Shown here piece after piece: positions 1-64,000 of a stretch of 64,000 nt of DNA. How positions within the stretch are numbered: the first letter of the stretch is position 1; every line of letters starts with the position of its first letter. Under the pieces are notes generated by a model. That model saw only the letters and a program-made list of their open reading frames with translations, had not been told where the DNA came from and made no database searches. The position numbers and the translations under genes were made by a program. The stretch comes from Nitrospiraceae bacterium (GTDB lineage Bacteria > Nitrospirota > Nitrospiria > Nitrospirales > Nitrospiraceae). The DNA lies in the NCBI GenBank assembly GCA_050246315.1, contig JBFWWG010000002.1:96001-160000 (forward strand). The letters run 5' to 3'.

Positions 1-19
1 TTGTGGAAGCGGCTGAGCC

Positions 20-274
20 ATGAATGGGCGAATCGTTCACCGCCTGGATTTGGTCAGTGGGGCATCGATGGCGACGCGGGATGACGAGTGGCCGGCGTAT
101 GTACAGTGGTATTGCTGTTCGTCCTGCCGGCGCCTGTGGACCTATCAGGGAAGCGAAATGGTCGTGCTGGAAAGCCAATTTGCCCTGGCTCCCGCCCTCC
201 CGACACCCGGAGTGCCGGCCCGTTCCTGTTTGGCTTGTGAAGGCAGGGTGTCCGCTCCAACCACCAGGATCTAA
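20..274 (+). CDS. Small Cys-rich hypothetical protein (possible Zn-binding; alternative start ATG at 68)
   Basis: ORF has CCSSC and CLAC pairs about 35 aa apart. Its TAA stop overlaps the CTAA flank of the adjacent MITE-like element. Confidence 0.5.
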   Translation: MNGRIVHRLDLVSGASMATRDDEWPAYVQWYCCSSCRRLWTYQGSEMVVLESQFALAPALPTPGVPARSCLACEGRVSAPTTRI

Positions 275-514
275 TCCACATGATTCATGAACGCTTCTAC
301 TGCAACCGCCGATACGCCGCTGCGACGAGCCAGCATGCGGCTTGGAACGCATGCTGACGGGCAGGCTCGCCCCTCATGGTCTCAACATACTGTTTCAAGT
401 ATGCTTCGCCTCCTCGGGGCTCCACGTGGGGGTACCTATTGCGCTTCTCCATGCAATGGGTCCGACGCGTGGCGTCTTGTCGGTTTCGTCACGAACCGTC
501 ATGAATAATGTGGG
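275..514. mobile_element. MITE-like non-autonomous element, copy 1
   Basis: Imperfect terminal inverted repeats TCCACATGATTCATGA ... TCATGAATAATGTGGG. CTAA direct repeats at 271-274 and 515-518. Internal hairpins at 331-356 and 386-403. Related sequences at 35418-35719 and 51152-51180. Confidence 0.7.
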
Positions 515-551
515 CTAAGCGTTTGCTCCGTTCGGATCGACCGCGACGGCC

Positions 552-1358
552 TCATTGCCGGTGCAGCGTCTTGTAGAGCCGCTGGCGTCGCGAAGAGCCT
601 TGCAGTGCCTGAAACAGGTGCCCGCGGAAGAGGAACATGAGCACCGTGAGTGGAGGCGTGCTGAGCAGCACCAGGAGTGCGCTCAGCTCCTCCGACACAC
701 CGAGTTGCGCGAGCCAGGCGGTCAATGCGGTAAACGGCAGGACCAGCAACTGCATAAAGTCCAGCCCGGCCCCTCGCCCTAGGCGGGATGACAGGGTGAA
801 GAAAAACGTCAGTCCCAAAGGCCCGATGAAGAGGACGAGGGGCAAGAACCACTCGATCCAATTCTCGATCACGAACTCATAACTGGCCTTCATCACTTCC
901 AACGGCGAATCGTGACGCAACTGATAAATGACTTCGGGCGCAGGATTGAGAAGCACAAACAGGAGAAAAAAGATCGCGGTCGCGATAAAGGCACCCTGCG
1001 GATTGGCGGCCATGCCCTGGTCGAGCAACATGAGCGGAATCCACAGGACAAACCCGACTCCGATGACATCCCAGAAATATTTGCCGAAGCTCTCCTGAAT
1101 ATCCCGCAATGAGATCGGCCTGCTGGCCTTGACCGCCAGCTCGAAGAGAAAGAGCGTCGCGCCGATCACCAACGCGTTCACCGCGCCGAGGATGAACCCT
1201 CCGGCAATTCCCAAGGGGGCGGCAATCGAGGTGGCGATCATCATGATTCCCATGAACAAGACCAACGCCAGTACGACAATCCAACCCAGACGAAACGATC
1301 GCCACGTGGCGCTCATCGCCGAGCGATACAGGTCCCAGGTGGCCAGAAAATAGTTCAT
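552..1358 (-). CDS. Multi-pass membrane protein, hypothetical
   Basis: About 6 hydrophobic segments. ATG at 1358 overlaps the SDR stop (ATGA coupling). Confidence 0.75.
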   Translation of the reverse strand: MNYFLATWDLYRSAMSATWRSFRLGWIVVLALVLFMGIMMIATSIAAPLGIAGGFILGAVNALVIGATLFLFELAVKASRPISLRDIQESFGKYFWDVIGVGFVLWIPLMLLDQGMAANPQGAFIATAIFFLLFVLLNPAPEVIYQLRHDSPLEVMKASYEFVIENWIEWFLPLVLFIGPLGLTFFFTLSSRLGRGAGLDFMQLLVLPFTALTAWLAQLGVSEELSALLVLLSTPPLTVLMFLFRGHLFQALQGSSRRQRLYKTLHRQ

Positions 1359-2200
1359 GCTTGGATGGATGGCGACTTGAGGTTGGACTCGCCGGGTAGA
1401 GATCGGCGAATCCACCATCCGGCCAACCTGGCCCACAATCGATCAGGGAGGAGTGGGCGGACCACGCGAACCAAACGGCCGGTCAGACCGGTCGGTAAGA
1501 CGACCGGCCCTGATCCAAGTCGAGCGAGGGATCGGTGCACAACTTCCGAAGCCGATTGCAGCCCTGTCGGATCATGCGGTTCGGCGCCGGCTCGTCGGTG
1601 AAACTCAGTGGCGGTTGAGCCGGGACAACAGGCTTGGACACGCACCCCATAGTGCCGCACTTCTTCAGCCAGGGCTTGTGAGAAGGCGATCAGGAAGGAC
1701 TTTGTCGCCGCGTACACGGCCATGTAGGGGATCGGCAAAAACCCCGCCACCGAAGCGACCGTGATGATGCCGCCCGAGCGGCGCGCGATCATATGGGGAA
1801 GTACAAGATGAATCGTTTCCATCACGGTGACGACGTGCAGACGCAACATGCTTTCAAGTGAAGCCGGCGACATCCTAACAAATTCGCCGAAGAAACCGAA
1901 CCCCGCGTTGTTCACCAGGAGATCTACCTGAGTCTCACGCGAACGAGCGGCCAGATACAGGCGGTGCGCCGCCCCAGGCTCAGCCAGATCGATGACTGCC
2001 GTTTCAACGGTTTGTCCGCCTTCTTTGGGGATGTTGGAGGCCAGCCCGTGGAGCGCCGCTTCATCACGGGCGACCATCAACAGATCATAGCCGCGGGCAG
2101 CCAATGCACGCGCATATTCGGCGCCGATCCCTCTCGATGCGCCGGTGATGACCGCGAAGGGACGACGCCCATCGGTCATTTTTCGGGATGCCCGTGTCAT
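1355..2200 (-). CDS. Short-chain dehydrogenase/reductase
   Basis: TGASRGIG, NNAG and YAATK motifs. Alternative start at 2179. Confidence 0.92.
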   Translation of the reverse strand: MTRASRKMTDGRRPFAVITGASRGIGAEYARALAARGYDLLMVARDEAALHGLASNIPKEGGQTVETAVIDLAEPGAAHRLYLAARSRETQVDLLVNNAGFGFFGEFVRMSPASLESMLRLHVVTVMETIHLVLPHMIARRSGGIITVASVAGFLPIPYMAVYAATKSFLIAFSQALAEEVRHYGVRVQACCPGSTATEFHRRAGAEPHDPTGLQSASEVVHRSLARLGSGPVVLPTGLTGRLVRVVRPLLPDRLWARLAGWWIRRSLPGESNLKSPSIQA

Positions 2201-2285
2201 GGTTCATACATAAAGCGATCGGCTCAGGCTGGTCAAGCGGAAGCGGGACATACCAGGTCATGACGCCAGGCGCGAGCCATGCGGC

Positions 2286-2306
2286 ATTGACTTCAGACAA
2301 GTCGTA
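2286..2306 (+). promoter_or_regulatory. Possible HAIR-like inverted repeat overlapping a TTGACT -35 upstream of clpB
   Basis: ATTGACT-N7-AGTCGTA has the same spacing as the HspR HAIR consensus CTTGAGT-N7-ACTCAAG, but is degenerate. Confidence 0.3.
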
Positions 2307-2363
2307 GTTACCTAACCGTGACAGTCGAGGATGATTGACGCAGCGGAAGGAGCGCGAGACACG

Positions 2364-4964
2364 ATGGATATGAATCGCATGACAATTAAGTTGCAGGAGG
2401 CGTTGCAAGCGGCTTCCGGCCTGGCGATGCGCAGAGGCCATCAAGGGATCGAGATCGAGCATCTCCTGTCGGCCATTCTCGATCAATCCGGTGGCATCGG
2501 TTCCAGCCTCCTGGAATCGGCTGGAGTCTCGCTTCAGGCGATCCGCCAGGCCGTGGAGCAGACGTTGGCTCGGGTCCCTCAGGTTCAAGGACCGGGCAGC
2601 GGGCCCGGACAGATCCATGTCACGTCCCGGCTCTCACAGGTCTTAACCCGAGCCGAACAAGAAATGCAGGCGCTCAAGGATGAGTACCTGAGCGTGGAAC
2701 ATGTCATCATGTCCATGGTCGAGGAGGGTGGCGTCTTCAAGAAGCTCGGCTTGACCAGAGACAAGGTGCTTTCCGCTCTCCAGCATGTCCGCGGCAATCA
2801 ACGCGTCACCAGTCAAGATCCGGAAGGCACGTATCAGGCGCTTGAGAAGTACGGTCGCGACCTCACAAAACTCGCGTCCCAAGGAAAGTTGGACCCTGTC
2901 ATCGGCCGCGACGAGGAGATCAGGCGGGTCATTCAGATCCTTTCCCGCCGGACCAAGAATAATCCGGTCTTGATCGGCGAGCCCGGGGTCGGCAAGACGG
3001 CTATCGTGGAGGGCCTCGCCCAACGAATCGTCAAGGGCGATGTCCCTGAAGGGCTGAAGCAGAAACGCGTGGTCGTGCTCGATATGGGCGCATTGGTTGC
3101 CGGCGCCAAGTTCAGGGGTGAATTCGAAGAACGGCTGAAAGCCGTTCTCAAGGAAATTCAATCCGCCTCCGGCCAGATTCTTCTCTTCATCGATGAGTTG
3201 CACACCGTGGTGGGGGCCGGGGCTGCGGAAGGCGCCATGGATGCGGCCAACCTCCTAAAACCCATGCTTGCGCGCGGAGAACTCCACCTGATCGGCGCCA
3301 CGACTCTCGACGAGTATCGCAAGCACATCGAAAAAGATGCAGCGTTGGAACGGCGTTTTCAGACCGTGCTGGTCGATCAGCCTTCTGTCGAGGATACGAT
3401 TTCGATCCTCCGCGGTCTGAAGGAACGATATGAAGTCCACCACGGTGTTCGGATCAAGGACGCCTCGCTGGTTGCGGCGGCCAAGCTTTCGCATCGTTAC
3501 ATACCCGACCGCTTCCTCCCCGACAAGGCGATCGATCTGGTCGATGAAGCCGCGGCCCGTTTGCGCACCGAGATCGACAGCCTTCCGGCCGAGCTGGATG
3601 AGGTGTCTCGGAAGGTGCTCCAACTTGAAATCGAGCGGGAGGCGTTGCGCAAAGAAACCGACGCAGCCAGCCGCGCCCGCCTCAAGACTCTCGAGGACGA
3701 ACTCGACGAAAAAAACCGGGATCTGCAGATCCTCAAGGCACGCTGGGAGGCCGAAAAGGTGTCGGTCGGCCGTTTGAGGAAGTTACGCCAGCAGATCGAA
3801 CAGGCCAAGCAGGAGATCGAGCGGGCAGAGCGCGCCTATGACCTCAATCGCGTGGCGGAACTGCGGTACGGCGAGCTGCCCAAATTGGAACGGGAACTGG
3901 CGTCGGAGGAGCACCACCTTCAGAAAAAACAGGGCGAGCAACGTTTGCTCAAGGAAGAGGTGGACGAAGAAGATATCGCCCTTGTGGTGAGCCGATGGAC
4001 GGGTATTCCAGTCACGAGGCTGGTCGAAGGCGAGGCGGATAAGATTCTCCGGTTGGAGGATCTTCTCCATGAGCGGGTGATCGGCCAGGCGGAAGCGGTA
4101 CGGGCCGTCGCGGATGCGGTGCTTCGCGCCAGATCCGGCATTAAGGACCCTAAACGACCGATCGGATCGTTCCTCTTTCTCGGCCCGACCGGAGTCGGCA
4201 AGACAGAATTGGCAAGGGCGCTGGCCGCGACGCTCTTTGATGACGAAGGCAATCTCATTCGGATCGATATGTCCGAATATATGGAAAAACACACGGTCGC
4301 CCGTCTCGTGGGGGCGCCTCCCGGCTATGTCGGTTATGAAGAAGGTGGCCAACTGACGGAGGCGGTTCGGCGGCGGCCTTACTCCGTCATCCTGTTCGAC
4401 GAAGTGGAAAAGGCACATGCCGACGTCTTCAATATGCTGCTGCAAGTCTTGGACGACGGGCGTCTCACCGATTCACAGGGCCGGACGGTGGATTTCAAGA
4501 ATACGGTGCTCATCATGACCTCCAATATCGGCAGCCAGCATATTCTGGAGGCGCAGCAGTTGCGGCGATCCTATGAGGACATTCGGAACATGGTGCTCCG
4601 AGACCTTCGCCAGCATTTTCGTCCGGAATTCCTGAATCGCGTGGACGAAACAGTCGTGTTCCATCCCCTCACCGAGCAGGACCTGGGCCGTATCGTCGAG
4701 ATTCAGTTGGGACGACTCCGGGAACGGTTGGCAGAGCGGCGAATCACGCTCACTCTGACCCCAGCGGCTCGGACACAAATTGCCGCCTTGGGCTATGACC
4801 CAGTTTATGGCGCGCGCCCTCTCAAACGATTGATCCAACAGGAGGTAGAGACGCCCATGGCACGCCAGTTGGTGAAGGGAGAACTGAGGGACGGCGACAG
4901 CGCCGTGATCGACGTTAAGGACGACCGGATCGTCGTCATTCCGGTCGTGGAGTCGAAATCCTGA
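2364..4964 (+). CDS. clpB: ATP-dependent chaperone ClpB
   Basis: Two AAA+ modules ([16 protein letters not shown]), coiled-coil M domain (AELRYG), and RIDMSEY and GARPL motifs. Start taken at MDMNRMT, after AAGGAG. Confidence 0.97.
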
Positions 4965-5017
4965 TCAACCCGCGGCCCGCCCGATCGCGCGATTATTCGC
5001 CCCGACCTACCCGACGG

Positions 5018-5443
5018 TCAACCGATCGCGGCTGCGCCGCCTTTGGCGTCGGTATCTCCGTCGCTCAGCCGATGTTTGTCGATGCGACACTCCGTCGGCG
5101 AAATCTCGCACAGGTGCCCCTTGATGGTCCAGAACGAGCCCTTTTTGATCGTGACGCGATCCGGGGGCCGGTATTCCAGGTGCAGAACCACTTTCCCTGA
5201 CTCGATTTCTTTGAGTTCAACCGTGTTCGGCGCCTTGTTTAGTTCGTACGCCCGCCGCTCATTGAACGCAAGAGAACTGTCCACAACCTTGGCGACCATG
5301 CGGCCGGGCTGATCGAATAGCGCGAAATTCACGAGCAGAGCCCCGGTCGACGGTTTCACCCCAAGTTGCACCAGTGGCACCCCTTCCATTTCGATCACCC
5401 CGTTAGAATTCCGAAAGACGTTCGAGCCAATTTCAATATCCAT
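5018..5443 (-). CDS. Hypothetical protein (beta-rich)
   Basis: ORF MDIEIGSN... preceded by GGAGGG. Co-oriented with comM. Confidence 0.7.
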   Translation of the reverse strand: MDIEIGSNVFRNSNGVIEMEGVPLVQLGVKPSTGALLVNFALFDQPGRMVAKVVDSSLAFNERRAYELNKAPNTVELKEIESGKVVLHLEYRPPDRVTIKKGSFWTIKGHLCEISPTECRIDKHRLSDGDTDAKGGAAAIG

Positions 5444-5536
5444 GCACCCCTCCGCTGTCTGTCGATCGAATAGCAATCGCCGAATAACGTTCGTCATCCC
5501 ACAGCAGGCTTCCGAGGAGGACGATCGCTCCCCTAC

Positions 5537-5755
5537 TCACGCTTTTTTGATCCGGTTCAGGATCAGGGCAATGCAGCCTCCCATCAGCCCGCCGCCTGTC
5601 ACGGCCGTCAAGATCTCAAGAAACTTCGCCTCCCAGACCGACCCTTGGGCCTGCATCACTTCCCGGATGCCGCCTTGCAGCATGATGACCGCCAAGGCCA
5701 TTGTCGCTCCGATCAGAAACCACCACAGAAATGTTCTTAGCGGCTGCATGAGCAA
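5537..5755 (-). CDS. Small two-TM membrane protein
   Basis: Two hydrophobic helices. Lies 3 bp downstream of comM. Confidence 0.7.
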   Translation of the reverse strand: MLMQPLRTFLWWFLIGATMALAVIMLQGGIREVMQAQGSVWEAKFLEILTAVTGGGLMGGCIALILNRIKKA

Positions 5756-5758
5756 CGC

Positions 5759-7288
5759 CTATCCTTCGACCTTTCGATCAAGAGAACGGTACTGCACCGC
5801 TTCGGCCACATGCGCCGTTGCAATGAGTTCAGTTCCGGCCAGGTCCGCGATGGTTCTCGCCACGCGCAGAATACGCCCATAGGCCCGGGCGGACAAGCCA
5901 AGCCTGCCCATCGCCTGTTCGATCAAGCTGCGCGCCTCCTCATTCAACGCACAATACTTGGGGAGCTGCTTCGGCTTCAACTGGGTATTGGTGACCCAGC
6001 CTTCTTTGCGATAGCGAGCCCGCTGCCGGGCGCGGGCCTCCACAACCCGGGCTCGAATCGAGACGGAACTCTCAGCCACAGGCCCATTGCGGCCGAGGTC
6101 TTGGATCGACACTGGCGGGACCTCGATGTGGAGGTCCAGACGGTCTTGCAACGGTCCGGACAGACGTCCTCGGTATCGACGAATTTGGTACGGCGTGCAG
6201 AGGCATTCCCGCGAGCGGTCTCCGTAATAGCCGCAGGGACAGGGATTCATCGCTGCGATCAGCATCACGCGGGCCGGATAACGGACCGAGGCATTCGCCC
6301 GAGTCAGCAACAGCACGCCCTCCTCCAGCGGTTGTCGCAATCCATCGAGAACATGCCGTTTAAACTCCAACACTTCGTCCAGAAACAACACGCCTTGATG
6401 GGCGAGCGAGATCTCTCCGGGCCGAGGGATCACTCCGCCGCCGATCAGCCCCGCGTCTGAGATGCTATGGTGGGGGGCCCGAAACGGTCTGCTGGTGATG
6501 AGCGGTGCCTGCCCGTCGAGTAGACCTGCGCAACTATAGATCCTGGTCGTCTCCAACGCCTCATCCAGTTCAAACGGCGGCAGAATGCCCGAGACGCGCC
6601 GGGCCAGCATGGTCTTACCCGACCCCGGCGGGCCGACCATCAGCACATTGTGTCCGCCGGCCGCGGCGATTTCGAGAGCTCGTTTGGCATGTCCTTGTCC
6701 TTTCACATCGGCAAAGTCGTCGTGCTCCTGGTCCGATCCGGTCACATAAGCTTCCCGATCGACAATGGTTGGTTGGATGTCTCGCTGTCCCTGCAACCAG
6801 GCCACGACCTCCGGCAGAGTCCGTACCGATACGACACGGGTGCCCTCAATCATCGCGGCTTCCACGGCATTGTCGGCCGGGACGATCAGCGTCCGTGTCG
6901 GTCCGACCGCGATGCTCATGGCCAGCGCGCCCGGCACCGGTTTGACCTGGCCGTCGAGCGAGAGTTCGCCGATGAACACCTTGTCCGCCACCGCCTCGCG
7001 TGAAACAATCTCTTCGGCCACCAACAAGCCGATCGCGATGGCGAGATCAAGGCCTGAGCCTTCTTTCCTCAAGTCGGCCGGCGCAAGGTTGACCGTGATT
7101 CTCTTGATGGGAAACGAAAACCCTGTGTTCTTCAGCGCGGCACGGACTCGGTCTCGGCTTTCCTTTACCGTGACGTCCGGAAGGCCGACGACGGAAAATT
7201 GGGGCAGCCCGCCGCCTATGTCCACCTCCACTTCGATCAGATGGGCGTCCATCCCGACGACCGTGCTGCTGAGGACTTTCGAAAGCAT
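5759..7288 (-). CDS. comM: YifB/ComM family Mg-chelatase-like AAA+ ATPase
   Basis: ITVNLAPAD.KEG, GPPGSGKT, RAPHH, GEISLAH, NPCPCG and ARTIADL motifs. Confidence 0.95.
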   Translation of the reverse strand: MLSKVLSSTVVGMDAHLIEVEVDIGGGLPQFSVVGLPDVTVKESRDRVRAALKNTGFSFPIKRITVNLAPADLRKEGSGLDLAIAIGLLVAEEIVSREAVADKVFIGELSLDGQVKPVPGALAMSIAVGPTRTLIVPADNAVEAAMIEGTRVVSVRTLPEVVAWLQGQRDIQPTIVDREAYVTGSDQEHDDFADVKGQGHAKRALEIAAAGGHNVLMVGPPGSGKTMLARRVSGILPPFELDEALETTRIYSCAGLLDGQAPLITSRPFRAPHHSISDAGLIGGGVIPRPGEISLAHQGVLFLDEVLEFKRHVLDGLRQPLEEGVLLLTRANASVRYPARVMLIAAMNPCPCGYYGDRSRECLCTPYQIRRYRGRLSGPLQDRLDLHIEVPPVSIQDLGRNGPVAESSVSIRARVVEARARQRARYRKEGWVTNTQLKPKQLPKYCALNEEARSLIEQAMGRLGLSARAYGRILRVARTIADLAGTELIATAHVAEAVQYRSLDRKVEG

Positions 7289-7370
7289 GCCGCTGTTGTG
7301 GGATGATGGAGGTGGTCATGGTTCAACCCGCGGACATGGGGTTGATCCGGTATTCCTCGTAAGCAGGAGA

Positions 7371-7399
7371 ATTATAGGGACGGGACCCGTTGGTTTCAA
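7371..7399 (-). promoter_or_regulatory. sigma70-type promoter for comM
   Basis: Minus strand reads TTGAAA-N17-TATAAT. Confidence 0.7.
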
Positions 7400-7488
7400 C
7401 AATGGCTCCCCAATTGTGTATTTGAGTATAATGAGGCCGCCGCTGAAGGTCGGACTGGCGACACACGACTGAGGGAGTCCGTTCCACC

Positions 7489-9072
7489 ATGTCACGTACG
7501 CTGATCCTATCGATCGCGCCCTCTTTTCGATGGACGATCCGTATCTGGTCCAACCGGCTTCCCCGGATCCTTGCCTGCTGCTTCACCATTGCTTCACTAT
7601 GCCTTGTCCCTGACTCGGCCATACGAGCAGGGATTCCCGTGCGAGACTCTGGCACCTGGACTTCCGCGACGCCCGCTCCGACGAGACGGACCGAGGTCGC
7701 AGCCGCAACGTTGGACGGTCGAATTTATGTTGTGGGAGGCTTCGAAGCTCCCGCGCTCGGCAACCTGTTGAATCTGAGCGTCAGTGATAAGGTCGAGGTC
7801 TATAGTCCGCAAGACGATCGATGGACGACCGCGGCGCCACTACCGGTCGGGTTGCACCATGCCGGCTTGGCCGCCGTTGGTCGACAGTTGTATCTCGTCG
7901 GAGGCTATACGCGCTCGGGCTTGTCCGTCTGGAAACCGGTGGCTTCCCTCTACCGGTACGATCCCCAGACAGACCGCTGGTCCGAAGGCACACCAATGTC
8001 CACTCCCCGTGGCGCTCTCGCCCTGGCCGTCGTCGACGGGCGCATCCTGGCAATCGGCGGCTACAATGGCGACATGAACCTCGCCGCCGTCGAAGAATAT
8101 GATCCACAGACCGATCGCTGGACTTCGAAGGCCTCCCTCCCTGCGCCACGCGATCATCTGGCCGCCGCCGCCGACGGTCGCTACATTTATGCCATCGGCG
8201 GCCGGCTGAAAGGCAGTTACAGTCAGAACGTGGCGCTGGTCCACCAATACGACCCAGAATCGGATCGGTGGACCCAACGTGCGAACCTCCCGACCGCTCG
8301 GAGCGGCATCAGCGCGGCGGTCCTGGCCGGGCGGATCTATGTGTTCGGAGGCGAAGCTCCGAATGGAACCTTTACAACCACAGAATGCTACATGCCGGTC
8401 TCCGACAACTGGCAGATGATGGCCCCGATGCCCACCGGACGTCACGGATTGGCTTCCGCTGTCGTGGGAGACCGAATATTCGTGATTGCGGGGGGGCCAG
8501 AGCCCGGCGGATCGTTTAGCAATGCGAACGAGGTGTTCGCGCCGCCATCCGATAGCCCCGCTACCAACACCGATCAGAAGGCGACCCCCGCTCACGTCGG
8601 CAGCGTCATGGCGGTGTTGGCCACCCTTGGTGATGCCGGTGTGCTGCCGCCGGAGGGAACCGGAGAGGCCAACCGCATCATCAAGAGCCTGATCCAGTTT
8701 CAGGCGGCCATGATGAAGAGTGCCGATTTGCAGGTGCGGACCTTCTTCGAGAAGGCCGTCGAACGTCAGTTCGGCCCCGAGGGCCGGCCGCGGTTGGACA
8801 TGGCCCGCCGGAAGGGTTGGACTTCGGAGGTCTTGGAGGCTGTCGCCGAGTTCGCGGTGGGACCGGTTCAATGGGATCAGGCCAGGCTGGACGAGGGGTG
8901 GCGTGCCTACAACGTGACCCAATCGGACTTGCAGGTCCTTGCGACTCTGTTCATGGATGCCCGGGCGCGATTCTCGTCGAACCGGCAAAATATTCACGAT
9001 GTGTTTGCGTCCAAACGCCGATCCATGCCGGGAGCGAGCCAGAGTGGACGGTTCCCGGACAACACGATGTAA
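7489..9072 (+). CDS. Exported Kelch-repeat beta-propeller protein with an extra C-terminal helical domain
   Basis: Six repeats of the type IYVxGG...YDP.TD.W, an N-terminal hydrophobic segment, and about 170 aa of unrelated C-terminus. Confidence 0.88.
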   Translation: MSRTLILSIAPSFRWTIRIWSNRLPRILACCFTIASLCLVPDSAIRAGIPVRDSGTWTSATPAPTRRTEVAAATLDGRIYVVGGFEAPALGNLLNLSVSDKVEVYSPQDDRWTTAAPLPVGLHHAGLAAVGRQLYLVGGYTRSGLSVWKPVASLYRYDPQTDRWSEGTPMSTPRGALALAVVDGRILAIGGYNGDMNLAAVEEYDPQTDRWTSKASLPAPRDHLAAAADGRYIYAIGGRLKGSYSQNVALVHQYDPESDRWTQRANLPTARSGISAAVLAGRIYVFGGEAPNGTFTTTECYMPVSDNWQMMAPMPTGRHGLASAVVGDRIFVIAGGPEPGGSFSNANEVFAPPSDSPATNTDQKATPAHVGSVMAVLATLGDAGVLPPEGTGEANRIIKSLIQFQAAMMKSADLQVRTFFEKAVERQFGPEGRPRLDMARRKGWTSEVLEAVAEFAVGPVQWDQARLDEGWRAYNVTQSDLQVLATLFMDARARFSSNRQNIHDVFASKRRSMPGASQSGRFPDNTM

Positions 9073-9098
9073 CCGCTGAGAAGCGAAAGGAGGAGCCA

Positions 9099-9335
9099 AT
9101 GGCTACACGGGCTTATGTGCTGATCAAAGTGCGTGCCGGAAAGACCAAAGCGGTCGTCGAGGCGTTGCGAAAACTGCCCGGCATCGAGCAGGTCCATCCT
9201 TGTTTTGGACAACCCGACATCTTCAGTTTCGTCAGCGTGACCGACGAACGGGCTCTGTCAGAGGTCGTGATCACCAGAATTCACACCATCGAGGGAGTGG
9301 AGGAGACCGATACGCATATCGTGGCCGACACCTAA
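9099..9335 (+). CDS. Lrp/AsnC ligand-binding (RAM) domain protein, 78 aa
   Basis: MATRAYVLIKV...G.PD...I..IEGV.ET.T pattern. Strong RBS AGGAGGAG. No HTH domain. Confidence 0.85.
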   Translation: MATRAYVLIKVRAGKTKAVVEALRKLPGIEQVHPCFGQPDIFSFVSVTDERALSEVVITRIHTIEGVEETDTHIVADT

Positions 9336-9346
9336 CGGCTCCTCCG

Positions 9347-10321
9347 TTAGGACTTCGTCGCGTGACGGGACTGGGCTTGAGCTATCCGATAACAGGATTC
9401 GACAAGCCTGAGTGCTTCCAAGCCTTCGTGCCCAGGAATGGGCATCGGTCTATTGTGGACCACGGCCTGCACAAAGGCCGAGAGGACCGATAGGATCGTC
9501 GGTTGCTCCGGTTCCTTCCACGCAATCGAAGCCTGTTCGCCCCGCCGATGGATCAGGTCATGATTGACCCAATCGGCGGACAAGACGTCGCGCGATCCGG
9601 ATGCCGAGACTGTTCCGATTCGTTCCGATTGTGACCAGGCAACCAACAGATTGATGCTTATGCCCTCGATAGTCGACAGTCGAATGTCGGCCCTGGTCTC
9701 AAATCCGGCCGGCGGCAATCGATCCACGCTGCAGGCCTCGACACGTGGAGCGGAATCAGTTAGATATCGCGCCAAGTCCAGGAGATGGATGCCTAGATCC
9801 AGGAGCACGCCTCTCCCTCCAAATCCCGGATTGTCGAGGGGACGTGGTCTTGCCGGTACCGTGAGGGTCATCGCGAGGGAATCGATGGCCTCGAACTCGG
9901 CCAGGCGCGAACGAAACGTGTCCAGTGCACGATTGAACCGGAGGGTCTGGGCGACCATCAACGGGACGCCGGCCTTGTCAGCGATGTGCACCATCTCCAC
10001 TCCATCCGATTCGGTCGTGGCCAGGGGTTTTTCCACCAAAAGCGGCTTGCCTGCAGCGACGGCGGCATGGCAAATCAATGGAGACAGTTGCGGCGGTGCG
10101 GCAGAAACCACCACCTCGACCGAGGGATGTTGCACCAGGTCCGTCACCCGTTCGATCACGGTGACGGGATAGGGAACCGGAAGCGGAAACCCTTGGTTCG
10201 GATTCTTGCGACAGACGGCGATCAAGCGGACGCCTGGCACATCCTCCAACAGATGGCGCGCGTAGCGTAGCCCCTGCCGTCCCAGTCCGATCAGTCCGAT
10301 CCCTACCGGCGGTTGTTTCAT
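9347..10321 (-). CDS. Gfo/Idh/MocA family oxidoreductase
   Basis: GLIGLG, EKP and GGRGVLLDLGIH motifs. Confidence 0.9.
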   Translation of the reverse strand: MKQPPVGIGLIGLGRQGLRYARHLLEDVPGVRLIAVCRKNPNQGFPLPVPYPVTVIERVTDLVQHPSVEVVVSAAPPQLSPLICHAAVAAGKPLLVEKPLATTESDGVEMVHIADKAGVPLMVAQTLRFNRALDTFRSRLAEFEAIDSLAMTLTVPARPRPLDNPGFGGRGVLLDLGIHLLDLARYLTDSAPRVEACSVDRLPPAGFETRADIRLSTIEGISINLLVAWSQSERIGTVSASGSRDVLSADWVNHDLIHRRGEQASIAWKEPEQPTILSVLSAFVQAVVHNRPMPIPGHEGLEALRLVESCYRIAQAQSRHATKS

Positions 10322-10436
10322 CGTAGTCCTTCGCAGGTCGGACCTGGTCCGAGCCCAACCGCTCCTTCGTCGGTCGCGCGCTGACCAAGTCCGTCATCGG
10401 TTGCAACGACAGGTGCTTCAGTCCGCGAGCCCTCCG

Positions 10437-10466
10437 TTGACACCCTTCGAATCAGATCTTTATAGT
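10437..10466 (+). promoter_or_regulatory. sigma70-type promoter
   Basis: TTGACA-N18-TATAGT, 80 bp upstream of the ORF at 10546. Confidence 0.6.
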
Positions 10467-10545
10467 ATCAAAGGCCACGCAGAAAGCCGAAGAGGCAGAT
10501 GACGATTACAAGAACCGATCGGATGGAACACCCAAGGATCAACGC

Positions 10546-11340
10546 ATGACCACTCATGTATCGCCGTTCACCCCTCAACAAGTTGGCACAGGGGCCATCC
10601 GCTTTCCAAGTGGGGTCACGATTCCAACATCTGCCGACGCGGCGGTGGATCCGTATTTCAAAACTCGAGTTCCTAAAGACATCCAGGTCGAGGCGATCTA
10701 CTACTGGCCGCAGGAAAAGGGAGTGTATCCGGGCATTGTGCTGTTGCATGAATGGTGGGGGTTGACCAGTCAGATTAAGGATGTCGCGCTTCGGCTTGCT
10801 TGTGAAGGGTACGGCGTTCTTATTCCCAACTTGTACACCAGGGTGGGCGGTATGGTCACAGCCAGTGCGGAGATCGCAGAGGCCTTAATGGGTCGGTTGA
10901 ATGAAGCCGCCGTGTTACAGGATATCAATTCCTGTTGCGAGTACTTCAATACGCGGGAATTCCTGAAGCGAAACATCCATGCCGTCATCGGATTTGGCAT
11001 GGGAGGCTCGCTGGCGATTCATTTTGCCTGTCAACGGAAACGGCTGCGTGCAGCAGTGGCCTATTACGGACTTCTCCGAGATCGACAGAACCGCGTCTCC
11101 GAGCTGCACTGTCCGTTGCTCTATCACCAAGCGGAGGCCGATTCGCTGGTGTCGGCTGATGAGGTAGAGCAACTCCGGCGCGCCACTGCCTCCCAGGGCA
11201 AGCCGGTTGAGATCAAGCGCTACCAGGGGACCTCCCACGGTTTCAGCAACGAGATGCGGAAAGACGCCTACCATTCCGAGGCTTCTCAGCAGGCCTGGGA
11301 TGCCACGCTTGCCTTTCTTGCCGAACATCTCCGAGCCTGA
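10546..11340 (+). CDS. Dienelactone hydrolase family protein (nucleophile Cys replaced by Gly)
   Basis: HEWWG, LA.EGY, GFGMGG, D and HGF motifs. Confidence 0.88.
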   Translation: MTTHVSPFTPQQVGTGAIRFPSGVTIPTSADAAVDPYFKTRVPKDIQVEAIYYWPQEKGVYPGIVLLHEWWGLTSQIKDVALRLACEGYGVLIPNLYTRVGGMVTASAEIAEALMGRLNEAAVLQDINSCCEYFNTREFLKRNIHAVIGFGMGGSLAIHFACQRKRLRAAVAYYGLLRDRQNRVSELHCPLLYHQAEADSLVSADEVEQLRRATASQGKPVEIKRYQGTSHGFSNEMRKDAYHSEASQQAWDATLAFLAEHLRA

Positions 11341-11561
11341 ACCATCCAATCCAATTGCGATCGTTCAGTGGCTAGGTGGCTGCCAGCGGCCCGATCTTGC
11401 GGGGCGCCCGAGGTTATTGGACAATGAACAGCGGGTAGACAACCGAGCCAAGACAGGCGTGGACCATAATCGGAGATGGATCTGCAATCCTCCTGTGTCG
11501 TCGGATCGAAATCTCATCCCGACATCCATGAACAGGATACCCGCTCGGAAAGCGAACGAGC

Positions 11562-12755
11562 ATGAGTTGGCATCTTTTCCAGTCCGTCTTCCTGGCGCTG
11601 TGTGTCGCTGTGAGCCTGTCCGCATGGAGTCCGCCCCGACTCGACGCAGGCCAACCGGTGCAGTCGTCTGGACCTGAATCATCGCTCCCTGATTTCCAAG
11701 GACTCTTCCCCGAGATCGACAGTTCGTTGGCCGGTCTGACATCGCCGCAAGACATGGGCAAGGTCTTCGTGTCTCTGCTGGCGCCTCGGCTCGGCTTGAA
11801 CGACATGGCCTTGATTCTGCGATCCGGCGAGCGAGCGCTGCCCCCGACAGCCGGCCTATCGTACAGGGACCTGCACGCGTCCGTTATTCGCCTGGTCAGC
11901 GGACTGAATCGCTGGCGCCTTGCCTTAGGCCTTCGCTTGACGGTCGAGACGGACCATCAACCGTCTTGGCATCAATCCCTGACAACCCTCTTGGATCAGC
12001 TTCGTACGCAGGTATCGATTGATAGGAGCGAACCGGGCAAGGAGGCCATGCTTCGGCTGATTGCCCTGACCGACGCGGTGGTCACCGGAGCCGCACTCCC
12101 TCAGGCAGATACTCACCTTCCTCTCTACGACAGGTATCGACAGGCGGTAGAGACCCGGCATCCCCTTTTCGTAAATGGGCGGCTGGCTTGGCTACCGCTG
12201 CTGGAAGAAAAGGGCGCCGAAGCCCTCCGAACCACATTGCTGGACGGAGACTTGGAACCCCCGATAGCGGAGGACGTCCGGACGCACCTAGCCCGACAAT
12301 ATTTCGACGATCGGTTGCTCCCCTATCTATTGATCCAACTTGCCAGTAAGGCAGCAGCGGTGGAGCAGGAAGCCTCCCTGGCCGCGGTACGGGAATGGGC
12401 TTGGCAAAAGGGGCTGCGTGGGAGATTGCGGGAAACCATCGGGCTGAAACGACTCTGCGGGACTTGGCAATGGGTGGTACATAACCATCGCAACCATTCC
12501 GACAGCAAGACGATCGTCACTTTTGGGCCGACTGGGCCTGATGGATCGGAAGCGAACAAACCAGCCGAGGTTGTGGTGCTGGGGGATGGCGTCTATTTGC
12601 GGTGGGAATTCGGCGGCTCACAACAACAAGAAGACAGCCTGTTGTTCGTAGGAGAAGGTCAAAGATTGGAGGGGTCATTTGTGAATACGGCCGGTTCGTG
12701 GGGGAGCATCACGGGCAAGCGACTCAAGTCTTGTAAGCCCGAAGGAACCCGATAA
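11562..12755 (+). CDS. Hypothetical exported protein
   Basis: Signal-peptide-like N-terminus. C-terminal beta domain (LCGTWQW...WGSITG). Confidence 0.75.
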   Translation: MSWHLFQSVFLALCVAVSLSAWSPPRLDAGQPVQSSGPESSLPDFQGLFPEIDSSLAGLTSPQDMGKVFVSLLAPRLGLNDMALILRSGERALPPTAGLSYRDLHASVIRLVSGLNRWRLALGLRLTVETDHQPSWHQSLTTLLDQLRTQVSIDRSEPGKEAMLRLIALTDAVVTGAALPQADTHLPLYDRYRQAVETRHPLFVNGRLAWLPLLEEKGAEALRTTLLDGDLEPPIAEDVRTHLARQYFDDRLLPYLLIQLASKAAAVEQEASLAAVREWAWQKGLRGRLRETIGLKRLCGTWQWVVHNHRNHSDSKTIVTFGPTGPDGSEANKPAEVVVLGDGVYLRWEFGGSQQQEDSLLFVGEGQRLEGSFVNTAGSWGSITGKRLKSCKPEGTR

Positions 12756-12787
12756 GCGGCTGGCGACCCATTGCTCACCCACCGAAG

Positions 12788-13174
12788 TCATTTGTCAGCC
12801 GATCCCGGTCGAGACCAGGTATCCCAGGCGACGGAGGCCCAGCCGCAGAGAAAACAGATTCCCCCTAAGGGGGTGAGGGCTCCGAGCCACCTGATGCCTG
12901 TCAGAGCCAGCGTGAAGAGGCTCCCAGAAAATATGACGATCCCCATGACAAACAGAATGGCAGCCCGGTTCAGGTGAGCCGACCAGTCCTGCCGACCCAA
13001 AATCCCGACGGCCAGGAGTCCGAGCGCGTGATACAGTTGATATCTCACACCCACTTCAAAGACCTGAAGTGATTCCAGAGGCAGGATTCCCTTCAGGGCA
13101 TGGGCGCCGAAAGCTCCGGCCGCTACTCCCAGGAGGGCCAGGCATGAGCCAAGGGGCAGCGCATATCGTCTCAT
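12788..13174 (-). CDS. DUF423 (YgdD/TMEM256) membrane protein
   Basis: GAFGAH, YQ.YHALG, FSGSL and TP.GG motifs. Confidence 0.9.
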   Translation of the reverse strand: MRRYALPLGSCLALLGVAAGAFGAHALKGILPLESLQVFEVGVRYQLYHALGLLAVGILGRQDWSAHLNRAAILFVMGIVIFSGSLFTLALTGIRWLGALTPLGGICFLCGWASVAWDTWSRPGSADK

Positions 13175-13283
13175 ATCGTCTCGCCGTATGTATCAAGAGG
13201 CGGTTGGTGGGCGGGGCCCACAGGTCTTCGCCTCTAGTCCGAGCTAGGCTATACTGTCTATCGAGCGAAGGACTGCGAAGTCA

Positions 13284-13832
13284 ATGGCTATCGAATGCCC
13301 CCGTTGTCTCCTGAGTCACGAAGACCATACCTTGCGGTGTTCCTGCGGGTACGACCTCACCCTGTTGTTCGGGAAGCAGCGCTCGTTCTCGCCCTCCGGT
13401 TCCGCTCCCCAAGCAGAGGACAAGAATGAGATGGGACGTGCCCCGTTTCTCGTCGGCGTCGGTCTGATCTGGGGACTATTGGTGGGAGGCGAGTGGTTTC
13501 GAGTGACCGGGACCAATTTCGGTGCCATTGGGTTAGATGAGATCAGATCGGTCCTCTTCTGGGCTTCGACCAGCATGGCGGGCGCGGCCGTCGTCGGAAT
13601 GATCGGGTGGTTTATCGTGTGGGTCTTTCGCTCCTATGAAGGATTGGAGCGGCGCCCCAGCGCCAAACGGATGACCTTACTGGTCACGGCGATAGCAGCC
13701 TGCGCGATGTTCCTGATCCGGTTCTTAAGTCCAACAACCATCGCCGGGTACCTGGTGCCGACCCTCTCCGTCATCCTCGTCTCAGTGGTCTTCTATCTAG
13801 CCGGAACTAAGCACTGGCTGGGCCGGTGGTAA
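13284..13832 (+). CDS. Membrane protein with N-terminal Zn-ribbon
   Basis: CPRC...CSCGY followed by 4 hydrophobic segments. Confidence 0.7.
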   Translation: MAIECPRCLLSHEDHTLRCSCGYDLTLLFGKQRSFSPSGSAPQAEDKNEMGRAPFLVGVGLIWGLLVGGEWFRVTGTNFGAIGLDEIRSVLFWASTSMAGAAVVGMIGWFIVWVFRSYEGLERRPSAKRMTLLVTAIAACAMFLIRFLSPTTIAGYLVPTLSVILVSVVFYLAGTKHWLGRW

Positions 13833-13862
13833 ACGAGAGCCCAACTACCGGGACAAGAAGCC

Positions 13863-14180
13863 ATGTTTAAGAAACAGATCGATTTCCGTCACAACCCTCG
13901 CCATGAAGTGCACTTGTCTGTTGAGTTTACGGGCGATCAGCTCTCGGGGAAGGGCCTGGTCTGCAACCTCTCACGCTCTGGCTGCTGCATTAGGGGAGAT
14001 ACGCGGGTGCCCGTCGGGGCTTTTGTTGAGTTGGAGATCAATCTGCCGGACGCATCTACACCGTTGATTATCGATCTCGGCGTGGTTCGGTGGTCGGCGG
14101 GGGAGCGGTTCGGAATCGACTTTCTTCAACTGAAGGAATCCGAGACGCGGCGGCTGAAACAATTCCTCACGACCCTTTGA
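13863..14180 (+). CDS. Single-domain PilZ protein
   Basis: RxxxR (RHNPR) and NxSxxG (NLSRSG) c-di-GMP motifs; VRW...GIDF. Confidence 0.88.
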   Translation: MFKKQIDFRHNPRHEVHLSVEFTGDQLSGKGLVCNLSRSGCCIRGDTRVPVGAFVELEINLPDASTPLIIDLGVVRWSAGERFGIDFLQLKESETRRLKQFLTTL

Positions 14181-14264
14181 ACCCTGCTGCCGAACTCTAC
14201 TGCGTCCACGAAGAGATCAGCTAGCAACCGCCGTTCCTCATCCGAACTTGGTCTCTCAAATGAA

Positions 14265-15032
14265 TCATGCTGCCGCGGACACGCCGGAAGAGATGGCCTT
14301 GGTGAGCCGGGCTTTCTTGAGCGATATCAAGCCCCGTTGAATCTCAGTTGGATACAACGGTCCCGTCTTCTTCTTGGCATAGCGTTTCTCAAACCGCTCG
14401 ATCAGTTCCAATCCGTCGTTGTACCGGCATTGACCGATCAATAAATCGACCATCCTCATGAAGGACGGCAGCACATATTGAAGGTCTCGGACCTGTCTGG
14501 CATGGTCGATCACATAGCGATAGCCCATCATGGACGTCTCAGGATTGCTCAATTCGTAGGACAACGCTTCCAGCATGTGGACGGAAATGCGATCGGTCTC
14601 TGCGCTCACACTCTGTTCCCAAGGTCCGTTGGTCAGTCGTAACAATTCCTCATCGCTTATCTTCACGGGCTTGCGCTTGGCCGTTCGGAGGCGCTCGACC
14701 AGTTGACGGCCTTCGGGCCAGGCACCATAGAGTCCGATCAAGAGGCAGCGGCAACCGCCTGGGTTGGTGCAGTGGCCTTGCGACGGATTGCTCAGCCGCT
14801 TCGCGACCATGCTGGGAAGGAAGACCCGGCCGTGAAGGTCCTGACAACCAGAACAGGTGTCGCTGTTGGAAGGAGCGACATGAATGTACATCCGGATACC
14901 GGAGCGATCAAAGATATCAATGGCCTGAATCCGTCCCTTGAGTACCAGGATCTGATGATACTCCCAGACCACAAGCAGAGCCAGAAGACCCGCCAAATAC
15001 GGGACGATTTCCGGGACAATTAAGGCATCCAT
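14265..15032 (-). CDS. Membrane-anchored hypothetical protein with a Cys cluster
   Basis: GGGAG RBS before MDALIV, an N-terminal TM, and TCSGCQDLHGRVF...CTNPGGCRC. Confidence 0.75.
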   Translation of the reverse strand: MDALIVPEIVPYLAGLLALLVVWEYHQILVLKGRIQAIDIFDRSGIRMYIHVAPSNSDTCSGCQDLHGRVFLPSMVAKRLSNPSQGHCTNPGGCRCLLIGLYGAWPEGRQLVERLRTAKRKPVKISDEELLRLTNGPWEQSVSAETDRISVHMLEALSYELSNPETSMMGYRYVIDHARQVRDLQYVLPSFMRMVDLLIGQCRYNDGLELIERFEKRYAKKKTGPLYPTEIQRGLISLKKARLTKAISSGVSAAA

Positions 15033-15215
15033 CGCCGCGTCTCCCGCACACAGATCCCATCGGATACGTGAGGAAGTATAGCACCAAGACCATTGGGTCT
15101 GACTCAAAGGGAATGCGATAAATTCACGAGGATGCGGCAGCGAACTGATGGATCACGTCAAGATCGACGGATCGGTCGAACCTTGACCGATTGGAGCCGC
15201 CGGATGAGCGACTGT

Positions 15216-15581
15216 CTAGGTGGCTTTCAATACGTCCCGGATGGCGTGAAGCAATTCGTCCATCGGGAACGGCTTTTGGAGGACCTTTTGGGCGCCGAAC
15301 AGCTTGGCGACATCAAGGAAGTTGGTTTTTCCACTGGCGCCGGTCATCGCGATGATCCTGGCGTCTGGATACTCACGGGCGAGGACTAAGGTCGCTTCCA
15401 GACCATCGGTGTCGGGCATCAGGATATCGGTGAGCACCACATCCGTGGGGTCCTCTCGATACAACTCCAACGCTTCACGCCCTCCCCGGGCTTCCTTGAC
15501 TTGGTAGCCGGCAGCCTCGAGGTTCAACCGCAAGGCCGTTCGCACACCTTCATCATCGTCGGTCAACAAGATTGAAAACAT
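15216..15581 (-). CDS. Single-domain response regulator receiver
   Basis: DDD, TDILMPDTDG, MTG and KPF motifs. Confidence 0.92.
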   Translation of the reverse strand: MFSILLTDDDEGVRTALRLNLEAAGYQVKEARGGREALELYREDPTDVVLTDILMPDTDGLEATLVLAREYPDARIIAMTGASGKTNFLDVAKLFGAQKVLQKPFPMDELLHAIRDVLKAT

Positions 15582-15610
15582 CGCATCTCCTTGATCCCCT
15601 CCCCTTGCAG

Positions 15611-15699
15611 TGGTGCCGGAGACCGGGATCGAACCGGTACACCCCTTTCGGGGTGAGGGATTTTAAGTCCCTTGCGTCTGCCTATTCCGCCACTCCGGC
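15611..15699 (-). tRNA. tRNA-Leu (anticodon TAA)
   Basis: GCCGGAG acceptor stem, anticodon arm GGGA-CTTAAAA-TCCC, long variable arm, GGTTCGATCC T-loop, and encoded CCA. Confidence 0.97.
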
Positions 15700-15721
15700 G
15701 TCAGCTACGCCGTAAGTAGAA

Positions 15722-15750
15722 ATTGTAACATTGACAGGTATTTGAATCAA
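15722..15750 (-). promoter_or_regulatory. sigma70 promoter of tRNA-Leu
   Basis: Minus strand reads TTGATT-N17-TACAAT with an extended TG. Confidence 0.7.
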
Positions 15751-15842
15751 GACAAACGGAAGGAATCGTGTCGGGGGCCGAGATTATGAGGCTCGGACCC
15801 CGACGAGGAAAGGTTAGAGGCCGGTTGTATACGAGGGTCCGC

Positions 15843-16094
15843 TTAGGCAGCCTCTCCGATCTTTTGAGCCTCGTGTTTGTCTGCCAGAGTTTTCCCAACC
15901 TCTTGCGCACCGGTCTTGAGCGCCCGTCCGACACGAATGGCCTGGACCTGCGCCCTCTTCGCATACCGTACCACTGTTCTCCTGCTGTCACTGCCCGTCT
16001 GGGGAGCCAACAGCAGTCCAGCTCCGACCCCGATCAACGCACCCCCCGCAAACCACCCAGCCAACTTGGCTACTTCGTGACCATTGAAAGACAT
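15843..16094 (-). CDS. YtxH-domain protein
   Basis: F.GALIG...GLL.AP.SG.D.R pattern. AAGGAGG RBS. Confidence 0.85.
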   Translation of the reverse strand: MSFNGHEVAKLAGWFAGGALIGVGAGLLLAPQTGSDSRRTVVRYAKRAQVQAIRVGRALKTGAQEVGKTLADKHEAQKIGEAA

Positions 16095-16193
16095 GGGACG
16101 GCCCTCCTTGAAACAACGACAGGGTGAATGATCCGCCTGTGAGAACGAGTATGTTCGGGCGCCCGACTCGCTGAGTACTCAGGTCGTGGAATC

Positions 16194-16209
16194 AGCATCA
16201 TCCATGCCA
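16194..16209 (-). promoter_or_regulatory. Putative sigma54 (-24/-12) promoter for ytxH
   Basis: Minus strand reads TGGCATGGATGATGCT, with GG and GC separated by 10 nt. Confidence 0.5.
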
Positions 16210-16460
16210 CCGGCTGACGAGGGCGACTCGTAAGAATTCAGCGCACTTTGTCGCGGACGACCGAATGGACGAGCCGGTGGCTGGTGACATTTTCACCACA
16301 AGTGTGGCGGCAGGGTTGCAGAAAGTAGACAGACATCACTGATCGCGGCAAAGTGGCGCCCGTCGCCGCTCGGCCGACGTTGAAAGTTGCTCGGCAATGA
16401 CCTATGATCTGACAAGAGTCTGCACCCAGCTCCGGTAGTTATTCCAGAACACAGCGCTTC

Positions 16461-17291
16461 ATGATCCCGTATCCCAATATCAGTCCGATCATAGTGCAAA
16501 TCGGACCGTTGGCCTTGCGATGGTACGGACTGATGTACCTTATCGGTCTGACCAGCGCGTACTTTTTCATTCGCAACAGGGTGACGAAACAACGGCTTCC
16601 CATGAGTGTGGACCATGTATACGACATGATCGTATTCGGTGCGCTGGGGGTGTTTCTCGGAGGAAGGCTCGGCTATGTGCTTTTTTATAACTTGGCCTAT
16701 TACCTCCAGAACCCGCTGAAAGTCGCGGCGGTCTGGGAAGGCGGGATGTCGTTCCACGGGGGCTTGATCGGAGTGATGGCGGCGCTGATCCTCTTCAGCT
16801 ACCGCCGAGGAATCCCCTTCATTACAATCGCCGATCTGGCGGCAGCAGCCACCCCGATTGGACTGGGTTTCGGTCGGTTGGGGAACTTCATCAATGGCGA
16901 GCTATTCGGTCGGCCGGCCGACGTCCCCTGGTGCATGGTATTTCCGGGAGGCGGTCCGGAATGCCGGCATCCATCTCAACTCTATGAGGCCATGCTCGAA
17001 GGGGCGCTGCTCTTCACTGTGCTCTGGCTCATCAGCCGGCGCCCAGTTCCTCCCGGAACCCTCTGCGGAAGTTTCCTGGTGGGCTACGGACTTTGTCGGG
17101 TGACGGTCGAGTTTTTTCGAGAGCCGGACCCTCAGATGGGATTCATCTTCGGACAGGTTTCGATGGGACAGGTGCTCAGTACACCCATGATCCTCGCCGG
17201 TATCGGGATCGTTTGGTGGGCATTCTGGCGCCAGGGGCAGCGACAGACTCCAATCGTATCGAGCGGGGGTCACACGAGAACCAGTAGCTAG
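16461..17291 (+). CDS. lgt: Prolipoprotein diacylglyceryl transferase
   Basis: WYGLMY, GGRLGY, GGMSFHGG, GRLGNFINGELFGR and HPSQLYE motifs. Confidence 0.97.
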   Translation: MIPYPNISPIIVQIGPLALRWYGLMYLIGLTSAYFFIRNRVTKQRLPMSVDHVYDMIVFGALGVFLGGRLGYVLFYNLAYYLQNPLKVAAVWEGGMSFHGGLIGVMAALILFSYRRGIPFITIADLAAAATPIGLGFGRLGNFINGELFGRPADVPWCMVFPGGGPECRHPSQLYEAMLEGALLFTVLWLISRRPVPPGTLCGSFLVGYGLCRVTVEFFREPDPQMGFIFGQVSMGQVLSTPMILAGIGIVWWAFWRQGQRQTPIVSSGGHTRTSS

Positions 17292-17328
17292 GCGGTTCCA
17301 CCCGAGCGAACATCTCTCGCTCCTTCGG

Positions 17329-20300
17329 TCAAGCAGGGATCATCATCCCTTTGCGCAGAATGATGAACTGAAAGCCCGCAGGCTCCACGGCCAAGACCTG
17401 TCGGACCGCGGCTTGGTAAACCTGGACCTGCCAGGCATAACGGCGAATCAGCTCCGGCAATTCGTTCTCTTCCACATCGTCGGTTTTGTAATCCGCCACC
17501 CAGACCTCACCGTTCAGGCGGTAGATCACGTCGATCGTTCCTGTCATCACCTGTCCAGGTGTCCGGTCCTTTCCTGTCGTCTGATCCTGTGCCGTTTCCC
17601 AGGGAATCGAGAACGGAACCTCGCGACCGATCAACTCCGACCTCTGTAGCAGCCGATAGGGCTCGGACCGGCCGTACACATCGAAAATCGCCCCTAGCTC
17701 GCTCTGAATCCGCACCCGATCTTTTTCACAATCCAGCGGAAGCTGGGACCGACAGTAGGTTGCGATGAGACGGTGAAACTCCGCCGGACTCCCGCCATAA
17801 TCCCATTGTTCAAGCAGTCGGTGGGCCAGTACCCCAATCACCTGGCTGATCCGCCGGCTTCGCTCCTTGCCATCCCTTTGGTATCCCCAACCTGGATGAT
17901 CGGACATGGCCTCAGCCACACTCGATGGAGTTAGCATGCGGGAGGTTCCTTTAGCCTCGCACCATCTCGCCGTGCGGTTGGCCCAAATTTCGATTGCAGA
18001 GGATTCTGGATCTAACGGTTTCAGCTCTCCGACCCAACCGGGTTGTGAGGGGTGACTCAAGGCAGGAGCCACCACGACCGTCTGACGCATCACCGCATCG
18101 CCGATGCTGAGTTCTGCAACTCCCCGATCGCCGAATCCGCTTGGAATCGTCTTAGCTAATAGAGAGCACACCGTATCCGGTCCGGCCCGGCCGGTCACTC
18201 CTCCCGACAGCAAGAGCCGATCCTTCGCCCTGGTCATGCCGACATACAACACGCGGCGTTGTTCCGCCTCCTCCCGCGCTCGTTGTTTTGTCTGCACCAG
18301 CACGCTTCCGAACGTCTGTGCCCTGCTGTCGGCAAGCCACAACCCATAGAGGCCGCTGGACCAATCATGTCCGATCAGAGATGAGGAACCCTGTCCTCTC
18401 GTGCCTTGATGCAGTCCCGGCAGGATGACTATGGGAAATTCTAAGCCCTTTGCCTTGTGGATGGTCAGCACATGTACCGCCTCAAGAGAGTCTTCTGCCA
18501 GAGCGCCTTCCGATTCCTGCGGCTGTTCCTCAAGCCGCCTGATCATTTCTTCGACGAACCCGTTGAGCGTCAGGGCTGGGCGATCTGACAGGAAACCCGC
18601 CATCTGTTGCACCTTCAGCAGATTGGCCACGGCCTGCTCCCCATGGAGGGATGCCGCGGCCAACTCCAGCACGGGAAGGCGGACGAAGACCCTTTCCAGC
18701 CCGTCGGAAAGCGGCAGGCGCAGCAGCTCGTGGTGCAACTGTCGTAGTTCGTGATACAAGCGTTGAATGGGACGAGCGCCGAGATTGTTCCAGGTGGCTA
18801 ATCGTTCCGGACGACGATAGTCCATCGCGCGGCGAGCCCTGACTTCGAAGAGGTCTCGATCCGACAAGCCGCCGAGGGAGGAACGCAGCACTCCGGCCAT
18901 GGCAATCGAATCGTTGGGGTTCTCCAGTACACGCAAGAGATTCACCAAATCGATGACCTCCTGACGGCGATAGAAATGCTTCTCTCCGTCGGTGACGTAG
19001 GCAATCCCCTGCCGGCGGAAGGCATCGAGGTATTCCTGAGCCTGGGTGAGCTTGCGGAAGAGAATGGCCACGTGACCGGGCTTGAGCGGACTTTTGTTCC
19101 CCTCCTCGTCCAAAGACTGTTCGCTAACCAGCAAATCTTCCGCGAGCCAGCGAGCAAGCGATTCAGCCTCCGCCCGGGTGGCTGCCGCCGAGTCGAAATC
19201 GTCCTCGTTCTCGCGATGGGCCACCAGGCGAAGTTCGACACCGGGTCGTCCGACCAATGGAGGGCGGTTCGGTTTGACGTCCAATCGTACCGGAGCCGGC
19301 TGTAGGTGTCGCTGGGGCACGAAGACTCGGTCGAATACCTCATTCACGACCGCCAGCACCGAGCCATGACTGCGAAAATTTGTGGTGAGGTTGTGAATCT
19401 CTCCTCCCCCCGTCCGTAATTTGTGCACCACCCGATCGAACGCTTCGATGTCGGCGCGCCGAAAGGCGTAGATGGATTGCTTGGGATCACCGACGATGAA
19501 CAGCTTGCCCGGCTCCAAATCGACCTCCTGCCATGAACGCGCCTGTTGTCCGAGTCGCTCGGACAGAAATAAGACCAGCTCATATTGGACCGGATCGGTA
19601 TCCTGGAACTCATCGACCAACAGACCTCGATATTCGTGTTTGAGTCGCTCTCGGACGATGGGATGGTCGCGAAGCAGTGACCGCGCGCGAGCCGTCAACC
19701 CGTCGAACGACAGCCAGCCTGATGCCACGAATGACCGGCGGACGTCACTGGCAAACGGTGCCAACAACTCCAATACATCTTTGCCCAGGTCCCTATCGAC
19801 TCTCAGGCAAGCCTGGGCCACCTTGATCAGAGACGAGGCCGCGAGGAACTCTTGTTCACTCCAGCTCTTGGGACAGCCGCCGATCTCGCGATCGAGTTGC
19901 AGCCGTTCCGCCTCGCCGAGGCAGCGAAGACCATCGACGCCCTGTGCAAGCAGCAGTGTCAAGAGCGAGACGGCAGCCTGGAGCATTCCATCGGTCTTCA
20001 GACCCTTCACTCCTGCTCGGCCGGCAAGAATCTCTTCTCCCGCTAGGACGGAATCCTCCATCCATCGCTTCACAGACTCCGGCAGTGTCTCGCTGCTTAC
20101 CTGCTTGATCAGGTCATCAAGCGAGATGAGTTCGTTGCAGAGTTCGCGCGCCAACTCTCGTAGCTGCTCCACTCGGATCTGTGTCAGCACTCGTCGCCAT
20201 TGCGGATGTCGTCGGCCTTCCGCCCCAAGCTCGCCATCGATCCAATTCCGCCAACTGGCGGTCAAGTGCTCCTCGAATCGCAGGCCGTCATCCTCTTGGA

Positions 20301-20793
20301 ACTGGGGCGGGACGCCGCTTTCGAGAGGATAGAGGCGCAACAGATGAGCGGCGAAACTGTGCAGGGTGCCGATCTGAGCCTTCTCCACATCCTGAAGCGC
20401 GGCCTCGGCCCGGTGAACGATCTCCTCCGTCGAGAGACCATACCGGCCGCGCAGCAAATCCATCTGGCGAACGGCTTCCTCTTGTTCCATATCCGACCGC
20501 CCGCATGACTCTTGTGTTGGCATCCCCAAATCCTTGGATAGGGAAGCCAGGCCGAGCAGCCTTTTGCGCAACCGGACTTTCATCTCGGTCGCAGCCTTGT
20601 TTGAAAAGGTCAGTGCGGCGACCTTGGCGATGGGGATCGATCCTGGTTCTCGCAGCAGCAGATGCAGGAAGCGGTTCACCAACAACGTCGTCTTGCCTGT
20701 CCCGGCCCCTGCCTCCACGACGATGTTCCGGTCAAAGGTGGTTTCCGCTGCTACGCGAGCGTCCGAATCATGCAAGAGAGGTGGTTCGCTCAT
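17329..20793 (-). CDS. addA: AddA-type UvrD helicase-nuclease
   Basis: AGAGTGKT, DEFQD, VGDPKQSIYAFR, TIHKAKGLEF and YVGMTRA motifs, plus a C-terminal PD-(D/E)XK domain (ADYKT). Start overlaps the addB stop (TAATG). Confidence 0.92.
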   Translation of the reverse strand: MSEPPLLHDSDARVAAETTFDRNIVVEAGAGTGKTTLLVNRFLHLLLREPGSIPIAKVAALTFSNKAATEMKVRLRKRLLGLASLSKDLGMPTQESCGRSDMEQEEAVRQMDLLRGRYGLSTEEIVHRAEAALQDVEKAQIGTLHSFAAHLLRLYPLESGVPPQFQEDDGLRFEEHLTASWRNWIDGELGAEGRRHPQWRRVLTQIRVEQLRELARELCNELISLDDLIKQVSSETLPESVKRWMEDSVLAGEEILAGRAGVKGLKTDGMLQAAVSLLTLLLAQGVDGLRCLGEAERLQLDREIGGCPKSWSEQEFLAASSLIKVAQACLRVDRDLGKDVLELLAPFASDVRRSFVASGWLSFDGLTARARSLLRDHPIVRERLKHEYRGLLVDEFQDTDPVQYELVLFLSERLGQQARSWQEVDLEPGKLFIVGDPKQSIYAFRRADIEAFDRVVHKLRTGGGEIHNLTTNFRSHGSVLAVVNEVFDRVFVPQRHLQPAPVRLDVKPNRPPLVGRPGVELRLVAHRENEDDFDSAAATRAEAESLARWLAEDLLVSEQSLDEEGNKSPLKPGHVAILFRKLTQAQEYLDAFRRQGIAYVTDGEKHFYRRQEVIDLVNLLRVLENPNDSIAMAGVLRSSLGGLSDRDLFEVRARRAMDYRRPERLATWNNLGARPIQRLYHELRQLHHELLRLPLSDGLERVFVRLPVLELAAASLHGEQAVANLLKVQQMAGFLSDRPALTLNGFVEEMIRRLEEQPQESEGALAEDSLEAVHVLTIHKAKGLEFPIVILPGLHQGTRGQGSSSLIGHDWSSGLYGLWLADSRAQTFGSVLVQTKQRAREEAEQRRVLYVGMTRAKDRLLLSGGVTGRAGPDTVCSLLAKTIPSGFGDRGVAELSIGDAVMRQTVVVAPALSHPSQPGWVGELKPLDPESSAIEIWANRTARWCEAKGTSRMLTPSSVAEAMSDHPGWGYQRDGKERSRRISQVIGVLAHRLLEQWDYGGSPAEFHRLIATYCRSQLPLDCEKDRVRIQSELGAIFDVYGRSEPYRLLQRSELIGREVPFSIPWETAQDQTTGKDRTPGQVMTGTIDVIYRLNGEVWVADYKTDDVEENELPELIRRYAWQVQVYQAAVRQVLAVEPAGFQFIILRKGMMIPA

Positions 20794-23700
20794 TACGGAA
20801 CCTCTTGTTTCCGCATGGTCCGGATGGTCTTCGCCTGATGCGATTGATAGGCCCGTTCCCAAGTCGGTCCGTGATGGAGACGGCAAGCAACCGCGATCTC
20901 GCAATGGTCACAATAGGGCCCAGGCTGGATCACGAATTGCCCCTCGCGGATGCCATGGAGCAGGGTCTGCATCGTCCGTCGTAACATCGGACCGGCAGAC
21001 GATACCCAGAGGGACGTATCGAAGGACGAGCGATCAATCCGTGGACTCCAGCGCGGAGCCAGGAAGACAAATTCGACCAGGTCCGGTCGTGAAGAACGGG
21101 CATCGGTGACATTGGCCGCACCCCGATCCGGAATGGCCATCTGGGCATAGAGGGGCGGCTGCAGGCGAAAACCTCGGAGAGCGGAGGTCGCGAGATCACG
21201 ATCTTCCTTTTTCTGATTGGCTCCCTGCTTGTATTTGTAATCCACGATACGGAGGCTGGGCGACCCCTGGCGCCTATCCACACGATCCAATCGGCCCCGA
21301 ACTTTGATCAACGGCAGGTCCGGAGTCTCGCAGGGCGTGAGCCTACCCTCGACATCAAGTTCGAACGCCAGGGGGCGAAAACCGGTTCTGAGACAATCCT
21401 CTCTGTCGGACAGAACGGCCTCCCTTATCAATTCCACGACGAGATCCCGCGACAGTTCCCAGAGTAGGTGATGTCCGGGCGCCCTCGTCGCAGCATGTTC
21501 GGCATAGACTTCATGGACCGCCTTGTGGACCACAGAAAGAAGCGCGTCGCCGGCATCAAGAGTTTCGGGCCATCCTGCCGCCGTGAGTCTCTCATAGCAG
21601 CTGCGCAACGCAGCGTGGCACAGGGTGCCGATCAGCATGGGAGTCGGTTCTTCTTCACGACTTGGACGTACAGATTGCAACCGCAGGACGTGCCTTCCGA
21701 AATACTGGAAGGGACAGCGGGCATAGGATTCCAACGCGCTGGGAGAGAACCCGGCATCGAGAACTTGGTTCCAATATTCGACCAACGGACCGGTCATACC
21801 ATCGTGTTCCCCTATCTGATGAGAAAATGAATCCACCATGCGCAAGGAGGCATAGCCCTGTTGGAACAGGTCCGCTGGACGTTCCATGGCCCGCAAGAGC
21901 CCGGTGGGGTCCTGTTGGCGAAGAATCCGATAGAGAATCACCTCATTGAGAGGAAGCAGCGAGGTCACCGATGGATGCCGGCTTACGCGTTCCGTGAGCC
22001 GTCTGGGAACTGCTTCTTCTGCCTCCGGTGACAGCCGATAGAGTCGGCGCGCCTCTTCGAGAAAGGTGGAGGAGGCAAGGAACCGGCCTTCCGCATCGGC
22101 ACGTTGATAGAACAGAGACAGCCGAGAGGTCGCCGCCTGGCAGAGCAGCGCGAAGAGCAACCGCTCTTCGTCATAGCCGGCCAGCTTTTCGTCGATCTTG
22201 TATCCTAACGTGGCATCGAGCACTCGGCGGGACCGATCCCGCAGGAACGCGTCCTCTCGGATAATGCGGGGAAACAACTTTTCGTTCAGTCCGATCAGAC
22301 AAAGCGCCCTGAACGGCAGCCCGCGCGCCGACATGGCATCCAGTACTTGTACACCTTCATGCTTGGCCGCTCCGATCAGGATGGTGCCTCGCTCGAAGGC
22401 CTGCTGCAACAGGTCTGTCCATTCCTCCCAACTCCGTTCCACACCGAGACGATCGATTTGACGCAATCGGAGAAACGCCTCTTGGAGGGCCGCCACCACG
22501 AAGTCGGCCGGCTCATACTCGGATGTCCCCATTCCGAGTTGCGCGCTGTGATCAGTCAAGCCAGGAATGGACAGGTGCCGAGTCACGATTTCAAGAAACC
22601 GCTCCGTGAGTTCCTCCACAGTCCCTCGATCCGGAAGCGAACGGCAGTCCTCAATCAGACGCGATACTAATCGCCACAGGTGCTGATATTCACGGCGGCC
22701 GACCTTGGCCGTTGTGCGATCTTCTTCGGTATCCTCATCGCCATCCGCGCGCTCGTCCGCTTCATCCTCACCTGGTTCCACCTGTTCCTGGTCGTCCGCT
22801 GTTTCATGAGTCGGGATCAGGCGCCGCCAGTCCCCTTCACCGCTCGTGATACCCAATTCCTGAACAGCAAGTCGCCAGAGATCCGGTCGCCATTCGAAGG
22901 GCGTCAAACCCATGCCGTCAGTTCGATAATAGGGTGAGCTCAATACATCCAACAGAGGCGTAGCATGGAAAGATGCGCTCCGAATCGATGCCAGTTGCCA
23001 CAGTGTCTTGGCTGCAGGCTCGGCAAAGAGCGGTCGGGCCGCCGTGGAGGTGAAGGGAATGCGGTAGCGATCGAACATCCTCGCCAACCCCGGAGCATAG
23101 GGTTCCCATGTCCGCGCGACCACTCCGATTTCACTGAACCGGTAGCCGTACGTTTCGACCAGAGTCAGGATCTCCCGGCAGACGGCGGACAGTTCGGCTT
23201 CGGGCCCAACGGCGCTGACGATTCGAACTTGACAGTCATTTGGACTGTCTCCTGTCTGTCGCACCGCTCCGCGCGGATTCCTGGCGTCCGGCTCGGCCAG
23301 TGATACCGTTGAAGCAGCCAGCGGCAAAAGGTGCCTCTCAAAAAACTTCATGGCAAACTTTAAATTAGAATGCTTACCAACTTGAAAGTAGGCTGTCGTC
23401 TCAGTTTTTTCCAAGATACGTTCCAATAAAGATAGTTGGACCTGCGAAAGGTCGTAGAAGCCGTAGTAAATGACCCGCCTGAGGTTGGTCAGAAATGTGG
23501 AATGGGGGATCCAAGGTTGGACATGAGCCGCCAAATCATCCGGCGAGGCGATGCCAAGGGCCCTGCTTCCCTCCTGGACTCCGGCATAGAGCGTAAACAG
23601 CGCCTCCAGCCAGGGGCCGTCATCCGGATCGAACAACCCTTCTCGAACAGCCCGGATGGCAGTCGCGGGATCGACGGCGGCGTCCTTCATGTCCCGCAGA

Positions 23701-24089
23701 GTGGCCCAGAGCGCGGCCCAAGTACCGGTGGCGGTCCCAAGACGCTGCAAGGGTTCCATGGCGAAAAACGGTGTCTCCAACACAAGATGTCGCGCCAATT
23801 GCTCGAAGCAGAATTCGTCAACCAACACCGAAGGCGCCGTCTCGGAGTCGTCGAGCGTCCGTTCGGCGGTCAGCTTCAGCACCAATTGATGAAAGGTCAA
23901 GAAGTGGACATGTAGTAGAGGCAGGTGTGCGTCCAGCGCGAACAGCCGTCGCAGGCGATCGATGAGCAATTGCGAGGGAACGATGATGGCGAGAGGCGCC
24001 AGAGGCTCACCTGCCTTCAGGCAGCGCACCTCATCGACTAGGGCTGACTCAAGGGTGGAATGGAAGGGACCGGTGCAAACGCGGAGCAT
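20793..24089 (-). CDS. addB: AddB-type nuclease subunit with Fe-S staple cysteines
   Basis: SPSALE.Y.RCPF, GRLDRVD, VDYK and CDHC...C motifs. N-terminal Walker A is degenerate. Confidence 0.88.
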   Translation of the reverse strand: MLRVCTGPFHSTLESALVDEVRCLKAGEPLAPLAIIVPSQLLIDRLRRLFALDAHLPLLHVHFLTFHQLVLKLTAERTLDDSETAPSVLVDEFCFEQLARHLVLETPFFAMEPLQRLGTATGTWAALWATLRDMKDAAVDPATAIRAVREGLFDPDDGPWLEALFTLYAGVQEGSRALGIASPDDLAAHVQPWIPHSTFLTNLRRVIYYGFYDLSQVQLSLLERILEKTETTAYFQVGKHSNLKFAMKFFERHLLPLAASTVSLAEPDARNPRGAVRQTGDSPNDCQVRIVSAVGPEAELSAVCREILTLVETYGYRFSEIGVVARTWEPYAPGLARMFDRYRIPFTSTAARPLFAEPAAKTLWQLASIRSASFHATPLLDVLSSPYYRTDGMGLTPFEWRPDLWRLAVQELGITSGEGDWRRLIPTHETADDQEQVEPGEDEADERADGDEDTEEDRTTAKVGRREYQHLWRLVSRLIEDCRSLPDRGTVEELTERFLEIVTRHLSIPGLTDHSAQLGMGTSEYEPADFVVAALQEAFLRLRQIDRLGVERSWEEWTDLLQQAFERGTILIGAAKHEGVQVLDAMSARGLPFRALCLIGLNEKLFPRIIREDAFLRDRSRRVLDATLGYKIDEKLAGYDEERLLFALLCQAATSRLSLFYQRADAEGRFLASSTFLEEARRLYRLSPEAEEAVPRRLTERVSRHPSVTSLLPLNEVILYRILRQQDPTGLLRAMERPADLFQQGYASLRMVDSFSHQIGEHDGMTGPLVEYWNQVLDAGFSPSALESYARCPFQYFGRHVLRLQSVRPSREEEPTPMLIGTLCHAALRSCYERLTAAGWPETLDAGDALLSVVHKAVHEVYAEHAATRAPGHHLLWELSRDLVVELIREAVLSDREDCLRTGFRPLAFELDVEGRLTPCETPDLPLIKVRGRLDRVDRRQGSPSLRIVDYKYKQGANQKKEDRDLATSALRGFRLQPPLYAQMAIPDRGAANVTDARSSRPDLVEFVFLAPRWSPRIDRSSFDTSLWVSSAGPMLRRTMQTLLHGIREGQFVIQPGPYCDHCEIAVACRLHHGPTWERAYQSHQAKTIRTMRKQEVP

Positions 24090-24182
24090 TTAGCGCGTGG
24101 TTTGTGAAGCGTGAAACGACCAAGGTCAGGTCGCGGGCTCTCCCCTTGCCAGCCACGTCTCACGAGCCCCCAGCGACGAAGA

Positions 24183-24341
24183 CTACCCGGTCTCCGGGCC
24201 AAGCAGCTCCCCGTTACAATCCACGCAGGCCCAGTCGCCGTCAATGAACGACATAGGATCTCCGCAAATCGGACAATCAGGCGGCGGCCCTTTGTCGATC
24301 TGAGGCAGAATCGGCAACTCAATATCGTCTTCTTCGACCAT
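24183..24341 (-). CDS. 52-aa acidic Zn-ribbon microprotein (absent from ORF track)
   Basis: AGGAG RBS. Translates as MVEEDDIELPILPQIDKGPPPDCPICGDPMSFIDGDWACVDCNGELLGPETG*. Confidence 0.8.
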   Translation of the reverse strand: MVEEDDIELPILPQIDKGPPPDCPICGDPMSFIDGDWACVDCNGELLGPETG

Positions 24342-24402
24342 CGCCACTCCTGTTCTGCGGAACGCCTGAATGGTCCGCGGCCGAATTGGGGAGGCTTTGG
24401 GA

Positions 24403-24669
24403 TTAAGCCTGACGCTGCTTGATTTTCTGTTCCAGTGCCTTTTCAGCGCTTTGCCGGCTGGGTACGCCGATAAAGGTCAATCGCCCGTCTATGATGGTGG
24501 CTGGCACTGCCCTGATGGAATGGCGATCAGCCAGTTCCTGCCCATCCGACGTGGTGATGTCCACCTCGCGGTAGCTGAAGCTATACTTTGCCCTCAATTC
24601 CTTCCAGAGGCTCTTGGCCGAGGGGCAGGCGCCGCAAGAGGGAGAGACTAAGAGAGTAATGTTCGGCAT
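24403..24669 (-). CDS. Small thioredoxin/glutaredoxin-fold protein
   Basis: CGAC active site, cis-Pro motif VPA, and F.GVP. Confidence 0.9.
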   Translation of the reverse strand: MPNITLLVSPSCGACPSAKSLWKELRAKYSFSYREVDITTSDGQELADRHSIRAVPATIIDGRLTFIGVPSRQSAEKALEQKIKQRQA

Positions 24670-24699
24670 ATGGCAATCCTTTGATGAACAACAGAGAAA

Positions 24700-24729
24700 A
24701 TCTTAACACCAGGGAAAATGCAGGCGCAA
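24700..24729 (-). promoter_or_regulatory. Putative sigma70 promoter for thioredoxin/Zn-ribbon/addBA
   Basis: Minus strand reads TTGCGC-N18-TAAGAT with an extended TG. Confidence 0.45.
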
Positions 24730-25226
24730 GGGCGACGCCGACCCTGGCCGGAGGAAGGGACACGTTTTTCCGGTTCATGACGGGCCCGTGCAGTCGTCGA
24801 GCTGGAGCAGGTGGCAGGAGGTCCTTCGGACGCCGAAACCAAAAAGGGATTGTGGAACAGACCGCCTGTAGCGGTCGTCATGGCGGCAAGGCGCGATGGG
24901 AAAGTCCCATGAGCAAGCACGGATTCTGGGTGAAATCCGGGAAAGCCGTGGTAGCTGTGCATCGCGAAGAAGTCTCCGCTGGGGGGTGTGGACCCGGTTC
25001 GATTAGCTGTCAGAGGCGGCTCGATACTGGATCTCGACCCGGAGAAACGGGCGTCGATTCGATTCGTCGCACCGACATTTCATGGGGATGGCTCATTGGG
25101 GGATCGAGCATCCTATCGAACTAAACAGGGATTTCCCGGCTTTACAGGTGGAAAATCCGTTAGACCACATCTGATGACGATGGCATTCCGGAGCAGAAGG
25201 AGGGCAAAACCGGCGGCAGAAGCGAA

Positions 25227-25673
25227 CTATTCGCAGCGGCAGTTGGCTTTGTAGTCCGTGCAGATCGGTCCGAATGATCGTTCGCAGTCGCAACTGCACT
25301 TCGGCGTTTGTCCGGCGGGGCAGGTGATTTTGCAAGTCTGTTTGATGCCCATCCCGCAGGACACGATTTCACAGCCGTTGGAACCTTCGGCCATGAGCAG
25401 GGGCGGTTCCGCCGCGCAGACCTTCTCTCCGATCGTTTGTTGTCCCGTCTCATCCATCAACGGCAGCGGGGAAGACGGTCCTTCGTTCGCGGCGGATATG
25501 CGGCTGTCGCGAACCTGATCTTCATGATGGATCTCGGTTGATGAGGTACCGGTCTCAACCTGCCCTTCGGTCGAGGATGCCCATACCGGAAAAAGAAGCA
25601 GTTGGACGGGCGTGAGCAGGAAGAAAGCTAGAAAGGGACGAATGAGCAGGCGGCGCACCTTGCTATGGCTCAT
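25227..25673 (-). CDS. Secreted protein with a 10-Cys C-terminal domain
   Basis: Signal peptide ending VWA, a low-complexity linker, and 10 Cys in the last 48 aa. Confidence 0.7.
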   Translation of the reverse strand: MSHSKVRRLLIRPFLAFFLLTPVQLLLFPVWASSTEGQVETGTSSTEIHHEDQVRDSRISAANEGPSSPLPLMDETGQQTIGEKVCAAEPPLLMAEGSNGCEIVSCGMGIKQTCKITCPAGQTPKCSCDCERSFGPICTDYKANCRCE

Positions 25674-25740
25674 GAGGAACCCGTGACGGTGAGTAGCGGG
25701 CCCCAGGATAGGTACAGTTCGACACGAAATCAAGCCTCGT

Positions 25741-26133
25741 TCAACAAGGAATATCAAGGGCGGGATCGCAAAAAAGCGGGCCGATTACCGGAGGACGCAT
25801 ATATTTTGAGGCAGGATCCTGCGCGCCATTGGGCGAAGTCACGGGAGGCCCGCCCGGCATGCCTGGCAGACCCCGTCCGACCGTACCAAACGACTTACGG
25901 TCGCTGGAACTCCCGATGGTACCCACCGTGGGAGTGGGGGTCGGTTGCACACCTGTCCCGCTGGGAGTAATGCCGCCGGCGCCGGTGACAACCGGTTGCA
26001 AAGCCGGTTGGAGACTCGGTGCCGGTAGGGCCGGTGTTTGAGAAGGAGCGGGAGAAACTTGAGCGCCGCAGGGAATTGCAACCATGAGCAGGCTGATCAT
26101 GGTGAGTATGCGCACCCAGGAAGGACGACTCAT
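25741..26133 (-). CDS. Secreted Pro/Gly/Thr-rich protein
   Basis: GAGAGG RBS, signal peptide, disordered body, C-terminal CDPALDIPC. Confidence 0.65.
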   Translation of the reverse strand: MSRPSWVRILTMISLLMVAIPCGAQVSPAPSQTPALPAPSLQPALQPVVTGAGGITPSGTGVQPTPTPTVGTIGSSSDRKSFGTVGRGLPGMPGGPPVTSPNGAQDPASKYMRPPVIGPLFCDPALDIPC

Positions 26134-26195
26134 GCTTCCTCTCGGTTGCACTTTCCCATTGTTCGACAATGGGAAAGTGCCAATCCGGCAGCCGA

Positions 26196-26567
26196 CTATG
26201 TGACTCCGAGCGTTGAATCTGAGACCGCGCCCCGCGAGGCGCCGGTGAATGGCTTCTCAATACGCAACTGAGGAGAGGGCCAGACTCGATGTCGCGTAGC
26301 AATGGTGCCCAGAGCCACCATGCCGACCGAACAACCGGTCATGCCGACCAATGGAAGGCGCGAGGGTCGGATCGTCAGCGGCGACTCACGGTTCACTCTC
26401 TGCCGGTGAGCCGGGAGATCTTGCTTCGGGTCGTCCGCGCCCACCGATTCAATCTCGGTACGATCCAGCGTCATAATGGGTTGAGGGATCGGACGGTCAG
26501 GATGGCAGGCGGTGAGAATGGCACAACCCATGGCCAGAAAGGCGACGTTGAGGATCGGGGCCTTCAT
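26196..26567 (-). CDS. Putative small lipoprotein
   Basis: AAGGAG RBS and lipobox LTAC. Confidence 0.5.
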   Translation of the reverse strand: MKAPILNVAFLAMGCAILTACHPDRPIPQPIMTLDRTEIESVGADDPKQDLPAHRQRVNRESPLTIRPSRLPLVGMTGCSVGMVALGTIATRHRVWPSPQLRIEKPFTGASRGAVSDSTLGVT

Positions 26568-26629
26568 AACATCTCCTTATGTTGATCTTAAATGAATCCC
26601 AATGGGTGAGCCATACCCCCAGCGCATCC

Positions 26630-27757
26630 TCAGTTGGCCTGAATGGTGACGAACGGTGACGGAGCCTTCTCGTTGGCTTCGGCCAAGGTCAGCATGACGA
26701 GGAGGAACGAGAACAATCCCTTCGACGCAAGATCACGATTCTCAATCCAATACCATCGGTCGTTGTAGTATATCTTTGCGAAGGCATCGGTCGGCTTCGC
26801 TTCGCCGCTCACGATACGAATCAGCGGCGGAAGACTCTCCACCCCATCGGGCGGAGTGGGAAGATGGGGATACGCGCGCAACTCCCTCTCGTGCTCCGGG
26901 GGAACCTCTACGAAAGTGGCCAGCTCGTACAGGATCTGGAATCCCGAGCGCGTATGCAAGGCGATGACATCATCCCGCCCCGCCGGGACCGGGCCATAGA
27001 CGACCGAAAACTCCGTCTTCTTCGGATCCAAACCGAGGAGGCGTTTTACGGTTTCCCGCTCCTTCTGGATCTCCGGTGGAACCTTTTTGGTCGCAAAAAA
27101 CATCGCCAGACCTTCACCCTGCTTCTCTTTGTCAGGGCTGGCGTGCCATCCGACCGTGCCGGACTCCTGGATCCGCCGAAGGGACCTGACCACCTGGACG
27201 AAGTCCGGATCCTCTAATCGTAATTGCGCCCCGCCTCTGCTGTTGGACAGCCCGTTCACGGACTGCACGGCAGCCATGAACAGCAGATCGATCCGCCACC
27301 CGGCTTCGGCTAACTCGAAGAGTCGGATCGGTGGAATGGGCGTCATCAAGGTCCGAATAAATTGAGAACCGGTCAGGGGAGTGTAGGTGATGGTGGGCCG
27401 ATCCGTGTATTGCCCCTGCACGCCCAGATTGAAGAAATTGCTGATGGACGTGCTTGGTACTCTCTCGAGGTTGGGGTAGACCGTGCCGCCGGCCTGTACC
27501 GTGCTGACCAACGAGTAGCTGCTGACGATCTGTCCGACATCGACAAAAATGGGCGTATCCCCGTATCGCATCTTGACGATATTGAGCAGCGTTTGTTGCT
27601 TCCAGGAATTCGCCATGGCCTGGGTGAAGTCGAACCGATCACGGTCGAGCGTCGCTGCGCCGAAGCTCATGCAGCCCTGGAGGCTCAGAAGGGCTACGGC
27701 CGGAACCAAGACCCGTAACCGATCAGGCCAGCGCATGTGCATGAAGGATCCTCTCAT
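26630..27757 (-). CDS. Uncharacterised lipoprotein (375 aa)
   Basis: GGAGG RBS, lipobox LQGC, and conserved-looking blocks LLNIVKMRY.D.P.F.DV and DRPTITYTPL.G. Confidence 0.8.
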   Translation of the reverse strand: MRGSFMHMRWPDRLRVLVPAVALLSLQGCMSFGAATLDRDRFDFTQAMANSWKQQTLLNIVKMRYGDTPIFVDVGQIVSSYSLVSTVQAGGTVYPNLERVPSTSISNFFNLGVQGQYTDRPTITYTPLTGSQFIRTLMTPIPPIRLFELAEAGWRIDLLFMAAVQSVNGLSNSRGGAQLRLEDPDFVQVVRSLRRIQESGTVGWHASPDKEKQGEGLAMFFATKKVPPEIQKERETVKRLLGLDPKKTEFSVVYGPVPAGRDDVIALHTRSGFQILYELATFVEVPPEHERELRAYPHLPTPPDGVESLPPLIRIVSGEAKPTDAFAKIYYNDRWYWIENRDLASKGLFSFLLVMLTLAEANEKAPSPFVTIQAN

Positions 27758-27847
27758 GATCGTTCCCTCCGGTACCTTTCGAGGTCCAAATTCATTTGCT
27801 TTGTAAAATTGTGACGTCTGCCAGATCGGCTCCCCAATCCCAGGCTC

Positions 27848-28954
27848 CTAATCCAGCCAATCCTTCTCTTTCAGCTTCCTAGGAAGGTATTTCTTCGTGA
27901 GGTATTGGAAGTCCTTGTTGGCAAGTGCATCCAGCTCGTATTTGAGTCCGTTGGTAAGCATGCGCTTGATTTCCTGCTGCCAGACCGGCTTCTGAAACCA
28001 GGGATAGTTCATCAGCTCGCGTGCTCTGGTTGTATCCTTGTCGTTGAGCTTGATGCCGACGTTACGCGGCAGCTCGTACCGTTCCGGATCGCCACTGGAG
28101 AGACCGATGAACTTGGCTTTCGGAATCGCCATACGCTGGCTTTCGAAGGCCAGGTTGATCGAGCCCTGTTTGATCACCGAATAGATGTAGTAGCCCCACG
28201 GGTCGTTATCGACCAACACATAGACCGGAAGTCGGTGCTCTTCGTGGAGCCGTCGAGCCAATCGGCGAACGCCGCGGGGCGGCTGGCCGTTGCCGGTCAA
28301 GAGCACGCAGTTGTACCGTCGCCAGAATTTGTCCTCGGACAGCCGGTTCCACTGAGTCCCCTTCTCGACCAGCAACACAAAGTCGGCCGTGCAGCGCCGG
28401 ATCTCCAAGTACTCGGGCTCGACGATCGACGGCACAGAATAACCGCCCTTCCCGAGCTTCGCGCAATCCACCCGATCTCCGTCGTCACCGAACACGACCG
28501 GTCCAACGATACTCCCCCCGTTCTCCGCCCGCACGTGCAGCTCTTCGCGGAGGGCCGTCAAGGACACTTCCAGGTCCTCGATGATCGGGTCCGATTCATC
28601 CTGCGTGTCGAACGTGTTCTCGTGCGAGTTCTTGATCGTGTGCTTGGTTCGATAGTAGATCTCTCTGAGCGAGGTTGTGAGATCCGCCCGTTGGAGCTCG
28701 GAAAGCGCATCGGCCACGAGCATGGTCTGCATGAATTTCTTGGCCATACCGACGTTGAAAAACGAGCGGGCCTGTTTCTTATGGCCCATCTCGATCAAAC
28801 CCTTCCGCTGGTTAAACGAGACGTTTGAGAGCGCGCGGATGGGAATCGCGAATGTCGGGTCCTTGGCCCGCTCCGCCGCCGTGATGACCACGTCGGCCAG
28901 GCCGATGAGTTTCTTCTCTACCACTCCGTTTGTCTTTTGTTTCGTCGGTGCCAT
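27848..28954 (-). CDS. top6A: DNA topoisomerase VI subunit A
   Basis: Catalytic Tyr motif LREIYY, TOPRIM VEK and DNDPWG, and KYELDAL. Confidence 0.93.
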   Translation of the reverse strand: MAPTKQKTNGVVEKKLIGLADVVITAAERAKDPTFAIPIRALSNVSFNQRKGLIEMGHKKQARSFFNVGMAKKFMQTMLVADALSELQRADLTTSLREIYYRTKHTIKNSHENTFDTQDESDPIIEDLEVSLTALREELHVRAENGGSIVGPVVFGDDGDRVDCAKLGKGGYSVPSIVEPEYLEIRRCTADFVLLVEKGTQWNRLSEDKFWRRYNCVLLTGNGQPPRGVRRLARRLHEEHRLPVYVLVDNDPWGYYIYSVIKQGSINLAFESQRMAIPKAKFIGLSSGDPERYELPRNVGIKLNDKDTTRARELMNYPWFQKPVWQQEIKRMLTNGLKYELDALANKDFQYLTKKYLPRKLKEKDWLD

Positions 28955-28962
28955 GCGGATTC

Positions 28963-31116
28963 CTACTTCCCTTTGCGCGGAGGACGCCTGGCTCCGCGAG
29001 TCCTGCCGGTCGTGCCGAGGTTTCTGGATGCCGACCCGGCTTGATTGCCTGTCGCTTTGTCGCCGGAGAACAGCGGCAATTGAGCTGCTTTGCCCTTTGA
29101 CTTTGTGGCTTTCTGAGTGTTCTCGTGGACGATCTTTGCAGCCTTCCGGCCGAGTCTCTCCGTCGGCCCGTCCGTCGCGGACTGCCCTTCACCGCAGTCG
29201 GCATCCACAGATGAGGTAGTGGACACTGATGGAGTTGACTCCGCATCGACAGTCGCCTCCTCCACAATCGACACCTCCCCTTCCACCCCCTCCTGCGTTA
29301 CGATGAGGGAATGAGGCAGACCTTCCGGACCGGCGCCGGTCTTGCCGAGAACCTCGTCTGTCTTGGTTCCACCGGTACGCGTGGAGGCAATCTTTTGGAG
29401 TTGAGCCTTGAGTTTCTCCTTGGGCAACTTTCCGCCCTTGAGTCGGTTGCAGGCCTCGACGACTTCCTCGATATATAGCGCGAAGATGTTGCGCCGGCGA
29501 AACTCGCTCTCTGCCCGATCCCGCCGCCGCATGAAGACACCGAGCCGTCGGCCACATTCGCGCAGAGCCAGCGTGATCTCCTTCCGGATCTCGTCGTAAT
29601 CGGCGATCGCCTCTTTGGATTCGCTGGTAAAGGGCACCCAAACTGAGGCCATATGCACAAAGATCACCATCGGTCCGCCCGGAAGCGCCCCGCGAGACTG
29701 AGGAATGCCGTAATGCCGCCAGGTCGTGTCGAGCACCGCCTTGAAGGTGGCGCAGGCCGATTGTTGATAGAGCAACGGCACGCGGTTGGCGTAACGGATG
29801 ACACGTGCCAATTCCGTATCATCATCCAGATGTTCCCCCTCTGCGCGCGGCAGGTCCGCCGACTTCTGAGCCTTGGCCATGTCCTCCGGCCCCCGGCCAT
29901 AGGCCAAGCCGGCTTCGATGATGAAGGGATTGCCCCGGTACACGGCCGGCGGGCGGCTGACCGCCGTATAGAACTCACCTTTGATCTGTTTGTACAGGCC
30001 CGACAAAATCGCCTTTTCGCCGATGGGCGAGAGACAATTGGTCGGTGGAGCCATGATCTTGGTGGTTTGAATCGTTTTGTAGAGTGTCTCTGCAGGATGG
30101 CCATGAATGGACCGCGGCGTGGCATCTGGCGAGACCTTTGCGGTCTTGCAGATCTCCTCGGCGAGGGCGGGCGAGACCCGGCAGAAATCGGCGGCGAGAA
30201 AGCCCGAGACCGAATGGCTCTTGGTATCGTGGAGCATCTTCAGCATCATTCCAAACTCGATGCCGTAGGGATGCGGCTTGATCTCGCGTGGTGAGGGCGG
30301 CAATTCGTGATACGTTCGCGGGTAGGTCTTTGATTCGCCTTCCGGCGTCAGGTACGTGAGTTTCACATGCGGATTGGCGATGATCGTCTGCTCCACATAC
30401 TCATCGACCGAGGCCCGTCCCTTCTGGTACCGGCCCTCGACCTCCAGCGTGACCTGCGTGCCGCGCGGCTGATCCCAGTCGATCTGCTTTTTCTCTAGAA
30501 TCAGCGGCTCGTTTTTCTTGGTATCGATCTGTACCTCGAAATAATGAGCGGCGGACCGGGGGCTGGTGCGCGAAATAATCTTGACCGGCTTGCCGGTTGT
30601 CAACTGCCCGTACATGCCGGCCGCAGAAATGCCGATCCCCTGCTGCCCCCGGCTCATACGGAGGCGATGGAACTTCGAGCCGTAGAGCAGCTTGGCGAAG
30701 ATCTTCGGCACCTGCTCGCGGACAATGCCGGGCCCATTGTCCGCAACCGTGATGCGAAACCGGTTGGCCTGGCTGGCCGGTGGCGTGGTGTCGCCGTTCG
30801 AGGCCACCTCGATCTTCACCAGCACGTCGGGAAGAATGCCCGCTTCCTCGCAGGCGTCCAGTGCATTATCAACAGCCTCCTTCACACAAGTCAGCAAGGC
30901 CTTGCGCGGGTTGTCAAAACCCAACAGGTGCCGATTCTTGGTAAAGAACTCGGAAACGGAAATTTCCCGCTGCCGCGATCCCATCTCCACCGCCGTCACG
31001 GCCTGGGCGGCTCGGCTGGCGCCGGACGCGGACTTCTTGGCAATGGTTTGGACCGTTGGGGATGCGGTTGTTGTCGCGGAGGCGGAGGGTGATGCGGGCG
31101 GTTTGCTCTTGGCCAT
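28963..31116 (-). CDS. top6B: DNA topoisomerase VI subunit B with long disordered termini
   Basis: SEFF.KN..LLGF, GHKL motifs KEAVDNALDA, DNGPGI and SRGQQGIGIS, then RYANRVPL, W..YG and SKEAIA. Confidence 0.95.
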   Translation of the reverse strand: MAKSKPPASPSASATTTASPTVQTIAKKSASGASRAAQAVTAVEMGSRQREISVSEFFTKNRHLLGFDNPRKALLTCVKEAVDNALDACEEAGILPDVLVKIEVASNGDTTPPASQANRFRITVADNGPGIVREQVPKIFAKLLYGSKFHRLRMSRGQQGIGISAAGMYGQLTTGKPVKIISRTSPRSAAHYFEVQIDTKKNEPLILEKKQIDWDQPRGTQVTLEVEGRYQKGRASVDEYVEQTIIANPHVKLTYLTPEGESKTYPRTYHELPPSPREIKPHPYGIEFGMMLKMLHDTKSHSVSGFLAADFCRVSPALAEEICKTAKVSPDATPRSIHGHPAETLYKTIQTTKIMAPPTNCLSPIGEKAILSGLYKQIKGEFYTAVSRPPAVYRGNPFIIEAGLAYGRGPEDMAKAQKSADLPRAEGEHLDDDTELARVIRYANRVPLLYQQSACATFKAVLDTTWRHYGIPQSRGALPGGPMVIFVHMASVWVPFTSESKEAIADYDEIRKEITLALRECGRRLGVFMRRRDRAESEFRRRNIFALYIEEVVEACNRLKGGKLPKEKLKAQLQKIASTRTGGTKTDEVLGKTGAGPEGLPHSLIVTQEGVEGEVSIVEEATVDAESTPSVSTTSSVDADCGEGQSATDGPTERLGRKAAKIVHENTQKATKSKGKAAQLPLFSGDKATGNQAGSASRNLGTTGRTRGARRPPRKGK

Positions 31117-31254
31117 TTAACCTCTCATGAGTTCAGACAGATTGCATCCCTTCCGCTTCTTGAGCGGGTCATTCGGACGATCACCGATTGGTCACGATGG
31201 ATACGAAGGATGGTACAACCTGCGTCACACACCAGATGAAGCGATACGGTTATG

Positions 31255-31406
31255 GTGGGAGGAGGACGCACCTACCGAGAGCTTGTAGGTACGGCGGAGA
31301 TCTTGGTGAGACATTAGGCTTCCCAGTCCAAGCTGGGCTTGCACACCGTCCTCAGCGCTCGACCTCCTGGTGATCCATATTCCCTCGGGGCGTTAACTCC
31401 TCCCAC
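31255..31406 (-). ncRNA. Structured RNA, probable 6S RNA (SsrS-like)
   Basis: 10-bp closing stem GTGGGAGGAG/CTCCTCCCAC. Nested stems CCGAGGG/CTCTCGG and GGAGGTC/GATCTCC, with G-U pairs favouring the minus strand. Apical CGGTGTGCAAGCCC...GGGAAGCCT. Has its own promoter. Confidence 0.65.
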
Positions 31407-31412
31407 GCGGGT

Positions 31413-31441
31413 ACGATATGCCCGTCACGCGCGCGAGTCAA
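31413..31441 (-). promoter_or_regulatory. sigma70 promoter of the structured RNA
   Basis: TTGACT-N17-TATCGT, with 6 nt between the -10 box and the first G of the closing stem. Confidence 0.65.
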
Positions 31442-31643
31442 GAGAGTCGTCATACTGGGCAGCCGATCGTGGCCGACGACTCATGCCGATACCTCGCGGT
31501 CTGGTGCGTATGCCTGTCGGTGAGCCGTGCCTTCCTCCTGGTCTGACTCTCTGCCCACTTGTGACATTTTCTTAAACGGCCTAAGATGTTTCCGGACTTA
31601 CATCACCATGCCATTGCTCCCCACTCGCCTAAGGAGGTGCGCT

Positions 31644-31952
31644 ATGCCGACCTACGTCAGTCTCGTGAAGTTCACGCAGCTCGGGCTCCAATCCATGAAG
31701 GATAAGGGCGTCGAGCGGGCCGAGATGGTCAAGAAAAATGCCCAGGCACTCGGGGGCAAACTCCTACAGGCCTACTATTGCCTCGGCGAGTACGATGTGA
31801 TCGCCATTTGGGATTTCCCCGACAACAAGACGGCCATGAAAGCAGCCGTGTTGAATGCCTCACTCGGCCATATCCAAATCAAGACCATGCCGGCCGTCAA
31901 CCGAGACGACTGGAAGAAGCTCTTGCAAGAAACAATCGCCAAGCACAAGTAG
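31644..31952 (+). CDS. GYD domain protein
   Basis: MPTY..L.KFT..G and Y.CLGEYD motifs. AAGGAGG RBS. Confidence 0.88.
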   Translation: MPTYVSLVKFTQLGLQSMKDKGVERAEMVKKNAQALGGKLLQAYYCLGEYDVIAIWDFPDNKTAMKAAVLNASLGHIQIKTMPAVNRDDWKKLLQETIAKHK

Positions 31953-31977
31953 CAGACTGCAAGAGGAGTCGGCCGAG

Positions 31978-32054
31978 GTCGGCGTTCAGCGCGCTTCCGG
32001 GTGAAGAGCGCGGTTCGGGGGCGATCTGTCACGTTCCTCGACTGAAGCCCCGAC
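31978..32054. other. Branched stem-loop between convergent genes (possible terminator or REP-like element)
   Basis: Outer stem GTCGGCGTTCAG/CTGAAGCCCCGAC encloses two hairpins. Confidence 0.3.
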
Positions 32055-32057
32055 GCG

Positions 32058-32234
32058 TCATTTTTTTCTGTACACGTTCAGGCCGACCTTCTCTTGCCGG
32101 TTCGGAATAGTCACATTCCCCTCTGTCGAGGCGATGATGATGGTCTTGCCGGAGGCCGAGGGCCCGAACTCTTTTGACAGGTCCACCTTGATCGTCAGCG
32201 TTGATCCCTCCACATTCATCTCCACATTTTTCAT
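32058..32234 (-). CDS. 58-aa small protein (absent from ORF track)
   Basis: GAGGGAGG RBS. Translates as MKNVEMNVEGSTLTIKVDLSKEFGPSASGKTIIIASTEGNVTIPNRQEKVGLNVYRKK*. Confidence 0.85.
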   Translation of the reverse strand: MKNVEMNVEGSTLTIKVDLSKEFGPSASGKTIIIASTEGNVTIPNRQEKVGLNVYRKK

Positions 32235-32365
32235 GGTATCGCCTCCCTCACCGCCGTTAGCCGCACCACCAGGACTTTCGGTTCATGACATCAGAGATCC
32301 TTCTCAACCCTCTTTATCCATGAGCATCCATCGACACCCAGATTGCATCCTGATTCCCTTTTCTT

Positions 32366-32611
32366 TCAGCTCCACAATTTGAGCCAAACATAGGGCGTCA
32401 GGTAATACGCCACGGCTGACATGAGTACCGCCAGGGCGATTCCGAACAATCCCATGATCCATAAACCGACGAACGGCAGTAGGAAGACGATCAGGATCAT
32501 CGCAATCGCGATGGGCGTGTGGCGTTCATAGAACTCCCTGCGCTGGGCAGCCCTCAGGGAGGTGATGAAGGACAATTCGGAAGCACGCGTCATCCGGTCA
32601 GGAGAATCCAT
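32366..32611 (-). CDS. Small two-TM membrane protein
   Basis: 81-aa ORF with a hydrophobic hairpin. Confidence 0.6.
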   Translation of the reverse strand: MDSPDRMTRASELSFITSLRAAQRREFYERHTPIAIAMILIVFLLPFVGLWIMGLFGIALAVLMSAVAYYLTPYVWLKLWS

Positions 32612-32690
32612 TTCACGGGGTTGAAATTGCAGCCTCGACGCTCAAGCCCTCGCGTACGCAGATCGCGGAACCGTTCCTGAATCGCTCCGG

Positions 32691-33113
32691 CTACAGAGAG
32701 AAGCCCCACGCATGGGCATGGAAGGTCAACGTGCCAGGACCGGCCTTCCGTTGGACGCGAAATACCAATTGTTCGCCGGGCCGAATCGGAATCGGGCCTT
32801 GTATGAGGCCGACATATCGCCCGAGACCGTTCTGATTGAGACCCCCGGATTGTACGATTGGGACGTCGATTCGATCCTCGATAGTGGGCGGGATCGGAGG
32901 ATCACTGGGATTGGGACCTCGCACCACCATGCTGACACACAGATTCTCTTGCGGTGCATCCTCCATGATCATGACGCTGGCCAGTTGAAGCACGAAGGAT
33001 TTCGTCTTGAGATCGATGAGGACGAGCTCCTCCGCAACATTGTTCCCTCCAGTCCCAAGCGAGGCGCTTCGGCGGACAATGTTTTTAGGAATACCGAGAA
33101 ATTGTTCCGGCAT
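32691..33113 (-). CDS. Hypothetical beta-rich protein
   Basis: AAGGAGG RBS before the ATG at 33113. Confidence 0.65.
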   Translation of the reverse strand: MPEQFLGIPKNIVRRSASLGTGGNNVAEELVLIDLKTKSFVLQLASVMIMEDAPQENLCVSMVVRGPNPSDPPIPPTIEDRIDVPIVQSGGLNQNGLGRYVGLIQGPIPIRPGEQLVFRVQRKAGPGTLTFHAHAWGFSL

Positions 33114-33264
33114 GGACACCTCCTTGGTCGTGCAGGATCCGACTCTGACTCATCAAGATATTTCGCAATACATGTGGCGTCGTCGCGGTCGCGACGTGAC
33201 CTCAGCTAGTGATTCCCCATCTCGCGCCGCACAACCTATTGACTCCGTAGACCACCAGAGCATG

Positions 33265-33870
33265 TCATCGCGCCATCTGTCCCTGGATAAAGACCGACTG
33301 CTCCAGAGTCCGGAAAAATTGTTGGTAGGGTTCGGGAGTCTCGACGGCCCGTAGGTAGAACTGGGTGCTCGCTCGCACCACGAGTTGTGATTCGTCTCGG
33401 GTTCGCACTGTGACGGTGAGTCGCACGAGGTCGCTGCGGTTCCAGAAGGGCCCCCAAGTGCGATAATTTCTGGTCAGAAACAGCAGCGTATCCGGACGGT
33501 AGAGGAGATAGGAAGGGTCCGGTCCGACTCGCGAGCGTTCCAGATCGACGTATTTCTTGCCGGAGACGATCCCCAGCGCTTCGTCCAGGACTTCGATCTT
33601 GAAATCCAAATCCTGCATCGTGGCCACGATGGCCTGCAACAGGTTCGTACGGTCTGTCGTCTCGTAGACGCGGGTTTGCCCCGCCCGCACCTTGACCTGA
33701 CTTGCTTCCGATAGCCAGATCTGCTCGCGAGCATTCCACTGGTTCTCATGCCGCCATTCATAAGGCGAGCAACCTTGGGACATCAGTCCAAGCGAAATGA
33801 TCGATGCATAGATGAGGCCTCTGGCGGACGGAGAGGATCTCGTCGCGCATTCTCGATGTCGGACGGCCAT
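33265..33870 (-). CDS. Lipoprotein, paralogue 3 of a QTR..ET/QDL.F family
   Basis: SQGC lipobox-like motif. Shares motifs with the two upstream genes. Confidence 0.8.
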   Translation of the reverse strand: MAVRHRECATRSSPSARGLIYASIISLGLMSQGCSPYEWRHENQWNAREQIWLSEASQVKVRAGQTRVYETTDRTNLLQAIVATMQDLDFKIEVLDEALGIVSGKKYVDLERSRVGPDPSYLLYRPDTLLFLTRNYRTWGPFWNRSDLVRLTVTVRTRDESQLVVRASTQFYLRAVETPEPYQQFFRTLEQSVFIQGQMAR

Positions 33871-33888
33871 AACCTCTGTTGGTCTCCT

Positions 33889-34335
33889 TTACCTCCGCTC
33901 TTCCCGACCGAGGAACAGCGACCGTTCCAACGAGGCAAAGAAATTCTGATAGACTTTGGGATCCTCAATGGGCCGATTGTTGTAGATGGCATTGACGCGG
34001 ATCATCATGCGTTCATCACCTTCCGGACGCACGGTGACGGTCACGCTCACGACGTCGTAATAGTTGGGCTCAGCGAACCGGGCCGCCGTCACCAACCCCA
34101 GCGGTTCGTTGGCGCGTTCGATGATGAAGCCCAAGTCTTGCAACGCGGCGATGACCCCGCGGATAGCAAGGTTTCGGTCTCTTGTCTCAAACGACCTGCT
34201 CTGCAAACTCCGGATCTTCATCTGCGCGTCCGTCGGCGCCAACAGCTCTTGCGTAGGCTGCGGCGTCTCACACCCATATAACAGGAAGGCCCCCACGAGG
34301 ATGACGGCTGCACAGACCATTTGATGGCGACTCAT
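33889..34335 (-). CDS. Lipoprotein, paralogue 2
   Basis: LYGC lipobox and QSRSFET...LQDLGF...YQNFF. Confidence 0.82.
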   Translation of the reverse strand: MSRHQMVCAAVILVGAFLLYGCETPQPTQELLAPTDAQMKIRSLQSRSFETRDRNLAIRGVIAALQDLGFIIERANEPLGLVTAARFAEPNYYDVVSVTVTVRPEGDERMMIRVNAIYNNRPIEDPKVYQNFFASLERSLFLGREERR

Positions 34336-34356
34336 GTGCCCTCTCGAATGCGCTCG

Positions 34357-34956
34357 CTATATGGTAAAGGCTTCCAAAAAGACGGCCTTTGACAATTTGG
34401 CGAAGAACTGTTGATAAATTTCCGGGTCTCGGATCATCTCCATATACTGTTCCCCCGGCGGAATATATTGCCGATCGGCCTGTCCGTCCCCCTTCCACAC
34501 CACCCGATAGAACATGATGCGCACTTCCTGTCTGGTCGTCTCAGCATTCAAGGGCCTGGTGATCAAGGAAGCGGCGATCTTCTGGTGCAAATCGACCGGC
34601 ATCTGCAAGTGTCCGAGCGATAACAGCAAAGCCAGCACCCGTTGGATATCCTGGCCGTACTCGCGAGCGCTCCGTTCCTTTGTCGCACGAAGAAAGCCCA
34701 CTTCCTTGACGCTTTCCTCCACCTGAAAGCCAAGATCCTGGAGTACGGCGGCGGAGGCTGAGAGCAATTCCAGCTCGTTGGGCGTTTCGAAGAACCGGGT
34801 CTGCATTGCTCGGTTTCTTGGAATCTCCGGCGACAGAGCAAAGAAATCAGCCGGCTGTGTCTCTGGAGCGCAGCCGGCCGCCGTGGCCACCAGCAGGCAC
34901 AGGATCACGGGCAATCCCACGCCTATGGCGAGCGGTCTCCCAGGCTGTCGGCTCAT
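34357..34956 (-). CDS. Lipoprotein, paralogue 1
   Basis: AAGC lipobox and QTRFFET...LQDLGF...YQQFF. Start taken at MSRQPG. Confidence 0.82.
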   Translation of the reverse strand: MSRQPGRPLAIGVGLPVILCLLVATAAGCAPETQPADFFALSPEIPRNRAMQTRFFETPNELELLSASAAVLQDLGFQVEESVKEVGFLRATKERSAREYGQDIQRVLALLLSLGHLQMPVDLHQKIAASLITRPLNAETTRQEVRIMFYRVVWKGDGQADRQYIPPGEQYMEMIRDPEIYQQFFAKLSKAVFLEAFTI

Positions 34957-34981
34957 GCGAGCCGAACCGTGGTGGGAGCGG

Positions 34982-35389
34982 CTAAAACTGAGTCGCGTTG
35001 TACGCAAAGTCTCGGACCTTCTTCTCTTCGTCGTATTTGATGATGATGGTGAGTGTGCGTTGGCGTTGTGAACTGGAGCTGTCCTGAGCACTGGTCCCCA
35101 GGATGATGAGGCCGGCGAAGGAGGAACTGCTGGTATCGACCCGGTCTGTGGACACTTTATCGTAGATCCAGACTTCTCGGCGTTTGTCGTCGGTTGTGAC
35201 GATATTGGGCGAGCCGAGAATTTGCGCGACTTCGGCAGCGCTGATGCCGACCTTGATCTCGCCTTGAACCTTCCCAACGGTCAGGCGGTCTTCCTTGATT
35301 TCGGCCCGTTCCGAACTGCAGCCGGTCCATGCTCCCAGTAACCCGATCGAGAGACACCATCCCAGCACCACCCTGCTCGCTTTCATCAT
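34982..35389 (-). CDS. SmpA/OmlA (BamE-like) lipoprotein
   Basis: WTGC lipobox-like motif and IKVG.S.AEV..ILGSP...EVWIY...L.I.YD...V pattern. Confidence 0.75.
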   Translation of the reverse strand: MMKASRVVLGWCLSIGLLGAWTGCSSERAEIKEDRLTVGKVQGEIKVGISAAEVAQILGSPNIVTTDDKRREVWIYDKVSTDRVDTSSSSFAGLIILGTSAQDSSSSQRQRTLTIIIKYDEEKKVRDFAYNATQF

Positions 35390-35417
35390 GCTTACCCTTT
35401 CTGGGCTCTCCCCTCTA

Positions 35418-35719
35418 CCCACATGTTTCATGAACGCTCCTGCTGGCCAGGCCCATTACGACAGAAGAGCATGGGCGCCTCGATGCGTTGCTGCGACGAT
35501 ATCGGTCAATGGTCACAATCTTCTCCGCCGCGAGATGATCGTACGCAGCGACCCAACCGAATCCAGGTATGGCAGCCGGGCTCGCCGCTCAGTCCCTCGC
35601 CGCACTGTTGCAATTACGCCTCAGCCCTTCACGGCTGTGCCTACCCGTCACGCCTCACGACTGCCGCTACCCGTTGCTGCTTCATGTGCAACGCGACGAA
35701 GCGTCCTGAAGAATGCAGG
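35418..35719. mobile_element. MITE-like element, copy 2 (diverged)
   Basis: Left end CCCACATGTTTCATGAACGCTCCTGCTG and right end CGTCCTGAAGAATGCAGG-CTAA match copy 1. Shares the internal GGCTCGCC.CTCA...ACTGTT.CAA.TA.GC segment. Confidence 0.65.
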
Positions 35720-36002
35720 CTAAAGCCTCTGCGCCAGAGGAAATACGCTGTTTGCTTCACGAAATCAACAGGACTGAGCTGAATGACCCGTCGTGACGGC
35801 GATAAAACCCCGGTCGGCGGCCATGCTCGTCGGTCTCAGGTCGAATGCCAGCCCTACCCAAACTTTCCGGGCACTTTCCCCTCCTTCTGTGCTCCTTCCC
35901 GATTCTGGCCGGGCTCCCCTATGCTCTAGCCACATGTACTCCGAACCGCCGCTCACTCCTCGACGCGCATCGGACCGAGGGTAATATGCAGGGAGAACAA
36001 AC

Positions 36003-36614
36003 ATGACCCGCAAGTACCCACAGATACCTCGTTTCCCAAGCGTGATGGCGCTCAGCTTCCTCCTCACCGGATGCCTGTCCACTCCCTCTGTCCCGCCCGT
36101 ACCCTCCACGATCGTCAAGGTTGTGGCGCAACGACTTCCCGAAAGAGGCACTCGGGTCATCGTCTGGGATGTGGCTCATCCTCGTCGAGACGCATCTGAG
36201 GCAGCGCAGGCCGCCATTTTCGAGTTACTGGGAAAAGAGATGATCGTCACCGAGCGAGCCGAAATCGAACGCTTGTTACACATTCAAAAGTTTTCGCTGA
36301 CGCATGGGGCCGAAGACACGATTCTGCGTGTCGGACGGTTGATGAATGCTCAACAGATCGTGTTTGTACGACAAGAAGACGGCCATGTTCATCTCCGGGG
36401 AGTCGATGCCGAAAGCGGGCGCATACTGTGGACCGGCGAAGGCTGGACCGTCACGCCTCGATACTCTCGATACGGGTACATGCGGCACGACCGGTGGGCT
36501 GACGAAGGCGCCAAGATCATCCACGCCATTCTTGCGGAACTGTGGAAGCAGGACGAGCAAATTCCCACGCAAACTGCTGGAGGACCCGATCCCAGCATGT
36601 CTGCTCGCCGGTAG
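36003..36614 (+). CDS. CsgG/TolB-N-like lipoprotein
   Basis: LTGC lipobox and VTER.EIE.LL..Q...VGRL.NA...VDAESGRILW pattern. Confidence 0.7.
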   Translation: MTRKYPQIPRFPSVMALSFLLTGCLSTPSVPPVPSTIVKVVAQRLPERGTRVIVWDVAHPRRDASEAAQAAIFELLGKEMIVTERAEIERLLHIQKFSLTHGAEDTILRVGRLMNAQQIVFVRQEDGHVHLRGVDAESGRILWTGEGWTVTPRYSRYGYMRHDRWADEGAKIIHAILAELWKQDEQIPTQTAGGPDPSMSARR

Positions 36615-36897
36615 GTTGAGAGTGCTCATCACTCTGACGCCGTTGCATGAGCCTCGATCGCCTGCATTGGTGATCGACGTTGCCTGTCCCACTGGGTCTG
36701 TCAGATGCCGGACCGCAAGCCACGTTCATCGTCACTGCCCGCATTCACCCATCTGGCCCGCCCGCTTCGTGCGCTGATCGAGACCACAAGACGCTTCTCT
36801 GGATGTTGTGCCCGCCGTCCCTCCAAGGCAGGGACTCACCTACCAATGCCCGATGGTTGCCACGCGATCCATTTCGATACCCTGACACAGCTTTGAA

Positions 36898-37377
36898 GTG
36901 GCCGCCTATCAGGAAAGCGATGACTTCCTCGAACCTCAAATGCTGCGACTGGCCCTAACGACCGCGAGTTACATGGGACTGTTGACGCTCTTGGCCGTCG
37001 CCACGCCTGGAGTCGGCCTGGTTGGCGCCGGCATCTCGATCGTGCCTGATCATCTTCGCGGGTGGGCTCATGTCCCGATGTATGGAGGGCTTGCCTGGCT
37101 GGTGATCTACTCCGCACGAGCACGCGGGTGGCCGGTCGCCTCGGCGGTGATTGTCGGAGTAGCTTTCTCGATGACGTTCGGAGTCTGGATGGAATTGGCG
37201 CAGATCTCGGCGCCAGGCAGAGAACCTTCAATCGAGGATCTCCTCTTCGACGGTTTGGGCGTCATCATGGCGGCACTGTGTGCCGTGGGATTCGCAACCT
37301 GGCGCATAACCGGATGGCTGCCCTTCATCCTCGGATTCAAACCGGCAGCGCTTTCACATGATAGGAGCGCACGATGA
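36898..37377 (+). CDS. VanZ-family membrane protein
   Basis: H...YG.LA and E..Q...PGR..S..DL..D..G motifs. Alternative start at 36940. Confidence 0.75.
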   Translation: MAAYQESDDFLEPQMLRLALTTASYMGLLTLLAVATPGVGLVGAGISIVPDHLRGWAHVPMYGGLAWLVIYSARARGWPVASAVIVGVAFSMTFGVWMELAQISAPGREPSIEDLLFDGLGVIMAALCAVGFATWRITGWLPFILGFKPAALSHDRSAR

Positions 37378-37715
37378 TATCTCACTTACACCGACGCACC
37401 GGCAGACGAACGATTCTGAACTGTGCGGTGTACTATTCTAACGAGGGCTTCCACGCCAGCGGTCGGACGGGCAATCTCTCCCGCACGGGAGGCTGTGTCG
37501 AGGGGACCGAGCCGGTCAGGCCCGGGATGAGGCTCTCCGTCCTGGTCATTCCGCCCGATCCGCACGATTCGATCTGGGTCGCGGGGGCCACGGTACGATG
37601 GTGTCGAGGAACACAGTTCGGCGTTGAATTGACCGACATGCCCCTGGGTTCGCAAATGCGACTCGCCCGACTGGTAGCTTTCCACGGCCCGAGGCTCTGG
37701 GCCAGCATGGCCTGA
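37374..37715 (+). CDS. Single-domain PilZ protein
   Basis: RRTGRR, NLSRTG and VRW...FGVE motifs. ATGA overlap with the vanZ-like gene. Confidence 0.82.
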   Translation: MISHLHRRTGRRTILNCAVYYSNEGFHASGRTGNLSRTGGCVEGTEPVRPGMRLSVLVIPPDPHDSIWVAGATVRWCRGTQFGVELTDMPLGSQMRLARLVAFHGPRLWASMA

Positions 37716-37758
37716 TCACGCCGGTCCCAGGTCACCGGCATTGTGTCCATGCACGATC

Positions 37759-38436
37759 TCACGGCAGATCGCTCGACCCCTCTTCACGCAGCTCATCCGG
37801 TAGCTCGTTCGGATTTTCGTCCGGTCGTGACGGCGCGACCTCTGCCAGGAAGGCTCCGCAGCGCACGATAGCCTCGCATATCGCGTCGGTAGCCCGCCCC
37901 TGCTGGATACCTTCCACAATGTCGCGCACGAGGTTGTTCCAAGTGCCGGAGGGTACCCGTTCGTTGATTCGGTGATCGGCAAGGACCTGTACCCGCCGCT
38001 CGAATAATGAGATCAGAATCAGCATGCCGGTGCCAGCCTTCGTCTGATGTAACCCCTCTTGATAGAAAAGCTGTTCGGCGCGCAGCCGGACTTTTTGAGC
38101 CATCCTCACATCCGACACGACTAAGTGAATGACCGAGGGGAACCGTCCAAGCCACTCGCCGATCCAATAGGCGACGATGACTCCCAATAACAGCAGGCCC
38201 GCGTTGCCCGCGTGCCATCCCCAAGGAAGCCAGGCAGATTCGATGGTCAGTAGGAGCGCGAGCGTCAGCCAAGCCAGGACCAGCCCGGACCGAAAGCCGG
38301 CTTCTCGATATCGGGCAGAGTTCGACACGACCATCGGCACAATCTCAGCGGATGTGCCCTGCTCCGCCTGTTCGACCGCGGCTTTGATCCGCTCGCGATC
38401 GGCATCGGTAAAGGTGATCTTGCGCGTGGATTTCAT
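37759..38436 (-). CDS. TPM domain membrane protein
   Basis: AV..AE..TS.EIV, T...TG.LI.ISL.ER and NELPD motifs. Confidence 0.9.
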   Translation of the reverse strand: MKSTRKITFTDADRERIKAAVEQAEQGTSAEIVPMVVSNSARYREAGFRSGLVLAWLTLALLLTIESAWLPWGWHAGNAGLLLLGVIVAYWIGEWLGRFPSVIHLVVSDVRMAQKVRLRAEQLFYQEGLHQTKAGTGMLILISLFERRVQVLADHRINERVPSGTWNNLVRDIVEGIQQGRATDAICEAIVRCGAFLAEVAPSRPDENPNELPDELREEGSSDLP

Positions 38437-38454
38437 GGTCGATGAGCCACCCGG

Positions 38455-39423
38455 TTACCAACTTCCGGAGGCGCCTCCTCCACCGGCATCGCCTCCGCCT
38501 CCTGAAAAGCTGTCGCCGCCTCCAAAGCCGCCGCCGAATCCGCCGCCCGATCCTTCGAGCCAGCTCCTGTCGATCCCTCCAGGAACCCAGATGACGTCCG
38601 ACTCTCGCCCAAGGTTCCGCCGGGTGCCGCGCCCGCCGCCCGCCGCCCCTAGCGTCAGCGCAATCAGCAACGATGTGACGACGGCTGCACCCAAACCGGC
38701 CGGGAGGCTTGCTGACTGTGCGATGAGGAAGGCCAGAAGACTGCCGAGGAACGCTCGCATCCGCCGCCGTCCTTGGCTTAGGACGAGTCCGGCTAGGGTC
38801 CCCACGACGATGCCGAGACCGACGGATTGTAGGGCAGTCGCAAATTCACCGGATTCCGCTGGACGTTGTAGGCGATCCGACGCCGCAGAGGTGCCTTCGA
38901 TCGTCTTGAGGGTCGCCTCGACACCGGCCGTGATCCCGCCGACAAAATCACCGGCCTGAAAACGAGGCACGATTTCATTCCGAATGATCTGAGCGGATCG
39001 AATATCGGTCAGCGTGCCCTCCAGGCCATACCCGACCTCGATGCGGATTTTGCGATCCTTGATCGCCACGAGAAGCAGGGCGCCGTTGTCCATCCCCTTC
39101 TGTCCCAGTTTCCACGTTGTGATCACCTGATGGGCATAGGGTTCCAACGGGGCTCCTTCAAGAGACGGAAGAATGAGCACAGCCACCTGATTGCCTGTGG
39201 TCTCTTCGTGAGCCTTGAGCGCGGTGGTGAGGATCGAGATTGTCTGTGCCGACAAGACGCCTGCAAGATCCACAATTCGACCGGTGAGCGAAGGCACCTC
39301 TAATGCGAAGGATCGAGCGACCGTGATCTGCAGGATAACGACCGCCACGAACAAGGCACCGACTCTACTCCCCCGGCCGACGTGTGTTCGGGTGAGAGGC
39401 AGGGGTCTGCGCTGTTCCGCCAT
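38455..39423 (-). CDS. TPM domain (YgcG-like) protein
   Basis: W.LG.KG.DNG.LL and RIEVGYGLEG motifs. Gly-rich tail ending GGGASGSW. Confidence 0.92.
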   Translation of the reverse strand: MAEQRRPLPLTRTHVGRGSRVGALFVAVVILQITVARSFALEVPSLTGRIVDLAGVLSAQTISILTTALKAHEETTGNQVAVLILPSLEGAPLEPYAHQVITTWKLGQKGMDNGALLLVAIKDRKIRIEVGYGLEGTLTDIRSAQIIRNEIVPRFQAGDFVGGITAGVEATLKTIEGTSAASDRLQRPAESGEFATALQSVGLGIVVGTLAGLVLSQGRRRMRAFLGSLLAFLIAQSASLPAGLGAAVVTSLLIALTLGAAGGGRGTRRNLGRESDVIWVPGGIDRSWLEGSGGGFGGGFGGGDSFSGGGGDAGGGGASGSW

Positions 39424-39463
39424 GTGCCTCACGGGTATGATTCCGGTCGATCGAACGCCGGGT

Positions 39464-40066
39464 CTAAAACCTCACATCCGGAGGCGTTGCCACGGCTTTT
39501 TCATCGGCTGCCGCGAAGTTAGGTCTTTCTTCCAGATGAAGAAGGTACTTTGCCGTCAAATTGGTGGGGAAGAACCGCACGCCCTTGTTGTATTCGGCGA
39601 CACGGTCGATATATCGTTTGCGGGCCACGGTGATGCGATTCTCCGTGCCTTCCAGTTGCGCCTGGAGATCGCGAAAATTCTGATCAGCCTTCAGGTTCGG
39701 ATAACTCTCGGCAATCGCGATCAATCGACCCAGCGCCGACGAAACGCCGGCCTGCGCTTGCTGGAACTGTTTGAACGCGGCCGGATCATTCAAGGTTTGG
39801 GGAGTGACCTGGATACTGGTCGCCTTCGCGCGCGCTGAGACCACGCTTTCCAGCGTGTCCTTTTCGTGCGCAGCATAGCCTTTGACAGTCGCCACAAGAT
39901 TGGGAATCAGATCCGCCCGTCGCTGATACTGATTGATGACCTCGCTCCATGCGGCTTTCGTATCCTCATCCAACCCCTGCAAGTCGTTATAGCCGCATCC
40001 CGTGATCAGGCTTACCACAACCGCCAGCGTGACAGCCACGGCACCGGCTGTTGATCTCCGCCTCAT
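39464..40066 (-). CDS. lemA: LemA family protein
   Basis: GYN, YQRRADLIPNLV, YP.LKA..NF and LEGTENRI motifs. AAGGAGG RBS. Confidence 0.95.
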   Translation of the reverse strand: MRRRSTAGAVAVTLAVVVSLITGCGYNDLQGLDEDTKAAWSEVINQYQRRADLIPNLVATVKGYAAHEKDTLESVVSARAKATSIQVTPQTLNDPAAFKQFQQAQAGVSSALGRLIAIAESYPNLKADQNFRDLQAQLEGTENRITVARKRYIDRVAEYNKGVRFFPTNLTAKYLLHLEERPNFAAADEKAVATPPDVRF

Positions 40067-40154
40067 GGACACCCTCCTTGATAGTCGTTCATCTTCATAT
40101 GATTTTGTCGGTGCGGGTGTCACCATTATGCCATGACAGTGCTACAATTGTTGC

Positions 40155-40586
40155 ATGGCGGTGTCCCGTGGCTCGCACCCTTCTGCTATACAAGATCAGG
40201 TGAGGCGCAAGATTGAGTCGCTGCGACGAGCCCTCCTGGACCTGCACAAAGCGCTCATCGAAGCGGAGCGTGTGACTTACGAACGCATTCACGGTCGTGT
40301 GGATTCGACCGGCCAACTCCTCCAACTGGTCCTGCACGATGGCTGGTTCACCTGGCTCCATCCGCTCTCGCAGTTGGTCGTTCGGATCGATGAGTTGCTG
40401 GACGACAAGGAGCAGGACACCATCGTCGACATCGAACTCGTGCTGACAGAAATCCGCGCCCTGCTCCGCCCATCGGTTGAGGGCGATGGATTCGCCCGCA
40501 GCTATTACGAAGCTCTCCAACGGGCCCCCGATGTGGTCCTCGCCCATTCACAAGTGAAGCAACTGCTCAGCCCCGCTCGTCGTTAA
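40155..40586 (+). CDS. Hypothetical helical protein
   Basis: 143-aa ORF with a TGcTACAAT extended -10 immediately upstream. Confidence 0.75.
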   Translation: MAVSRGSHPSAIQDQVRRKIESLRRALLDLHKALIEAERVTYERIHGRVDSTGQLLQLVLHDGWFTWLHPLSQLVVRIDELLDDKEQDTIVDIELVLTEIRALLRPSVEGDGFARSYYEALQRAPDVVLAHSQVKQLLSPARR

Positions 40587-40631
40587 GAGCAGAATAGAGA
40601 GTGGTGATCGCCGCGGCGATGGGTAGGCACG

Positions 40632-42341
40632 GTGCACCAGTCTGTCCTCGGGGTGATCGCTTGCATCACCGGCCAGCTTTTGGCTATTCTCCGCGCGATG
40701 ACCGAACGTCTCGCGCTCCAGGTCCTGCTTGCCGGCGCGAGCGGACTCCTCCTCCCCTTCTGCTTCCCCGATCAGCAGTGGTTTCCGCTCGCCTGGGCGG
40801 CCTTGATTCCGCTCCACCTGGCTGTTGAGCGGGCCGGACCTAAACGAGCATTCTTCGTCTCTTGGTTCGCCGGCACCCTCGCCTTTCTCGGCATCATGGT
40901 GTGGGTCGTCACTGCCATGCACGTGTACGGCAAGGTTCCGCTCTTCCCCAGTTACGGAGTGTTGGTTCTGTTTTCCCTGTACCTCGGCCTCTATGTCGCC
41001 TTTTACGGATGGGGCATCGCCCGCGTCTCTCAAGGCAAGCCGAGCTTGATGTGGCTGGCGGCGCCGTCGCTCTGGGTCCTGCTGGAGCTGGTGCGCACCT
41101 ATTTTCTCACCGGCATCCCCTGGGCCCTGCTCGGGTACTCGCAAACGACATGGCTGCCGATCATCCAGATCGCCGACCTCACCGGAGTGTACGGTGTCTC
41201 TTGGCTTATCGTGCTCGGCAACGTCGGGTTGTTGACCATGGTGCGTCTCCTCTCCAAACGAGGCCGCCAATTCCTGGGACCCTCCGCATGGATGGCACCG
41301 GTGATGGCAGGGTTCGCCCTCGTGGGTGTTTGGAGCTATGGCATCCAGGCACTCGGTCAATCCGACACGGATCTCCACTCCAAGCAACCGGACGGCAGCG
41401 GCGAGGATTCGCGCCACATCACGATCGGACTCGTCCAAGCCGACATCGATCAAGGACAGAAATGGGACGAGCGATTCCGCCAAGACACGATTGAACGCTA
41501 CCAGCGCCTGACACGTGCGGCCGGACGCAACGTGGACCTTCTTGTGTGGCCGGAGGCCGCAACCCCCTTCATCTATGAAATGGAAGGGGCCTATCAGAAA
41601 ACCGTGAGCGGCCTGATTCAGCAATTGGACACCCCGCTGCTCTTCGGGAGCCCGGCCGTGCGGCGCTATCCGGACGGCCGTCCCTATCTCTTAAACAGCG
41701 CCTACCTATTGTCGCCGGTCGGCAATATCGTCGGCCGTTACGACAAGCAACATCTCGTCCCGTTCGGCGAATACATCCCGTTTCAGCATTCGCTGCTCTT
41801 TTTTCTCGACAAACTGGTGGAAGGGATCGGCGACTTTGAGGCTGGCATCGACGCGACGGTGCTCGCCGTGCCCCAGCGCATTCCACGTCCGAGCGAGGTA
41901 CCGGGGCGACCGGTTCCGTTGGAGAAGGGCGCATTCGGAGTGGTGATTTGTTACGAGGTCATCTTTCCCGAATTGGTACGGCAATTCGCCGCGCAAGGAG
42001 CCGATTTCATGGTGACGATCACGAATGATGCCTGGTTCGGACATTCGGCCGCTCCCTATCAGCACTTCGATATGGTCGTCTTCCGAGCGGTCGAGAACCG
42101 ACGTGCCTTCGCCCGCGCAGCCAATACAGGCGTGTCAGGATTCATCGATCCTTACGGGCGCGTCCTCCAGGCTAGTCCCATCTTCACGGAGCAGGCCATG
42201 ACCGGCAATCTGCCGCTGGTACGCACCAAGACCTTCTATACGGAGCACGGTGACCTCTTTGCCTACGCCTGTGTTATAATCGCCGGGCTCTGTCTGTTGA
42301 TGAGCCGGCCCCAGTCATCAGCCGCACGTCGCGGCTGGTGA
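40632..42341 (+). CDS. lnt: Apolipoprotein N-acyltransferase
   Basis: WPE, YDKQHLVPFGEY, ICYE, TNDAWFG and RAANTG motifs. Start may be at 40698. Confidence 0.96.
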   Translation: MHQSVLGVIACITGQLLAILRAMTERLALQVLLAGASGLLLPFCFPDQQWFPLAWAALIPLHLAVERAGPKRAFFVSWFAGTLAFLGIMVWVVTAMHVYGKVPLFPSYGVLVLFSLYLGLYVAFYGWGIARVSQGKPSLMWLAAPSLWVLLELVRTYFLTGIPWALLGYSQTTWLPIIQIADLTGVYGVSWLIVLGNVGLLTMVRLLSKRGRQFLGPSAWMAPVMAGFALVGVWSYGIQALGQSDTDLHSKQPDGSGEDSRHITIGLVQADIDQGQKWDERFRQDTIERYQRLTRAAGRNVDLLVWPEAATPFIYEMEGAYQKTVSGLIQQLDTPLLFGSPAVRRYPDGRPYLLNSAYLLSPVGNIVGRYDKQHLVPFGEYIPFQHSLLFFLDKLVEGIGDFEAGIDATVLAVPQRIPRPSEVPGRPVPLEKGAFGVVICYEVIFPELVRQFAAQGADFMVTITNDAWFGHSAAPYQHFDMVVFRAVENRRAFARAANTGVSGFIDPYGRVLQASPIFTEQAMTGNLPLVRTKTFYTEHGDLFAYACVIIAGLCLLMSRPQSSAARRGW

Positions 42342-42374
42342 AGTCAGGGCCCTACCCCCACAAAGGATCGACGT

Positions 42375-43482
42375 ATGTTGGAAGAAAGCCGCGGGCGCGT
42401 GAAGCGCATTGCCGAACAGGTTGCGGAGCTACGAGGGCATCTTTGACCTCCCTAAACTGACTGCCGACCTTCAAGATCTGGAACGTCAAACTGAACAGGT
42501 CGATTTCTGGAAGGACACCCGGACGGCTGCGCGCGTCAGCAGGAGAAAGGCGTCGCTTGAACGCGAGCGGCGCCAGTGGGAAGCGTTGGAGCAGAAACAT
42601 GGGGATCTTCAGGCCATGCTCGAATTGGCTGAAGAATCTGGAGACCCCGACATCGAACGGGAACTGGCCGGTGAAGTCGTTGCCTTAGAACAGGCGATTG
42701 ACCTACTCCGAATCGAACTCCTGCTCTCGGGCGAGCGCGACGACAGCAACGCCATCTTGGCCATTCATCCCGGAGCCGGCGGCACGGAATCCCAGGACTG
42801 GGCACAGATGCTGCTCCGCATGTACGCCCGTTGGGCGGAGCACAAGAGCTACAAGGTCGAGACGCTGGACCTACAGGCCGGCGAGGAAGCCGGCATCAAG
42901 AGCGCCACGCTGTCTATCGTCGGTCCCTATGCCTATGGTTATCTCAAGGCGGAGGCCGGAGTTCATCGATTGGTTCGGATCTCCCCATTTGACTCGAACA
43001 AGCGCCGACACACCTCCTTCGCATCGGTATTCGTGTATCCGGAACTGGAGGACGACGTGGAAGTCGTCATTGACGATAAGGACCTCCGCATTGACACGTT
43101 TCGGGCTGGCGGAGCCGGCGGGCAGAACGTCAACAAGGTCGAGACCGCCATCCGCATCACGCATCTTCCGACCAACATCGTAGTGCAATGTCAGAACGAA
43201 CGGTCTCAACTGCAAAACCGGATGGGCGCGATGAAAATTCTGAAGGCGCGCCTCTTCGAGGTGGAACAGCAAAAGAAGGAAGCCGAGTTCAACGCCATCG
43301 TCGGCGAAAAGAAGGACATCGCCTGGGGCAGCCAGATCCGTTCCTACGTGTTCCAGCCCTATCAAATGGTGAAGGACCACCGCACCGCGGTGGAATCCGG
43401 AAACATTCAAGCGGTGATGGACGGAGAGCTGGACGCCTTTATCGAAGGGTATCTGACGAAACAGATCACGGCCAACAAATAA
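42375..43482 (+). CDS. prfB: Peptide chain release factor 2, with programmed +1 frameshift at 42441-42447
   Basis: 23-codon ORF0 ends GAGGG-CAT-CTT-TGA-C. The +1 frame carries the SPF and GGQ motifs. Confidence 0.96.
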
Positions 43483-43540
43483 GTCCGCCTCCGTCGCCGC
43501 GCACTGGCTGGACGGGCGGGCCATCGGAGTCGTACCGCAC

Positions 43541-45031
43541 ATGGACGAACTGAACGATCAGCGACAGCAACGCATCATGAAACTGGACCGGCTCCGCGCG
43601 CTGGGCGTGGCGCCCTACGGCACCAAATTCGCCTGGAAGGACCGAGCCGGTGTGCTCATCAGGCAGCACGGTTCCAAGCCGAAGGAACAGCTGGAACAGG
43701 AACAGGTCGCCTGCACTCTCGCCGGCCGCATCGTCGGACTCCGCCGATTCGGCAAGGCGGCGTTTGCCGTTCTGCAAGACGGAGCAGAACGCCTGCAGAT
43801 CTATCTCAAGAAGGATGTCTTGGGAGAACAGGCCTCGCGGATCTGTGAGGAGCTGGACTTGGGCGACTGGATCGGCGTGGAGGGCCTGTTGTTCCGCACC
43901 AAGACCAACGAGTTCACAGTCGAGGTGAGGCAGCTCACGTTTCTCAGCAAGGCCCTGCGTCCCCTGCCCGAGAAGTGGCACGGCCTCACCGACGTGGAAA
44001 CCCGCTACCGCCAGCGCTACGTCGACCTGATCGCCAACCCTGACGTCCACGAAATTTTCGTCACGCGAAGCCGGATCATCGGCGCGATCCGCAGCTTCCT
44101 CATCGGCAAGGGCTTTCTCGAAGTCGAAACGCCGATGATGCAGCCGATTCCCGGCGGTGCGGCCGCCCGTCCCTTCGTCACCCACCACAACGCACTCGGA
44201 GTCGATCTCTACCTGCGGATCGCTCCCGAACTGTATCTCAAACGACTCATTGTCGGCGGCTTCCCTCGTGTGTTCGAGATCAACCGCAATTTCCGGAACG
44301 AAGGCATTTCCACGATCCACAATCCGGAATTCACGATGCTGGAGTTCTACGTAGCCTACGCCGACTATCAGGATCTGATCGTTCTGACAGAGGAACTCTT
44401 CGCCCATTTGGCCTCCGAGGTCCTGGGAACCACCGAGATCGAATACCAGGGACACCAGATCAATGTGGCCAGCCCCTGGCGACGGTGGTCCTATCGCCAA
44501 GCTATTCTTGAGGTCAATCAGCTTTCTCCCGAATCCCTGATGACCGAGCAGGCTGCCAGGGACACGGCCCGGCGCCTGGGACTCTCCGTCGATCCCAAAG
44601 CCGCCCTTCCGTCAATCGTTAATGAGATTTTCGAGGAGACTGTGGAGCCGAATCTGATTCAGCCCACCTTCATCACCGACTACCCAATCGAACTCTCGCC
44701 GCTGGCACGGCGCAAGGACAGCGATCCCTCCCTCACCGACCGCTTTGAACTGTACATTGCAGGCCGTGAAATTGCCAACGCCTTCTCCGAGTTGAATGAT
44801 CCGCTTGATCAGCGCGGGCGATTTGAACAACAATCGGCACAGCGGGAGACCGGCGACGAGGAGGCCCATCATCTCGATGAAGACTTTCTTCGCGCGCTGG
44901 AGTACGCGATGCCTCCGACCGCCGGCGAAGGGATCGGGATCGACCGGCTGGTCATGTTGCTCACCAATCAGGCCTCCATCCGCGACGTGATTCTGTTCCC
45001 GCAACTACGGCCGGAAAACCTGGAGCAATAG
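43541..45031 (+). CDS. lysS: Lysyl-tRNA synthetase (class II)
   Basis: [19 protein letters not shown] and G.GIDRL motifs. Confidence 0.98.
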
Positions 45032-45033
45032 GC

Positions 45034-46305
45034 GTGCAGCTTCCTTATGAAGTGTATGTCGGGCTCCGCTATCTGCGCGCCAAACGCCGCCAGCGCACGA
45101 TCTCGCTCAACACCTTTGTGTCGGTCACCGGCATCACCTTGGGCGTCGCCGCGCTGATCGGCACACTCGGCATCATGACCGGGTTCAAAGAGGATGTGCA
45201 GGCCAAGATCATCGGCACGACCTCCCATATCATCGTGCAAGACCGCACCAAGGATGGGATCGAAGGCTACACCGCGCAGGTGCAGCAGGTGGAACAGGTG
45301 CCCCGCGTCGTCTCCGCAACCCCCTTCGTCTACAAGCAAGTCTTGCTCAGCAGCCAGGCCGGCGTGCAGGGAATCGTCTTGCGCGGCGTCGATCCCGAGC
45401 GGGAGGCCAGGGTGACGGAGCTGGGCAAGAATATGAAAATGGGCCGGCTGGAGGATCTGCTGAAGCCGGTGTCCGTCACCGTCCCGACTGGAACCGATAA
45501 TCAAACGGAGAAGGCGCTGCGGCCCGGCATCATTCTCGGCAAGGAATTGTCGTTTCGGCTGGGCGCCTTCGTCGGCGACGTGATTAACGTGGTGTCTCCG
45601 GTCGGACCGGTCAGCGCCATCAGCATCACCCCCAAGATCCGCACCTTCGCGGTGGTGGGCATTTTTGAATCCGGTATGTACGAGTACGATTCATCCCTGG
45701 CCTATATTTCGATTGACGAGGCGCAAAAATTCTTCAACATGGGGTCAACCGTTACGGGCATCGAGGTGAAAGTCGATGACATTTTCCAAGCCGGCGACAT
45801 CGCCAACGACATCGAGCACGCGCTGGGGTTCCCGTTTTCGGCCAGGGATTGGATGCAGCTCAACCGCAACCTGTTTTCGGCGTTGAAGCTCGAAAAGACG
45901 ATGATGTTTCTCCTGTTGGTCTTGATCACGATCGTCGCTTCCTTCAACATCGTGAGTACGTTGACGATGATCGTGACGGAGAAGCAGCGGGAGATCGCGA
46001 TCCTGAAAGCCATGGGCGCCACGCGGAAAGCCATCATGCGAATTTTCATGTTGAACGGGCTGATCATCGGCTTGACCGGCACGGTGGTCGGTATCCCGCT
46101 CGGGTACGCGTTCCTCTGGTTGATCGAACATTACTGGACCTTCGATCCAACCGTGTACTATATCTCGCACATTCCGGTGCACGTGCAGGCCGTGGACGTA
46201 GTCCTCGTGTCCGCCACCGTTCTCTCGATCAGCTTAGCCGCCACACTCTACCCGTCCTGGCAGGCTTCCAAGCTCGAACCGGCCTCGGCGCTGCGGTACG
46301 AATAA
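45034..46305 (+). CDS. lolC: Lipoprotein-releasing ABC permease LolC/E
   Basis: RYL.AKR, M.GF, EKQREIAILKAMGA and ALRYE motifs. Confidence 0.92.
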   Translation: MQLPYEVYVGLRYLRAKRRQRTISLNTFVSVTGITLGVAALIGTLGIMTGFKEDVQAKIIGTTSHIIVQDRTKDGIEGYTAQVQQVEQVPRVVSATPFVYKQVLLSSQAGVQGIVLRGVDPEREARVTELGKNMKMGRLEDLLKPVSVTVPTGTDNQTEKALRPGIILGKELSFRLGAFVGDVINVVSPVGPVSAISITPKIRTFAVVGIFESGMYEYDSSLAYISIDEAQKFFNMGSTVTGIEVKVDDIFQAGDIANDIEHALGFPFSARDWMQLNRNLFSALKLEKTMMFLLLVLITIVASFNIVSTLTMIVTEKQREIAILKAMGATRKAIMRIFMLNGLIIGLTGTVVGIPLGYAFLWLIEHYWTFDPTVYYISHIPVHVQAVDVVLVSATVLSISLAATLYPSWQASKLEPASALRYE

Positions 46306-46380
46306 CGTCATGGGTCAAGCCTCACACGTGAATCGTACAGGATCGGACCAGGATGCCTTCTCGCGCATGGCGATGGGCAC

Positions 46381-47064
46381 ATGTCGTATCACGGTGACTT
46401 CGTGATCAAAGTCGTCAATCTCACTAAGTCCTTTCCTATGAACGGCCGGGACCTGGTGATTCTTCGTGGCATCAATTTAGAGATCGCGCGAGGAGAATTC
46501 ATTGCAATCGTGGGAGCTTCCGGAGCCGGCAAGAGCACGCTCATGCACATCCTCGGCACCTTGGACCGACCGACGCAGGGGACCGTGTATTTCGAAGGGC
46601 AGGACCTCTTTCGCTTGCCGGAACAGGAACAGGCCGAGTTTCGCAACCGGAAGATCGGTTTCGTCTTCCAGTTTCATCATCTGCTCCCGGAGTTCACCGC
46701 ACTGGAGAACGCCTGCATGCCGGCTTTGATCCAACACCGGCCTCAGCAGCAGGCGGAGGCCGAAGCCACAAACCTGCTCCAGGAAGTCGGCTTGGGCGAA
46801 CGCCTCCACCACAAATCCGGAGAACTATCGGGTGGCGAGCAGCAGCGGGTCGCGATCGCCCGGGCGCTGATCCAGCGCCCGGAGCTTGTGTTGGCTGACG
46901 AACCGACGGGCAACCTCGACACCCACACCGGCGACGATGTCTTCGGCCTGATGCGCACGCTCAATCGAAGCCGCGGCACCACCTTCATCATCGTCACCCA
47001 CAACGAAAAGCTTTCCGCCCAAGCCGACCGCATCCTCCGCATGGAAGACGGCCTGATCGTCTGA
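46381..47064 (+). CDS. lolD: Lipoprotein-releasing ABC ATPase
   Basis: GASGAGKS, GFVFQFHHL, LSGGE and ADEPTGNLD motifs. Confidence 0.95.
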   Translation: MSYHGDFVIKVVNLTKSFPMNGRDLVILRGINLEIARGEFIAIVGASGAGKSTLMHILGTLDRPTQGTVYFEGQDLFRLPEQEQAEFRNRKIGFVFQFHHLLPEFTALENACMPALIQHRPQQQAEAEATNLLQEVGLGERLHHKSGELSGGEQQRVAIARALIQRPELVLADEPTGNLDTHTGDDVFGLMRTLNRSRGTTFIIVTHNEKLSAQADRILRMEDGLIV

Positions 47065-47425
47065 GAGGCTCCAGGAAAAGACCGCGGCTTTGTTGGGGCC
47101 ATCAGTGCGGGGAGTACTTGTTGCGTTCCTCCTTCTGCAACGGGTCCAAGATGCACTGGGTCCCACGCAAAGAGACTCATCTCTGAAGTGGTTTCTCCAG
47201 TCGGCCAGATCTTTCCGATGGGCGCGCAATTCGCACAACGTGTGGATGAGATACGACACCCACCGGCGGATATTTCCAATCGACAGCTCTATGGTCCGAG
47301 ACGACGCCACACTATGGAATCTTGGCACGAGAGACGGCTCAGCGTCGCCTTCGTGGTAAGCGGACCAACCCGGCCGACGCCCGGAGGATGAAATCCTGAG
47401 TGTGACACGAGGAAGTCACTCTCGG

Positions 47426-49432
47426 TTACGGCGACAACTTCTGCCGCCGTCTCACATACTCTTGTATCGCCGTAACGAACGCGGCATGGCTCCAGGTCAG
47501 AGGAGACACCGACAAAGGAGCGCCAGAGTAAGGGTGCACCTGTTCGGAAAACACTCCAGAAGGCAAGGCATGGCGGACGCACCATTCGAATAGCGGCAGC
47601 GCTCGTTTCAGGTCCTCCTCGTGATGTGCCGTTGCAATGAGCCACTGAGCCAACCAAAGCGTACAGATGAACCACGGATTTCCGGGAATGTTCGCGATGT
47701 CGCTGCTCTGCTGGTGATAGTAATCGTTCTCGTACCGCGCCATTCCTCCGATTCCGGTCTTCACCCAGAGACGTTCGTGCACGGCATTAACGGTTTGGAC
47801 GATGCGCGGATCATCGGGTGGAAACATTCCGAAATACCACAACCCGAAGACCGAGGAATCCAGCGTTTCGTCGACGGACCAGCTTCCATCTGACGCGCGT
47901 TGCACCATCCGGGCAAAGCGATTCAGTTCCGGACGATACAGAATGGCTCCCACCCCATGCTTGATCTGGTCGGCCGCCCCGGCGTAACGTTCGGCAAGAG
48001 CCTTCTCGCCGAAGGCGTTCGCGAACCGAGACGCGGCAACAAGTCCTCCCCACACCGCTCCACAGGTAAAGGCCAAGACGCCGCGTCGTTCTTCCCAGAG
48101 ATCGAAGGAAGGCAAGGGCAAGCCTGTAACCGCATCGCGATAATTCGTCATGAAGTCCGCAGCGCGGATGATCAGCGATCGGTACAGCGGCTTGATGTAC
48201 TCGACATTCTTCCACGTCTCGAAACGGTTCCAGAGCGCCCACAATACGAGGGCCGTCTCGTCCTCCTGAATCGGCAGCTCCTTTCGACCGTCGCGCACCC
48301 ACGGATGCCAGCTCGATGCCAACGTCCTGTCCGGATTGTATTTATGGAGCAAATATCCTTCTTTGGTCAGGACCCGATCACAAAAGGGATAGAAGGGACG
48401 CGCGATTTCCAAGAATCCGCACAGGTCCAAGGCATAGGCAACCATCGCGCCGTCGCGAGGCCACATATAGGAGTAGGTGTCGCGCACCTCAGAGGCGATG
48501 TCGGAGTCATTGGCGGCAAGGATAGCGCCCTTGTTGTCAATCTGCGTGCGCATGATGAGGAGACTCAGTCCGTAGAGCCGACGGGTTTCGTCCGGGAGAT
48601 CGGCGAAGTCCGGCCGATGTACGTCTAACCAGAGGCGCCAGTACGAGGCCGTCCGGTCAAAAAACATCCAGGGGCCGCGACGGCGCACGGAGCGATTCAG
48701 GCGTGTGACCTCGTCGAAGTTTGACCCGACCGCCAACCAATAATACGCCGTTTGCGACGCGTGGGCCGGCACCGTGAGATGGACCGCTACCGTGGAATCG
48801 ACCGAGCCTTGGGCGATCGGGTTCCCGGAGAGCATGCCATCCTCCGCGTCCTTCCACGTTCCTTGCAGACTCTGGATCTCCTTGTGACCGCAGGCCCATT
48901 GATGGAGCCCGATGTGCCAGCCCTCGACGGAATCAGCGGCATCTTCGGGTCGTTTTCCCGGGGTGGCCGTGTTGATGAGGAACCAACGGGGGCCTTTGTA
49001 GTGATAGACGGCACGACGCTCCGGTTCATAATAGGCCGTGTCGCCCAGTTCGTGACCTGAGATATGAAAGTCATGATGGAAAAACAGTCGGACTTCGCGG
49101 TCGCGGTCCGCCCCATTTCTGACGTCAACCCGGCGTACAAGAAGACTCTGGTGAAAATCGACGGCATCCTGACAACTCAGATCAAGCCGGAGATCCGGGT
49201 GGGAGAGTTCCACCTGAGTGACTAACGTTTCATGCGAGTACCGCAGTTGTCGGTTCCAATGGGGATCGTCCAACCACACGAACAGACCATCGGCCCAGAC
49301 GCCAAAACGACAGACATGTCCGTCCGTATGATTCTCCAGGCCGACATGCGGCCAGTAGAGATCACGAAGCTGATAGGTGGCGTCGAAGTTGACGAGCAAG
49401 GACCCGTTGCCGAGAGGCAGATCACGAGGCAC
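47426..49432 (-). CDS. Glycoside hydrolase family 15 (glucoamylase-like)
   Basis: Y.WPRD, Q.DET, DLWEE and EQ...PLTWSHA motifs. Confidence 0.9.
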   Translation of the reverse strand: MPRDLPLGNGSLLVNFDATYQLRDLYWPHVGLENHTDGHVCRFGVWADGLFVWLDDPHWNRQLRYSHETLVTQVELSHPDLRLDLSCQDAVDFHQSLLVRRVDVRNGADRDREVRLFFHHDFHISGHELGDTAYYEPERRAVYHYKGPRWFLINTATPGKRPEDAADSVEGWHIGLHQWACGHKEIQSLQGTWKDAEDGMLSGNPIAQGSVDSTVAVHLTVPAHASQTAYYWLAVGSNFDEVTRLNRSVRRRGPWMFFDRTASYWRLWLDVHRPDFADLPDETRRLYGLSLLIMRTQIDNKGAILAANDSDIASEVRDTYSYMWPRDGAMVAYALDLCGFLEIARPFYPFCDRVLTKEGYLLHKYNPDRTLASSWHPWVRDGRKELPIQEDETALVLWALWNRFETWKNVEYIKPLYRSLIIRAADFMTNYRDAVTGLPLPSFDLWEERRGVLAFTCGAVWGGLVAASRFANAFGEKALAERYAGAADQIKHGVGAILYRPELNRFARMVQRASDGSWSVDETLDSSVFGLWYFGMFPPDDPRIVQTVNAVHERLWVKTGIGGMARYENDYYHQQSSDIANIPGNPWFICTLWLAQWLIATAHHEEDLKRALPLFEWCVRHALPSGVFSEQVHPYSGAPLSVSPLTWSHAAFVTAIQEYVRRRQKLSP

Positions 49433-49581
49433 GCGCTGATTCCTCCTTCAGGCATCCCGACAGGTCCGACCGCCGACAACCGGATCTGAGATCATCCGTG
49501 ATCCTATGCTGTATCGGCCTTCACGGGCGTTCGAAGGACATTTCAACAGCCTGCGAGTGACCCGTTTTCCGCGACCGGCTT

Positions 49582-50220
49582 TCACCGTCGCCTCCTCTCA
49601 GCGTCCCGCCGGCGAGATTGGGTCGGTGAAGCATCGAGATGGTCGGTGCTCCGCTCCTCGCCTTTTGCGGAAACAAGGTTGTCTGCTGGATAGGTAATGC
49701 GCATTCTGGACACCCGTGCGAAGGGTGTCAATGCATGTGGATGGGTGTGTGGCAGATTCGTGATGTGCTCCACGCCGAGGCCGCGGACGATCAGCGCGTC
49801 GGCGATGAGTGACCGGTGACAACGCCAGGGCACGGCTTCGGCGCACATCAGCGCGACCCGTTTCTCTCGCGCGACCTTCATGAGGCGGTTCAGTGCGATT
49901 TCAAATTCCGCGCCTTGCATGTAATCGGCGAATCCCCGGAAGGACGCATTGTGCCAGCCGAGATTCAGCGAATCGGGTCGTGCCCTCCGCAGGCCTCCGA
50001 GACCGCCGATGTGGAGATAGCCGATTCCCGCCCGTCTCAATGAGAGCGGCAAGGTCTCTCGGTTGAATTGCGGATTGTGCCGCGAGCGCGGGATCGTCCG
50101 GACATCCACCACCCGCTCAACGCCGTGCGCGCGCAGCAACTTAAGAAAGGCCTCCAGCGAGCGATTGCTGTGACCGATGGTCAGCACGACAGGCTCATGC
50201 GACCCACGGCGCGAACTCAT
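49582..50220 (-). CDS. DUF488 family protein
   Basis: TIGHS, DVR..P.S and MCAE...WRCHR motifs. ATGA overlap with alkA. Confidence 0.9.
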   Translation of the reverse strand: MSSRRGSHEPVVLTIGHSNRSLEAFLKLLRAHGVERVVDVRTIPRSRHNPQFNRETLPLSLRRAGIGYLHIGGLGGLRRARPDSLNLGWHNASFRGFADYMQGAEFEIALNRLMKVAREKRVALMCAEAVPWRCHRSLIADALIVRGLGVEHITNLPHTHPHALTPFARVSRMRITYPADNLVSAKGEERSTDHLDASPTQSRRRDAERRRR

Positions 50221-51119
50221 GCCACTAACCCCCTTCGGTCGAGACCATCGAGCAACAGATGAAAGTAAATCAACCCGGCGAACGGTCTCCACTTGTGCAG
50301 CACCTTGTGAACATGGTCATAGTCCGGCGGCCGTCTAAGCCGCAACCAGCGTTGGAGCCCCTTCTGTGCCCCCACATCATCGCCGGGGAACTGATGAATC
50401 CGGCCTAGGCCGCGCAACAATGTGTACTCCGCCGTCCAACGTCCCACCCCCCGCAACTCCATCAGCCGGGTCACGATCTCAGCATCCTCGATGGTCGCAA
50501 GACTCTCTGGATCGAGTGTGCCTTGCACGACCGCACGAGCCGCTTCAATGAGGGCTTGCCCCTTGCTTCGGCTGTATCCCAACGCTCTAAGCGCGCTCAC
50601 CTCGACCTTGGCCACCTCTTCCGGACGTGGAAACGCACGGCCTTCCCTCTCGGTTCCCAGCCCATAGCGCTCCGTCAACCGATTCATCAGAGTAATTCCC
50701 ACCGTCAAGCTGAGTTGCTGGCACGAGATGGCATTGACCAGAGCCTCGAACACAGTAGGGAAGCGAGGCGGCTTCAGTCCCCGAAAGCACCGGGCCAACG
50801 CATCTAGCTTTGCTTCTCGAGTCGCCAACCGATAGAACTTCCGAAGGTCCAGGTGGAGGCCTAACAAGCGCTCCAATGCAGCGGTAATGTCGGCCCGCGC
50901 CGTCGACGGCAGGTCGGCCCCGGTGACGGTGACGGTCAGCATGTTGTTCTGCTGTTTGACCGCCACCTGAGCCGGCAGTCTGCCGAGAACGAGTGTCCGC
51001 CGGTACGTCCCTTCTTCCCAGCGATCCATCGCATTGTTCGGGCGTCGACGCAGCGCCCAGACGGTCAGATCAAGCCGAAACGGCCGCACCGGATGCAATG
51101 CAAACTCGATCTGCCTCAT
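50217..51119 (-). CDS. alkA: DNA-3-methyladenine glycosylase II (AlkA/HhH-GPD)
   Basis: FEALV.AI..QQ, GVGRWTAE and FP.DD motifs. Confidence 0.88.
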   Translation of the reverse strand: MRQIEFALHPVRPFRLDLTVWALRRRPNNAMDRWEEGTYRRTLVLGRLPAQVAVKQQNNMLTVTVTGADLPSTARADITAALERLLGLHLDLRKFYRLATREAKLDALARCFRGLKPPRFPTVFEALVNAISCQQLSLTVGITLMNRLTERYGLGTEREGRAFPRPEEVAKVEVSALRALGYSRSKGQALIEAARAVVQGTLDPESLATIEDAEIVTRLMELRGVGRWTAEYTLLRGLGRIHQFPGDDVGAQKGLQRWLRLRRPPDYDHVHKVLHKWRPFAGLIYFHLLLDGLDRRGLVA

Positions 51120-51151
51120 GGTTCAGGAGCACCTGCTCGTCCCGCTCTGCC

Positions 51152-51180
51152 GCAGTAGAAGTCATCGTGAATCATGTGGG
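51152..51180 (-). mobile_element. Terminal fragment of the MITE-like family
   Basis: Minus strand CTAG-CCCACATGATTCACGATGACTTCTACTGC matches the left end of copy 1. Confidence 0.55.
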
Positions 51181-52107
51181 CTAGATATGTTTCACCGTCA
51201 GCACCGGACAGTCGGCTCGACGCAACACGGCCTCTGCCACACTCCCCAAAAGCAGACGAGAGACACCACGACGGCCGTGCGTACCCATCACAATCATGTC
51301 ACAGGCCTGCTCCTGGGCAACCTCCAGAATGACGTCGGCGGGCGAGCCCTCCTTGATCAAGCATCGAGCAGTCGAACCTTCCGCTTTGAAGCGCTCCGTC
51401 ATGTCCAACAGTCGTGTTTCGATCGACTCTCGTAACTTCTCCCAGCCGGCAAACGCACTCATGCTGAAGCTGACTCCGAGCGATCGCCACTCCATCACAT
51501 GGAGAATCGTCACCGAGGCGTGGAATTTCCTACCCATCTGAAGGGCACAGTCGACCGCCGGCAGCGACGATTCCGACAGGTCCGTGGCTAACAGGATGTG
51601 CCGCATGCGGACGGTATCGGTCGATGCACGGGGCGACATTTCGTTTCGGCTGAGATGAAGCGGCCTGACTGTCAGGACCGGACAGGACGCTCCTTTGACC
51701 ACCCGCTCCGCAGTGCTTCCGAGGAGGACATGTTCTAGTCCGCTGTGTCCGTGAGAGCCGACCACCACCAGATCCGCCTTGAGGGTTCCTGCTACGGCGA
51801 CGATCCGTTCGCTGGGTATGCCTTCCTCCTGATGCGCCTGAGCACGCACCCCTGTCCGTTTCATGTGCGAAGCCAAACCTTCGAGTTTGACCTCGATTTC
51901 CTGTCGGATGTGAGCAAGCCTCACATGGTCGAATGCGCCCAGAAGGTCGACGTCCGGCCAGAGCGGGATCACGTGCAATAGGTCCAGATGGTTGTTCCAT
52001 GCAGACGCAAGGAACGATGCGTAGGCGAGGGCTCGGGTCGCACCGGACGAAAAATCGGTCGCTAATAGAATCCGTTCCATTTTCCACATCTTGTCTCCCT
52101 GTCGCAC
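51181..52107 (-). CDS. Tandem-domain universal stress protein
   Basis: Two copies of ILLATD.S...G.HG..G....LGS.AE.V...CPVLTV. Confidence 0.93.
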   Translation of the reverse strand: MRQGDKMWKMERILLATDFSSGATRALAYASFLASAWNNHLDLLHVIPLWPDVDLLGAFDHVRLAHIRQEIEVKLEGLASHMKRTGVRAQAHQEEGIPSERIVAVAGTLKADLVVVGSHGHSGLEHVLLGSTAERVVKGASCPVLTVRPLHLSRNEMSPRASTDTVRMRHILLATDLSESSLPAVDCALQMGRKFHASVTILHVMEWRSLGVSFSMSAFAGWEKLRESIETRLLDMTERFKAEGSTARCLIKEGSPADVILEVAQEQACDMIVMGTHGRRGVSRLLLGSVAEAVLRRADCPVLTVKHI

Positions 52108-52152
52108 TCACTTGGACACATGGTAGGCATCGACCCTCAGTGAAGAGAAGAC

Positions 52153-53319
52153 TCAAGCCATCTCGAGTGCACGCTCCAGATCGGCGATCAAATCTTCCAG
52201 ATCCTCGCAACCGACGGAGATTCTCACGAGCCCGCTCGTGAGTCCCTGCCGCTCCATGACCGCTTTCGGCGTCGCGACATGGGTCATCGACGCTGGATGC
52301 TCGATCAATGTATCGACCGTGCCAAGAGACACCGCCAACGTACAGAGGGTCAGGCCTTTCAATAACCGCTTGGCCGCCTCGAATCCGCCGGCGACTTCAA
52401 AACTAAAGCAACCGCCGAAGCCGGTCATCTGTCGGGCGGCGACATGGTGGCCGGCAAAATTGGGATCACCGGGATAGTACACCTTGATGACTTTGGCATG
52501 GCCGGACAGGAATTCGAAGAGCCTCATCGCATTGTCGTGATGCCGCTGCATGCGCAGGGAAAGAGTTCTGATGCCCCGTAGCAACAGATAGGCGTCGAAC
52601 GGGCTGAGGATGCCGCCGGTATCGCGGCGATAGGCTCGAATCTTTTCGGCCAACTCTGGGCGGGCCACAGCGAGCCCTCCGATCACGTCGCCATGGCCGT
52701 TCAAATATTTCGTCGCGCTATGGAGTGAGATATCCGCGCCGAGATTCAACGGTCGCTGGAAATAGGGGCTCGCGAACGTGTTATCGACGATCGTCAGGAT
52801 GCCCTTAGCCCCGGCCAGTTCGGCGAGGGCCCGGATGTCCGTGATCTTGCACGTGGGATTGGCAGGGGTTTCGTAGAATATCACCCGGGTGTTCTCCTGG
52901 AGCGCATGCTCGACCGCCCGGACATCCGAGGTATCGACCACGGTGGAGGAAACCCCCAAATCCGCCAAGCGCTCCGTGATGAAATGGAGGCTTGGACTAT
53001 AGAGCGCCTCTCCGCAGATGAGATGATCGTGGACCTTCAGCGCACTCAACAAGCTCCCCTGGATGGCCGCCATCCCTGAGCCGAAGGCCACGGCTGCCTC
53101 CCCGTTTTCCAGGTCCGCGACCACCCGCTCGACGGCTTCGACGGTCGGGTTTCCCATCCGGCTGTAGACATATCCGGCACGGCGACCCAGAAACAGATCC
53201 GCACCCTCTTCGGGAGAATCGAACGCGAACGTGGACGTCAGGTAAATCGGCATCGTATGAGCGTTCAACGGCTTCGTCCGTCCGTCGGCGTGTAATTGTC
53301 TCGTGGTAAATCCTTGCAT
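52153..53319 (-). CDS. Cys/Met metabolism PLP enzyme (methionine/cystathionine gamma-lyase family)
   Basis: YSR.GNPT, ETPANP, DNTF, SATKYLNGHGD (PLP Lys), SLG and HPASMTH motifs. Confidence 0.9.
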   Translation of the reverse strand: MQGFTTRQLHADGRTKPLNAHTMPIYLTSTFAFDSPEEGADLFLGRRAGYVYSRMGNPTVEAVERVVADLENGEAAVAFGSGMAAIQGSLLSALKVHDHLICGEALYSPSLHFITERLADLGVSSTVVDTSDVRAVEHALQENTRVIFYETPANPTCKITDIRALAELAGAKGILTIVDNTFASPYFQRPLNLGADISLHSATKYLNGHGDVIGGLAVARPELAEKIRAYRRDTGGILSPFDAYLLLRGIRTLSLRMQRHHDNAMRLFEFLSGHAKVIKVYYPGDPNFAGHHVAARQMTGFGGCFSFEVAGGFEAAKRLLKGLTLCTLAVSLGTVDTLIEHPASMTHVATPKAVMERQGLTSGLVRISVGCEDLEDLIADLERALEMA

Positions 53320-53385
53320 GGATCGACTCCTCTGTTCGCGCCCGTCAATGCTCACGGGACCCTCACGTGATCTCGCGCGCTCTGC

Positions 53386-54216
53386 TCATCGTCGAGACTC
53401 GGGAGGAATGGCCACATCGGTGACCTTATTCTCGTCGTCCAAGAGCAGGATCACCGACTTCCCTCTCGGCAGATTGCCGAGCTTATCCTCGACAAATGGA
53501 CGCACTTCTACATAGTGCTCTTTTCCGTCGTTGGTACGAACCGTCGCCATCAAGGCCGGCGGGGTGATGAGCGTGGCTTCGAGTTGTCGGTCCGAAGCTT
53601 TGGGGACCGAACGCGTCCATTCTTGGACTTGCCGGTGAGTCACTTGGTCGTCCGCGAAGGTCGCATCCAGAATCTTGTTGGTCTCACCGATCAAAAACAG
53701 AGCGGGCAAACCGATCGGGAGCGCCGCCACCTTCAAGCGAGCCAACGGCCGAACAGCGAATGCCTCCTCTTTGCCGTTGTCCGTTCTGATCACAGCCCAT
53801 TCGTACCCCACGACGAGCGGTTGCGCCAGTTGACCTCTCACGATCCGATGCCAACCCGGCTCGTTGACCGGATGGTAGTCGACCACGAGATTCTCCGCAC
53901 TCACCGCCAATTCGATTCGGTCGCCGGTCTTGAGCGACCATTCTCCTTTCTCCAATGCGCCTTTGAGCGGAATGAATCGAGGTTCCAGTTCACCGATATT
54001 GACCCTGATCATTCCGCCTTCGATGGCTTCTACGGTTCCGAGCACGATGCGTTCTCCGGGCAGCAGAACTAAATGGCCCGGATAGGACTCCATCCTGATC
54101 GGTTCTTCCGCCCAGGCGGCCGACGTCAACACCATCGAGAAAACTAGGATCGCGCCGGCCCCTACCATTGAAGGAGACACACTTCTGTTCTTTGACTGAA
54201 CCTGTGAGACATTCAT
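53386..54216 (-). CDS. Exported protein with repeated beta domains
   Basis: Signal peptide ending AWA. Internal repeat VIRTDNGKE...VRP...NKILD / TVRTNDGKE...VRP...NKVTD. Confidence 0.75.
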   Translation of the reverse strand: MNVSQVQSKNRSVSPSMVGAGAILVFSMVLTSAAWAEEPIRMESYPGHLVLLPGERIVLGTVEAIEGGMIRVNIGELEPRFIPLKGALEKGEWSLKTGDRIELAVSAENLVVDYHPVNEPGWHRIVRGQLAQPLVVGYEWAVIRTDNGKEEAFAVRPLARLKVAALPIGLPALFLIGETNKILDATFADDQVTHRQVQEWTRSVPKASDRQLEATLITPPALMATVRTNDGKEHYVEVRPFVEDKLGNLPRGKSVILLLDDENKVTDVAIPPESRR

Positions 54217-54522
54217 TGGTCCGTCCTTTCATGATCGACGTGTGAGCGATTGGCTGTGATGTCCACTCACGGCGATCGGTGCGCGCTCTTCGCACCAGGC
54301 CTGCGATCTCCAGCGCCTTCTCGACTTGCGACCGTGCTATCCATCCGGCCGCGCACCTCGTTGACCCCCACATCGACCTCATGGAGCGCTTCTTGGCAAC
54401 AGGGGTTCAGATAGCGCGGCGTCATCCCGAGTTGTGCGCCGCCGACCCGATCAGGATCGCATAGTCCATCCTCACATCTGACACCGCTGTGATGCTCATT
54501 CGGCGGGCCGATGGTCATCGAT

Positions 54523-55974
54523 TTACCCCGTGAGACTCCGCTCCATCGCCCGAACAAAATGGATGAGAGGGGCCGGATAGAGCCCGAGCCAGAATAAAAG
54601 CCCGGTGAGCATGGCGAGCACCAGACCGTCGGGGTACGACGTGTGTGGACCCTGAGCGTACGCCGCGTCGTGAAGGCCCCGCCCCTCGCCGGCGGTCATC
54701 GCGACGATGACCCGCAAATAGTAGAACAGGCCGATGACGCTGTTGACCACAAGGAGCAGGACCAGCAGCCAGAGCGCCGAGTTCACCCCTGCGGCAATCA
54801 CGTAAAATTTCCCCATAAAGCCAGCCGTGAGCGGGATTCCTGCGAGCGATAACAACATGACGATGAAGACCGTTGCGATCCACGGTCGGTTCCAGAGCAG
54901 ACCCCGGTAGTCGTCCATAGCCTCGGCTTCGGCTCCCGGTTTGGACAAGACGCTGACGACACCGAAAGCACCGAGAGTCGTGATGAAGTAGGCGACCAGA
55001 TAAAATGTTACGGCTTCAATCGCCAACGGCCCCCCGGCCAGAAACGCAACCAGCAGATATCCCAGGTGGGCGATTGAGGAATAGGCGAGCAGACGCTTCA
55101 CATTGTCCTGCAACAAGGCCAGCAGATTGCCTGCGAACATGGACAGGGTCGCAATTCCCGCCAGCACCCACCAGAGGATCTCCGAACGAAAGGCCGCGAT
55201 CTCCACGAAGTAACGGAGCAGCAGGGCGACCATGGCGCCTTTCGAGACGGTCGCGACAAAGGCGCTCACCGGCGCCGGTGCCCCTTGATAGATATCGGGC
55301 GCCCACATGTGAAACGGCACCACCGCCAATTTGAAGCCGACGCCGGTCAGGATGAGCATCAATCCGACAAGAAAGGTGGAGGACAGGTCGCTTGTGCCGA
55401 CCAACGAGGCCGCGGTGCGGGCGAACTCCATCGTGCCGGAGTGGAAGTAGATCATGGCCATGCCCAATAGGAGAAACGCCGACGAGGTACCCGACAGAAT
55501 CAGATACTTGATACCGGCCTCCAGCGGACGAGGATCGCTGCGCCGGTAGGCGATGAGCACATAGAGAGACAGGCTGAGCAATTCCAGCCCGAGAAAGAAC
55601 GAGGCGAAATGTGTCGCGGCCGCCATCGTCATGGCTCCCAGAGTTGCGAACAACAGGAGTGCGTAGAACTCCTCGCGCTGACCCTCCTGGTTCTTCAGGT
55701 ATCCGTACGAGAGAAGTGTTACGGCCAGACTCGCGGCCAGAATAAGCCCGGCATAGAACAACGCGTACGTGTCGATAATCAGCAACGCCGTGACGGGACG
55801 AGGCGCGACTCCGCCCGCGACCGGCAGCATCAGGAATGCTACCGTCAATCCCAGCGACGTCACGGTCGCGACGACTCCATGAACACGATGAAACGCCGCG
55901 ATCATCAGCACGATCAAGGATGAAACGGTCGTGACGAGCAGCGGCAGCAGTGCGATGAAATCCGCCACGGTCAT
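54523..55974 (-). CDS. nuoN: NADH:quinone oxidoreductase subunit N
   Basis: EAGIKY, FKL..VPFH.WAPD.YQGAP and KRLLAYSSIAH motifs. Confidence 0.96.
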   Translation of the reverse strand: MTVADFIALLPLLVTTVSSLIVLMIAAFHRVHGVVATVTSLGLTVAFLMLPVAGGVAPRPVTALLIIDTYALFYAGLILAASLAVTLLSYGYLKNQEGQREEFYALLLFATLGAMTMAAATHFASFFLGLELLSLSLYVLIAYRRSDPRPLEAGIKYLILSGTSSAFLLLGMAMIYFHSGTMEFARTAASLVGTSDLSSTFLVGLMLILTGVGFKLAVVPFHMWAPDIYQGAPAPVSAFVATVSKGAMVALLLRYFVEIAAFRSEILWWVLAGIATLSMFAGNLLALLQDNVKRLLAYSSIAHLGYLLVAFLAGGPLAIEAVTFYLVAYFITTLGAFGVVSVLSKPGAEAEAMDDYRGLLWNRPWIATVFIVMLLSLAGIPLTAGFMGKFYVIAAGVNSALWLLVLLLVVNSVIGLFYYLRVIVAMTAGEGRGLHDAAYAQGPHTSYPDGLVLAMLTGLLFWLGLYPAPLIHFVRAMERSLTG

Positions 55975-55977
55975 GAG

Positions 55978-57480
55978 TTATCTCCTCGAGACGACGGCGG
56001 GCCCGTCGCCAAATCGGCGCAGGTTCTCCAGGGACCGCCCGGCCGTCTCTAACACCGGCTGGGGATAGAGGCCCAGCCACACTTGGATAGCGATCATCGC
56101 TCCCAAGGTGGCCAGGTCACGCGCCGACAGATCCGGCACGTTCCACCTTTGGTGAGTGGAACCGTGAAACGTGCGCTGCATGAGCGTCAGGGAGTAGATA
56201 ACGGCGGCCACCAGGCCCGCGGCGGCGAGCGCGGTCACCGGCACACTGACGCGGTAGCTTCCCAGGAGCACCAGAAACTCGCCGATGAAGTTCCCCGTGC
56301 CAGGAAGTCCCAGCGAGGCAATTGCGAACACCAGCGTGATGGCGCCGAATCGAGGAAGGGTCTCCCACAAGCCCCCCATGCGGCGCATGTCGCGGGTGCC
56401 CAGCCGCTCCTGCAGCGCGCCCGCCAGGATGAACAGGGCGCCGGTGGTGATCCCGTGGGCGATCATCTGCATCACCGCGCCTTCCAGCGCGAACGCATTT
56501 CCGGAATAGATCCCGAGGAGCACGAATCCCAAGTGGCTGACGCTGCTATAGGCGACGAGCCGCTTGAGATCGGTCTGCGCGAAGGCCAGCACCGCTCCGT
56601 AGAGAATGCCGCTCAGACCCAACGTCATGGCGATCGGCGAGAACGCCTCAGCAGCATCCGGAAAAAGCGGCACCGCGAATCGGATCAACCCGTAAGCGCC
56701 GGTTTTGAGCAAGAGTCCCGCGAGAATCACGCTCCCGCCGGTTGGGGCTTCGGTATGGGCGTCGGGGAGCCAGGCGTGAAACGGCACGGCCGGGAGTTTC
56801 ACCGCGAAGCCGGCGAAGAATCCCAACATCAACCACATGGCCACGGTCCGGTCCATCGTGGTCCCCAGCAATTGCTGGTAGTCGAACGTCACCGTACCGG
56901 TTTGCCGGGCATGGAGGAACGTCAGGCCTAGGATCGAGAGCAACATCAGCAGACTGCCGGCCTGCGTGAAGATGAAGAATTTGACGGCCGCGTAGACGCG
57001 ACGCTCGTGCCCCCAGAGACTGATCAGAAAATACATGGGCACCAGCATCACTTCCCAAAACATGAAAAACAGAAACAGGTCCATGGCCAGGAAGACTCCG
57101 AGCACACCGGCCAGAACCCACAGCAGGTTGAAATGAAAGAATCCAACGCGCTCCCGGATTTCGGTCCAGGAGGCCGCGACCGCCGTGAGGCCGAGAAAGA
57201 GGGTCAAGAGGACGAGAAGCAAGCTGAGCCCGTCGAGCGCCAGGTGGACGGTAATGCCGAAGCGAGGAATCCAGGACAGGCTCAGTTCGGCGACCCAGTT
57301 TTCTTGACTCGAGAGCGAGACTCGGGCCGCTCGCTCGACCCAGAGAATGAGCGTCAAGCCAAGATCGATCGTCAGCGCGCCCAACGCAATCCAGCGCGGC
57401 CACTGCGATCCACGCCGGTCGAGCAGCCAGGCCGCTGCACCCGCCGCGAGCGGGAGGAGAATTAGCCAGCCGAGGATCAT
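55978..57480 (-). CDS. nuoM: NADH:quinone oxidoreductase subunit M
   Basis: FWE..LVP, WLPDAH.EAP and GLPG..NF.GE motifs. ATGA overlap with nuoL. Confidence 0.96.
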   Translation of the reverse strand: MILGWLILLPLAAGAAAWLLDRRGSQWPRWIALGALTIDLGLTLILWVERAARVSLSSQENWVAELSLSWIPRFGITVHLALDGLSLLLVLLTLFLGLTAVAASWTEIRERVGFFHFNLLWVLAGVLGVFLAMDLFLFFMFWEVMLVPMYFLISLWGHERRVYAAVKFFIFTQAGSLLMLLSILGLTFLHARQTGTVTFDYQQLLGTTMDRTVAMWLMLGFFAGFAVKLPAVPFHAWLPDAHTEAPTGGSVILAGLLLKTGAYGLIRFAVPLFPDAAEAFSPIAMTLGLSGILYGAVLAFAQTDLKRLVAYSSVSHLGFVLLGIYSGNAFALEGAVMQMIAHGITTGALFILAGALQERLGTRDMRRMGGLWETLPRFGAITLVFAIASLGLPGTGNFIGEFLVLLGSYRVSVPVTALAAAGLVAAVIYSLTLMQRTFHGSTHQRWNVPDLSARDLATLGAMIAIQVWLGLYPQPVLETAGRSLENLRRFGDGPAVVSRR

Positions 57481-59366
57481 GAGAGTACCGTCACGGCAAC
57501 AATCACGATTGAGCCGGCGGCAAGGACCGCGGCATACCAGCGGACCCGCCCTGTTTGCGTTCGATGCAGCGCGCCATAACACTCTCGGCTGAGCCAGGTC
57601 AGGCCTTCATAGCCTCGATCGATCAGGTCATCCTTGTTTGTCCGAGCCACCCAAAGAAACGGACGTACGAACAAGAGGTCATACAGCCGGTCAAAGCCCC
57701 ACCCGGCAAACCACCAGCGCGACAAGGTCTCTCCCCACCGCGTCTCCGCCAACGTATCGACCAGGCCGGGGCGACCCAGAAACAGCAGGTACGCGGCGGC
57801 GATGCCAAACAGAGCGACGAACATGGTGAGAACTTGGAATAGAACCTCCGTTGTAACGGATGCCGTCGCGTCGATAGACGGCAGAACTTGGCCGACGAAT
57901 TCACCGAACAGGTGAACATCGCCGAGCGTTCTCGGCATCTGCATGAATCCGACCAGCAGTGCCCCTCCCGCAAGCGCGACCAGCGGGAGCTTTATCACCC
58001 AGCCGGGTGTTGATCCAACCGCCGATTTGGACTCTCCGAAGAAGACGCGGAACACAAGGCGAAAGCTGTACAGCGCCGTCAGTAAGGCACCGAGCATTCC
58101 GGCGCCCCAGAGCCAGACACCACCGATGGGCGAAGCCCAGGCTTCCCACAAGATCCAGTCCTTGCTGTAAAATCCGGCGGTCACGAGCGGAAAACCGGCC
58201 AGAGAAGCCGCGCCGGTGAGGAAGGTCCAGAACGCCACGGGAAGCGTCTTTCGCAGGCCGCCCATTTTGAAAATGTCATGCTCCTCGTGAAGACTCTGGA
58301 TCACGGCACCGGCGGCCAGAAACAACAGGGCCTTGAAGAACGCGTGGGTGGTGAAGTGAAAGAGCGCCGCCGCCCAAGCCCCCACTCCCAGCGCGAGGAA
58401 CATATAACCGATCTGGCTGATCGTCGAGTAGGCCAGCACGCGTTTGAGGTCGCGTTGCACCAGCGCGCTTGAGGCGGCCAGGAGCAGCGTGAGCGCCCCG
58501 ACAGCGGCAACGAGAGCCTGTATGGAGGGCGCGAGACTGTACAACACGTGGGTGCGCGCAATCAGATACACTCCCGCCGTCACCATCGTGGCCGCATGGA
58601 TCAGCGCGCTCACCGGCGTCGGACCGGCCATGGCGTCCGGGAGCCAGGTCTGTAACGGAAGCTGCGCCGACTTGCCAACCGCGCCACCGAGGAGCAAAGC
58701 CGACGCGGCAACGGCCAGGCTCGACCCGACCGGCCATTGTTCGACCGCGCGGGCCATGAGGTCTTGAATGTCCAGCGTGCCCAGATGCGTGAACAACAGG
58801 AAGAGTCCGATCGCGAGCGCGACGTCGCCGAGTCGCGTGACGATGAAGGCCTTCTGAGCCGCCGCTCCATTGGCCGGCTCGCGATACCAGAACCCAATCA
58901 ACAGGTAACTGCAAAGTCCGACCCCTTCCCAGCCCAGATACAACAGCAGCAAATTGTCCGCGAGCACGAGCGTCAACATCGCGGCCACGAACAGGTTCAT
59001 ATACGCGAAGAAGCGGCGGTACCCTTCGTCGCCGATCATGAACTCGGACGAATAGACGTGAATGAGAAACCCGACCAGGGTGATGACGACCGCCATCACG
59101 AGCGACAGCGGGTCCAGATAGAAACCGATGGCCGGCGCGAAGCCGGAAACGTCCAACCACGTCCATAGGGTTTGACTGTAAGCCCGCGCAGGAGGGCTCG
59201 AACCGATGAATGCAACCCCGACGAATCCGGTCAGGGTCATCGCGAGACCCACCGACCCGACTCCGACCAGCGCGATCATGGTGCGCGAGAACCGTCCGCC
59301 GGCCACGGCCAAGACCAGGAAGCCGATAAGAGGTAGCACTGGGATCAACCAGAGAAGGTCGAGCAT
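57477..59366 (-). CDS. nuoL: NADH:quinone oxidoreductase subunit L
   Basis: GWEGVG and KSAQLPL.TWLPDAMAGPTPVSALIHAATMV motifs. Confidence 0.97.
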   Translation of the reverse strand: MLDLLWLIPVLPLIGFLVLAVAGGRFSRTMIALVGVGSVGLAMTLTGFVGVAFIGSSPPARAYSQTLWTWLDVSGFAPAIGFYLDPLSLVMAVVITLVGFLIHVYSSEFMIGDEGYRRFFAYMNLFVAAMLTLVLADNLLLLYLGWEGVGLCSYLLIGFWYREPANGAAAQKAFIVTRLGDVALAIGLFLLFTHLGTLDIQDLMARAVEQWPVGSSLAVAASALLLGGAVGKSAQLPLQTWLPDAMAGPTPVSALIHAATMVTAGVYLIARTHVLYSLAPSIQALVAAVGALTLLLAASSALVQRDLKRVLAYSTISQIGYMFLALGVGAWAAALFHFTTHAFFKALLFLAAGAVIQSLHEEHDIFKMGGLRKTLPVAFWTFLTGAASLAGFPLVTAGFYSKDWILWEAWASPIGGVWLWGAGMLGALLTALYSFRLVFRVFFGESKSAVGSTPGWVIKLPLVALAGGALLVGFMQMPRTLGDVHLFGEFVGQVLPSIDATASVTTEVLFQVLTMFVALFGIAAAYLLFLGRPGLVDTLAETRWGETLSRWWFAGWGFDRLYDLLFVRPFLWVARTNKDDLIDRGYEGLTWLSRECYGALHRTQTGRVRWYAAVLAAGSIVIVAVTVLS

Positions 59367-59367
59367 C

Positions 59368-59688
59368 TCATCCCCACAGGCGGGAGATCGCATCGGCGTC
59401 GAGCGTCTTGGCATGCCGGTACAGTTGCAGCACCAGCGCCAGTCCGATCGCCACCTCCGCCGCCGCCAAGGTCAGGATAAAGAGAAACATGACCTGACCA
59501 TCCGCCTGTCCCCAATTGGCTCCCGCCACGATGAAGGCCAATCCGGCCGCGTTCAACATGATCTCCATCGACATCAACATGAAGATCAGGTTCCGTCGAA
59601 CCAGGAGCCCGATCAGTCCGAGCGCGAACAACATCCCGGCGAGCACCATGCCATGCGCGAGGGGCATCGACAGCGGCACGGTATCCAC
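59368..59688 (-). CDS. nuoK: NADH:quinone oxidoreductase subunit K
   Basis: RRN...E.MLNA, GQ and AAAE.A.GL motifs. Confidence 0.95.
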
Positions 59689-59689
59689 C

Positions 59690-60196
59690 TCACAATTCCT
59701 CGTTCCTCACATGCCGTCCCAGATGATACGCGCCGACGAGGCCCGGTAGAAGGAGCATGGAGGCCAATTCGACACCGATCAGATAGGGACCGAGGAGCAC
59801 CACGCTCACCTGTTTGGGAGTTTGAACCACAATGACGTCGGCCTGGTTCAGGACGCCGGCGCCGAACAGATAAAGCCACTCGCCAACGAGGAGCGCCGAC
59901 AATACCGAAGGCCCGATCCACACCGCCGGTGTGAGCCATCCCGCCTCCCGGTCAATTGCCCGGCGTCCGAGGTTCAGCATCATGACCACGAAAATGAACA
60001 GGACCATGATGGCGCCGGCGTAAATCATCATCTCCAACATGGCGATGAACGGCGCGCCAAGAATGAAAAAGACCAGAGCCACAGCCAGAAAGGAGACGAT
60101 CAGGTAGAGCAGCGCATGCACCGCGTTGAGGCTGGTGACGACCAGGCCCGTCGCGACGACCGCCACGAGCCCTGCCAGGTAGAATGCGCCTGTCAT
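59690..60196 (-). CDS. nuoJ: NADH:quinone oxidoreductase subunit J
   Basis: [13 protein letters not shown] motif. Confidence 0.95.
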
Positions 60197-60708
60197 GGCA
60201 ACAGGCCCCGCACATCAACGGGCGCCGCTTCATGCTCGGCTTCGCCCTTGTCTTTCCCGCCGATTTGAAGCCCGGACACCCGATAAAAGTTGTAGCCGGG
60301 GTATTTGCCTGTGCCGCTGATCAAAAGATCCTCCTTCTCGTAGACCAGGCTTCGCCGGTTGTGCTCGCTCATCTCGAAATCATTGGTGAGCTGGATCGCA
60401 TAGGTCGGGCAGGCCTCTTCGCAATACCCACAGAAAATGCAGCGCGAAAAGTTGATTCGGAACCAGGCCGGATAGCGACGGCCCTGTTCGTCTTCCGTCG
60501 CCTGGAGCGCGATGCAGTCCACCGGGCAGGCGACCGAGCAGAGATAACAGCCGACGCAGCGTTCCTCCCCGTCCGGATCGCGTGACAAAATGATGCGGCC
60601 TCGCCAGCGGGGCGGCAAGTAGAGCTTCTCGTCGGGGTACTGCACGGTGACCGGGCGCTTGAACGCATGGAGAAAGACCAGCCAGATTCCCTTCAACAGC
60701 TTCAGCAT
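60193..60708 (-). CDS. nuoI: NADH:quinone oxidoreductase subunit I
   Basis: Two CxxCxxCxxxCP motifs and an E. coli-like C-terminal GKYP.YNFYR. Confidence 0.96.
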
Positions 60709-60720
60709 CTCATGGCTCGC

Positions 60721-61683
60721 TTACAGGCCAGACCGTCCGGCGACGACCAGCCCTCCGGTAATCACCAGGTTCACCAACGCCAACGGGAGCATGGCCTTCC
60801 ATCCGAACGCCATGAGTTGATCGAACCGAAGGCGCGGGAGTGTGGCTCGGAGCAGGATGAAGAGACCAATGAAGAAAAAGGTCTTGATCCAGAACCACAC
60901 GAATGGCGGGAGCCGGGGCCCCTGCCAGCCTCCGAAGAACAGCAGCGTGATCATGACCGATATCAGGATGATGCCCAGGTACTCCCCCACGAAAAACATG
61001 CCGAACTTCATGCCCGAATATTCCGTATGAAAGCCGGCGACCAATTCGGCTTCCGCCTCGGGGATGTCGAAGGGAACCCGTTTCGTTTCGGCCAGACCGG
61101 CCATCAGGAAAATGACGAACCCGATTGCCTGCGGGATGCAGAACCAGAGGTCTCGCTGCGCTTCCACGATGTCTCGGAGATTGAAGGATCCCGCCAGCAT
61201 CACGACCCCCATGAGCGACAGACCCATGAAGACCTCGTAGCTCAACATTTGTGCCGAGGCGCGGAGCCCTCCCAGCAGCGAGTACTTGTTGTTGGAGGCC
61301 CAGCCCGCGAGCACGACGCTGTAGACGGACAGCGACGACATGGCCAGAACAAACAGCAGACCGACATTCAGATCGGCCACGACGATGGACGGCGCGAACG
61401 GCACGACCGCAAACGACATGAGGACCGTGACGATGATGACGGCGGGCGCGATCACGAACACCGCCTTGTCGGCGAACGGCGGCACCCAGTCTTCTTTCAT
61501 GAAGATCTTGATCATGTCGGCCACCACCTGCAGCAGACCGAACGGGCCGACGCGGTTCGGACCGAGTCGATCTTGCCAGAATCCCAAGAGCCGACGCTCC
61601 AACCAGATCAAGATCGCGCTGAGCGTCAGCACGGTGGCCAGCACCCCGGCGATGACGAGGACCTCTGACAGGATATCGTTCAT
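60721..61683 (-). CDS. nuoH: NADH:quinone oxidoreductase subunit H
   Basis: ERR...QDR.GPNRVG, AQ..SYE and PFD.PEAE.EL motifs. Confidence 0.96.
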
Positions 61684-64000
61684 GGCTCTGCGACCCGCCT
61701 TACCGAACTCCATGCCGGGAGGACGGCATCGGTAAGGCCGGACACCATGGCGAGCCCCGCTGTACCGCGCGGAACGGCCGATTCCAGCCTCACGACGACA
61801 CGGTGCGATTGATCGCCGATTACGACTTCGACCTGTGCGTCGGCTTTGACTTGAAGCCTCGCCGCGTCGTCTGGATGCAACATCAAAGAGGCGTTCCGAG
61901 TCCGTTCTTCCACGGCGGAGGCGCGCGCACTCAATTCCTCACTCCCGAAAATCTGATACCAAGGAAGGATCAGCCACTCGTGAGCGCGAGGCTCAAAGAG
62001 CTTCGATGTGTCGCTAAAGTAAGCCACCATCCTCTTGCCGGACGGCTCGACCAGGCGGAGACCCGGCATCTCCTGTCGCAAGGAGCCGCCGATTTCACTT
62101 TGAAACTTGTTCAACGCTTGGACCGAATTCCAGCCGGGAGCCCAGTATCGGGTGATCAGCGGAGACGGCGGTTGCCCAAGGTAGCCTTCCATCGAAAACG
62201 ACAACGGCGAGTCTGGATCATCCGCTGGTTTGGGTTCGTGCATCGCCAAAGGTGCGTGCATGGCGGTTCGCCCCGTGAAGCGATGCGTCTGTCGAGGGAC
62301 TTTCTGACCGACCATGCGGAAAGTTTCCGACGGCGCGGTCTCTGTGAGCCGTTGAAACTCCGGGGTCGCCTGTGCAAGAGCCGATACGACGTCATCCAGA
62401 CTGTTCCAGACCGCCATATCTCGATTCGCGGAATGGCCTGACGCGATTGCCAGGTCCCGTATCCAGCGCCAGCTTTCCTGAATCTCCTCCTCAGGAGCAA
62501 AGACCTGGTAGAAACGTTGGGCTCGCCCTTCGTTGTTCACGAACGTGCCGTCCGATTCGGCGAACGTGCCGACCGGGAGCCACACATCGGCTTTGGCTGC
62601 GGTGTCGTGTTCCAGGTGATCGAGGAGGATGACCTTTCCTGCGGTATTCAGACAGGCATCCACCGAGACGACGGCGTTTCGACGGTATAGATCGTTCTCC
62701 AGAATAAGAATCGTGTCCGCCGTGCCCGTATTCACGGCGTCGAACGCCTCTTCGAGGCTCGTGCCTCCCAGCATGGCGAGACCCAGGCTGTTCGCCTCCG
62801 GGAGGGCATAGCAGAGCTTCGCATCGGTGCCGCCGCTGCAAAGGGCCCAGGCCACGTTCGCGGCCGCGCGAATCACCGCATCGCTCCGACACCCGGTTCC
62901 GGAGATGATGACAGGACGGACCGCCAGCCGCAGAGCGGCAGCAATGGACTCCGCCAGCGACTTGATCCGAGAGTAAGGAGCCTGGCCCTGCGGTGCCGCA
63001 TGATCCAGGTCATGCGCGACTACGAATCCGAGGGCCGCCAAATCGTCCGGCGCCCCGTGATAGGTTTCCGTCGCGATGTCCGCAAACCAGGTACCGTGCG
63101 GTGTGGCGATGAATAGCGGACCCGGTCGCGATTGGGCCGCCTCCCGCACAGCGGCGTCGTGCCAAGGTGGAATGCCCAGCTTGTCGATGACCTGCATCGA
63201 CCGTTGACGGACCGACTGTCGCACCGCCAAGGCCAAGCGAGGAGCCGTGTTGATCAAGTCCTCGCCAAGAACCAGCACCGCGTCTGCCTGCTCGACATCA
63301 CGGATCGAGGCCGGACGCGCCGGCCCGCGTTTCAGAATATCCAGAATGAGGGAAGCCAGACCGGCATCGGGCGCGGAGAGTCCATGAGAAAAGCGTTCCG
63401 GTCCGACCAACGCACGAAGCGCAAAATTGGCTTCGAGCGAGGCGCGCGGAGAGCCGATGCCGATGACGCGGTCACGCTTCTCGGCCAGCAGTGTTCCCAG
63501 TTCACGCAGGACCGGCTCCTTCTCCGTCGGAACGACCTGGATACTCCTGTTCGGACGAGACATCGCGCGACGGATGCGTCGCTCGCTGTTGACGAAGCCG
63601 TATCCGAAACGTCCACGATCGCAGAGAAAATACCCGTTGATCTCGCTATGGTATCGGTTGAGGATGCGCCGGAGCGTGCCGTACCGCTCGCCGGCGATCG
63701 TATTGCACCCCAGGCTGCAATGGACGCACAGGGACGGCGCGGTCTGCAGATCCCACTTGCGGGTGTAGTGACGCATCAAGGTCTTGTCATCGAACACCCC
63801 CGTCGGACAGACCTCGACGAGGTTGCCGCTGAATTCATTTTGCAACGTCCCGTCTTCCTGCCGGCCGAAGTACACATGGTTTCGAGAACCGAACGCGTTG
63901 AAATCCCGCCCGCCCGCATAGTCTCGGTAGAAGCGCACGCAACGATAACATTGAATGCAGCGATTCATTTCATGGGTGATGAACGGCCCCAAGTGCTGAT
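61680..64000 (-). CDS. nuoG: NADH:quinone oxidoreductase subunit G (5' part outside the window)
   Basis: LGPFI.HEMNRCI.CYRC, CPTG and N7-cluster motif CVHCSLGC...LCDRGRF. Confidence 0.93.

Follow-up and report, generated by a model that had tools for sequence, protein, structure and literature searches.

The B subunit of DNA topoisomerase VI (Top6B) encoded by this Nitrospiraceae bacterium ends in a charged tail carrying the island KAAQLPLF, which is probably a beta-clamp-binding motif through which the tail anchors topoisomerase VI (Topo VI) on beta clamps at the replication forks or in their wake. The gene lies in the window, that is, the whole stretch of 64,000 nucleotides that was analysed, and the coordinates of its parts are collected in Table 1. 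The clamp tethering put forward in the original prediction is supported by the alignment of homologous tails and by a co-fold of the tail with the host clamp, in which binding is predicted; from these we infer actual clamp binding, recruitment to the fork and an effect on activity. An excerpt of a 2024 survey describes the role of topoisomerase VI in bacteria as still to be established (PMC11302465). The conserved, putative clamp-docking motif of Top6B suggests a mechanism, namely replication-coupled unlinking of sister chromosomes in bacteria without topoisomerase IV.

Table 1. Features of the topoisomerase VI locus, in positions of the window
Feature	Position	Strand	Basis
top6A, topoisomerase VI subunit A (Spo11-like), 368 aa	27848..28954	-	Pfam, NCBIfam
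top6B, DNA topoisomerase VI subunit B, 717 aa	28963..31116 (stop codon included)	-	ORF and translation, NCBIfam, Pfam
Top6B N-terminal low-complexity extension, residues 1-42	30991..31116	-	outside NCBIfam match 43-587
Top6B folded core, residues 43-587 (GHKL ATPase, H2TH region, transducer)	29356..30990	-	Pfam and NCBIfam
Top6B conserved post-transducer module, residues 581-614	29275..29376	-	near-invariant columns in 120 sequences
Top6B acidic low-complexity linker, residues 608-653 (12 D+E, 0 K+R)	29158..29295	-	composition; entropies mostly 2-3.3 bits
Top6B basic low-complexity tail, residues 654-717 (17 K+R, 2 D+E)	28966..29157	-	composition
Putative beta-clamp-binding island K676-A-A-Q679-L-P-L682-F683 and flank	29068..29091	-	column entropies, DnaN co-fold
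QLPLF pentapeptide, Top6B residues 679-683	29068..29082	-	sequence and translation

The open reading frame encodes a full-length DNA topoisomerase VI subunit B, as its scores lie above the cut-offs of the curated models: 668.2 bits against NCBIfam NF003218 (cut-off 274; residues 43-587) and 513.4 bits against TIGR01052 (cut-off 380.7). The Pfam domains Topo-VIb_trans (1.6e-54, 184 bits) and HATPase_c were also found. Residues E80, N84, D87, D126, N127, G128 and G130 are invariant in an alignment of 120 rows and in one of 34 diverse rows, and we take them to be the GHKL/Bergerat ATP site (N-box E..DN, G1-box DNGxG). The core is followed by a conserved module with the sequence TGG.KTDE.LGK.G.GPEGLP.SIIVT.EG.EGE, in which T581, G582, G583, T586, D587, L590, G591, K592, G596, P597, G599, L600, S603, T607, G610, E612 and G613 are invariant or nearly so among 120 sequences. 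About 130 residues lie C-terminal of the match to NF003218. The N-terminal extension (residues 1-42) contains no clamp-like motif. The top6B gene is directly upstream of top6A, which starts 8 bases past the top6B stop on the same strand and whose product matches TOP6A-Spo11_Toprim (3.9e-60), TP6A_N, Topo_VI_alpha and NF003333 (580 bits, cut-off 465). The neighbours of the pair in the window, namely a protein with a GYD domain and four ORFs that match nothing in Pfam, show no replication context.

The DNA at positions 29068-29082 reads gaacagcggcaattg, the reverse complement of which (CAA TTG CCG CTG TTC) encodes Q-L-P-L-F in frame with the ORF; the pentapeptide that had been placed in the Top6B tail is thus confirmed by sequence and translation. 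The tail was also described as acidic and then basic with a conspicuous hydrophobic island, and the composition of its two halves (Table 1) bears this out: F683 is the only Phe of the tail, and L680, L682 and F683 make up three of the seven hydrophobic residues of the basic half. The island is found about 65 residues beyond the last conserved Top6B module. The tail is apparently disordered, judging from its composition and from a poor AF2 model of full-length Top6B (120-row alignment, mean pLDDT 53.4, pTM 0.36) that was used solely as a weak sign of an unstructured stretch at residues 652-711, which has pLDDT values under 50 and is free of predicted secondary structure.

QLPLF fits the consensus published for clamp motifs, QL[S/D]LF or more broadly QxxLF, in which an excerpt of the source gives positions 1, 4 and 5 as critical (PMC12309361). 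Its first four residues are also those of the experimentally validated ImuB motif QLPLWG, as quoted in part of another report (PMC10421592). In the same genome QLSLF and QLTLF are found in two ImuB-like IMS-domain proteins, 39 residues before the C-terminus in both cases; the genes of these proteins immediately precede DnaE2-like genes. The DnaE1 of this genome has QTSIF. The clamp clients of E. coli include Pol II, Pol IV, UmuC, DnaE, Hda, MutS/MutL and others. Top6B resembles clamp clients in having its pentapeptide near a terminus, in a low-complexity tail and with positions 1, 4 and 5 conserved, but it differs from the known ones in that the carrier is a type IIB topoisomerase and the docking is predicted. 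In a literature search no description was found of topoisomerase VI or of any type IIB topoisomerase as a clamp client.

When the 130-aa tail was shuffled with its composition preserved, QL.LF arose in 9 of 100,000 shuffles. A count over 3,655 crude ORFs of the genome (1.29 million residues) gave 18 occurrences of QLxLF, which is about the chance rate by a rough estimate from typical residue frequencies; the match by itself therefore proves little and the weight rests on conservation. Q[LMIT]xL[FY] aligns with the island in 102 of the 120 closest homologue clusters; it precedes the C-terminus by 14-39 residues and most commonly takes the form KGKAAQ[LM]xLF. The column entropies are 0.25 bits for Q679, 0.43 for L682, 0.65 for F683 and 0.76 for K676, against about 2.5-3.5 bits in the flanks, and in the filled alignment rows Q is present in 106/110, L in 103/109 and F in 99/109. 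Elsewhere in the tail only the last five residues (P-R-[GK]-K-K) are conserved, the basic residues drifting at about 2.5-3.5 bits. Judged by these alignments, the QLPLF motif is selectively conserved within a diverged tail.

A QxxLF island kept amid divergence had been anticipated, and this holds among the closest clusters; across genera and species the conservation is patchier. The motif is absent from 18 of the 120 clusters, and genus-level complete representatives have it in 11 of 19 cases and lack it in 8. The strict motif is present in three of ten complete species loci labelled Nitrospir* and missing from seven, three of which carry the decayed forms QLAPF, QIALV and QLALL. The motif state has to change at least 11 times on a core tree (37 rows), with at least 6 of the changes required by starred branches, and the states are no more clustered than shuffled labels. 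Loss or decay of the motif has taken place in many Nitrospiraceae lineages, in which it is therefore dispensable. In many of the variants position 3 is Gly (QLGLF, QMGLF), a residue that, in the available extract of the source, weakens clamp binding in E. coli (PMC12309361).

Two copies of the host DnaN (49-row alignment) were co-folded with Top6B residues 664-697 (111 rows). The ipSAE values were 0.66, 0.68 and 0.66 in three runs and 0.00 for the best of three controls. In the calibration, 116 of 157 solved complexes attained the mark, as did 2 of 215 mismatched pairs; the calibration differed from this co-fold both in its alignments (custom here) and in the number of chains (three here). The runs shared at least 46% of their contacts and the pLDDT of the partner was at least 50. 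On the Top6B side the confident interface consists of residues 676-683 only, so that the predicted docking of the tail peptide to host DnaN passed its controls through the island itself. The DnaN side comprises residues 175, 177-180, 250-252, 255, 283, 285-286, 288, 326, 328, 352, 354, 368 and 370-374, most of them invariant in 49 sequences (T175, G177, H178, R179, L180, P250, Y252, V255, N328, S354, V368, M370, P371 and K373). Presumably these form the canonical cleft between domains II and III together with the C-terminus. In the PDB 54 clamp sequences were matched and, since clamp-peptide complexes are solved there, the co-fold may merely recognise a QLxLF peptide; the pass supports predicted DnaN binding and may at the same time reflect memory of such complexes. 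Of the two DnaN paralogues of the host, one was used in the co-fold.

The motif was expected to be missing from archaea, and a clamp-motif-like peptide was indeed not found in the three DPANN archaeal Top6B loci closest to the bacterial clade. Moreover, Q..[LMI][FYW] has no match among the 103 Top6B tails listed from 50%-identity representatives, a set in which one representative without the motif (P0003) stands for the whole Nitrospira clade and which is therefore uninformative on conservation. Bacterial Top6B loci on named genome contigs were also collected (at least 603 reported, 80 kept). The strict clamp-motif pattern occurs in the N- or C-terminal Top6B tail of 19 of 72 bacterial loci from several phyla, whereas 1000 shuffles gave 0.28 on average and 3 at most, and has no match in the Top6B cores of the same locus set. 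A bare [LM]F is found in the tails of 32 of the 72 loci (5.96 +/- 2.15 expected). Clamp-motif-like tail peptides were seen in loci of Acidobacteriota, Planctomycetota/Phycisphaerae, Myxococcales and Binatia; other lineages have the hexapeptide forms QLSLGL, QMSLGF, QLDLPF and QLELTF, and Planctomycetota C-tails an acidic xxSLF[GED] form without Gln. The motif is C-terminal in Nitrospiraceae, Binatia and many Planctomycetota and N-terminal in Acidobacteriota and other Planctomycetota. It is a real, if tentative, possibility that bacterial Topo VI across several phyla is a replisome-associated decatenase, transferred from archaea and wired in by clamp-binding motifs that arose de novo.

Three other explanations of the island were weighed against clamp docking. 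A chance occurrence, or a PIP-box-like remnant from an archaeal donor, is highly improbable and is disfavoured here. A five-residue motif can arise by chance and archaeal PCNA motifs also begin with Gln; nevertheless the pattern is rare in shuffled tails, most close homologues keep it, and neither the DPANN loci nor the listed representative tails contain it. In addition, QLPLFSGD is without the paired aromatic residues that we take to mark a canonical PIP box. It is also unlikely that the tail serves chiefly as an arm of the histone-H1 type that binds DNA non-specifically, the island being a remnant under weak constraint or a small contribution to DNA contact or solubility. The repeated loss of the motif is in favour of such an arm, as is the basic tail that is kept where the motif is missing, R/K-rich tails without Q..LF being found in L007, L015, L017, L018 and L020 and in P0179, P0182, P0183 and others. 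Nevertheless, conservation within the tail is limited to the island and the last five residues, the basic residues themselves drifting, and an arm of this kind leaves unexplained why Q, L and F are conserved, why they are spaced alike and why the motif recurs in the N-terminal tails of unrelated lineages. A role in DNA binding and a role in clamp docking are mutually compatible.

To a similarly low degree of likelihood, the island could be a short linear motif for another partner (Top6A, the Top6B ATPase gate in autoregulation, SMC-ScpAB, SSB or some other factor), its likeness to a clamp motif being coincidental. Motifs of this class are short and degenerate, and the genome as a whole contains QLxLF about as often as chance would give; the Gln-less acidic form of the Planctomycetota could mean another reader, and the E. 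coli enzymes Topo IV and Topo III use MukBEF/SeqA and SSB, respectively, and not the clamp, according to part of one report (PMC11253446). However, the positions conserved in Top6B are exactly 1, 4 and 5, as in clamp motifs, and the excerpt available describes an xxxLF form without Gln for the clamp motifs of DnaE3 (PMC12309361). The DnaN co-fold, with its silent controls and its restriction to the island, and the client-type hexapeptides of other lineages also argue against another partner.

If the island docks on the clamp, as we consider probable, KAAQLPLF would occupy the cleft in which DnaN, the sliding clamp of the host, binds peptides, with the Lys/Arg-rich tail around it adding non-specific affinity for DNA. 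The A2B2 enzyme would offer two tails and the clamp dimer two clefts. Such docking would concentrate Topo VI on clamps at the replication forks or left behind them, where the clamp-held enzyme could clear precatenanes, catenanes and positive supercoils from the new DNA. A type II topoisomerase would then join the clients of the bacterial sliding clamp, and a transferred enzyme would have been fitted to the network of its host via a five-residue motif evolving on a disordered tail, a domestication that would apparently have happened more than once and at either end of the protein. Should the reading that covers several phyla be true, the sliding clamp would be a hub for the control of DNA topology, beyond synthesis and repair. 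The change of LF to AA would give a cheap handle on the in vivo role of bacterial Topo VI.

With the archaeal enzymes of Methanosarcina mazei (2Q2E) and Saccharolobus shibatae (2ZBK) the Nitrospira system shares the B-then-A gene pair, the full-length match of Top6B to the equivalog models and the invariant ATP-site residues. It differs from them in about 130 extra C-terminal and 42 extra N-terminal residues and in its host, a bacterium with gyrase in which topoisomerase IV was not found. Moreover, the charged, apparently disordered tail with the motif stands where M. mazei, in the part of the survey concerned, has an Ig-like C-terminal domain (PMC11302465). The survey also notes, as unpublished data, complementation of an E. 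coli parE(ts) strain by the Topo VI of M. mazei (PMC11302465). A parallel may also be drawn with E. coli, where MukBEF and SeqA recruit Topo IV, and SSB recruits Topo III, a protein-protein tether concentrating the decatenase on freshly replicated DNA, as far as the extract of the source goes (PMC11253446). The parallel is a functional analogy only, and it differs in that the hub proposed for Topo VI is the sliding clamp, with a short linear motif of the ATPase subunit as the proposed tether.

In the host genome, which is 100% complete, the GyrA/ParC family and the GyrB family are represented by a single gene each, beside dnaA-dnaN. Topoisomerase IV was not found in it, and besides gyrase Topo VI is the only type II topoisomerase found there, which speaks for a need for the proposed role. 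Three other 100%-complete Nitrospiraceae genomes (G016, G025 and G035) showed neither Top6B nor a second GyrA/ParC-family gene. A role of Topo VI as the obligatory decatenase of the family is ruled out by these genomes and, as Topo VI and a further type IIA enzyme were both not seen in them, a dedicated decatenase is not obligatory in Nitrospiraceae. In ten genomes of a sister family (f2) parC-like and parE-like genes are found together. No strict clamp motif was seen at the termini of the ParC-like and ParE-like proteins of these ten genomes, and one ParC-like protein of this family has an internal QLALF.

The gene upstream of top6A was identified as encoding subunit B of DNA topoisomerase VI: NCBIfam NF003218 matches residues 43-587 with 668 bits (cut-off 274), TIGR01052 scores 513 bits, and the Pfam domains are Topo-VIb_trans and HATPase_c. 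The top6A gene follows 8 bases downstream on the same strand. The protein extends about 130 residues past the family model, and F683 is the only phenylalanine of its tail. The original prediction had described a low-complexity tail, acidic and then basic, that contains QLPLF, and the translation and composition of the ORF agree with this observation in every detail. The module that precedes the tail is nearly invariant and is kept in all 120 close homologues, only part of it lying inside the curated model, whose match stops at residue 587; its echo in Planctomycetota is a '...G(D/E)N..I(I/V)V' strand. The flanks of top6BA (25227-27757 and 31527-33119) hold a GYD-domain protein and four ORFs, none of the four with a Pfam match, and these neighbours in the window provide no replication context.

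Features of the topoisomerase VI locus (window positions) and of other loci of the genome under study (G000, contigs C2, C4 and C14; L numbers are loci)
Feature	Position	Strand	Description
top6B	28963..31116	-	717-aa ORF; NF003218, TIGR01052, Topo-VIb_trans, HATPase_c
top6A	27848..28954	-	368 aa; TOP6A-Spo11_Toprim 3.9e-60, NF003333 580 bits
Conserved module, residues 581-614	29275-29376	-	after transducer helix; TGG.KTDE.LGK.G.GPEGLP.SIIVT.EG.EGE
Acidic stretch of tail	residues 608-653		12 D+E, 0 K+R
Basic stretch of tail	residues 654-717		17 K+R, 2 D+E
QLPLF, residues 679-683	29068-29082	-	reverse complement CAA TTG CCG CTG TTC
Pfam-less neighbour	26630-27757	-	375 aa, signal-peptide-like start
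GYD-domain protein	31527-31952	+
imuB-like + dnaE2-like cassettes	G000:C2:368701-372750; G000:C4:273078-277315		L160, L161, L165-L169; outside window
Second dnaN and SNF2/Helicase_C gene	G000:C2:469419-475332		L162, L027; outside window
Amidophosphoribosyltransferase-like protein	G000:C14:71067-72542		L163; GATase + Pribosyltran; outside window

In the 120 closest Top6B clusters (72-100% identical over the core) the pattern Q[LMIT]xL[FY] was found in 102, at 14-39 residues from the C-terminus and usually in the setting KGKAAQ..LF[SA][GE]. The variants were QMALF (30), QLGLF (12 plus 1), QMPLF (11), QLPLF (10 plus 1), QLALF (9), QMGLF (9), QIALF (5) and QTTLF (4), others being rarer. Column entropies in this 120-row alignment were 0.76 bits for K676, 0.25 for Q679, 0.43 for L682 and 0.65 for F683, while most columns in the rest of the tail reached about 2.5-3.5 bits, and the QxxLF island that the original prediction expected in a diverged tail was thus recovered. 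Conservation falls on positions 1, 4 and 5, the three given as critical for the consensus of clamp-binding peptides, QL[S/D]LF or QxxLF (PMC12309361). Many relatives have a further hydrophobic island upstream, (Q)xx[DE]LL[GDE], with some copies QxxLL (D in 58%, L in 65% and L in 58% of the 120 rows); it aligns to residues 637-643 (about 29188-29208) of the protein in the window, which itself does not have it.

The motif is patchily distributed. It is absent from 18 of the 120 closest clusters, some with decayed forms (QMALL, QLAPF, QVALV, QARLL), and among the genus-level representatives of Nitrospiraceae it was present in 11 and absent in 8 of the 19 complete Top6B, a 20th representative (L004), cut by a contig end, standing outside this tally. 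The ten complete Nitrospir*-labelled loci of the named species genomes comprise three with the strict motif, three with a decayed one (QLAPF, QIALV, QLALL) and four with none. The tallies take in the unpublished genome G009, on whose sequence no claim is built. On a quickly built maximum-likelihood tree of the Top6B core (37 rows, leaving out the truncated L004 and L093, and L017, L095 and L097, which have no full ORF with both anchors) the motif state changes at least 11 times, at least 6 of these being forced by starred branches, and the motif is no more clustered than with shuffled labels. Where present, it always occupies one aligned place with one flank, so we read it as an ancestral motif that has been lost repeatedly and would be useful yet dispensable.

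To look beyond Nitrospira, named species genomes were scanned, which gave 80 listed loci, 75 of them usable (72 bacterial, the Nitrospir*-labelled ones among them, and 3 from DPANN archaea). Of the 72 bacterial loci among the matches listed, 19 have the strict clamp pattern (Q..[LM]F or Q[LM].[LF].[FL]) in a tail at either terminus, where 1000 shuffles gave 0.28 on average and at most 3; the folded cores of the listed loci have no match. At the C-terminus it reads, for example, QLSLGL in Binatia and QMSLGF in a deltaproteobacterial MAG; N-terminal forms are QLDLPF, QLELTF, QLSFAF, QLELGF, QLSFSF, QMNFDF and QGTLF in Planctomycetota and QMDLF and QASLF in Acidobacteriota. The end of the protein that carries the motif differs between lineages, which, as judged from these sequences, speaks for its having been acquired repeatedly and under selection. 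Bare [LM]F was observed in 32 of the 72 loci among the matches listed (5.96 +/- 2.15 in shuffles), and many Planctomycetota C-tails have an acidic xxSLF[GED] without the glutamine; an xxxLF form has been described for the clamp motifs of DnaE3 (PMC12309361). Among the matches listed, Top6B 75-81% identical to the Nitrospira one also occur in MAGs labelled Rokuibacteriota, Methylomirabilota, Binatia, Betaproteobacteria/Burkholderiales and 'delta proteobacterium' (L085, L086, L088, L089, L092, L095). Except for L095, which is not in the tree, they group within the Nitrospiraceae clade or beside it, and reflect either recent inter-phylum transfer or mis-binning.

The window covers positions 96001-160000 of contig C2 in the host assembly, which measures 4.39 Mb and is 100%-complete. 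The nearest homologues of its Top6B carry the names Nitrospiraceae or Nitrospira, a 'Nitrospiraceae bacterium' protein being 95% identical. The assembly has one GyrA/ParC-family and one GyrB-family gene, adjoining dnaA-dnaN, and topoisomerase IV was not found in it. Across Nitrospiraceae, Topo VI was found in 20 of 36 genomes and a second intact GyrA/ParC-family gene in none, whereas all 10 genomes of a sister family (f2) have a parC-like and parE-like pair and Topo VI was found in 0 of the 10. Topo VI and the parC-like/parE-like pair look like two ways of providing the second type II enzyme. Three 100%-complete Nitrospiraceae genomes showed no Top6B and no second type IIA enzyme, and no clamp-type tag was seen on the Topo IV of f2.

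Two copies of the canonical host DnaN (alignment of 49 rows) were co-folded with Top6B residues 664-697 (rows from the 120-row alignment). Three runs gave ipSAE values of 0.66, 0.68 and 0.66, the best of three controls giving 0.00, and passed a mark that 116 of 157 solved complexes and 2 of 215 mismatched pairs pass, calibrated on pairs of single chains with other alignments, three chains being used here. At least 46% of the contacts were common to the runs, and the partner pLDDT was at least 50. The confident interface comprises exactly residues 676-683 of Top6B and residues 175, 177-180, 250-252, 255, 283, 285-286, 288, 326, 328, 352, 354, 368 and 370-374 of DnaN, most of them invariant in the 49 clamps, which we take to be the canonical peptide cleft and the C-terminus. 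The model supports the predicted binding of the tail to DnaN and falls short of showing it.

The clamp-type motif is well supported as an observation, and the mechanism is a proposal. The island would dock into the DnaN cleft, the basic tail would supply extra DNA affinity, and a flexible linker of about 65 residues would give the A2B2 enzyme reach to the sister duplexes in the vicinity of clamps, either at the fork or behind it, its two tails perhaps serving the two clefts of the clamp dimer. Topo VI tethered in this way could remove precatenanes and supercoils there. We consider this mechanism as a whole rather probable. What the analysis shows is that the motif exists, is selectively conserved, fits the consensus, docks on the clamp in silico and recurs in other lineages, in a genome where Topo IV was not found. 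Taken alone the QLPLF match is weak evidence, since the 3,655 crude ORFs of the host contain QLxLF 18 times, about the number that we estimate from residue frequencies. Shuffles of the Top6B tail gave it 9 times in 100,000, the three DPANN loci did not have the strict pattern, and conservation is the decisive evidence that the motif exceeds chance. We consider chance or archaeal inheritance very improbable.

As clamp-peptide complexes have already been solved, the co-fold pass may be a memory of the motif class. The island could instead serve another partner, a reading that we find unlikely, its conserved positions matching the clamp consensus. A tail that mainly binds DNA, the island not docking on the clamp, would suit the basic stretch and the short, very basic tails of RRRKK type in many motif-less closest clusters, and is equally unlikely, conservation in the tail being strongest in the island. 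Clamp docking of Topo VI stays the preferred reading. Neither bacterial Topo VI nor the clamp-binding motif is new in itself; in our literature search no paper was found that ties any topoisomerase of type II to such a motif. A 2024 survey asks for more work on what Topo VI does in bacteria, and in that survey 'PCNA' occurs 0 times and 'clamp' once (PMC11302465). In E. coli Topo IV is recruited by MukBEF and SeqA (PMC11253446), to which the proposed tether would be analogous with another hub.

Other clamp-type motifs occur in the same genome. Two IMS-domain (ImuB-like) genes lie directly upstream of DnaE2-like genes, forming imuB-dnaE2-type cassettes, and the ImuB-like products contain QLSLF and QLTLF, in both cases 39 residues from the C-terminus; mycobacterial ImuB binds the clamp via QLPLWG (PMC10421592). 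DnaE1 contains QTSIF. Besides the canonical dnaN (374 aa, in dnaA-dnaN-gyrB) there is a paralogue on contig 2 (381 aa, 39% identical, with all three clamp Pfam domains). It lies 2.6 kb from the gene of a 721-aa SNF2/Helicase_C protein ending in the clamp-motif-like ...QLALFAA, and the pair may form an accessory or mobile module for replication or repair. A second dnaN is found in the same-genus genome G001 as well. An amidophosphoribosyltransferase-like protein ends in ...QLGLFESS, probably by chance.
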